From Octopus bimaculoides (taxonomy: Eukaryota): a stretch of DNA of 52,801 nucleotides. The stretch is taken from contig NC_068983.1 of the NCBI RefSeq assembly GCF_001194135.2, forward strand, positions 95,121,967 to 95,174,767, written 5' to 3'. Shown one piece after another: positions 1 through 52,801 of this stretch. Below the pieces are notes generated by a model, which saw only the letters and a list, made by a program, of their open reading frames with translations, made no database searches and was not told the DNA's origin. Position numbers and translations under genes: made by a program. Within the stretch, counting starts at the first letter, position 1; every line of letters starts with the position of its first letter.

Positions 1-67
1 GTTTCAGAATATATTTCATTTACTTCTAATTCTTAGCGTTTCCTTAGAGAGATAGATGAAAAACTAA

Positions 68-120
<53 letters not shown>

Positions 121-128
121 CAGATAGA
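68..128. repeat. (GATA)n microsatellite
   Basis: Direct reading; one GACA variant. Confidence 0.97.
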
Positions 129-995
129 TTTATTAGCCACGCAGAGCCAAATACAGAGGGGACAATACAATGTAGAACTTTTCTTTTCGAAAGAGAAAAA
201 AAATACGATCAAAAGGGATCGAAATCGTTTGGGACGTGTAAACAGCGAAATAACAATGTTCCGTTTGTAATAAAGTTCCCAAAAGGGGGAGTAAAAATAT
301 AATACAGATTAGGTTTATCCGTGACAAGAAAAGCCTACGAAAAAGACCACGGTAACCGCAGGCAGGCAAAGAAATACATGAGAACAAAGCGTGCTATCTC
401 TCTCTTTTGGATTTACAGGATCATGCTCAAAGTGGTTTCGTCATTTACGCGTACCATCTTTGCTACATTCACCCACCTTTTATTGAAACTTTCATGAGAC
501 AAAGCTTCCCTCTCTATTTTCACCTTCCTCTTCAAGTGATACTTGAAGAAGCTGATGAGCGATTGGCCAGAGAGGAAAGTGTTTGTCTCTAAACCTTTCG
601 TACGGGTCCACCACACACATTCTTTCACCATAGCCACCAGTACAATGAAAACTGCCTTGTCTTCCCGGCTAAAGGAAGGTGGCGAGGCAATATTCACGAT
701 AGACTCGGCCAATAATCGAATTCGCCCTACATGTGACAGCAGTCGTTCGGCATAAGCCCACAGGTCTGAAATGGTTGCACACTGCACGAGTACGTGCAGA
801 ACGGTTTCGTCGCTCTGACCGCATTTCGGGCAAGTCGGTCCGGTGTTTCTCGAACCGTACCTATAGAGCTTATTCCGAACGGGCAATGCTTCCCAATAAC
901 ACTGTCAGGTCAGGGATCTCTGGTGATTGTCCATAGGTCCCAGCCCGAAAGTGGTCCTGAAGATGCGGGTCAGGTGTTTCTCGTCGACGCCCATC
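129..995 (-). mobile_element. 5'-truncated Tx1/L1-clade LINE (ORF2 C-terminus, T-rich 3' UTR, AATAAA)
   Basis: Minus strand reads [43 protein letters not shown], the CCHC zf-RVT motif typical of L1/Tx1 ORF2. The 3' UTR ends GTGGCTAATAAA at 129. Confidence 0.85.
413..886 (-). pseudogene. Tx1/L1 ORF2 C-terminal fragment with CCHC zinc knuckle
   Basis: 157-aa ORF with CPKC-x-ETVLH-x-C. The frame continues upstream past a TGA at 905-907. Confidence 0.8.
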
Positions 996-1052
<57 letters not shown>

Positions 1053-1246
1053 GTAGGTAGGTAGGTAGGTAGGTAGGTAGGTAGGTAGGTAGGTAGGTAG
1101 GTAGGTAAGTAGGTAGGGAGGGAGGGAGGCAGGCAGGCAGGGAGGGAGGCAGGGAGGGAGGCAGGTAGGTAGGTAGGTAGGTAGGCAGGCAGGCAGGTAG
1201 GTAGGTAGGTAGGTAGGTAGGTAGGTAGGTAAGTAGGTAGGTAGGT
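996..1246. repeat. compound microsatellite (GATA)n-(GGTA)n with GGCA/GGGA variants
   Basis: Direct reading. Confidence 0.97.
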
Positions 1247-1565
1247 CTTCTATTTTTTAATTATTATAAATCTTCTACTGAGGAAGGAGCCGGCTTCCAA
1301 CAAAAGTGCAAGGCTCCATCTTTAGGATGTAGTTAACACAAACAAATTCACATTTGCAACTTGAGAAAAGTTTTGCATATTTGTACTGTTCCACTCACAG
1401 ATTGAACTTGTAATGTACGAATCAGCCGGTCATTTTCTCTTTCTGAAAATCCCATTTATCCAGATTCTCCTTTAAGCATTTACTAACAAAACCTAGTGCT
1501 CCAATTATTATTGGTATATATAAGAATTCATAGTCTGGATATAGAAGCTGGAGGTTTCGAAGCAT
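1247..1565 (-). mobile_element. 3' end of an RLE-type (R4/Dong-like) LINE
   Basis: Minus strand reads LRNLQLLYPDYEFLYIPIIIGALGFVSKCLKENLDK/GFSERENDRLIRTLQVQSVSGTVQICKTFLKLQM* (one frameshift). PIIIGALG and the terminal helix are typical of R4-clade C-termini; a short 3' UTR follows. Confidence 0.8.
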
Positions 1566-1618
1566 GTATGTATGCATGTATGTATGTATGTATGTATGTA
1601 TGTATGTATGTGTGTATA
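1564..1618. repeat. (TGTA)n microsatellite
   Basis: Direct reading. Confidence 0.95.
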
Positions 1619-1622
1619 CATG

Positions 1623-1786
1623 GGCGCAGATGTGGTTGTGTCAGTAAAAAGCTTACTTCCTAACCATATGGTCTTGGGTTCAGTCCCACTATGCATCTCC
1701 TTGGACAAGTGTCTTCTACTATTGCCACGGAGCGACCAAAGCCTTGTGAGTGGATTTAGCTGGCGGAAACTAAAAAACGCCCGTCA

Positions 1787-1842
<56 letters not shown>

Positions 1843-2060
1843 TTTGTGTTTATGCTGTCTTTGTCCTCTATTACCTCCTGACAACCGTCGTTGCTTTGTT
1901 TACGTCCCCTGTGACCTAGTAGTTCTGCAAAAGACACTGATAGAATAAGTACCAAACTTTAAAAAATAAGTACTGCGGTCGATCTGTTCGACTAAACCCT
2001 TCAAGATGGTGCTCAAGCATGACCGCAGTCCAATAACTAAGACAAGTAAAAAAAAAAAAG
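1623..2060 (+). mobile_element. SINE-A: tRNA-like head, internal (GT)n, conserved tail
   Basis: Head with A/B-box-like motifs (GGTTCAGTCCC), body GGCAAGTGTCTTCTACTAT..GTGAGTGGATTT, and tail GCATGACCGCAGTC..ACAAGTAAAA. These recur many times in the window. Confidence 0.85.
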
Positions 2061-3101
2061 ATTTTTTTTTTTTGCTGATAATATTATATGCATGTGAGTG
2101 GGTTAAGACGGGGTAGTATTCTAGAATTTTGGTTATCATACCTTCGTATTCAACACTTAAGAAGTAGAAAATACATCAGACGAAAATCAAAAGCAGCGTG
2201 AGAAAAAAGAAAACAAAAGACAAAAATCAAGTTGACTCGTCAAATTTTTTATATTCGTCTTGGTTATTTACTGAGAACGTTTTGTTTTGTTTTGTTTTCT
2301 TCTTGAATGCGATCACGTGTTTTTACCTACTTTTACCTACGGAAAAGGCAGTTTGCATTTGGTAACGAAATAAATAACGAATAAATAAATAAATTATAAA
2401 CGAAGAAGAAATTGAAAGTCAGAGCCTGGTTTCCAATACGACCCAGCAACTGCACCTATCTTTCCCGATCCTCCTCTCCCCCCACTGAAAAAGGAATAAT
2501 AGGTTCTCTGTGTTAACAAAAATAATTCTGCGCAAATGTTTTAGAAATTAGCGAACTTGTACAATTTTAGAACAATCAGAGAATGTAGAATCTGAAAAAT
2601 CAATCCCAGCGGCCATTTTGAGATGTCAAAATAGCTACCTTAAAATATATATTTAGTGCTATCTCCGCTTCTAGAAAATTTAGAAACTTCAGTGTACTAA
2701 TTCTATGAAGTCTTAATCAAGGGATCCAGTAAAAGCCTCAAAATAGAACTCTTGTTTATAGAAAAATAACAAAGCTAATGAAAATCATTGTCCTTATATT
2801 TGTTGCATTATATATATTGCAAGTCCATTGAATTTATAGGTTTGGGTTCTTAAAACAAAAAAGCAACCGTGTTAGCTATCCGATGTAGATATTACAATAG
2901 ATCTATTAGGTTTCAGAAATAGTACTTTTTATTGACCTTCATCATTACTGTTAATCTCCTTTTTCCGCACTACACTCCGTGGTATTTTCACTGTCACTTC
3001 CATATTAACGAGAATCTGTACAAACTAAGGTGTGTCAATTGCATGAACACCTCTAGGTTGTGCTATTAGCTCTATACAGGTATATATGACCAACTCGACC
3101 C

Positions 3102-3196
<95 letters not shown>
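3102..3196. repeat. (TAG)n microsatellite
   Basis: Direct reading; explains the poly-Thr ORF. Confidence 0.98.
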
Positions 3197-3457
3197 AGAA
3201 CTGTAAACTGGCATAAAATGTAATATTTTTTAAATAAGCCAAAAAATATTTTTGTAATGGTATTCACTTGAAAATAATTTTTGAAAAATTAAAATATTGT
3301 CTGTTTAAAGAAAGCTAAAATATAAATACTGTACAAATAACTTGTATTTTTGAAATCACATTCACTTTAAAATATTTTTAAATGATTAAAATATTGTGTT
3401 TAATAGAAACGTTTACTGTAAAAACAACTCGTATGTTTTTGTTGGCAAGTTAAAGTC

Positions 3458-3788
3458 ACTAAGACTTTCGTACGGGTCGTGAAGGTCGTGAAGTTTGCCT
3501 TCAAAATACAGAAGGCATTGATCATAATGTCTGTAATCGAAAGGTTAGAATCTCTTCCTTTTCAGGGTTATGTTATTTTCGGAGTATTTTCCCATTTTGC
3601 ACCGTTTTGGGTACTTATAAATACCATAAAAACAGCCATATCTCATGAATCCGTGGTCCGATTTATACGAAACTTGTTTATTCTGAGAAGTACCTTAATT
3701 CATAGTATTTTCCCATTATGTGCCAGTATGGTTGTATTAAATGACAGACAAGCAAGCAAGCAATCAGAAAGTTTTAGTAGTATATAGA
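3458..3788. mobile_element. possible Helentron-associated non-autonomous (DINE-1/HINE-like) element
   Basis: Ends GACAGACAAGCAAGCAAGC..TTTTAGTAGTATATAGAT; a similar terminus occurs at 29032-29078. Confidence 0.4.
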
Positions 3789-4749
3789 TTGGCCTGATTC
3801 TAACTTTAGCACAGGTATAAATAAAAGACACTTGTAATAGAATAATCCTTCTTTCCTCGGCAATATCAGAGATGTAATATTCTTCTTATTCTGTATTTAC
3901 AAATATAGCATCACCCGCTCTCTCTCTCTCTCTCTCTCTCTCTTGCCTTCGTCGGCCACTAGAAAACTATTAACCTGTTATCAAAGACAAATCTCGATTG
4001 AGCCTTAATTACCCGTTACTCTCTTCCAAGACAACTAATAGTACGCCTTCTACAACAACAATAACAACAACAACAATCGGCGATTCTCTAACAGACCAAT
4101 TCATCGCAGTTGTAATAATTCATAACGGTTAAATAAATGCTATGTTAAATATGAACTATGCCTTCCGTCAATTTATTTCAAGAATCCTGAAATTACAATG
4201 TCGTCTTTCGCTACCTATCTTCAAATATAGCCTCCACCAAACTTATTGCCAATGTTTATTATCAATTACACGGTTACAATTGGTTACAAAATGCTTTATC
4301 TCTTAAGTTCAAATTACAGCGTGGTCGAAGCCAAGAATTTAGTGTGAAATTCATGAAAAATGTCAGTTATCTGTACATCCACAATTACAAATAGAAAATA
4401 GCGCGAGGTTTATGAATATTCAATGGATAAGCACGTGTTCGATCATGTGATGACAACATTTGTGAAATCACACACTAACCCACAAGATATACAAAAGCTA
4501 ACTTGTAAAGTAAGGTAAATCAAAAATAAAAAAAAAGGAATATATAACTCATACAAAAGACAGTGAGACAGTGAGAAAGAAAAAAGTCGAATATCAACTG
4601 CTAACTCATAAAATGATTTCTTTTTTAAGAAAGGAACTATTGTTTTGTTTGTATGTTTTGTTTTATTTTCCTGTGCCTGTTCACGTGATTCACAAGGAAT
4701 AACGGAAAATATGTAAATATGCTTTTTACATTTAACGGTGAGATGGTAG

Positions 4750-4909
4750 CAGGGCCCGCTCAAGGCACCGGAAACTCGAGCAGTCACCTGGTGCGCCATG
4801 TGCTAGAGGGTGCAAGGAGGGTGTGACAAAGAAAATTTCCACGACCGTCAGCTTCTACACGCCGAAGTTCAGCTTGCTCAGGGCGTCAGCAACACTAAGG
4901 CCGGAGCTA
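4750..4909. mobile_element. decayed hAT-type MITE
   Basis: GC-rich 160 bp flanked by an 8-bp TSD (GATGGTAG / AATGGTAG). The ends CAGGGCCCGCTCAAGG and ACTAAGGCCGGAGCTA are only weakly complementary (8/16). Confidence 0.5.
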
Positions 4910-5123
4910 AATGGTAGGGTTCAAATACTTTGGCGGTCAACTTTGCTTTTCATCTTATCGGATTCGATTCAGTTTGATCAACTGCCGATCTGTGCCAACA
5001 GGAAATGAATGGATTTATATTGTGTAATAGAAGCTAAAAATATCCGCCCAACCGCTGAGACAGGTGAAATAGTACATCGGTCGATTTGAATACGCTGCTG
5101 TCGTGTCAATATTATCTAACTAC

Positions 5124-5465
5124 AAGGCGGTGAGCTGGCAGAATCGTTAGCACGCCGGACAAAATGTTTTGCGGCATTTCGTCCGTCCTTACGTTCTGCG
5201 TTTAAATTCCACCGAGGTAGGCTGTGCCTTTCACCCTTTCGAGATCGATAAATTAAGTACCAGTTGAGCACAGGGATCGATGTAACCGACTTAACCTTTC
5301 ACCGAAATTGCTGACCTTGTGTCAAATTTTAAAACCATTACCATTATTATTAAGGTGGCGAGCTGGCAGAATCGTTAGCACTTCAGGTAAAATTTTGAGT
5401 TCAAATTCCACCTCTGTTAACTGTTCCTTTCATCCTTTAGGAGTCGATAAAATAAGTACCAGTTT
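5124..5465 (+). mobile_element. two tandem SINE-B copies (5124-5340; 5352-5465 partial)
   Basis: AAGGCGGTGAGCTGGCAGAATCGTTAG (A box) .. GAGTTCAAATTCC (B box) .. TTTCATCCTTT..GATAAAATAAGTACCAG .. CCTTGTGTCAAATTTTAAAACC. Confidence 0.9.
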
Positions 5466-6019
5466 ATCATTGCCCGGGAATGAAATTGTTGCTTATTGGT
5501 ACTTGGAAACTTTTACGNNNNNNNNNNNNNNNNNNNNNNNNNNNNNNNNNNNNNNNNNNNNNNNNNNNNNNNNNNNNNNNNNNNNNNNNNNNNNNNNNNN
5601 NNNNNNNNNNNNNNNNNTGTGTGCATAAGTGACCGTGTGTGTGCTTCTCAACCTAGTAATAATACATGTATTATACATATGCACACACACATATATATAT
5701 ACATATATACATATCAATGTGCGTGCATACATACATACGTACAGACAGACACACACACACACACACACATACACACACATACGCAAGCACGCACAAACTT
5801 TCACACACATACATCGTTCGACTGATCGGTTGATCGCTCGATCGATTCATCCATCTCTCAACATATACATATACAAGCAAACTCAAACATACAAACACAC
5901 ACACACACAGAGGCTGCAAGGGGTATTTGAGGATATTTAATAATCAGAATATTGCTCTCCTCAAAACACATCAAAAGTCTTCAATATCTTTCCGATCCCC
6001 CATGGCAAATAAAATGCTA

Positions 6020-6600
6020 ACTTAAGAAATGAAAAAAGTATGCAATAGTTATTGTTGCCATATGTGAGAATCACAGCGATTTAGAAATTGTCAACTTTCT
6101 AAATGTTGCAAACTTTTTGTACTCAAAATTCAGATGGGGTTGGAAGCTCTGGCGAGAATTGTTCTACTGCATCAAAGAGAAAAAAACATTGTAAACGTTC
6201 GGATATTCTTGTAGGAACGGGTTCAAAACATTACTAATGATTCTGGAAATAAATGAAAGCCATCACCCACTAACTTCGGGCATCAGAGTGGACTATCAGA
6301 ATTGTGGGGAAAGAGGAGAAGTTATATAAGTCGAATGTACAAAGGAGTGGTCAATTCACTTCTGAAACAGGGAAAGCCGTTTGGTCTGTGCCAAGCAGTT
6401 ACTTAACAAGGTTAAAAATGTGGTGAACATGTCATGCTACGGTTCTTTAATGAGGAAAACTTCGGCCAAGACCACACATCTAACCGGAAAAATGACAGAT
6501 GGTTATGTGCAGGTCCTTCTGCTGTCCTCGGAGTGATGCACACTGAGTTTCAAGCAGCTGCGGTATTAGGAGCGGTTAGTAACGGAAGTCATAACAAACA
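6020..6600 (+). mobile_element. maT/DD37D-like Tc1/mariner transposase fragment (N-terminal half), frameshifted
   Basis: Reads HSDLEIVNFLNVA..SKRKKHCKRSD..FFNEENFGQDHTSNRKNDRWLC..VMHT..VLGAVSN; homologous to 27082-27579. Confidence 0.75.
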
Positions 6601-8240
6601 AGGTTACTGTGGCTTTAGATGTGGATAAGACCAAGTCATTTGTCCTGACAAGGAGACTTCAATGCACATGCTACTATCTGTCACTGTCGTGGAAAGAAGC
6701 GATTGTGGAAATGGGAATTGGATTGTGACTCTAAACTTAATGCAGATGAAGAAGACTTACTAGACTCCTTTACTGGGAATGAGTTCTCCATTATGAACAC
6801 ATTCTTAGAGCACTGTGATACTTAGGGACAGAGGTCACTGATAGATTCTGTGCTGGACATTTGTGTAAAGAGAAGGATGGAGATATCAGCTGATCACCAC
6901 TTTGTTGTCTGCAACATGAGACTATCCGCAACAAGGAGATCTCACAAAACTGTGCGACTAACTGGATAAAGTGAGAAGTGCTGGCAGATGAAGGACCCAA
7001 AACAAATATGCGCACGCTATTGCATCCAGATTCAGAGCCCCTCCTGAACAGACTGAGGATGTCGAAACGTAGTGGAGATTATTTTGTTCGGTAGGTTTTT
7101 TCTTTGACTGTACAATGTAGTGGACGAAAACAACTGGATGTGGAGCCAGGTAACAAAAGAATCTTCTAGTTTAATCAGGAAGTTAAAAATGCCTCCCGAG
7201 CAGAGAAAAAAGCTTACAAAGCTTCGTTTGGTAACAAGTCTCCCCTTTGCACAGGCGTTACACTGAGACACGAAAAGTTGATGCAAAGACAGTTACAACG
7301 TTAGGGGAGTGCTTTGGAGTTAAGATGGACTCTAACTTTACATTGGCCAATAAAGTATTCTGGCTGGCCATCCTCTAGCTTTGTAACAAGAAGCCTTCTT
7401 CTGCACCTGCCGTTTAGAACTTAGCTAGGGTTCTTCTTTCTATAGAGAAGAGCATCCTTAGGAGATAAAGAGAATACTTTGCTGATCTTCTACATCCAGT
7501 TTCGATAAAATCCTCGTGTGGACATGTGGTGTACCTAGTGGCAAAGACTAACCTAACACAGGCTAAAGTAACACAAGCGATTAAAGTGCTCAAATGTGGC
7601 AGAGGATGAAATTCGACCTGAGATGTTAAGAGCCTTAAATAGAGAGGGTATTCTCTGGATGACTTGTATATAATCCCAATTTTTAAAAAGAACGACAAGA
7701 GAGAGTGATTTAATTTTAGAAGAATCTTCTTGTTGAACTTCCCTGGTAGTTTACGATAGGTGTCTGGAAAAGACTTTTGGGGAGACTGTTGAAGCCCCAA
7801 CTTGCTGAGGAGCAGTGTGGTTTTCATCCTGGCTATAGCACAACCGACAAGATATTCACTCTGTGGTAGGTCTTCGAGAAGTCGTACGAATATTGACAAA
7901 AGATGCACGCTTGTTTTATAAACCTCGAAAAAGCATAGGACCTCATGCAGCAGGACATGCTGTATAGAGCTTGCAGTAGGTTTGGATTAATGGGCAACTT
8001 CTGGTTGCCATGAAGTCCCTATACGAATGCACAGATGGTGTAAAATCGGAACCTTTCAATGTAGATATTAATCTTCGGTAGGGATGTGTACTGTCACCTC
8101 TTCTTTTCATAATTATTTTGCTCTGGATCGACATGCACGACTGTTGCGTAAATGATGTCCCCATAGATGTGAATAGCATGGTTCGGGTGATATCTGTAGA
8201 CGACATTGTGCTACATAGCTCATCAGAACCGAACTATACC
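6600..8240 (+). mobile_element. RTE-clade LINE fragment (APE and RT), decayed
   Basis: Motifs across frames: GDFNAH, NEFSIMNTF, GQRSLID, ADHHFVVC, DEIRPEMLRAL, IPIFKKND, EEQCGF, CFINLEKA, GCVLSPLLF, SVDDIVL. Confidence 0.85.
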
Positions 8241-8767
8241 TAAACAGACATTAGGTCCAGAAAAGAAACATGATTTTTTTTTTTTAGGAAACGGTCTTAT
8301 ATAACAACGATTAAACTCAAATAGTTACCCGGGTACAAAAAAATTTATGATAAACAATAAAAACATTAAACATCTAAGAAACTAGATTAGAACAACTTTC
8401 AAAAAATATTCATTACAAATAAAACAAAAGAAACTATCACAGAGAGAAATGTTTAGCTCTCACAGACCAATGTAAGTAAAACAATAGAATTTGACTGGCA
8501 CAATAGAATGCAGCATGCACGAAACACTTTAGGTTTTAGAACACAAAGAATAAAGCGTGATAATAGTTAGTGGATGAACTCTCACAGTGGAAGGAAAATA
8601 ACACGATGAATCTTGCCTGGTTGGTTATTTAAAAAGGAATATAGAAAGAAAATTCAAAAGGCAAACAAAGAGTAGAAGAAGGGTGAAAAAATGCAAGTCT
8701 TGGAGAAATGACGCTTCAAGTATCAATTCCGAACAAAAATATACTCTCCAACCCATAATAATAATAA

Positions 8768-9143
8768 CTTTCGACTTTGACACAAAGGCCATCAGCCTTG
8801 AGGGGAGGGTGAAGTCGTTTACATCGTCTCCATTTGATTGGTACTTTATTTTGTTGACCCCCGAAAAGATGAAACACACAGTCGATCCTTCGGTTTCTAA
8901 TTTAGGCACAAAGCCATAAATTTTGAAAGTAGGGGGTTAGGCAATACCTTTGATTAACCCCTTACATTCGACTAATCCTACGACCCATCAAATAAGATGA
9001 ATGGTACTCTGTTTCATCATCTCAGGGAAATGAAAGGCAAAGTTGACTTCGGCGGGATTTGAACTTAGATGGTAAAATCCGGAACCGATACTGTTAAGCA
9101 TCTTATTTGATGCTGCAACGATCTGCCAGCTTGTCGCCTTTTT
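8768..9143 (-). mobile_element. two tandem SINE-B copies
   Basis: Reverse complement of the SINE-B head and body; two GGC(C/T)TTGTG(T/C)C tails. Confidence 0.8.
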
Positions 9144-9371
9144 AACAATAATAACAATGATATAATGAAAATAAAAAAATAAATAATGAGGGAAATGTAG
9201 ACGAATCAGTAAAAACGTAAATGAAATTAACAGAATAAAATTCATCAGCAAGCAGCTTCATAAAGTAATAAACAAATACACAGTTTCTAATTTCAGGCTA
9301 AAATACTAAATCAATAAATATCATGAATTCCATTGACTTAGCAGTAAAATCAGTATTGTCCGTAAAACTAA

Positions 9372-9591
9372 GGCGGCGAACTGGCAGAGTCGTTACCGCG
9401 CCGGGTAAAATGCTTAACGGCATTCCGTCTGTTCTTACGATCTGAGTTCAAATTCCACCCAGGTAAACTTTGCCTCTCATCCTTAAGGGATCGATAAAAT
9501 AAGTATCGGTTGAGTACTGGGGTCGATGTAATCGACTTAATCTCTCCTCCCGAACATGCTGGCCTTGTGTCAAAATTTGAAACCGAAATTT
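9372..9591 (+). mobile_element. full-length SINE-B with 13-bp TSD
   Basis: TCCGTAAAACTAA at 9359-9371 and 9592-9604. Confidence 0.92.
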
Positions 9592-10323
9592 TCCGTAAAA
9601 CTAACTCAGATGTCAATTTCTCTTAGAAATGTGAAGTTACTTTTCNNNNNNNNNNNNNNNNNNNNNNNNNNNNNNNNNNNNNNNNNNNNNNNNNNNNNNN
9701 NNNNNNNNNNNNNNNNNNNNNNNNNNNNNNNNNNNNNNNNNNNNNNNNNNNNNNNNNNNNNNNNNNNNNNNNNNNNNNNNNNNNNNNNNNNNNNNNNNNN
9801 NNNNNNNNNNNNNNNNNNNNNNNNNNNNNNNNNNNNNNNNNNNNNNNNNNNNNNNNNNNNNNNNNNNNNNNNNNNNNNNNNNNNNNNNNNNNNNNNNNNN
9901 NNNNNNNNNNNNNNNNNNNNNNNNNNNNNNNNNNNNNNNNNNNNNNNNNNNNNNNNNNNNNNNNNNNNNNNNNNNNNNNNNNNNNNNNNNNNNNNNNNNN
10001 NNNNNNNNNNNNNNNNNNNNNNNNNNNNNNNNNNNNNNNNNNNNNNNNNNNNNNNNNNNNNNNNNNNNNNNNNNNNNNNNNNNNNNNNNNNNNNNNNNNN
10101 NNNNNNNNNNNNNNNNNNNNNNNNNNNNNNNNNNNNNNNNNNNNNNNNNNNNNNNNNNNNNNNNNNNNNNNNNNNNNNNNNNNNNNNNNNNNNNNNNNNN
10201 NNNNNNNNNNNNNNNNNNNNNNNNNNNNNNNNNNNNNNNNNNNNNNNNNNNNNNNNNNNNNNNNNNNNNNNNNNNNNNNNNNNNNNNNNNNNNNNNNNNN
10301 NNNNNNNNNNNNNNNNNNNNNNN

Positions 10324-11474
10324 CTGGAAATAGATATTAATCAGATGCATTAATAAATTAACATTAAAATTTGTTTCGCCGTTGTTACAATCATCTGAAA
10401 CGGAACAATCAAAGCGCGATATTCGAGTAATTTTGCTATTCAACTTCAAAAAAGGACGTAAACAGCTGGAACTGATCGCAATATCAACGAAACGTTTGAT
10501 GAGGAAATGACCAGTGAATGGTCAGCTCAAAAATGGTTTAAAGGATTTCGCATTGGAGACCTGAGCCTTGAAGATCGTGACCTGAGCCTTGAAGATCTGT
10601 CATCGATGATGGTCAATTAAAGACCGTCATTGAAAAAAAATCCACATAAAACCACTCGAGAACTGGCAAAAGAAGTTAGCTAGAAATTGTCTGTAACCAT
10701 TTGTATGCGATCGGAAAATCAAAAAAGCTTGATAAATGGGTACCACACGATTTGAATGAAAATATGAAAATCAGAAAATGTGCAGATATGAAATTTGACC
10801 GCTGCATCTTCTCCATAAGCAGACCGATCCATTTCTCGACGGTGTCATAGTTTGGATTTTTTACAATAATAAAAAACGTTCTTCGCACTTGTTGGACTAG
10901 AATGAAGCATCGGAAACCTCCCCTAAACCTGAGCTCTTCAAAAAGAAGGTTATGGTGACTGTTTGGTGGTGTACTGCTGGACTCATCCACTATAACTTCT
11001 TAAAACTCGAAAAACCATTACTGCAGAAACATATTGCCATGAAATTGTCAAAATGAACGAAAAACTGCTACTCTTCTATCCCAGACTGTTCAACAAAAGA
11101 CGGCCAGTCATTCTCCATGACAATGCTCGACCACACGTTTCACTAATGATGCTCCAGATGATGTCTACGAAGCTTTCCCCCCTCCACCAGCTTAATCCCC
11201 AGACTTTTCTCCTACCGACTACCACTTTTTCAAGTACCTTGATGATTTCCTGCGAAAGAAAGTGTTCAAAAATCAAGCCGATGCTGAAAGTGCTTTCAAA
11301 GAGTTCATCAGCTCCAGATTTTTATGTTATCGGAATAAACAAACTTGTAACTCGTTGACAAAAATGTGTTGATTGTAATGGTAATTACTTTGATGAACAA
11401 AATTTCCGCATTGCTGAAATATATTAGGATGAATTTCATGTTTCAAAACGTTGCTTACGTTTTACTCAGCCTGA
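10324..11474 (+). mobile_element. mariner (DD34D, Hsmar1-like) transposon; left end lost in the gap
   Basis: Reads IRVILLFNFKKG..KWFKGFRIGDLSLED, KKLDKWVPH, KKVMVTVWW, ILHDNARPH, SPDFSPTDYHFF, QKCVDCNGNYFD. Right TIR (reverse complement TCAGGCTGAGTAAAACGTAAGCAACGTTTT) is followed by TA at 11475-11476. Confidence 0.92.
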
Positions 11475-11559
11475 TAATTTACAATTTGTTATTTTTTTTT
11501 GTCATGAAAAACAACAAAATCTCAGGAAACAGCGAATTTTTTCGGTTCCTTGAAAAGCT

Positions 11560-12120
11560 AGGCAAAAATGAGTGGTTAGGTGATGTTACCTCTTTCAAGC
11601 CATTGGTTGAACAAATGTTTGCCCTAGCTTGAGTTTTATGGTATAAATCAAAAGTTTTGATCAATATTTTCTACTTAAGTAAGGAAAACTTAATAAATTT
11701 ACTAAAGTACTACTTATGATTACATAACGCTGGAATCCATTATATGAAAGTATAGCGATAATATTCAATGAATTTCTACAAAGACTACTGTCAAGGTCTA
11801 ACTGATTAAAGGGATGGAAACCAATATCGATATTAAAATAAAAATACCAAACATGCCCGAGCTTACCGGCTGATAACATAATCAACTAACATAGCTCATC
11901 AAGAAATAATAGTATCTTATGAAAGTGACATTAACGGTGTCAGAAGAGGTAAAGAACAGCTATTGTTAGGTCAAACAATTATTGAAGTTAGTCGGAAAGA
12001 AATGTTATGAATTGATTATAGAAAAGATTTCAGTACCATACAACGAGTCTAGATAAGGGAGACGGTATTAATGCAATATATTAACCGAGAAAATGTAGAG
12101 TAAAAAAGCTGTCTTACAAT
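11560..12120 (+). mobile_element. decayed R4/Dong-like LINE RT fragment
   Basis: GVRRGKEQLLLGQTII..ML*IDYRKDFS resembles the R4 RT motif GxKxQLLI..WIDYxKAFD. Confidence 0.55.
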
Positions 12121-12125
12121 TTATC

Positions 12126-12522
12126 CTTTTCTACTCGAGGCACAAGGCCCGAAAATTTGGGGGAGGGGCCAGTCGATTAGATTGACTCCAGTACGCAACT
12201 GGTACTTAATTTATCGACCCCGAAAGGATAAAAGGCAAAGTCTACCACAGCGGAAGTTGAACTCTGAACGTAAAGATAGACGAAATACCTATTTCTTTAC
12301 TGCCCACAAGGGGTTATACACAGAGGGGACAAACAAGAACAGACAAACAGATTAAGTCGATTATATCGACCCCAGTGCGTAACTGGTACTTATTTAATCA
12401 ACCCCGAAAGGATGAAAGGCAAAGTCGACCCTAGCGGAATTTGAACTCAGAACGCAGTGGCAGACGAAATACCGCTAAGCATTTCGCCCGGCGTGCTAAC
12501 GTTTCTGCCAGCTCGCCGCCTT
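12126..12522 (-). mobile_element. composite SINE-B: full unit with Tx1-like tail, then a 5'-truncated unit with AGTAGAAAAG tail
   Basis: Two copies of GATAAATTAAGTACCAGTT..TGGGGTCGA separated by TTTGTCCCCTCTGTGTATAACCCCTTGTGGGCAGTAAAGAAATA. Confidence 0.9.
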
Positions 12523-12819
12523 AGGAGACAATTTATCTGTGGGCCAGAGGTTAAGTGCATTGATGACAAACTCCACGACAACAGTTTTTTTTTTTTTTAT
12601 ATGCGGTCTAGAATTCTCTTATGTGTGCCATTATACGTAGCATCATCTGTGATGTGGAAACAGTATTCCATTGAAGGTCTCGCTTGAGTTTGGAAGGCAG
12701 TTTTTGCTAATGATGACTATTTAAGTAAGGCATTAGCTTACCAGAAAAATATTACTACTTTTAGCTTAATTTCATTTATGCATTGCCAACGTTCGCATTA
12801 ACCTCTGGTTAGACACATG

Positions 12820-13920
12820 TAAACTCATTAACAGAGCAGAAGTCAAATCATCATCTTAGAAAAACATTCAGGGCAAAATAAAGAAGAAAATCAATACAGA
12901 TAAAAACCGCATAATTCGGCCAAAATTTAGGGAACATTAGAGTTTGCAAATTTCAGAAAAAATGATCTGCTATCCGATCAACACAATAACAATTTAAATG
13001 CTCTAAGTCCTCCTTACGTTTCTATACAATGCGCAGGACGCTCACAAAATAAAAATATAATACATAGGGAGAAAATAATACTAATCTAGGAGTAACTTTG
13101 AACTCCAAAAGACTAATTTCGAAAATACACATTTAAAACAAAAATACAAAGGATTAAAACAAATAAAGCACTAAGAAAAGATAACGAAAATACAAACAGC
13201 GAATTACAAAGCTATACAAATTGCAAACAAAATAAACAAGAGAGACAACAAACAGAATATTTACCAATAAAATCCGAAATAGCATCAAAGGAAACATAAA
13301 TGCTTGTGAACATGAGAAGATCTAAGTATAGAAAACCAAACTTAGATATATTGAATATGGTTATTAATTCAAAGTTAAAATTAGTCAAAGAACTAAAACC
13401 GATATATCATCCTAAAAGCCAACAAATGTATCCACACCGATAAAACATAAGTGAAATAGAAACTAAAACAAAATTTTAAATACACTGCAATATAAACGAA
13501 CATAGATATTGCCGGAATAATGGAGAAATGAAATAATACTGCACAATGGTAGTTATATCATGGAATGGGTACCGCTTCAAAACTTCTAAAGGAAGATCTA
13601 AAGCTAAATAAACATAAATAAAGAAAAGAAAATAGGTATCTCAGTCCTTATTGAAATTCTCGACGAAAAGACACAAATAAGAAACGTTGCAGAAATCTAA
13701 CGAAAAAGAGAAGAAAAAGCTATCAAGGAAAGTTTAAGATAAAATCTTCGCTAATTCACACAAAATCCTCTCCCAATCTTCAAGAATCCAAAATATTTCT
13801 ATTAACAAAATAAACTGTTCGCCTACAATGTAATACTGTTTTATACAAAACAAGATAGAAATCAACACAGCACCGTCAGCAACAGAAGAATTTTAGTGAG
13901 AAATATAAAACAACGAATTC
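12820..13920 (+). mobile_element. very decayed N-terminal region of an R4/Dong-like LINE
   Basis: A-rich strand; KNDLLSD, QNKLFAYNVILFY and ATEEF*xEI resemble the region upstream of R4-type RT. Confidence 0.4.
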
Positions 13921-13927
13921 TATAATT

Positions 13928-14143
13928 CTTTTACTTGCTTCAACCATTTGACTGTGGCCATGCTGGAGCACCGCCTTGGAGGGTTTTAGTCGAATAAATC
14001 GACCCCAGGACTTATTTTCCAAGACTAGTAATTATTCTATCGTTCTCTATTGCGGAACCGCTAAGTTAGGGGAATATAAACACATCAACTCCGGTTATCA
14101 AGCGGTGATGGGAGGGACAAACACAGCCACAAAGACAAACAAA

Positions 14144-14203
<60 letters not shown>

Positions 14204-14266
14204 CGACAGACTTCTTTCAGTTTCCGTCTACCAAATCCACTCACAAGACTTTAATCGGCCCGAGGC
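13928..14266 (-). mobile_element. SINE-A lacking its head, with internal (CA)n
   Basis: Reverse complement of the body and tail seen at 1700-2060. Confidence 0.88.
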
Positions 14267-14314
14267 AAAGAGAGTGGAAAAACATTGAGAACTTTTGAAA
14301 TTTAACTGGCTGAG

Positions 14315-14345
<31 letters not shown>

Positions 14346-14449
14346 AGAAGAAATGAACATCTTGTATGTACATGGCTAGCCGAAGCTTAAAAAGGCACAA
14401 CTAAACAATGAAAGTTGATATTGATACTGAAGCAAATAGCAAAAGGGGA

Positions 14450-17290
14450 TTTAGAACATTTTGTTCTGTGGTTTAACCCGGCAGGTGTCTCAGGGCACCA
14501 CAGCCTAGAATGGGTCGTCATACTGCAACTGCAAGTAAACTGAGGTTAAGATGCAAGTCTATGAATATAGGATGTTAGAATGTTCGAAAGTTATTAGACA
14601 ATGATTGTTTGAAATCTCATCCGAAGAGATGATCCGCACTTGATGCAAAAGAGTTACAGCGATATGATATGGATGTTGTAGCGTTAGCCGAAACAAGTAT
14701 TCATGGAAAGGGGAATATCGTAGAGAATTCTTCTGGATATCATTTCTTTTGGAGTGGTAGAGAGGGGACCTATAAGAGAGAATCAGGAATGGGGTTTGCA
14801 ACCAAAACCACTCTGGTTTCAAAACTTGAGGAACTACCATGTGGTCGTTCTGATCGTTTGATATGTTTAAGAAAATGTGGCTCTGCAACACTCATAAATG
14901 CATCTGCTCCAACTATAAATTCATCAGAGGATGATAAACTTACCTTCTATCTATCACTTACAGAAATTATACGCATTATCTCCATGATAACAAAGTTGTT
15001 ATTTTAAGTTGGTGCAGATTGGAAGACTTGGGGTGTCCTAGGAAAGCATTAGGTTGGGAGTTCCAATAGTAATGGTTTGCTACTGTTTCAAATGTGCGTA
15101 GAGATGGATTTGTGTGTCATGAATACAATGTTTCAACTAAAGAATAAGTATAAAACGACATGGATGCACCCCGGTTCCAAGAAATGGCATTTTATAGATT
15201 ACATCCTCACCAGGAAACGAGATACTAGGGACTTTGATATTGTGCGAGTGATCGTGGTGCAGAGTGCTGGACTGGCCATAGGCTTTTGCGTGCCAAGGTG
15301 AATTTTGTTGTCAAGCCTAAGGTTAGAGTAAATAAGGACAAGTTACCTAAACGGATTGATGTCAATAAAGTTAAGATTCCGCCAGTACGCAGTGAGTTTG
15401 TGAGTGAGATAAATAATTTGTCCTGTGATGAAAGTTGGAAGTCATTCAAAGAAAGAGTATACGAGGTTTGTAGCAACATTCTTGGCTTTGTTGTAAAAAA
15501 CACCAACATTGGTTTGACGATTATGATGACGACGTTAATCTTATGTAAGAGGAGAAGCGAAAGGCATTTAACATGTTGCAAAATGTTGACATGTCAACGA
15601 ACAGGACAGTGGCTACAGATTTCAAGGCAGTAAAAGCAACAGTGCAGAGGAAGCTACGGATGATGCAGGAAAATTGGTGGAGTGATAGATGTGATGAAAT
15701 CCGAGAAGCTTCAAATGCTAACAATTCCAAACTTTTTACTCTCTCTTGAAAAAGGTTTATGGACCAATTTCATCAAAGGTTGCGCCGCTTCGGAGCAAGG
15801 ATGGCACAGAATTATTAACAAATCCTAAAGATATTGTTGGAAAATGGAAAGAACATTGATGAGTTGCTCAACAGACCCACTGAAGTTGATCTCTCTTTTC
15901 TTGATAATATACCTGAAAGACCAATAAAACATCTTATAGCAGAAGTTCCAAACCTGGCTGAAATAAAAGCAGCAATCAGGAAATTGAACAATGGAAAGGC
16001 CCCTGGTATGGATGGACTAGGTACAGAGATATATAAATATGGTGGTGATCATCTCTGCACAATGTTGACGGATGTGATTCAGATGGTTTGGCATAGTGAA
16101 GAGGTTCCTCCGGATTGGCGTGATGCAACTATGGAGATACTATATAAATCTAAAAGTGGAAAGGATGTCTGTGATAATTATCGCGGCATCTGCCTGTTAG
16201 CTGTTGCTGGAAAGATCCTCTCTAGGGTAATGCTGGACAGATTGCTTCTGCACATTGCTGATGAAGTTCTACCAGAATCGCACTGTGGGTTTAGGGATAG
16301 TAGGAGTACTATGGATATGATATTTTCAACTAGACAGTTGCAAGAGAAGTGCATCGAACAGGATATGAACTTATACCAGTTTTTTATTGACCTAACAAAA
16401 GCGTTTGATTCTATCAATACAATTGCACTTTAGGAGATCCTAAAAAAGCTAGGATGCCCTGAAAAACTTGTGAGAATGCTTAGACAATTTCATAACAAGA
16501 TGGAAGTGAGAGTAAATGTTGGAGGTACCTTATCAAATCCAATTTCTGTAGAGAATGGTGTAAAGCAAGGTGATATTCCTGCTCCTACACTGTTTGCTAT
16601 ATATTTCGCAATAGTCTTTCAAATAGCTTTTAAAGATTGCCCTGAAGGGGTCTATATAAAATATAGGACAACGGGAAAACTGTTCAATCTCAAATGACTC
16701 TATGCCAAAACGAAAGTTCTGCATTCTCACCTCGTTGAGTTCCTGTATGCAAATGATTGTGACCTGTTGGCACATTCCCAGAAAGATATGCAGCACATGC
16801 TGAATGCAATTTCTGCAGCATGTGCAGCATTGGGTCTAACAATCAATCTAAAAAAAAAACTGCTATAATGTACCAGCCCGCTTCTTCCAAGATGTATGTG
16901 GAACCTTTTATAACTGTGAATGATCAGAGGTTGGAGACTGTACCTAGATTTATTTATTTAGGAAGTACCTTGAGCACTGCTGGTCTTGATGATGAAATTT
17001 CATACAGAATCAGCAGGGCTAGTAGTGCTTTTGGTAAGCTTGATAGGTGTCTGTGGAAGCACCATAATATAGCTTCACAAATTAAAGTTAAGATATATAA
17101 CACATGCATCCTCCTATCTTTGTTATATGGAAGTGAGGCATGGGTTGTTTACCGTAGACGTGTATGGCAATTGGAACGATAACATCAATACTGTCTGAGA
17201 AAAATTGGGGGGATAAACTGGAAAATGGCCATTAGTAATGTGGAGGTATTTGAGAGGAGTGGCAGTAGAATTATAGTGTCAATGATTTTA
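14450..17290 (+). mobile_element. near-full-length RTE (BovB-like) LINE with many stops and frameshifts; 3' end missing
   Basis: APE: NIGC*NVR, ELQRYDMDVVALAET, GYHFFWSG, WMHPGSKKWHFIDYI. RT: GKAPGMDG, DNYRGICLL, LPESHCGFR, FIDLTKAFDS, GVKQGD, FLYAND, FIYLGS. Confidence 0.95.
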
Positions 17291-17611
17291 CATATGTATG
17301 TATGTATGTATGTATGTAAGACCAGAAACAGAAGCTATAATAAGAAGTCGGTACATCAAACATGCCTCAAAATAAAAATAAAAAATTAATTGATACAAAC
17401 AGTGTAATTATCAAAACGAAATCGAGTTCGATTCCCGCTGCTAAATATTTACTTTACGATCGTCGCTAACATCTTTAAAAGAAAAAAAAAACATGAATAT
17501 GATACAATCGTAATCTCCCTAGTTTCTAAATATGAGATCTTGTTTTTCTTAGGAAATATTCCTTCATTTCTATCTAACAGCAGCATATGAATGTCCTCAA
17601 TTAATAATGCT

Positions 17612-17795
17612 TTCTACTATAAGCATAAGGCCTGAAATTTTGTAGGTAGTCGATTACATCGACCGCAGTACTTCACTGGCACTTTATTTTATTTGAAGGA
17701 TGAAAGGCAAAGCCGATCTTTGAACTCAGAATGTAAAACCGGAAGACATGCCGTTTTTTCGGGAGCGATAACGATTCTGCTAACTCGCTACCTTA
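17612..17795 (-). mobile_element. SINE-B
   Basis: Reverse-complement match to the SINE-B consensus seen in this window. Confidence 0.8.
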
Positions 17796-18534
17796 TTTAT
17801 TTAGTAGTGTTATCATTCTAATGGCAGAATCTGTTAATGTGCCAAATGTAAAGTAGTATTAGTATTAGTATTAGTAGTAATGGTGATGGTGGTAGTAGTA
17901 GTATGCCATAGTGACCTAAATGATGACACTGGCGTTTGTTAGCTCTTTTGAGCAGGAAAATTCTGTCAGAGAAATTCGAGACACAGCTGTTATAAGAGTT
18001 GTTTTAATTTCGCGCAGCACAATCTTCTGCCCCTATGTGAGCATTTGGAATGATTATATTAATGGAAGTCTTCGCAGTATTTTTGATAAATTATGAGGAA
18101 TTGGTTGAAAAACAACCTCATTTTGCCTTGTATAAAAGCAACTAGGTGAGATGGATCTAAATGTAGAGTAAGAAAAAACCGTTGAGGTTTTGAATATAAC
18201 ATGGATAATTTCGTCAGAATTGTTTTTAGAAAATATCCCGCAAAATCAGTTACAAATTATTCAGAGTGTAAATGATCAAATAAAAGAAATGGAAAAAGCA
18301 GAATTTAGTATCTGTTGTTTGAAAGAGCGGATAGTACAAGGTAAAATCGATTGAAATTGTTGGAGAATTGGCTAAAATATTATAAGTGTTTTAGTTAAAA
18401 GAAGTAGATAAATGGTCGAAGAAATACCTATAAATATACAAAATAGATGAAGTGCGTAGATAGTTGTGAACAGTTGAGAAAGTATTTACACAATCGTGAA
18501 CTATTGAGGAAATATTATTTATACAGATGTAAGC

Positions 18535-18667
18535 AGTTGAATACATACACACATACATACATACACACACACATACATACATACATACACACATACATAC
18601 ATACATACACACATACATACATACATACACACATACATACATACACACATACATACATACATACATG
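18535..18667. repeat. (CATA)n/(CA)n microsatellite
   Basis: Direct reading. Confidence 0.95.
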
Positions 18668-18884
18668 TCAGCCAGGTAAATTTCAAAAGTTCTCAAATTG
18701 CCCTCATCTGATTTGCTGTCGGGTACTACAACCAGAAATTAGAATAATGATAATTATAATACTGAAATTGATGATGGCTAACAAAGAGAGTCGTTCTACA
18801 CATTATAACTTTTTCTAACTAAATTTTTATCACCTAATGAAAACAGGATTTTCATGATGTAATCGTTGTCATCGAACTATTCTT

Positions 18885-19020
18885 CAATAGGTATTCTAGG
18901 GTATTCAGCTTCCGATTATAAGGTTGTCAGCTCTATTTCCGGCAGTGCGTTGTGTCTTTGAGCAAGACACTTTCTTTTACGTTACTCCAGTCCACTCAGC
19001 AGGCAAAAATAAGTTGTACC
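18885..19020 (+). mobile_element. partial SINE with tRNA-like head, related to SINE-C
   Basis: GCGTTGTGTCTTTGAGCAAGACACTT..CTCCAGTCCACTCAGC; resembles the head-body junction at 20400-20440. Confidence 0.55.
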
Positions 19021-19021
19021 T

Positions 19022-19208
19022 ATAATTGGGGTAGGGGGGCAGTCAATTAGATCGATTTCAGTATGCAGCTGGTACTTAATTTATCGACTTCGAAAGGATG
19101 AACGGCAAAGACGACCTCGGCGGAATTTGAACTCTGAACGTAAAGACAGACGAAATACCGCTAAGCATTTCACCCGGCGTGCTAACGTTTTTGCTACCTC
19201 GCCGCCTT
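19022..19208 (-). mobile_element. SINE-B
   Basis: Reverse-complement match; low divergence from the 12350-12522 copy. Confidence 0.9.
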
Positions 19209-19318
19209 ACCCGGGACTCTAGTGGAAGACTTATGCCCAAAGTAACATGCAGTGGGACTGAACTCAAGACCACACGATAGAGAAGCAAGCTTCTTAACTA
19301 TACATCCATGCCTGCACA
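19209..19318 (-). mobile_element. SINE-A head, interrupted by the SINE-B copy
   Basis: GCAGTGGGACTGAACTC..AAGCAAGCTTCTTAAC is the reverse complement of the SINE-A head. Confidence 0.75.
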
Positions 19319-19479
19319 TTGTGTGAAATTGAAACAATTTTTAAAATACTAGTGCCTGGAATTGCTCTAATAGTCCGAAGTTTTCTGCCCTAAAAAACTA
19401 ACAAATTGCCTTCATCTGGCTCACTGTCGGATACTACAACTAGAAATTAAAATAATAATTATTATAATATTGAAATTGA

Positions 19480-19685
19480 AGGCGGCGAGCAGGCAAAAAT
19501 GTTAGCATGTCGCTTATAGCGTTTCGCCCGTCTTTACATTTTAAGTTCAAATTCCGTTGAGGTAGATTTTGCCTTTCATTCTTTCGGACTCGATAAAATA
19601 AGTACCAGTTGAGCACTGCGGTCGATATAATCAACCTACCTCATCCTTCTAAATTTCTGGCCTTGTGCCAAAATTTGAAACCATT
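19480..19685 (+). mobile_element. SINE-B
   Basis: Full head through the GGCCTTGTGCCAAAATTTGAAACC tail. Confidence 0.9.
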
Positions 19686-19912
19686 AGAATATATAACTAT
19701 ATCTAATGAAGAGATTATTTATGTTATACCATTATTAGGTACAGCGAACTAGTAATTGCTTCAGCGACCTGTTTTTAAGATTAATTATTCAGTGTACAAT
19801 TCTGTTTATAAAACGAAAATACTGCTTTTTTTCTTTTTCTTCTTTTAATTTTGACATATCCCAAGAATACAGTAGCTTAGTAAATGTTTTCAATAGTCGT
19901 TAGCTGTTAGAG

Positions 19913-20160
19913 TAGTGGCTCTCAACCATTCTTTGCCTATAGATCCCTTCGATTCCTATTTTACTCTATTGGACCTCCGTGTTAGAAAAAAAATCTATTT
20001 ATTGTTATAAATAAATGTTATTAGGAATTGTATAAAACCATTGTTAAAATGTTTTGTGCATTGTAGAATAAATATAAGCAATTTATTGCTCCATAATCTT
20101 TAACAGCAAAATCTTATATGGACCCCCAAAGGTCATATGAGCCCCGGCTGAGAACCACTA
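19913..20160. mobile_element. hAT (Charlie-like) MITE
   Basis: TIRs TAGTGGCTCTCAACC and GGCTGAGAACCACTA (13/15 complementary); 8-bp TSD TGTTAGAG / CATTAGAG; GGACCCC subterminal motifs. Confidence 0.85.
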
Positions 20161-20327
20161 CATTAGAGCGAGGTAAAATGCCTCCTAGCAGGAATTGAAA
20201 TCGTCTCGGGAGGACAGCTTGTAGAATGTTTCTTACTCCAATGCGAGCATCACAAAGTAATAATAAAGTGAGAATAGATAGTAGACTGGTTAGAGGCGAG
20301 TAAAATGCTCGCCTATCACATCTCTTT

Positions 20328-20722
20328 GCGTGGAGGCGCAATGACCCAGTGGTTAGGGCAGCGGACTCGCGGTCATAGGATCGCGGTTTCGATTCCCCGA
20401 CCAGGCGTTGTGAGTGTTTATTGAGCGAAAACACTTAAAGCTCCACGAGACTCCGGCAGGGGATGTTGGCGAATCCTGCTGTACTCTTCCACCACAACTT
20501 TCTTTCACTCTTACTTCCTGTTTCTGTTATGCTTGTAATTCAAAGGGTCAGCCTTGTCACACTGTGTCACGCTGAATATCCCCGAGAACTACGTTAAGGG
20601 TACACGTGTCTGTGGAGTGCTCAGCCACTTGCACGTTAATTTCACGAGCAGGCTGTTCCGTTGATCGGATCAACTGGAACCCTCGACGTCGTAAGCGACG
20701 GAGTGCCAACAACAACAATAAT
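20328..20722 (+). mobile_element. full-length SINE-C with (CAA)n tail and 10-bp TSD
   Basis: A box TGACCCAGTGG, B box GGTTTCGATTCC; TSD ACATCTCTTT at 20318-20327 and 20723-20732. Confidence 0.92.
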
Positions 20723-21261
20723 ACATCTCTTTACAGTCTATTTACACTCTGAGTTCAAATACCTCTTGTAATGCCTATAACATTCATCTTTCTTAGGTAA
20801 TACTAGTTATCTATTCTATTGATTTAATTGTAGCCTTGTGCGAATATTAGTTCTCACTTTTTCCAACACTTTATTTGTCACTTGTTTACATTTTGTATCT
20901 AATTTTATTTTATTAGTGAAATCCTGTATTTTACGGGCCGAGAAAATGGGAAATTGTTACGCTTCATAGTTTTTATTCTGTCCTTGTTCCATGATAATTA
21001 TTTAAATTGACATGTATTTGTGGCTTAGGGATTGAAAAAGCATTGGACATTACTCCTAGATTGTGGAACTTGCATATAACTGACATTTTGAATAAAATTT
21101 GAAAGAAAAGTCATACATTTATAACTCTGACTCAACTGAGGCGAAAATCAAGTGCGATATGTATTCTGCTTCTAATCGAAGCGATAAAAATAAACATTAA
21201 AACGTTCCCCTGAATGACGAAATACATATTAACTTTCGACATTATGATGATAATCATTATC

Positions 21262-21805
21262 ACGCCGGTAAAAAACGCTCAGCAGCATTTGTTCTGGTTT
21301 TACGTTCCGAGTTCAAAATACGCCGAAGTCGACTTTGCCTTTCATCCTTTCTGAATCGATAAAATAAGTACCAGTTCACCACTGAGACTGATGTAATCAA
21401 TTAGTCCCTAGCACCAACATTTCAGACACACTGCCTATAGTAGAAAGAATTATAATAATTTTAGAAAAGCGGTGTGCTTGCAGAATCGTTAGTATGTAGC
21501 AAAAGATGTGTAACGGCATTTCTTCCGTTTTTACGTTCTACGTTCAAATACTGACGTGGTTTAATTTGCCATTCATTCATTCGAGGTCGATAAAATAAGT
21601 ACCAGTTGAGCCCTGGTATGTATTTTATTGACCCTGAAAGGAAGAAAGACAAATTTGACCTCGGCTCTTTATGTTATGAATTCAAACACTACCGGTGTCA
21701 ATTTTATCTTCCATCCTTTCGGGTTCAATAAAATCAATACCAGTTGAACATTCGGGTCAATGTGATCAACTTAAAAATTTGTTGGCCTTGTGCCAAAACT
21801 TGAAA
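21262..21805 (+). mobile_element. three tandem SINE-B copies or fragments
   Basis: GATAAAATAAGTACCAG core recurs near 21360, 21590 and 21730. Confidence 0.8.
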
Positions 21806-22953
21806 CAATTAATAATTATTCTTTTTTTATTTCTAGTTGTAGTGTCTCACAATGAGACAAATGACGATGATATATTTAGAGTTTGTTAACTCTAGGACAG
21901 GAAAAAATCAAACCATAAGAGCAATTTGCAGGTTTAGTGCGATAAGAAAATGTTTAGGAAACACGTTCATTACCTTGTGACTTGTGTTGTTATACGAAAA
22001 CATAACACAAAAATTCTATTTTCATTTTCTTTATTTTTGGTTTGCATAGTTATGAAGTGATCACATAATACAGTATACACCTTGTCATTGTTCTCTCATG
22101 ATAGTTTCCAACGTTTTTTTCTCAGACCAAATAGATTGTCATATTGTAACGTCAGAAAATGTCATTATTCTCAGTTCACATACTTTGTTCAATAACTTTC
22201 TACTTTCGTAATCTTTGGAATAGAAGCACATGTACAAGCATGTGCAATTTCACTATTGTAAATACTAAACTTTCTCTCTGTGCGTTGCGTCATTCATCGG
22301 AAATAATAATGTGTATTTGAAATTATAACTTCCATTGCCAAAACAAAACTAGTTACTTCCTTTTAAGGAGTAGTTTGATAAAGCTTGGGTAACTGCCTAG
22401 AACAACCTACCGATAGGTCAGATAGAAATAAGTGCCATCTGGGCACTGGGATCAGAGAGACCCCAGTGCCCAGATGGTACTCATTTTATCGACTCCGAAA
22501 GATAAAGGGCACATATTTCTCCTCATACATTCTGAGAAGTGAAAGTGGGGTACATTCAGGATATTTTTTGAGAATGTGCACTTTCAAATCTTCTTCAAAA
22601 TTGCAGCCGCTTGAAACGAAATGTTCAGCAAGTTCTGTTGAACTACTGTTCTTGTGCCTGACGTCGAATCTGTGCCCATTAAACCTTTTGTTTAATTGTT
22701 ATTGAATATTCTTCTTTCTCTCTTTTTCTTTTCTTTTTCTGTCGTCTTCCTTTTTCTTTCTTTCTGCTTATTAAAAAACTGACAAAAGCTGATGATGTCA
22801 TTCTATCAACGTATGGACGCTGATTACTCACGTTCATAGTTTACGTTTGGTTTCTGAAATTTTGAATTTTCAATCACCTTTTGGTTTGAACTTGAGAAAG
22901 ACAGACGTTCTGTCGAAATGTTGTTTAAAACATCTAAAATCGCGCTCTTCGTT

Positions 22954-22954
<1 letters not shown>

Positions 22955-23026
<72 letters not shown>

Positions 23027-23208
23027 TAATAATCTCTTCTACTCTAGGCACAAGGTCCGAAATTTTTGGGGAGAGGGCCAATCGATTAGATCGACGCCAG
23101 TACACAACTGGTACTTAATTTATCAACCCCGAAAGGATGAAAGGCAAAGTCAACCTCGGCGGAATTTGAATTCAGAACGTAGCGATGGGCGAAATACCAC
23201 TAAGCGTT
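22955..23208 (-). mobile_element. SINE-B (23033-23208) with a long (TAA)n tail tract (22955-23031)
   Basis: Reverse complement ends CCTTGTGCCTAGAGTAGAAGAG(ATT)n. Confidence 0.88.
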
Positions 23209-23379
23209 TTTATGTAAAACTCCAGTCCCTTGGTTTTGTATCGTCTTTTTTGTTTTGTGCGCGGCCCTTGTAACCGATAAAAAAAGGAGTATTATTACTA
23301 TTATTATTGTTATTGTTGTTGTTGCTGCTGCTGCTGTTGTTGTCCTCGTGTATCAGGAAGACTACATCACTATCATCTA

Positions 23380-23540
23380 TTCTTTTTTTTTTATATTACT
23401 ATTGTCTGTTATGTATACTTCCCTTCGTTGTTTATTGTATACCATGTATACTTCCTTCTTTTGTCATCATCTCATTACATGTAAACCCTCACACTTTATA
23501 TTTGTCTTTGTATTGTCTCCTGGTGGCAAATAAAAGAAAT
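23380..23540 (+). mobile_element. possible Tx1/L1-type 3' UTR remnant
   Basis: T-rich tract ending GTGGCAAATAAAAGAAAT, like the end of the Tx1 copy at 45350. Confidence 0.4.
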
Positions 23541-23558
23541 CACTATTATTACTATTAT

Positions 23559-24028
23559 GTGGGAGAGCAGCGCATACCATCAAAGGGACACTGGGCTACA
23601 AATATACGAAGCCCAATATACGCGTCGTGACTACTTGTCTGATAAGGGCATACCAAGCACATGCATCATATATGCTCGACATGGTGATCACAAATCAAGA
23701 TAAACAGCATATGACCTTGCAGATGGAGCCCAGTTGGCATTTTCTTCACGTCGAGTAGTCCATCCTGCTCAAAAGGTCCCTGAATAAGGGTTGCATCATG
23801 GCTATGATGCTCTCACACTACTCCTGTTTGTGATCAGATATGCACATATCATCAGTCACTAAGGGACATGCTCAAATGGTTAAGGTCAAGCAACTCACAA
23901 GCAAATCTGTAGTTTTGAGCAGGATATTTGCTATAACCCACCTTTTACACCAAGACAAAACATATACGTGATAATATTTCAGTTAAAATCAGAATTCATG
24001 AGAATCACTGCTTGGTTCTACATCAGGA
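23559..24028 (-). mobile_element. unclassified non-coding retroposon-like element between (TAA)n tracts
   Basis: Complex ~470-bp block with no credible ORF, bounded by TAT/ATT repeats on both sides. Confidence 0.5.
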
Positions 24029-24097
<69 letters not shown>

Positions 24098-24118
24098 GTT
24101 TATTTTCATTATTATTAT
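24029..24118. repeat. (ATT)n microsatellite
   Basis: Direct reading. Confidence 0.95.
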
Positions 24119-24733
24119 CATTGCCTTTGCACAACTTCTAACGCTGAAGATGTATTACGNNNNNNNNNNNNNNNNNNNNNNNNNNNNNNNNNNNNNNNNN
24201 NNNNNNNNNNNNNNNNNNNNNNNNNNNNNNNNNNNNNNNNNNNNNNNNNNNNNNNNNNNNNNNNNNNNNNNNNNNNNNNNNNNNNNNNNNNNNNNNNNNN
24301 NNNNNNNNNNNNNNNNNNNNNNNNNNNNNNNNNNNNNNNNNNNNNNNNNNNNNNNNNNNNNNNNNNNNNNNNNNNNNNNNNNNNNNNNNNNNNNNNNNNN
24401 NNNNNNNNNNNNNNNNNNNNNNNNNNNNNNNNNNNNNNNNNNNNNNNNNNNNNNNNNNNNNNNNNNNNNNNNNNNNNNNNNNNNNNNNNNNNNNNNNNNN
24501 NNNNNNNNNNNNNNNNNNNNNNNNNNNNNNNNNNNNNNNNNNNNNNNNNNNNNNNNNNNNNNNNNNNNNNNNNNNNNNNNNNNNNNNNNNNNNNNNNNNN
24601 NNNNNNNNNNNNNNNNNNNNNNNNNNNNNNNNNNNNNNNNNNNNNNNNNNNNNNNNNNNNNNNNNNNNNNNNNNNNNNNNNNNNNNNNNNNNNNNNNNNN
24701 NNNNNNNNNNNNNNNNNNNNNNNNNNNNNTCCC

Positions 24734-24774
<41 letters not shown>

Positions 24775-25503
24775 ACTGCTGGCCTTGTGTTTATATTAGT
24801 AAACTAGCTATACAGTCGCAAGAAGCACGAGAAGCCAATAAAGTCACCGAAGAAAGGTCTCTTTGAATCTGCCGCAGGAGGTCATGCAGAAAGCGAACAG
24901 ATACCCGGTAATCTACCGATGTATGCGCGCCAAGGCTCCAAGTGTAGAGAGGCTAACACTCAGATAAGACCAATATGAAACGATAGAGGTCAGATAATCT
25001 CAGGAAAACTGAAGCAAGAAGCTACTCCACAACCTCTTCTAAGAGCAAAGATTTCACCCTGTACAATAGTGTATTAGCCGGCGATGGACGAGGGTCTGGT
25101 TGGGGGATGAGTCACTAGAAGTAAGTAACAAGCGGTTGACAGCGACTGTTTTGGCTCATGAAGATTTTAGAGATACGAAAGATAAAAAACGAAATTGGTC
25201 GTGGACGGACAAAGTGTTCATAGTCTAAGCAAACCAAGTAAGGATTGAAACCACCTCCGAACTGATCGAGCTAATAATGGAATTCAGCCATGTGTGGTGT
25301 AGAGGCAAAAAAATCTCCGATACCATATATGAGGTACCACAACCACCTAAAAGCCTCCTCGCAGGAAAAGACAAAATTGGGAAGCCTCTACCCTTTTTTG
25401 CTCTTTCACTTGCTTTAATCACTGCACTGCATCCCTGATGATTTATCATCTTGTAGAGTTAGTCGAATTAATATTTGTAATATTTGTAAGACCCCAGCAC
25501 TTA

Positions 25504-26640
25504 TCAGGTTGAGTCAAAAGATCTTTTGTAATTCAAGCTTTAATTATTCAAACAAATTACATACGAAAGGCGTTTATTTATCAAAATGTATCCCATTATA
25601 TTTTATTGTCCTTTGCCATCATTGTGCCAGAAACTCAATCCCATGCTTATACCATTTGGATGGTTTAGGGGTAAAAAGACTCCATGCACCCGTTTTTAAA
25701 TCTCATCTACATTGTTGTAGGAAATGAGTCATGGCTCAGAAAAGGTAGTAATCTGATGGTGAAGGTTTGGACTGTAGGCAGGGTGCGGCAGCACTTCCAG
25801 CCGCGCAAGTTCCTCAAGTCTGTGCTTGGTCACATTGGAAGTGTGTACTGAAGCATCGTCATGCTGTCTTCGATTGATTAATATTGGATTGCGGGCTTTC
25901 AAAGCATGATATACTCGCTGCAGTTGTTGGGCATAAAGTTTAGCGTTCACAGCATGACCCTATTAGACAAACTTAAAAGTATAACACTCCCTCTAAATTT
26001 CACCTCTAAATTTTGTTCAAACCGCCCTTGTATGATCCGAGGTTCTGAAGCCTGGCCGAAACGAAGCCACTGATTTCTCTTATAATTTCGAAAATAGATC
26101 TATGTTTCATTCTCAGTTACAATTCAACACCAAAAATGGTCATCTCGAGGACTAGTCATCAGTTGTTTGCAAATGTTCACAAGTCGTTGAACCTGGTCAA
26201 TGGTCATTTCATGAGCTTCTTGACAACATCTGTTCGCAAAACTGAGCTTATGAAGGTGTCGATTGATGGAACGTGTTGAAGGACCTAGTTTTGTTGACAA
26301 TGTATTTAACTGTTGTACTTGTGCTTGACTGTTGTACTTGTGCTTCGATGTTGTACCTGTGTTTGGCTGTTGTTCAAACATTTCAAGTAAGGCCTCATTT
26401 ACCACAATAGAAGGTATCCTTGACTTTGGTTTATCTACGAGTCTGCTGTCAACTTCCTTGAAAAGTCTGAACCAGTTTTGTGCCTCACGTCCGCTGATAG
26501 TTCTTCGGCCCTTCACATTATTGATTTTTTTGTCACTGCTCTTGCACTGAGTTCTTTTTTTCACAAGTAGTATAAAATGGCTCCAATTGCAATTTATCAT
26601 CACTCGTTATTAAATCTATAAAATAAAGAATAAACAATTA
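25504..26640 (-). mobile_element. mariner (DD34D-like) remnant with the central part missing or replaced
   Basis: N-terminal part EAQNWFRLFKEVDSRLVDKPKSR..INRHLHKL (26124-26603). C-terminal part YAQQLQRV..QHDDASVH..LEVLPHPAYSP (25729-25950). TA then TIR TCAGGTTGAGTCAAAAGATC at 25502-25523. Confidence 0.85.
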
Positions 26641-26768
26641 ATATTTGTAAGTTATATATGAAAATAAAGAATAAACAATTCAGCAACGATTGGACAAATT
26701 AATAATCTAACATAGAGAGATACAAGTTGCCAAAAATCATCAGTGAAAATTCGATAACAATTTTGATT

Positions 26769-26895
26769 CAACTTGGTATTCTTTCGGCCATTTTTGACGA
26801 AAAGTTAAGTTACAGGGAGGTAAACAAACCAACAACAGTCGACAAGAGGCAGTAGTAAGGGCAAACACAAACACAAAGACACATATGTGCATGTG
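26769..26895 (-). mobile_element. SINE-A tail fragment
   Basis: AAGTTACAGGGAGGTAAACAAACCAACA..GACAAG is a diverged reverse complement of the SINE-A tail. Confidence 0.6.
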
Positions 26896-26899
26896 AAGG

Positions 26900-28030
26900 G
26901 TGCATAATTTTTTTTTAGGTCATTTGTATGAATTTAGAAAAAGGCACTTAGCTCACTAAAGAAAAGCTTATTTGAAAACAAATCGGTATAAATAATCTTG
27001 AGAATCCTTGCACCATTAACATCAATAGTCGCTTCAATACCGGGTCGGAAGCGTCGCCAAGCCCGAATTAGATAATCTTTATCAATTTTGGACAGTGTTA
27101 GTCATAGTGGACGTGAGAGATTGGGGATATTGATTGACCTTTCTCTCGACTACGCCCCCTACGTAATAAATTACGTATGGGATTAAGGTCTGGTGAGCTA
27201 GGGGACCATGTGTCTGGAAGAACATGATCATGGAAATTGGCACGTACTCACGCTGGGTCTCCCTAGCCTTGTGAGTTGGCACAGAATCTTGTTGGAAGAT
27301 GTACGGTCTTCCGTTACGTACTCTGTTTATCAAGGACCTCACAATGTTCTCAAACAACTCTTTGTTGGCAGCAGCATTGACTCTTAAGCCCTGTGAGAAT
27401 ATTCGAAGAGGCATGACATCTCTTTCGTTACTGGTGAATCCCAGAATCATCACAGTTGTTGAAGACTTAATATGCATGATAGGTGGAACCTCATCCAGAT
27501 CTCTACATAATTCACCGTTCCTTCGGTTTACCTTTTGGTCCTGATTGAAGTTTTTCTCATCGGAGAACAACCAAAGCATTCCAGCCTCTTGGTGTTTTAG
27601 CTTGTTTAGTTAGCACTTTGGATTGCTCGAATGATTTGCTCTTGTTACATCTGACATAAACTGTCTTGTACCGGATGTTCTCATATACAACTCTTCTGAT
27701 GGTGCCTTCTGAAACCTTGAGGTCTTTTTCAATGACCCTCATTGACTTTTCGGAGGTTTTTCAACCGGTTATTTTTGAGACTTTTTGTACAAAGTTATGT
27801 TGTAATGGCATTAAGACGTGTTTAGCATTTAGCTGCTGATGTTGGATCCCCGTCAGGTGCTTTCAACTCCTTTCGAACTTTGACGATAAAGGATCAAACA
27901 ACTTTTAGGAAGGGAGCTATTTTTCTACCACCATTCTACGCTTTTAAGGCAACGATTGCAGCCTACCTTTTCATTTGCCGAAATCTGAGATCTTACGAAG
28001 GAAGTATTTCGTTCGTATCATATAGAAACT
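26900..28030 (-). mobile_element. maT-like (DD37D inferred) transposon, decayed
   Basis: Reads MKR*AAIVALKA..LKVSEGTIRRVVYENIRYK..LFSDEKNFNQDQKVNRRN..FQQDSVPTHKARETQ/W..WSPSSPDLNP. Spacing gives 37 residues to the mutated third Asp position. Confidence 0.85.
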
Positions 28031-28859
28031 AAGTCCTCGAAGAAATAATTAATTTGTCTATTAAAATAATTGTTAGGATAAATTGGTGTTAAAGGCAGTT
28101 TCATGAAATAGTATAACCTCTTTGAAATCATTCTCTATAAATTATTGCGGTAGTCGAATACTATTTTGTATGTTATCGGTGGTGAAAAACAGACTCTCAA
28201 AAAAGGTTTTCGATGAAGATAAAACTGTCTCATTTTTTTTTTTTTTATTAATTTCTTATTGACATAGTAAAAAGTAGTTGCCTGGGTATTATATGATGTG
28301 GATTATAGTAAAATAGGTTTATTTGATGTTTGAATTAAAAAATGACGTGAGAAAGGACGTGGGAAATGACATAATAAACGTACAGTTTAAAAGAAAATTC
28401 GTTGGGAGGTTTATATTCGGCATGAAAACAGAAAATTATTTCTTATCTTTATATCAACATCATACTACCACTCCTAACCCAATCAAAACTCTAGATCCAC
28501 CATCCCTCACTTCTCTATAGCAACATCAACCATCACCATCAGTATTTCAGATCAATCATCGTCATACATTCTATGTTCCAGGCCCACTAAACAACTCATA
28601 TTTAGCACACACTCATTCTTCTATGTGTGAACGAGGCGACCCAGAGTGCTAATGAGCCATGGTACACAGGAAAAGGAGTGTGGGGATTATTTTGAACGAA
28701 TTTTATTTTAAAAGACAAAACTAACGGCAGCGTTTGTGAATGGATATCCATCCATTGGAATCCAATCTTGCTCTCAACGTCCCCCCCCCGACTAATCTTA
28801 GGTTTTCGTGTCGTGAGTATTTTCAATAGATTTATCATGTAGTAAATTTTACCGACTAT

Positions 28860-29078
28860 CATTTATCATGACAACAGGAAGAAAAAAATGTATGTATGTC
28901 ATTATTCAGTTTATTTCAAAATTTCTTGCCANNNNNNNNNNNNNNNNNNNNNNNNNNNNNNNNNNNNNNNNNNNNNNNNNNNNNNNNNNNNNNNNNNNNN
29001 NNNNNNNNNNNNNNNNNNNNNNNNNNNNNNNCAGACAGACAGACAGACACACATTCTCATTTTTATATATATAGATAA
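28860..29078. mobile_element. possible DINE-1/HINE-like element end spanning a gap
   Basis: CAAAATTTCTTGCCA-gap-(CAGA)n..TTTTATATATATAGAT terminus. Confidence 0.4.
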
Positions 29079-29199
29079 TCGCTCGTATTAAATGTCTAAA
29101 TACCTTTAAGGTTTTAGACATTTCTCTACCAAAAGCATTTATTCGAAATTCAGTATACTGTATTCTCATCGAATATATCTAACTATATATATTGAGCTC

Positions 29200-30180
29200 T
29201 CTCTCTATAAAGAGCACTTAATACTGGATTCATTAAGCATGGAAAAACAATATCTTGGAATATCACTTAAAGATATACTTATCCCTTCTAAAGACACATA
29301 TTTATTATCTCTGCTTCAGAAAACCAATGACTTAAAGAGAATGAGGCCTTCTTTTATGATGACAAAAATACTTTAAAAGAACGATATAATAACACTTACG
29401 GTCTCAAATCTTATAGAAATCTACCACACAACCCATTATTAAATGAATTTGATAATTCAATATTAGAATTGGTTAAATCTATTAAATTCTCAAAATTTTC
29501 TTCAAAATATCAAAATAATCTAACAAAAATAGTCAACCTAATTACTAAATCACCAAATGTACCTGTCTTTTCTGATAAGACTGTAAAATAATATTCCATC
29601 ACCCCAAAACAATATCAAGACTTTCTCCAAAAAGAACTATGTCAATGATATAAAATTACAAACATGTCAAATTTAGAATTGGCAAATAATGAACACTGTA
29701 AAATTATGCATAAACTGGAAGTTGAAAACCGTACTGAAATATACACTCCGAATACACCAGACTTCAATTTAAAGGACTATAAATCTGATTTTAATATCAG
29801 TAAAAATATATAATATCAGTAAAAATATACTTGACAGGATTATACCTATAGTGAAGAAAAACTCAATTGTAACCTTTGGTTTAGCACAGGAGAAGTTATA
29901 ACTTGGTTACTACCAAATAAGACCAACTCTTCCTTCTTACAATTTGACATTAATAGCTATTATGCCTCTATGCTACTGATTATATTAAATAAAGCTATAA
30001 TTTCAGCTAGAAGTCTCTCTGATATTACACCATTTGAAATTGATATAACACTATTAGCTAGAAAAACACTTATTATATTTAATGATAAAATATGATGCCG
30101 TGCTATAAATAATAATTTATTTGATATCACCATGGGATTTTCTGATTCTGCACAAATCATCCCGTCTACATCATTTATTT
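29200..30180 (+). mobile_element. Penelope-like retroelement fragment (N-terminus and RT), decayed
   Basis: Reads SLKDILIPSKDTY..KRMR..TYGLKS..FSDKT..LKDYKSDF..FDINSYYAS..FDITMGFSDSAQI, matching PLE motifs (YSLKNIPIP, KRMRWKA, ADKT, LKDHK, FDIxxFYPSI, FDVTMGSYDGAE). Confidence 0.8.
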
Positions 30181-31554
30181 TTTCTAGCCATTTCTCAGCT
30201 AACAATGCCTACAGCGTCCTTCCAATCACTTTTTACTAACTAGAATTTATATTCCTGTTAACTGTTAGTGAAGAGTTTTGGCGGAGGATACTTTCCATCT
30301 TGCCTCTTGCACATATCACGCGTCTCTACTCCACTATCTTCACAATCTAACCATACCTATCTTCCATTCTGCCTACATTGATGCTGTTAGACCTAAGGTG
30401 TTAGAACTCTCGAGAAGAGGGAGATTTTCGTTGGTGTTTATCTTGTCGTTTGATTTATGTACCTCTAAGGAAAAAAGAAAGCCTATGTTCGTCAACAATC
30501 AAAAAGTCTTTCCATTGGATTCGCTGTCTATTTTGATACTGAAGGGAAGAGGAAAATCTTTGTGGAGACTTATTTCCTGTTGCTCTTTAGCATGTATGCC
30601 GATATGGTGTAAGAAAGCTTGTACATTTTGTCAACAATGAAAACGTCCATATCCTGTCATTTGATTCCCTAAGAATTACAGAACATTCAGTACTTTCTCA
30701 CACAACACACTCTTTTGTATAAGCAGTTTATTACACTTACAATTGTTTATTATTGTTTCATACACACACATATATTGCTATTGTGATTGTGAGAGAGTGT
30801 ACAACGACAGCTACATAATATGCGAGGAGGTTAAAGAGTGAGCAGGGTTAGGCACATGATATGTAATAGAGGGCAAGACCTGAGTAGCTACAGGGGGAAG
30901 CTAAAACTATGTTGATAGATATCCGGTGTTTTGTTTGTTCGAATCACGGGCAAGCTAATGTGAAATGAATGGGATTTAATGAGAGAAAAGAAAAAAGGAA
31001 GGAAGAAAGGAAGTGGAAACGGACGGATGGACGAACGGAACTAATGAAGGAATGATATACAAATATATTTGCAATGTAAAGTTAAAATACTTATCATTCA
31101 ACCACGGTAGTGGTTGAATATATTCCACCATTTCGTCAATCGCAGCAGCTTCCAAGCTTCACCACTAATTCAGTTCTCAACTAAATTGCAGCCTGTTAAC
31201 AATTTTAAATAGAAACCTCCTCAGCTACACTTTGGCATAAATAGTTTGAGATTTGATTCAGTAGAAAAAAAGTTACATCAAAATATCTGCGACCTCAAGG
31301 GGACAGTAAGGCACCTATTCCCCTTCAATTAGCATAAACTTTTAAATTTTAAAATAAAAGAATACTTTTCTTAGGCTTAAATGATAGAATAATGAATGAG
31401 GAATTCAGAGTCGCTAGTCACATTGAACAAAAATTAGTAGAAGAAAAGTTATGGGGTAAAATGCCACGAAATTTCGTGTCAGTAAGTATGAGAGTAAGGA
31501 AGTAACGCTTAGCAATAAGAATAAAGAATATATTGCTAAAATGAATGTCTATGT

Positions 31555-31680
31555 CCTAAGACGGCGAGCTGGCAGAATGTTATTCCGCTGGATGAAATGT
31601 TTATCGGTATTTCGCCTGTGTCTATATTTTGAGTTCAAATTCTGCCGAGGTCGACTCTACTTTTTATCCATTTCGGATCT
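31555..31680 (+). mobile_element. SINE-B 5' part
   Basis: AAGACGGCGAGCTGGCAGAAT..GAGTTCAAATTCTGCCGAGGTCGAC. Confidence 0.8.
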
Positions 31681-32374
31681 ATTCAATTTGACGTACAGAT
31701 TATTTAATTACTTTTTTTTTAACTAAACACTTTGAAACTTCTGATACTGGTAGAATGTGTCACATAGAACAGGGTTTACTCTTAACGTTTTTGACAAAAT
31801 TTTGTATTGTAGAAGTTATTTCGTCACAAGTTACAGAGTGACAATGAACAAATTCGTATTTGATAAGTGCCAATACACAAAACTCTCAGCTTTTGACTTA
31901 CTCTCTAACTTCTGTCGATGATATATATGCATATTATACATATATGTGTAAAAAAATCTTATCACAAAATCAAACCAATGTAAGAGCCGCTACCTGGTCG
32001 CTCGACACGCTAAAAATAGCAGCCAATGTATCCCCCAACCCAGTATTTTATAAGGTAAAATCCTAAATTATTAATCGACACATTATTATCTTATAACAGC
32101 AATGCCTGGAAAAATCATGGATTACATGAAAAAATGCGAGCATGAAAAGTAATATTCTTCAGATTATAAACCTGGAAAAGTACATGACAAGTTATTACAC
32201 CTATAAATGTATAGGACAAACTATTACTTCTAGTAAAGTAAAGAATAAGAAACTTTTTACTTAAATATTGCAGCTAAAATTAAAACTTGAATATGCACAC
32301 GCACACACGTGCGCGCTCACACACACACGTGCGCGCTCACACACACACGTGCGCGCTCACACACACACAAAGAC

Positions 32375-32482
32375 ACACATGTATACGATGGACTTATTTC
32401 AGTTTCCTTCTATCAAATCTATTCACAAATCTTTGGTCGACCTGAGGTTATAGTAGAAGGCACATGCCCGAGTTGCCACGCA
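32375..32482 (-). mobile_element. SINE-A body fragment next to (CA/CG)n repeats
   Basis: TTTCAGTTTCC..AAATCTATTCACAA..TAGTAGAAGGCAC. Confidence 0.7.
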
Positions 32483-34149
32483 ACATACATACATACATAT
32501 ATATATATATATGAATGGAGGCCAGCACATCTAAAGAATCAAAGAGATTCAGAAATATTATCTGCAATCTCAGGGGATTAAGGTACATTAAAAAAAAATA
32601 ACGTCGACCACTAACGTGGACAATTAATGCGCTAGAAATAGATCACATCTTGTGTCTATTAAGACCTAAAATGTTCTCAACATGAAATATAGCAGCATAC
32701 CAAAAACGTGAGCGGGCAAGACATCTAAAATCACCTAAAAAAGCATTATTAAACAGGAACTAGTTTCGGATTTAACAAATTCTTACCATTTGTCTATTCC
32801 TCATCAGCCTGATTTGTAATTTAACCGTAATCATCAGAATCATATACAGAGTTGATTCTTTAGATGTGCTGGCCTCCTGATAATTGATCGATATTAANNN
32901 NNNNNNNNNNNNNNNNNNNNNNNNNNNNNNNNNNNNNNNNNNNNNNNNNNNNNNNNNNNNNNNNNNNNNNNNNNNNNNNNNNNNNNNNNNNNNNNNNNNN
33001 NNNNNNNNNNNNNNNNNNNNNNNNNNNNNNNNNNNNNNNNNNNNNNNNNNNNNNNNNNNNNNNNNNNNNNNNNNNNNNNNNNNNNNNNNNNNNNNNNNNN
33101 NNNNNNNNNNNNNNNNNNNNNNNNNNNNNNNNNNNNNNNNNNNNNNNNNNNNNNNNNNNNNNNNNNNNNNNNNNNNNNNNNNNNNNNNNNNNNNNNNNNN
33201 NNNNNNNNNNNNNNNNNNNNNNNNNNNNNNNNNNNNNNNNNNNNNNNNNNNNNNNNNNNNNNNNNNNNNNNNNNNNNNNNNNNNNNNNNNNNNNNNNNNN
33301 NNNNNNNNNNNNNNNNNNNNNNNNNNNNNNNNNNNNNNNNNNNNNNNNNNNNNNNNNNNNNNNNNNNNNNNNNNNNNNNNNNNNNNNNNNNNNNNNNNNN
33401 NNNNNNNNNNNNNNNNNNNNNNNNNNNNNNNNNNNNNNNNNNNNNNNNNNNNNNNNNNNNNNNNNNNNNNNNNNNNNNNNNNNNNNNNNNNNNNNNNNNN
33501 NNNNNNNNNNNNNNNNNNNNNNNNNNNNNNNNNNNNNNNNNNNNNNNNNNNNNNNNNNNNNNNNNNNNNNNNNNNNNNNNNNNNNNNNNNNNNNNNNNNN
33601 NNNNNNNNNNNNNNNNNNNNNNNNNNNNNNNNNNNNNNNNNNNNNNNNNNNNNNNNNNNNNNNNNNNNNNNNNNNNNNNNNNNNNNNNNNNNNNNNNNNN
33701 NNNNNNNNNNNNNNNNNNNNNNNNNNNNNNNNNNNNNNNNNNNNNNNNNNNNNNNNNNNNNNNNNNNTATATATATATATATATATATATGAACTCTCTC
33801 GTCGTCTCAACGAATGAGTTCAGCAAGACATGTTAAACAACCTTGACGATGAATATGTTTTTATGGGTATAGTTTATGCTGATCCAAACCTTGTCTCTCG
33901 TCCTTCAAATTTGTATTGGTCTGGTGAAACAAGTGCCTCAAGCCCAATAGTTATCAGGATGCAGTTACTCAGTTACTTTATCTAAACATGAGCCGCCGTA
34001 TCTTAATGACAGTAGAAAATCATATCACCACAAAAAGTAGACTAAACGTTACGAAATAGGAACATTTGTCAAGCTCTTGGAAAAGACAAAATCCCACGTT
34101 GTTGGTTTTATGTCTCAGAATATTTAACACATAAAGTAGAAGTAAAAAT

Positions 34150-35500
34150 ATTTAGAACGACGCAGAAAGAATAGTGAACAATACATGACTAACTCACTGA
34201 AACAAAAACCATCTTAATCCCCTTACACTAAAGAAATGGCAGACGCTAAAAATCTATAGAAGCACGATCCACCTTAGTACAACTTATAAAGCCTTAAATT
34301 TAATGATATCGCAGAGGATAATTAACCATCTGGATAAAAACAACATATTCAGAAAATCAGAAGGGATGCAGCAAAGGTTCTGATGTAATGTAAGATAAAG
34401 AGAGGTAAGATAATTTGACCAAACACAGGTATAGCTATATTTAGGAATCCATAAATTAGACAGAGTCATATACACACAAACTAACGAATAAATTAGGAAT
34501 AAATATTATGGAAGAATTGAAATAATACTTAGAATAAAATTAAATGCAAAAATAAATAAGAATAAATAAATATAAGGTAATAGGTATCAATTCTCTGACT
34601 ATCCCAATGATACGTTATAATGAATTTTCTCAACTGGACATTCAGTAAATTAGCATGACTAAAAAAGTATTTAAATAAACATTGGGTTTAAAAGTAAAAT
34701 AAAAAGTATTTGAATAAATAAACATAAAGACAGTAAGAAAGTATTTAAATGAATAAACAAAGGAAATGAGAAAAGAAAATAATGACTGCATTTACAATAT
34801 CCCACTTAAATTTGACACAGAAAGTGTTTACCACAAATACAATAAAGTAGGAGCCTTTTCCAACTAGAAAATTGTTATAAACATCTACAGTATGACTTTA
34901 AAGGTATAATATAGAGAACAACCGAAAACTAGTATGAACAACAACGAAACACTAACAGAAGAAACCGCAAAACAGAGGCTGAAGTGGCAAGCGGGTGTTA
35001 GGAGAATAGAGAGAAAATGTCAAAAACTAAGATGAAAACTACCAAATGCCACAATAAATGAAAGCCATACTAAAATGACTGTAGGAAACCCCTTAAATGG
35101 CTAATATTGGGAGAAAAAAGTGTACATGGTGAGAAAAGATAATTCTTATCACCTGCAGAGGAGCGCAGAACTCAAAGCTAAAACTCATGAATTCTGAAAT
35201 GCAGCTCCGGATCATAGCCATCCCACGAAAAATATATTAAATAATTACTAAATATATGGAGACTGAGAAAGAATAAATCTACAAGCACGATAGAGTAGGG
35301 AATTTCATACACAAGATGTTATGAAATGCCAACAGAAAAAAAGGTAATTTAATCATACACCATAAAAGATCTGATGATGACACAGTGACGATATTTTGAG
35401 ATAAGCTAATCTATAAACAGACCAAAGTTAGGTACTGTTGTCAAAGATAACCAATAAAAAAAAGTACTTCCTAATTGAAATACTAATCCGAACAGAAATT
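34150..35500 (+). mobile_element. heavily decayed R4/Dong-like LINE (RT to RLE pieces)
   Basis: MISQRIINHLDKNNIF..AIFRNP/INxTES resembles the RT core; KHDRVGNFIHKML and IF*D resemble RHDxV and ILWD. Confidence 0.55.
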
Positions 35501-36638
35501 GGGAGAAATTACATTTTATATATTATAAAGCGGTAATTAAATCAGTTTAATTAATGTTATTGTTTTATGTTTATAAAATACATTATAAACGGTAATCATT
35601 TTAATTCAACTTAATATCACCGTGTGCAAACCGTTGATTTACAGAGGGTGTTGCATTGGCAGAGTCGTTAGAGCATTGGACAAAATATCATACAGCATTA
35701 AATCCAGCTATTTACGTTTTAAGTTCAAATTTCACCTGTTTGGATCTTCTGAGAAAATGTAAAATCGTAATTCTCTATTACCCTTTATCATGTCCTTATT
35801 CTATGATGATCATTTGAATTGACATATTCCTGTACCCGAGTGATTGTAAACCAGTTAGATAACTATACTATAGTTGCTGACCTTTAGAATAGTTGTCATT
35901 TTCAGTATCATTTGGCAGAAATATAGTCCATAAGCAACCCTGGCTCAATTCTATTTCTAATGAAAATGATAAAGAGAAACATTAAAAGATTGAAATGCAA
36001 TTGTTTTAAAGTAGGTTTAAAAAGTACGTTGCTATCTTGTTTTCGTTCAAGTAAATTTTTGCAAAACAATAATTGATCTTAGAGACGAAGGCGTAGTTGT
36101 GCGGTAAGAAGTTTCTTTCCTAACTATGTGGTTCCGGGTTCAGTCCCACTGCGTGGCATCTTGGGCAAGTGTCTTCTATTATATCTTCGAGCCGATTAAA
36201 GCCTTGTAAGTGGATTTGGTAGACGGGAAGTGAAAGAAGTCCGTCGTATATATACATATATATGTTACACACACACACACACACACACACATATGTAGAA
36301 GGTTGGAAAGGAACACACGAGTTGATATGTATAAGGAAAATAATACAAGGTAGAAAATGCTAAAATAATTTTATCATGAAGAACATATTGGTGCCGGTTT
36401 CAGTCTTTGCGACNNNNNNNNNNNNNNNNNNNNNNNNNNNNNNNNNNNNNNNNNNNNNNNNNNNNNNNNNNNNNNNNNNNNNNNNNNNNNNNNNNNNNNN
36501 NNNNNNNNNNNNNNNNNNNNNNNNNNNNNNNNNNNNNNNNNNNNNNNNNNNNNNNNNNNNNNNNNNNNNNNNNNNNNNNNNNNNNNNNNNNNNNNNNNNN
36601 NNNNNNNNNNNNNNNNNNNNNNNNNNNATATACCTGTA

Positions 36639-38196
36639 AAGTAGCGGCCATAATATAAGGGTCAGTTAGAACAAGTATATTGAAATAGTTATTATAGAAG
36701 GTTAACAACACGTTGAGACTAGATATTTTACACATATTTAGATATGCTAATATCTATCTTTCGTGAAAATTTCAAGTGAATGGAATAAATATTTCGCAAG
36801 TTATGAGGAAATAAACGAATAATCTTCCAAACTGCAACGGACAGAAGTTAAGGGCCACTTAGAAAAACAATGAAAAATAGAACAAGAACAAAAATGAAAC
36901 CCTTAACTATTAATATTTTGTGAACGTCCCTTTACTTTCAATGACCTCCTGGCATCTGTTACCACAAGGTTGAATTAATTTCTTGCAAAATGGTGGAGTA
37001 ATATTGTTCCATTCGTTTTTCAATAATTCCCAGAGATCATCTTAGTTCTTTGGATTTCTTCTTCGAGCCACATCTCCAATAATCTTGCAAACGTTTCTAT
37101 GGGATTGAGATCAGGATTTTGAGATGGCCAGTCCATGAGATCAACCCCTTCATCACTCAAAAAAATCTTTGACTCCCTTCGCTGTGTGTCAGGGAGCGTT
37201 GTCCTGCACGAAGATAGGGGTTGAACTGACGAGGATCGGAGATGTGGAAGGGCATGTTGTCTAAGAATCTGCTTGTAGATTTCAGCATTGACAATCCTTG
37301 TAGGCGAATAAGCGGACCAGGACAAGCAGCAGAGATCACTCCCCATACTATTACACTTCATCCTCCATATTTTGCTGTTTTCCTCACACATGCACGAGAT
37401 AACCTTTCATCACTTCTTCGTTGGACGTGCATCACGCCATCGGAACCAATCACATTAAACTTCGATTCATCACTAAAATGAACCTGCGACCACTGTTCTT
37501 TCCAAACGACATGTTCGTGAGCGAAACAAAGATGGGATCTTTGATTCTTCTTGAAGATCAGAGGTTTCTTTGCCAGTGCCCGAGCAAGCAACCCAGAATC
37601 TCGTAACCTCCGAGAAACTGTTTTGCGCGATACGTTGATCAGCAGCACTCTTAAACCTATAATTCAGTGACATTCTAACCAGAAAACAATCCTGTCTTGG
37701 TGAAGTTCTACGGGGTCTACAGGCTTGGGGTTTAGCATCTGTCGATCCTGATAGCTTAAAACGAGCTACAATTCGTTGCACAACACTTTTAGACTCTTCT
37801 ACAGTAGTTGCTACCGCAGAATCCTTTGTTTTCCATCACAAGACACCGGTTGTATCTCACAAGCCGCCATGTTGACAGTTGAATATTCTAATAATGTAAG
37901 ATCATAAGTAACTGTTAGCCCATTAACAGTCTTCTAAACAACAAATACCTCGGTTAGTAGCTCATTTTTTTCTAAGTGACCCTTAACTTTTGGCAACTAT
38001 AATTTGGAAGATTATTAGTTTATTACCTCATAACTTACGAAATATTTATTCCATTCACTTGAAATTTTCACGAAAGATAGACATTAGATATATCTAAATA
38101 TGTGTAAAATATCTAGTCTCAACGTGTTGTTAATCTTCTATAATAACTATTTCAATACACTTGTTCTTACTGACCCTTGTATTATGGCCGCCACTG
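36639..38196 (-). mobile_element. complete Tc1-family transposon with ~235-bp IR/DR terminal repeats
   Basis: 36639-36873 is the reverse complement of 37962-38196. Ends (C/A)AGT(G/A)GCGGCCATAATA; TA on the left flank, CA on the right. Confidence 0.93.
36910..37870 (-). pseudogene. Tc1 DD34E transposase, frameshifted
   Basis: Reads VQRIVARFKLSGST..RPRRTS, TVSRRLRDSGL, HFSDESKFN, VMVWG, QDNA..WPSQNPDLNPIE (34 residues from D to E), ending KGTFTKY*. Confidence 0.92.
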
Positions 38197-38974
38197 CATA
38201 CATATATAAGTGCGTGTCTGTCTTTTTCTTTGGATTTGAGTTCGTCCCCTACCACCGCTTGACAACCGGCGTTAATGCGTTCACGTCCCCGTAACTTCAG
38301 CGGTTCGACAAAAGAAGTCAACAGGATAAGTATTAGACTTTAAAAAATAAGTACTGGGGTAGATTCGTTCGACTAAAAATTTTCAGGTCGGTTCTCCAGC
38401 ATGGCCGCACCCTAATAACTGAATCAAGTAAAAAATATAAGAAAGATATAAAACAGTATACACCTAAGTATTGTTTTATTAAATGGTATTTCCCATATTT
38501 TATCTCAGAGCAGTTAGTCATTAAGCAACGTTGGAAAATTAATGCTGTTATTCCCAGCAGTTTCTACTTTCGTAACCTTTGAAGCACAAGCACATGTACA
38601 AACATGTGCAGTTTTACTATTGTAAATACTGATTCTCATCTTTATGTCTCATTCATTTGCAAACGTATTGTGTATTTGAATTAATGACCTTAAATGTGTT
38701 AAATAAACGAATAATTTCCTGTAAAGAGCAGAATTTCATTGAAACTTAGTTTAATACTGTATCTTAATATTTAAGATCGTTACTGAGTAGAAGATACGAA
38801 GAACCAATTGATAAGTTAAAGGTTTGCATCCTGTATGGGTCTTACGTGTGTCTAAGGCCACAAATGCTGAGTTTTATTTCAGTCCAAGGCCATCCCTAAC
38901 AAAGCAAAACTACCACGACAAACCTGTGTTTTATTCAGACATTGTAATTATATATAGAATCACAGTATCGAATA

Positions 38975-39052
38975 TGACCATCCGATTTAATCCCTTTGTC
39001 TGTCCTCGTTTGTCCCCTCTATGTTTAGCCCCTTGTGGGCAATAAAGAAATA
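38975..39052 (+). mobile_element. isolated SINE-B tail of the Tx1-like type
   Basis: CGATTTAATCCCTTTGTCTGTCCTCGTTTGTCCCCTCTATGTTTAGCCCCTTGTGGGCAATAAAGAAATA; homologous to 12290-12360 (minus strand). Confidence 0.85.
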
Positions 39053-39189
39053 AGAATATGACGTTCCGCATAAAAAATGTGAAAAGGTACCAAAACAGGC
39101 TACTTTGTAAACCGATGACAAGAACCTCTGTATTCGTTGGCTATTAATCACCCTTACCTTTAATAATAATTGTTTCACATTTTGTCAGA

Positions 39190-39927
39190 AGACCGGGAAT
39201 TTTAGAGATCAATAACATCGATCCTAGTATTTGACTGATGCTATATTTTATGGAGTCCAGAAGGATGAAAGACAAAACTGACCTTGGCAGATTTTCAATT
39301 CAGAACGCAAGGAAGCGGGAACAATGTTGCAAAGCATTTTTCCAACGCTCTAACGATTCTGCCAGCTTGCTGCCTTATTAATGGTTTTTGATTTAGGTAC
39401 AAGGTCAGCAATTTTTGAGCGGTGAGTACTGTCGATTACAATGACCCTAGCACTTGACTGGTACTTTATTTTATGTACCTCGGAAGCACAGCAGACAAAA
39501 ATGACTTCAGCGCAATTTGACCTCAGAACGTAAAGAACCGTAACAAATATCACAAAGCGTGTTCTGACGCTTTAGCAATACTTCCAGCTCGAATCATAAT
39601 AATGATAATGGTTTCCAATTTTGGCACACGGCCAGTACATAAAGAGCAGGAAGAAATACCGCTAAGCATTTTCTCAACATTCTAGATAGTCTGCCAATCA
39701 ATCAACCTTTAATGATAGGTTCAAATTTTGGCACAGGGACAGTGGTTTTGAGGGGAGGGGTAAGTCGATTATATCGACCTCAGTGCTCAACCAGTACTTA
39801 TTTCATCGATCCCGAAAGGATGAAAGGCAAAATCGTTTTGGCGGAATTTGAACTCAGAACGTAAAAGCCGGACGAAATGCTGCAAAACATCTTACCCGGC
39901 GTGCTAACGATTCTGCCAGCTCGCCGC
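39190..39927 (-). mobile_element. head-to-tail array of 3-4 SINE-B copies
   Basis: Repeated GAACTCAGAACG / AACGATTCTGCCAGCT and TTTTGGCAC tails separated by TAA/TGA repeats. Confidence 0.85.
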
Positions 39928-39944
39928 AGTAATAATAGTTATCA

Positions 39945-41223
39945 TCAAGTGCCTCAAACTTCTCTTGAAATCAAAACTCAACTCAAGGAACCTTGTGATT
40001 GCCATCAACATATGGGCTGTTGTTGTAGTTCGCTATAGTGCACCCATCCTGAAATGGGGCACAAGCGGACATTAACCAGCTCGATCGCACTACAATGATA
40101 ATGTATGGTGCCTTCCACCCTAAGGAAAATGTACACAGGCTCTACATGAAGAGAGGTAAAGGTGGACGTGGACTAATTAGCGTATCGGAGTGTATCAACA
40201 GTGAAAGAAGAAACATGGTAGAATATTTGGTAAACAGCAAACAAGACCTGCTACAGTATACTGTTAATGCAGAAGGAGTTAACAAAAATAGACTTGAGAG
40301 TGCTCATGAATTCCGATCAAGAACAGCCAACGAGAGAAAAGAAACCCTGCACCGTATGGAACTGACCGTATGGTCAGTTCCACCGTGAAACAAATAAAGT
40401 AAAAGACCAGGAAATATCATGGAGGCAACTCAACAAGGGTGATCTGAAAAAGAAGACTGAAAGCCTAATCATCGTTGCCCAGGACCAGGCATTAAATATT
40501 AACTCAGTGAAAAATAATATATACCACACAAGTGCAACAGACCTCTGCAGAATGTGTGGGAAGAGGGTCGAAATCATGACTCACATTGTTAGTGCTTGTG
40601 AAAGTCTTGCGCAGAAAGAGTACAAGCGTAGACATGACAAGATAGCCCAAAACCTCCATTGGCTATAATACCGTAAGTATGGATATGAGGATACGGGTGC
40701 TTGGTACCAACATACACGGGAAAAGGTAATAGATGAAAAGGGGAAGGCAAAAATCCTCTGGGACTTTGACTTCCAGACAGACAAGGTGTGAGAGCACTGA
40801 AGGCCAGATATAGAAACCTTTAGGAGGGACAAACAAGAGTACTTAGTAATTGATGTGGCAGTACCAGGAGATCAACATATCACCATGAAAGAAAGAGAAA
40901 AAGTTGATAAATATGGAGACCTGATAACTGAGATCACTAAGATGTGGCAGCTACGACAGTCAAACATAAAGATTATTTCTATTGTCATCGGAGCATTGAG
41001 TTCAATATCACCCAATCTGAAAAAAAAACAACATCTGAAAACCTTAGAAATACCCTACAATCTAGATGTATTGCAAAAGTCGGCATTACTTGGAACTGCA
41101 CACATATTGTGTAAAGTACTGTCTGTCTGAGATCCTTGTTGTGACTTGATAAACAGTACAAACCCCCGGTATATACAATAACTTTAACCAACAACCTCAC
41201 GATATTGTATATTGTGCAACGTC

Positions 41224-41224
<1 letters not shown>
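39945..41224 (+). mobile_element. 5'-truncated R4/Dong-clade LINE (RT thumb, CCHC finger, RLE, 3' UTR)
   Basis: Reads RLYMKRGKGGRGLISV, AQDQAL, CRMCGKRVEIMTHIVSAC, EYKRRHDKIA, ILWDFDFQTD, RPD, IDVAVPGD, IVIGALS, LQKSALLGTAHILCKVLSV*. Confidence 0.93.
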
Positions 41225-41258
<34 letters not shown>

Positions 41259-41273
41259 TAATAATAATAATAA
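41225..41273. repeat. (TAA)n tail or target of the R4/Dong-like LINE
   Basis: Directly follows the 3' UTR. Confidence 0.92.
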
Positions 41274-41759
41274 ATAACAACATGGACGTACACTAAGAAG
41301 CTCTCTCCACAAAACAAACTCAATCCAATAACATCGGTGCGATGGAAAGAAAACTTTGCAATACAAATGTGGGAAAAGTTCTGTTAAAGCAGAGGAACTA
41401 AAAACCCAGAAAGATTTCTGTCATATAAAGTGTAGTTTCTTCCTTAAATACATGATATCTCAATGCAGCATACGCAAGAAGTCAAAACCAACACTAGGAA
41501 ACCCGGAAAAACACCACTTACACAGTAAGTACGTAATTTGAATAACTACCTATACATGCAATTGTCCACTCATCCATGTGCACATGTTGATATTTATAAG
41601 CACTATAAATAATGCCTACACGACACACATGTACACACACGAAAAATAAAAGAAAAACGTGTCACGAACGACGTCGTACCATACAAAACAAACCGACGTC
41701 CCACAAGCGAATATAAAAAGGAGCAAATTAGTCACTCAGTTTAAAGCATAACCAAACAC

Positions 41760-42590
41760 TTATGCCGGGAAACATGGCTACCAAAAGAAAAAAAAAAAAG
41801 AGATGCGATTTTCGATCTATCAGCTTACGATATGATAAATATATCTACTCGGAGAACAAAGAAGCGGTGTCAGGTCAAAAAGTCAATTATGAACAAACAG
41901 ACCCGTCTCCTATTGTCACTGTTAATGCCTTAATGACAAATCAAAACTCACGCTGAGTCTGTCATCACCCGGGACAACAAGGACCGCGTTACTCAGTGGG
42001 GAACGAGACTGGGGTCGAAAACTCTGCTGCTGGAACAAACTCTTTAAAAAACGATTTACTAGGTAACCAGATCCAGGATAACCCTAACTCTAGGCCTGTA
42101 GTGACTCCACCAAAAACATCACCTAAAGCAAAATGCATAAAATGGACTAGAGAACATTATAGAGATATGTTGAAAGCTTTCTATACAGCCCATCTAAACC
42201 CAAACAATACCCTCATAGTAAAAACTTACATCTCATGGAGAAACTTAGTAGACAATGAAGTGTGCAGATATATAGATCCAAATAAACTAAGTAATGTACG
42301 TAGAGACATCATTTAGAATAAAAGGTTAACTGACGCTGAAATTAGCCAAATTAGGACACAAATATCTCATGGAAGACCAAATGAAAACAGCAACAATGCA
42401 GATGGAATAGGTAACGGATGCACAGAACCCAGTGTACGAGCAGTACATCCCAACGAGGAAGCTGAAGAAAGAAAAGCGAAGAACAGACATACGGTAAAAG
42501 AGGAGAAAGTAGACCTGTTTCAAGAACAGCAGAATAGGTGACAGAGAATTTGAGGTGAATAATAAAGAGCAAATCATAGAAGCAAAAGTT
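41760..42590 (+). mobile_element. 5' coding start of a second R4/Dong-like LINE, truncated
   Basis: KWTREHYRDMLKAFY..YIDPNKLSNVRRDII*NKRLTDAEI resembles the N-terminal region of R4/Dong ORFs. Confidence 0.6.
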
Positions 42591-42659
42591 CATTCCTTCT
42601 CATTTTATTCTGCTCATTCCTTCTCATTTTATCATTCATTTGCTGCTGTATAGCCCCAT

Positions 42660-44830
42660 TGTGGATTCAGCAAAGAAAGAGGTGGCGTAAAACGTAAACA
42701 TCGTGCGTTTGTCGATCGCAGAGAAAGGAGCTAAAACAAACTTAATAGCGGCGTGTCTGTGCGAACCATTTGTAAAACATACGACATTGGCTCTTCAACA
42801 GTGTATGATGTTAAAAAACAGAAAGAAAAACTGTTAAAGTTCTTTTCTGACAGTGGATGAAAAAAACAAATGTTTGTTAAAATGTCAATGGTGGAGGGAA
42901 AAAGTTTGGAACTGGATCCAAGTTTTCATAACATGGTTTAGTCTTCGTGTAAGTGAAGGTATGGAGATTTCTGGTGACTTATTAAAAGGAACAAGCCAAA
43001 GTATTTTATGAAGAGCTGGGATTGCAACACAAGTGTGAATATTCAGAAGGTTGGCTGCATCGTTTCAAGTCGCGACATGGCTTACAGTTTCGTGTAGAGT
43101 GTGATGAAAAACGTTCAGCAGACAAAGATGCAGCTAATGTATATGAGGATGAATTTGAAAAGTTAATTAGTGACGAACATTTAAGTCCTGAACAAGTGTA
43201 CAATGCTGACGAAACTGCCTTGTTTTGGAGATGTACGCCAAAAAGAACTCTGACCACTGAGAATGCAGAATTGCTATCGGAGTTTACAGCTTCGAAGGAT
43301 CGCGTCACGGTAATGTGTTGTTCTAATGTTGCAGGTACCCATAAATGTAAGTTGCTTGTTATCGGGAAAAGTTCACATCCGAGGACCTTCAAGGGAATGA
43401 CAGTCTCCTGTCCATTACCGTGCCAACAAGAAGGGTTGGGTTACCACTGATATTATATTGGATTGGTTTCAAAAATGTTTTGTTCCTGAGGCTCACTGTA
43501 ACTCAGTTGGACTAGACCCTAAATGCAAGGTACTTCTTATTTTAGACAATTGTTAGACACATCCAAAATCCGATCTTCTAGTGAAAGATAATGTTTTTGT
43601 TGTCTACCTCCCATCCAACTGCACATCGCTAATTCAACCACAGGACTATTGTATACGTTCAATGAAGTGTAAGTATCGATCCCTGTTAATGAGGCACCTA
43701 GTGAGTTCAGTTAATTGAGGCACCCCAGTACAGAAGTTCATAAAAGAATTCAACATTAAGGATGCAGTGTACTGTGTTACCAATGCATGGAAGTCTGTGA
43801 AAACATCAACACTGAAAAATGGATGGCATAAATTGTGGCCAAGTTTAATGTTTACTTCTCATTCTAACGAAGACACTGAAAATTATTTTAGAGGGTTTAG
43901 GGTTTCCAAAGAAAAGCAGCTTATACAGGAACTTATTGCTTATGTTTAAGATGTAACTAATCCTGATGCCAAGGAGCTTTCATCAAAGATAAATGAAGAT
44001 GTTTTAACGGAATGGATGGATGTTGATGATAATGTGTCTACAGTTCATCATTGTACTGATTCTGAAATTGTAGATATGGTTAAAAGTCCGGAGAGAAATG
44101 CCTGTACAGGTAGTGATGAAGATGAAAGCAGTGATGAAAATGAGGAAGATGTGAGAGAACGAATGTCTATGGATAGGTTAATTACGTTGACAACTGAAGT
44201 GCTGGCTGGACTAGACGAACGAAGTTTTGTAAGTGAACAAGAAATCATGAATGTTTACTTGCTCCAAGATAAACTTTGAGAAAGACCCAAGTATATGAGA
44301 CAACAGACACTGCGCGATATATTCAAGAAAATAAGCTAGGAAGCAGGGAGAACCAGCAGCAGTGTTCACACTTGACATTTCCCTGCCACCAACTTCAAGT
44401 CAACCAGATGTGCTGTCATCACCACCAACATTTCCTCCACAGGTTGAAGATGTTCCTGTTGCTGAGGATGTCGTCACTGTCAGTGATGAAGCTGATGATC
44501 CTGACACCTCATCTGATGTTTAGCTTCTTTTTATGGGTACAGTAATGATTAAAATTCTAAGGAACTATTTTATTTAGTTGATTTAAAATTCTAATGATTT
44601 TTTAAAATCAAAATTCTGAGGATCTATTTTATTTAGTTGAATTAAAATTCTGTAGAACTATTTTATTTAGTTAGTGAACATTAAAATTTCATTTGCTTTT
44701 CATTTAGTGTTTAATTTTCTTTCTTTAAAGGACTGTACAGGTAGTAATTTTCTGTTAAATATATACAACATATATAACCATAAAAAATCCAGCATTTTTG
44801 AAAATCTAGCACTCCTCAGGTCCAGATTTT
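42660..44830 (+). mobile_element. pogo/Tigger (JRK/TIGD-like) DD32D transposon with decayed transposase; TIRs not seen
   Basis: CENP-B-type HTHs (GVSVRTICKTYDIGSSTVYDVKK; YSEGWLHRFKSRHG), VYNADETALFW, KDRVTVMCCSN, LDNC..IQPQD (32 residues), acidic tail ending 44523. Confidence 0.92.
44548..44672. repeat. about 3 imperfect ~33-bp AT-rich tandem units in the pogo 3' non-coding region
   Basis: AAAATTCT..GAACTATTTTATTTAGTT occurs three times. Confidence 0.75.
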
Positions 44831-44954
44831 TAAATTTCAACAAGTATCTGTCGATATATATTTTAAGATTTATAGATCTTCGGGACATTGTTTCATTATG
44901 TTAAGTATTTCGAATGTGCCTGCGATTTGAACACACACAGAGAATAATATCGCC

Positions 44955-45222
44955 TCCCCTTCTCTTTCTCCCTCTTTCTCTTTCTCCCTCTTTCTCTTTC
45001 TCCTTCTTTCTCTTTCTCCCTCTTTCTCTTTCTCCCTCTTTCTCCCTCTTTCTCTTTCTCCCTCTTTCTCTTTCTCCCTCTATCTCTTTCTCCCTCTTTC
45101 TCTTTCTCCTTCTTTCTCTTTCTCNNNNNNNNNNNNNNNNNNNNNNNNCTTCTCTTTCTCCCTCTTTCTCTTTCTCCCTCTTTCTCTTTCTCCTTCTTTC
45201 TCTTTCTCCCTCTTTCTCTTTC
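44955..45222. repeat. polypyrimidine minisatellite (CCTCTTTCTCTTTCTC)n spanning a gap
   Basis: Direct reading; 16-bp unit. Confidence 0.92.
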
Positions 45223-45261
<39 letters not shown>

Positions 45262-45349
45262 TCGTGTTATTACTTCCCTTGGTGTAACAAACGGACAAAA
45301 CAGCAAAACTGTAGAAGCAGCCAGAATAATATTATAGACAATAATTTCT

Positions 45350-46200
45350 TTTATTGGCCACAAATCCCAAGATATTGAGGACTACATCAAAAGACGAAAT
45401 ACAACGCACACAAACGCTAAAAGTTAGGGCTTACATCGATCAAAAAGGGAAACAACAATAAAGATATGAAAATAGAATTCAGAAAATAAATAAATACATA
45501 AATGAATAAATAGTATCATTAATAGCGGGGCAGCCCCCACAAAAAGTCCCTCATTATTCTGTAGTCTCCAAGGCATTGGAGATGCTCTCTTCTATTTTTG
45601 TTTCTCCTATAAGAAGCATAATCAGAGTGGTCTCATTTAGCTTCACTAGTATTGCAACTCTTCCCTACCGCTGGCTAAACACACGAGAAGGCAACCTCTC
45701 CCTCTCTGCCTTCACCTTTCTCGTCAAATGATACTAAAGAGCTTGGCCAGATAGGAAAGCGTCTACCTTCAAACCTTTCAGACGAGTCCACAGTCACTAA
45801 ACAGGGAAATATTTACCTTCATTTTCTATCAAATGTAAACAGTGCGTCAATCTTTACCATATACTCGGCGGACAACGGGATTCGTCTTACACGAAATAGC
45901 AGCTATTCAACACAATCCCACAAGTCGCTAATGCACGGACTCTGAACGATTGCTTGCAGGACGGTTTCGTCCCCTGTCTGATTTTAGTTGTTGGCGCTTC
46001 CATTCCTAAAGAGCTTGTCACGAACAGGTTATACCCCACCTCTGTAGCACTACCATGCCATTGACTTTTGGAAGTTGTCTTGTCTACAATCTCCAACATG
46101 AAAGTCCTCCAGAAGAGACCACACAGACTGTTCTCGTCGATGCCACAGTCAATTCCAGGCTGTCATCGCCCATATTCTCAACTAATTCCTAATGGTAATC
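45350..46200 (-). mobile_element. Tx1/L1-type LINE 3' part, related to 129-995 and more diverged
   Basis: Across frameshifts reads GIDENSLCGLFWRTF..WQCY..PVRDKL..DETVLQAIVQ..ISDLW; ends GTGGCCAATAAAAGAAAT. Confidence 0.8.
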
Positions 46201-46899
46201 TTTAGTTGTCTTATTTATTTATTTATTTTTGCTAATAGCTTCGTTTAGCCACATTCTAGATGACAAACGCCCAATCTTTGTCTACGCTTCATCTATACCT
46301 ACAGCTCAGTCTAGGAGACGTGCAACGGAAAGACGTGTCGCACGAAAGATGCTTACACCAGATCACCCTCACTTTTGTCGTCGTCGTGAAGACATGCAGG
46401 TGCGTCAGCTTCAACTCGTGCCAGTACATCTTCAAAGACAGTATCCCAAGACCACGACGGAATGGGTGTTAGCAGTGACTGAATTTCTTTGTCAACGGAA
46501 CCTGACCATTCTAGAAGAGTTGGAAAAGCAAGCATTCCAATCTGGTCAGAGTTTTCATGAGACAAGTTACGCCAGAAGGTAGTACACCACCAACGGGGTA
46601 TATGAATTCACTACTTCCACCCGGATTTTCAGAGACAGCTTCCTTTCAGCCTAATTCTGTGTGAGATTGGCCATCGCTTATGTCCTCTTTCTGGTTCCTA
46701 TCCACCTGGAGGTCTGGACTATGAAAACTTTCATTGGACAGTGATTGTCATAGGTAAACATGGACTTGCCTCTCTGAGTGCCTAATTGCAAAACCACCGA
46801 TTTGTCCTGATTTTTGTGTCTTCCTGTACATATCTGCTATACTCTCAGTATAGTGTCGATCGGTTCTATATTTAAAGTATATACATCATTCCAGTGACG

Positions 46900-47200
46900 T
46901 CATCCGCATATGCAAACATAGCTTTCCTGTGATCTAGATCTAGCGTGATGCTCTTCAAACTCTCCATCCTTCACAGGAAAGGTTCCAACGCCTAAAGAGC
47001 CAAGAGAAGGGTAGCCTCGCCAGATACTTAAAGGTTCCAAGAAGTGGTCGTTCAACTTGACAACTGAGTAGATGCTGCTGTACAGTGTGGTGACCCCAAC
47101 CAGATGTGCTGTCACCCCCATCAACATTTCCTCCACAGGTTGAAGCTGTTCCTGTTGCTGAGGATGTTGTCACTGTCAGTGATGAAGATGACAGCTCTTA
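46900..47200 (+). other. orphan segment ending in a copy of the pogo acidic C-terminus
   Basis: 47097-47191 matches 44401-44495 at 89/95 with no gaps. Confidence 0.85.
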
Positions 47201-47900
47201 GGACAGCCGCTAGATAGTGACGGTTTACACTGTCGAATGCCTTGGACTGATCTAAACTGACCAGTGTTCCGCCAAAGCTAAATCTATTCCCGACCCGTTC
47301 TTTGACGTATCGCATGAGCTGGAGATTGTCGTGGATAGACTTATCAGGTATCGAGCAGGCTTGTGCGTTTTAGAATACACAACCGAAAACAAGTGCCAGT
47401 GTCTTGGCGAGCTCCTTTACTAAATCCATTGACACTGAGCTGAGCAGTTATACGTCTGAAATTTTCAGTCATATGCCTCTTGATCGGATCCTTTCTTAGC
47501 AGTGTCACTACTACCCGCTGGCTCTTCTTTGACTGGGAATGTTGTTGGCAGCTGCAAAGACAAGAGCGAACAAATCTGATATGTGATTATAGGTGATGGA
47601 GCTACCTTTGTGGGTGATAGAGCTGATTTACACTCAAAACATCGGCTCAGCACGTCTGCTACTTCCTCTATTGAAATCGGCTCCTCACAAGACTCAATTT
47701 CTGTGTCCGATGGGCATGGCAAACCGTCAAAATAATCCTCAAAGCCTGCTGTCTCAGGCATACCAGTCCTCGAAATCAGTTCGGCGAAGTGCAGTCAAAA
47801 CACTGCGCTCATCTGGCTGAACTAGGTGAGCACAGCTGCTGCACTCTGCCACAGATCAAATTCTATCTGTAGCTACAGCTAGGTGAAGTGAGTTCATCTA
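47198..47900 (-). mobile_element. Tx1/L1-type LINE RT N-terminal fragment
   Basis: FEDYFDGLP..CEEPISIEEVADVL..CKS, IPDKSIHDNLQLMRYV, LVSLDQSKAFDSV. Confidence 0.85.
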
Positions 47901-48794
47901 TCATCTACGCTCGGACTGCAACAGTAAATCTTATGATCACAACTACGCTTATTTTTCAATTATAGATATAACATGCTACACAATATAAACCACTCTAATT
48001 TGTTCTTTGAATGCGTTCACTGAAGGTCATTTTATTGCATTCCTTCGGGACACACCGTTGACCGTTTCCTCGTTGTTCCGAACCAACTGTCTGCCAGTAT
48101 GCCAATATGATCATGCTGCTTTCTTTTTTTTTTTTTTTTTGGTCGGATTGTTTTTGTTTACTTATTAGTTTACTTGATGGCTAAAAACTGATGCAGGAAA
48201 ATAGTCTGGACTCGGTCTTCTACACAAATATCCAAGAGTCTTATTTGAGCCATCAGCGGTAGATGATGGACGTATGAAGAAGAGTGAATTATCAGTGGAT
48301 AAGGATTTTGTAAATCTGAATGATGTCAACTTCCGATGTCAGGGACTTAACGGTGATGCAAGAGGCTGCTATTTCTGATGAGTGTTCATACAGGTAGAAA
48401 TGTGAAGACTACACACACACATATACACACACATGAGAGAGGGTGTGTATAATTTATGTGGATCTGTATAAACATGGGTATGCATGATCGTATTGACCAC
48501 ACCAACACAATGCATCTGTAAGATTACGTGTATAAGTGCATGAGAGGGTACATATTATCTGCCAGTATTGTCAATGTGAGTCTGTATGTGTGTATGTGTA
48601 TATGTATATGAGTGTATATGTCTATAAGTGTGTGTTTCGTAAAATAAAAACCACAGAAAGGTGGTAAAGAAGTTATTTATATTTGCGTGAGAACTCAGAG
48701 GTGAAAATTTGTCACGAATACACCTGTCAGACAATCCTACTATAAACACATACACCCACAAATGCCAACTCTCAAATATAGGCGCGCTCGTACA

Positions 48795-48798
<4 letters not shown>

Positions 48799-48890
<92 letters not shown>
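48799..48890. repeat. (CA)n microsatellite
   Basis: Direct reading. Confidence 0.98.
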
Positions 48891-48892
<2 letters not shown>

Positions 48893-49024
48893 TAAATCTT
48901 TTGTTCTGGATTCTATTGCGAAAATCGTTTCTTACATCTACTGAAGCTTTGGGTTATTTCGAGCGTGGAATGTACCAGGCGGAAATCGCAGAGAAATGCG
49001 CGCGCGCGCGCGCAAGTATTTATA

Positions 49025-49234
49025 TCTTTTATCTTTTGCTTCAGTCATTGGACTGCGGCCATGCTGTGGCAGTGCTGTGAAGGGTTTTGGTCGAACAACT
49101 CGATCCCAGTACTTATGTTTACTTTAAGTCTCCTACTTATCCAATCGGTCTTTTTCGCCGAACCACTAATTACGGGGATGTAAACAAACCAACACCAGTT
49201 CCAAATGGTGGTAGGGTCAAATGCAGACACAGAA

Positions 49235-49269
<35 letters not shown>

Positions 49270-49270
49270 C
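49025..49270 (-). mobile_element. SINE-A tail with (CA)n
   Basis: TTCAGTCATTGGACTGCGGCCATGC..GCCGAACCACTAATTACGGGGATGTAAAC. Confidence 0.85.
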
Positions 49271-49514
49271 ACTTATAGTGTCGAAAGTTTAGTAGGTTCA
49301 ATGAAGGAGCCTACGAAACTAAGTTTTAACGTCTTAATTTTAATGTCTTTTAATAGTATATCAGTGGTGTGAGATTGTGATCTAGAGTAATACATTCTGC
49401 AGTCCATTTTACAAGGTTTGTGTACGTGATAATGTGTTCATCTGTTCTATAGTCGTTATGAACTTGATTCGTGAAATGCATTTTATGTGTGTGTTAAGTT
49501 TTTTATGTATAGGC

Positions 49515-50120
49515 AATGAATTACCAGAGTCGTTAGAGCGTTGGATAGAATGCTTCACTTCATTTGTTCTGACTCTTCACTCTTAGTTCAAATCCCGTCG
49601 AGGTCAGCTTTGCCCTTCATTTTTTCTGGGTTGAAAAAAATGAATCCTGGGCAGTGGACAAGCGAAACTGTTGCAGGATCGAGCGAGATGCCTTACTGTA
49701 ACTGTTCTGGCTCTTGGCGTTCTGACTGCTACAAATCCGACAATACTTGTGCCAAGCTGTACTAGCCCACATCGGTGGTATTTCCTTTGGACAAACATCT
49801 GTGGCATGGAAAGAGGAGACTTACATGTATAGGTAGCTGCTAAATCTTTCTAAAAAGAAAAAAAACCTTGCTCAGGCCCACCTCATACATTGTCATCCTA
49901 GATCGACGGATATCCCCGAGTGTGTGATGTATCTATTGGCTTGTATTTGTGTTTGTATTGTTCTATGGCCTAAGAATCGTTAGCATGTCGGACAAAATGT
50001 TTGGCAACATTTTGCCCGTCTTTAATTCTGAGTTAAAATTGCACTGAAGTCAATTTTGCCTTCCATTTTTTCGGGGTCGATAAATTAAGTACCATTTAAA
50101 ATTTAAGGGCTTGTGCCAAG
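49515..50120 (+). mobile_element. two partial SINE-B copies (49515-49635; 49972-50120) around an unassigned repeat
   Basis: GAGTCGTTAG..GTTCAAATCCCG and GAATCGTTAGC..GGGGTCGATAAATTAAGTACC. Confidence 0.7.
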
Positions 50121-50519
50121 TAGTGATTTCTCCATTGACATTTCGCCATCTGTGTGTCTATCTACTGTCTTCATGCTAACTCAAAGGAAACATTGATTTT
50201 GAATGGTGTCCTTCAGAGATGTGTCTTGGAAATGTTACTGTTCGTAGTAACTCACTGATTCTGCTTATAGTGTCTCTCTTTGAATGACACTCTCACTCGC
50301 TATAGTGATACACAGACAACTAAGAACATTTGGGCTGTTGCAATAGCATCCATCTTATTGATCTGGGAGGTCTGTCAGCAGCATCAATCATACTGGTTTT
50401 GGAGGTTTATTAACTGCGTAAACCAGCCCAGTCCAAGAAGTCACATCTATCACATCGGTTTCTTCAGTCTGTGAGGACTCCTTTGAAAAAAGAAAAGAAA
50501 TTCTCTACATTCTCTACAT

Positions 50520-51475
50520 GAGTGACTGTGTGGTAAGTAGCTTGCTTACCAGCCACATGGTTCCGGGTCCAGTCCCACTGCGTGGCACCTTGGACGAGTG
50601 TCTTCTACTATTACCTCGGGCCGACCAAAGTCTTGTGAGTGGATTTGGTAGACGGAAACTGAAAGTGACGCGTCGTATATATGCATATATATATATACAT
50701 ACATACATACATACATACATACATACANNNNNNNNNNNNNNNNNNNNNNNNNNNNNNNNNNNNNNNNNNNNNNNNNNNNNNNNNNNNNNNNNNNNNNNNN
50801 NNNNNNNNNNNNNNNNNNNNNNNNNNNNNNNNNNNNNNNNNNNNNNNNNNNNNNNNNNNNNNNNNNNNNNNNNNNNNNNNNNNNNNNNNNNNNNNNNNNN
50901 NNNNNNNNNNNNNNNNNNNNNNNNNNNNNNNNNNNNNNNNNNNNNNNNNNNNNNNNNNNNNNNNNNNNNNNNNNNNNNNNNNNNNNNNNNNNNNNNNNNN
51001 NNNNNNNNNNNNNNNNNNNNNNNNNNNNNNNNNNNNNNNNNNNNNNNNNNNNNNNNNNNNNNNNNNNNNNNNNNNNNNNNNNNNNNNNNNNNNNNNNNNN
51101 NNNNNNNNNNNNNNNNNNNNNNNNNNNNNNNNNNNNNNNNNNNNNNNNNNNNNNNNNNATATATATATATATACATACATACACACATGCATATATATAT
51201 GTGTGTGTGCGTGTATATATATATATATATATATATATACACGCACACACACACATATATATGTATATGTTTGTGTGTCTGCGCTTGTCCTCTAACATCG
51301 CTTGACAACCGATGTTAGTGTGTTTACGGCCCCGTAGCTTAATGGTTCGGCAAAAGATAGAATAAGTACTAGGCTTACAAAGAATAAGTCCTGTGGTCGA
51401 TGTGTTCGACTAAAGGCGGTGCTCCAGCATGGCCGCAGTCAGATGACTAAAACGAATAAAAGAATAAAAGAAATA
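50520..51475 (+). mobile_element. SINE-A with expanded internal microsatellite collapsed into a gap
   Basis: Well-preserved head 50520-50690 and tail 51280-51475. Confidence 0.88.
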
Positions 51476-51619
51476 ATTAAAAAATTCCAATTCAGATGCA
51501 AATTCTGGGATATTTTGTCGTATGAGTAGGATGCAAAAAATGATAAAAAAACAGAGTGAAATTAATTGATATGGAAGGCGTTGTAATTGTAGCTCTGTAT
51601 ATGTTGCAAGAATATGTAT

Positions 51620-51990
51620 AATGGTGTAACTAGGCTTATAATAGAATTCTGTTATGCATAAAAGGAACTACGCCCACTTACAACACCTACCTTTCTGCAT
51701 ATAATGAACGAACCAACATTTTACTGCTATCCGATTGTATGTCGTAAATTAACCCATCATCTCAGGCTTACGTGTCTCTATTCATGTAAGTTACCCTTGC
51801 ATGCCACACCTACCTACTACTGTATAATGAACCACCCTACTAGACAGACTTGTGTGTCTTCATACAATAGTTTTTGATTTAGACTCAAGGCCAAGTGTCT
51901 TTGTATAACAAGGAACGTAAACAAGTTCCACCTACGATAATGATTATATAATGAACTAACCCGACATTTGTACTTATTAACCTAATTATT
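51620..51990. repeat. degenerate ~123-bp tandem repeat, 3 units
   Basis: CACCTAC at 51684, 51807, 51929; ATAATGAAC at 51701, 51824, 51948. Confidence 0.7.
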
Positions 51991-52580
51991 TCTTTATTTA
52001 CCTTTGTGTATATATCTGTATGCGTGTATTTTTGTGCATGTGTATATGTGCATGTATGTGTATGTGTATGTTTACAACAAATCTGTACATCTAATTACAA
52101 GTTCCCACGCTAATAGAAACAAACCCATTCATGATATTGTTTTTGAAGCGCATTTTTTTTTTATACACATACCTTCACATTCACACGGGCGCGCGCGCGC
52201 AGATATGCCCACAAACATACACAAACAGACGCATTCGGGGAAGCTAAAATTGAATTTTCTGTCTGTCGCACTCAGAAACGGATGTTGAACTGAAATTTAT
52301 CTGTTTGTTTGAGAAAGGAAATCAAAACCTAGAAGCAATATTTCAGTAATAATATTTATGATATACAATTTATTATGCGAAAATGTCTAAAAAGACGCAA
52401 AATGGTGGCGTAAAGTTAATAAACCTGAAACTTTACACACACCTTAGTTGAAACGCCGAAATACATTTTCATTTTAAGTTTACTTGTTAATCTATATTCA
52501 GCTACACTCCCATGATAAACAGTTTTTAGATTGTATTTTAAGAGTACTGATTTGTATATTCTAAAACTATTTATATAAAT

Positions 52581-52752
52581 GCAGGCGTCGCAGTGTGATA
52601 AGAAGCATAATTCCCAACCACATGGTTCCAGGTTCAGTCCCACTGCATGTCACTTTGGGCAAGTGTCTTCTACTATAACTTCAAGCCGACCAATGCCTTG
52701 TGAGTGGATTTGGTAGACGGAAACTAAAAGAAGCCGGTCGTATATATGTATG

Positions 52753-52801
<49 letters not shown>
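52581..52801 (+). mobile_element. SINE-A head and start of its internal (TA/TGTA)n; runs off the window
   Basis: GGTTCAGTCCCACTG..GGGCAAGTGTCTTCTACTAT..GTGAGTGGATTTGGTAGACGGAAAC. Confidence 0.9.

Follow-up and report, generated by a model that had tools for sequence, protein, structure and literature searches.

A 3' tail shared by octopod SINEs and an L1-superclade LINE family points to a stringent-type SINE-LINE partnership

Near one edge of a 52,801-nt stretch of Octopus bimaculoides DNA (the window, repeat-rich eukaryotic DNA with assembly gaps that derives from a scaffold-level assembly), the last 36 nucleotides of a broken LINE resemble the tail of a SINE, which raises the question of whether that LINE family is the one that copies the SINE. 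L1-clade LINEs are textbook 'relaxed' recognisers of poly(A), and mammalian L1, the relaxed type that operates with Alu and B1, recognises poly(A) and has no other sequence in common with its SINEs. The original prediction for this locus was nonetheless of a SINE-LINE partnership with stringent 3'-end recognition, and it added that L1-clade tail pairs are uncommon. In a survey of 2012-13, SINEs with an L1 tail made up 3 of 58 pairs, all of them from plants or an alga and none from an animal (Ohshima 2012/2013; PMC3472496, PMC3747384). The mollusc pairs described so far have CR1, CR1-Zenon, L2 or Nimb partners. In O. vulgaris, SINEs reportedly account for about 11.6% of the genome, and discussions of how octopus genomes were reshuffled and of neural expression have repeatedly invoked them; no LINE partner of octopus SINEs is named in the open literature that was searched.

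The window holds about 20 copies of an octopus-type SINE and three copies of the LINE, each truncated or degraded and none intact. The elements that matter for the argument are the following.

45-129, no strand: (TCTA)n microsatellite, directly after the end of LINE copy 1.
129-164, minus: terminal 36 nt of LINE copy 1; model R1 match at 124-162 (E=1.4e-5).
129-997, minus: LINE copy 1, 5'-truncated, retaining ~190 aa of the ORF2 C-terminus, in which a zf-RVT domain lies (PF13966, E=1.5e-5).
12126-12289, minus: 5'-truncated SINE that bears tail A2, of the majority type, and adjoins the tail-B SINE at 12290-12522.
12290-12522, minus: full-length tail-B SINE, with tail B at about 12290-12354; model R1 match at 12291-12329 (E=7.6e-9).
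23400-23540 (5' limit approximate), plus: LINE fragment consisting of 3'UTR only, ending GTGGCAAATAAAAGAAAT at 23523-23540; model R1 match at 23502-23539 (E=6.8e-4).
38979-39053, plus: 5'-truncated tail-B SINE of 75 nt; model R1 match at 39013-39051 (E=4.9e-11).
45344-47700 (5' limit approximate), minus: LINE copy 2, a degraded relative in which the RT motifs SLDQSKAFDSV and FAYADDV can be read among many stops; its 3' end is GTGGCCAATAAAAGAAAT at 45344-45361.

The ORF2 remnant of LINE copy 1 is 72% identical to protein P0001. It closes with a stop codon at 413-415, one further in-frame stop lying upstream, and is followed by a 3'UTR of ~285 nt (129-412). Tail B designates the last ~65 nt of the SINE at 12290-12522, which are unlike the tail of most window SINE copies and are found on 2 of the ~20. 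As to tRNA-like features of the SINE heads, the window SINE gives no Rfam tRNA match, with a box-B-like GAGTTCAAATTCC visible, the head of the short Argonauta SINE introduced below scores 21.8 bits on the Rfam tRNA model (gathering score 29), and ARAGORN detected no tRNA-like SINE heads. As to the assembly gaps, a long two-strand 'ORF' at 32860-33826 was rejected as coding on inspection, the sequence being a run of N (from 32898 to ~33800), and a short N run lies near 5490 (within 5490-5599). Such long two-strand ORFs overlap gaps, and the same pattern at 9556-10449, 24012-24866 and 50514-51318 probably has the same origin.

Read on the minus strand from 164 to 129, LINE copy 1 ends in TGTCCCCTCTGTATTTGGCTCTGCGTGGCTAATAAA. 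As predicted, these 36 nt match without gaps 27 positions of the SINE tail at 39011-39046 (plus) and 25 positions of the SINE tail at 12296-12331 (minus). A 36-mer scan of both strands of the window (105 kb) gave no further site with 22 or more matches, and in 200 composition-preserving block shuffles the maximum was 24, none reaching 25. The coordinates and the matches hold; the copy that carries the tail at 39 kb is not a full SINE but the 75-nt truncated one. The ends of the second LINE copy (45350) and of the fragment at 23523-23540, which the prediction had noted as similar, also read as it gave them. A motif scan with the terminal motif GTGGNNANTAAA(N)GAAAT found four sites where shuffles led to an expectation of none, all four at retroposon 3' ends:

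12291-12307, minus: terminal motif.
23523-23540, plus: terminal motif.
39035-39051, plus: terminal motif.
45344-45361, minus: terminal motif.

Position 129 is probably not quite the end of the LINE. LINE copy 1 continues as TCTATC and then (TCTA)n, so that the element is likely to extend by a few more bases, into TCTAT.

Relatives of the window LINE were reached by protein searches with the ORF2 C-terminus, which led to O. sinensis (locus L004) and Argonauta hians (L005 and L008). The O. sinensis LINE belongs to the same family as the window LINE and ends ...TTGTCCCCCTCTATGTTTGGGCCCTTGTGGCTAATAAAGAAAT or ...GTATTGTCCCCCTCTATGTTTGGGCCCTTGTGGCTAATAAAGAAAT. The SINE tail at 39 kb matches this LINE at 40 of 47 positions (z=22), against 30 of 41 for LINE copy 1 of the same window. 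Being only 75% identical to the SINE tail, the window copy (129-164) is thus not its direct source; it is a diverged relative, and not the closest source of the tail. In Argonauta, L005 contains a near-intact LINE of ~5.8 kb (ORFs of 639, 543 and 592 aa; Exo_endo_phos, RVT_1 and zf-RVT domains; one CCHC knuckle in ORF1) with the same tail at its end, and L008 contains another LINE copy together with a 5'-truncated copy consisting of 3'UTR only, the identity of which was confirmed by alignment to LINE UTRs and which ends TTCTGTGTCGGCCCTTGTGGCTAATAAAGAAATCTATTT. Argonauta LINE and SINE ends alike read ...GAAATCTATTT. Two SINE families occur in the 42.8 kb of Argonauta DNA, one of ~150 nt with a weakly tRNA-like head and one of ~245 nt that is a homologue of the window SINE; both end ...TGTGT(T)CGGCCCTTGTGGCTAATAGAGAAATCTATTT, and their consensuses match the 3'UTR-only LINE copy of L008 at 43/49 and 43/50 positions. 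An identity above that of single copies had been set beforehand as a test of the partnership, and the figures moved in that direction, from 27/36 in the window to the values just given for O. sinensis and Argonauta. Because tail sharing is so much clearer in these two species, the LINE family very probably copies these SINEs, as far as can be judged from their sequences.

The tail was also followed through the Argonauta DNA, the window and L004, with 12 tail lineages as the basis of a covariance model. The model gave 32 matches in the 42.8 kb of Argonauta DNA, namely 4 LINE ends and 28 SINE ends, and every match with E<0.03 in the window and L004 lies at a SINE or LINE 3' end. Nine LINE 3' ends could be read (3 in the window, 1 in O. 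sinensis, 4 in Argonauta and 1 in an ENA contig), and the tail is present in all nine. Other loci were left out: L001 and L006 end before the tail, L002 and L003 hold an interrupted LINE, L010 is disrupted, L009 has ~113 nt of contig after the ORF, L015 ends in a GA repeat, and protein P0005 has no recorded contig. The tail of L011 is a diverged variant whose similarity is not significant. An exact-pattern DNA scan of JGI metagenome contigs found no tail, and a protein-pattern scan of the same metagenomes gave 65 pattern matches with no confirmed relative among them. Contigs with similar LINEs are present in JGI metagenome 3300045673 and among the metagenome assemblies of ENA (loci L006, L001 and L007). 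P0005, listed at NCBI as a protein of a Herbaspirillum sp. MAG, is 60-61% identical to the cephalopod LINE ORF2 and is probably encoded by host DNA binned into a bacterial genome.

How far the resemblance extends was determined from local alignments. Over the last 50 nt, SINE-LINE alignments reach z values of up to 22 and run to the last base of both elements, and at positions -130 to -46 no SINE-LINE pair beats shuffles; what the two share is thus confined to the last ~45-55 nt, with the similarity anchored at the 3' end of each, as the partnership reading had anticipated. A longer shared region of ~90 nt, back to the 'TCGATGTAA' box of SINE bodies and LINE UTRs, was considered and rejected, since the sequence upstream of the last 45 nt scores no better than shuffles. 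From 5' to 3', the tail consists of a pyrimidine-rich stretch (TGTCCCCTCT.TGT), a 4-bp hairpin and an A-rich terminus AAUAAAGAAAU, often followed by CUAUUU. It is selectively conserved among diverged LINEs, the rest of whose 3'UTR does not align. Between the LINEs of O. sinensis and Argonauta, identity is 48% in the ORF2 C-terminal protein, yet 42 of the last 47 nt agree (89%), and when the last ~115 nt of the two are compared by BLAST, no more than the terminal ~33 nt are aligned. Separately, the LINE 3'UTR contains another conserved box, CCCCCCTATTGGGGAATTTTT, at a distance of ~130-170 nt from its end (alignment A5, columns ~125-150); it is common to the Argonauta-type LINE copies (L005, L006, L007 and L008) and absent from the SINEs.

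The hairpin in the shared tail, a common stem-loop of the kind that the original prediction had envisaged, is predicted by RNAalifold as four base pairs closing the loop CUUGU. In the window it would be formed at the following positions.

135-148, minus: predicted hairpin of LINE copy 1, GGCT-CTGCGT-GGCT (fold).
12302-12314, minus: predicted hairpin of the full-length tail-B SINE, ACCC-CTTGT-GGGC (fold).
39028-39040, plus: hairpin of the truncated tail-B SINE, GCCC-CTTGT-GGGC.

Folding energies of single tails are indistinguishable from those of shuffles (z from +0.14 to -1.66), so that the case for the hairpin rests on covariation. Across the 12 lineages, 93.6% of the cells of the stem are paired, against 10-49% in slid controls, and the stem variants are GGCC/GGCU, GCCC/GGGC, GACC/GGUC, AGCC/GGCU, UGGC/GCCA and GGGC/GCCU. 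Three of the four stem pairs are altered on both sides, in a sample of 12 partly related sequences in which two of the compensated lineages are the tail-A consensuses, themselves of suggestive homology only. An AU-rich extension of the stem also beats the controls, in an uncertain register. With its natural compensatory variants, the putative hairpin offers a directly testable recognition element.

If one LINE copies both kinds of element, SINE insertions should resemble LINE insertions, and they have L1-like features. The truncated SINE at 38979-39053 is flanked by the 9-bp TSD GAATATGAC (38970-38978 and 39054-39062), a sequence found only there in the window. The 10-bp TSD GATAAATTGT, at 12528-12537 and 12116-12125 and at no other site in the window, encloses two SINEs placed head to tail, the tail-B copy 12290-12522 and the truncated tail-A2 copy 12126-12289. 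This arrangement suggests a single retrotransposition event with a template switch between two SINE RNAs, in which case one enzyme used both tails. The TSDs of Argonauta SINEs measure 7-14 bp (95th percentile of the null, 7), an L1-like length; for a full LINE there is a tentative 7-bp reading only. Poly(A) is absent from every SINE and LINE end read, and the SINE terminus, ...GAAAT(CTATTT), is that of the LINE, Argonauta ends of both kinds running on as CTATTT. SINE TSDs begin 0-9 nt after ...GAAAT, often with (C)TAT, a possible sign of microhomology linking the RNA terminus to its target.

The surroundings of the insertions deserve a few remarks of their own. Upstream of LINE copy 1, at 998-1246, lies a (CCTA)n array that grades into (TCTA)n, and the (TCTA)n array at 45-129 lies downstream; insertion into a microsatellite, as in microsatellite-specific Tx1 elements, and growth of the terminal TCTAT by slippage both fit this arrangement. 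Among the few copies for which target context could be read, several ends are followed by ATT repeats, and the O. sinensis copy is not. SINEs also form head-to-tail arrays. At 4890-5356 of Argonauta L005, three consecutive copies of ~150 nt each start immediately after the CTATTT of the previous one, and in the window, at 5124-5464, 21257-21774 and 39209-39927, copies are separated only by ATT repeats. Such arrays suggest that new SINE copies insert preferentially into existing tails.

To which clade does the LINE belong? It is assigned to the L1 superclade because of its ORF2 architecture (APE endonuclease, RT, zf-RVT) and because the closest solved structure to its ORF2 is human L1 ORF2p (E=5e-22), with R2 behind (1e-13). 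Within the superclade it is probably of the L1-Tx1 type, the only L1-like superfamily listed in Octopus annotations (PMC13282606, PMC8967140). Among the names of its protein-database matches there is no Tx1 or L1 label.

The explanation that I favour, and hold to be likely, is that the 36-nt match shows part of a 3' tail of ~45-55 nt common to an L1-superclade LINE family and to tRNA-type octopod SINEs. The ORF2 protein of the LINE would recognise the hairpin and the terminus of its own RNA, stringently and without poly(A), and target-primed reverse transcription would start at the terminus of the tail. Pol III transcripts of SINEs bearing the same tail would be recognised in trans and copied, and this copying would produce the 5'-truncated SINE copies and the 7-14-bp TSDs. 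The data thus speak for a stringent-type SINE-LINE tail partnership that is conserved across octopods, dominant in Argonauta and restricted to a minority SINE subfamily in the window. The step of the original prediction that goes furthest, mobilisation in trans with the 3' end being recognised stringently, has the standing of a candidate mechanism.

The position of the minority subfamily has to be weighed against that of the majority. Most window SINEs end ...TTTCTGGCCTTGTGCCAAAATTTGAAACCATTATT (tail A1) or ...TTTTCGGGCCTTGTGCCTAGAGTAGAAAAGATTATT (tail A2), examples of such 3' ends being:

19643-19681: 3' end of a tail-A SINE.
12127-12165: 3' end of a tail-A SINE.
23035-23073: 3' end of a tail-A SINE.

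Tail A and the LINE ends are only weakly similar (z<=5.8, over 16-25 nt), and the sequence examined (window, L004 and other loci) yielded no LINE with tail A at its end. In A1 as in A2 the CUUGU loop is preserved and the altered stem still pairs, and both may have diverged from the same LINE tail.

It could be argued that the tail match is a matter of history, the SINE tail having at one time come from this LINE family, the tail-B subfamily being dead in Octopus and SINE expansion there having proceeded through tail A with another partner, for example RTE, CR1 or Dong-R4. The distance between tail A and the LINE ends is what such a history would leave behind, and so is the rarity of tail B, which sits on so few window SINEs and on none in the 20.8 kb of O. 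sinensis DNA. Against it, the two window tail-B copies have clean TSDs and share 90% identity across 58 nt, the O. sinensis LINE tail matches at 85%, and 13 L1-Tx1 families of O. vulgaris are reported to have been active recently (PMC13282606). The compensated stem and intact loop of tail A, and the enclosure of a tail-B and a tail-A2 SINE within one TSD, with the single event that it suggests, also tell against a change of partner. I regard this explanation as unlikely.

A second alternative supposes that the apparent LINE ends are truncated SINEs inserted at LINE 3' ends, or a SINE tail captured by a LINE, so that the match would be uninformative on recognition. SINEs of this group do insert head to tail beside existing tails, as in the L005 arrays, and SINE copies truncated to 75 nt exist. 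In all nine LINE ends, however, the tail is contiguous to the UTR, with neither a TSD nor a junction between them, and each is a lineage-specific variant with fixed differences from the co-resident SINE consensus (in Argonauta, AATAAAG in the LINE and AATAGAG in the SINE), which makes this reading very improbable. Finally, a chance resemblance between low-complexity T/C-rich and A-rich ends, each with an AATAAA signal, could be feared for short sequences picked by eye, but it is refuted by the window scan, the shuffles, the invariable placing of the terminal motif and z values of up to 22 against independent LINE copies from other genomes.

The shared and conserved tail of the favoured partnership suggests that an L1-Tx1-type family drives at least one SINE subfamily in Octopus as well as the dominant Argonauta SINEs. 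Its bolder extension, that a single L1/Tx1-type LINE clade drives essentially all abundant octopod SINEs, tail A included, by way of the conserved CUUGU hairpin tail, is less likely than not. Were it true, the hairpin of tail A (GGGC-CUUGU-GCCU, UGGC-CUUGU-GCCA) would have co-evolved as a compensated form of the same hairpin, the SINEs driven by this clade would include the tail-A majority, which makes up about a tenth of Octopus genomes, and the engine of octopus SINE expansion would have a name. This clade would also provide the first animal L1-superclade LINE shown to recognise the 3' end in a stringent, structure-specific way.

Several known systems allow the octopod pair to be placed. With respect to Alu and B1, which like the octopod SINEs have an L1-superclade driver and TSDs of similar length, the difference lies at the 3' end: the relaxed type is defined by poly(A) ends with nothing else shared, and the octopod elements share a specific 45-nt tail and have no poly(A). 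The host group has its own history, octopus SINEs OR1, OR2 and OK having reportedly been described by Ohshima and Okada in 1994. These, and the mass of O. vulgaris elements listed as 'unclassified SINE' (PMC13282606), come from the same host group as the SINEs analysed here and are probably the same or related elements. The working criterion in the field for a tail pair is 35-61 bp of 72-95% identity within the end of the LINE 3'UTR, and the sequences of the octopod pair fall within these ranges. The closest parallel in form is UnaSINE1/UnaL2 of the eel, a stringent pair validated by a retrotransposition assay according to the account in PMC3747384 of Kajikawa and Okada (2002). Like the octopod pair, it has a common 3' tail of ~50-60 nt with a conserved stem-loop and, at its end, a short sequence or repeat other than poly(A), and in both cases recognition is attributed to the LINE RT; UnaL2, however, is of the L2 clade and assay-validated, whereas the octopod LINE has the L1-superclade architecture (APE EN, RT, zf-RVT) and its pairing is proposed here from sequence. 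The closest parallels in clade are ZmSINE2/3 with a monocot L1 (maize and sorghum) and SINEX-3_CR with L1-1_CR (Chlamydomonas), in which, as in octopods, an L1-clade partner has a conserved 3' stem-loop and a tail shared with the SINE. Those pairs, which account for all 3 L1-tail SINEs of the survey, belong to plants and one green alga and have poly(A) ends, whereas the octopod pair belongs to an animal and does not. A conserved 3' hairpin in an L1-superclade element of an animal would be relevant to whether stringent recognition is the ancestral state of the clade. A Tx1-type LINE has also been proposed to drive a SINE family in crocodilians, Tx1-Mar for SINEU (Kojima 2015, PMC4494074); there, the link is a common target-site preference together with snRNA-derived 5' heads, whereas in octopods it is the 3' tail. 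Tail sharing as such is long established, and the octopod case falls in a group of LINEs where it is rare.
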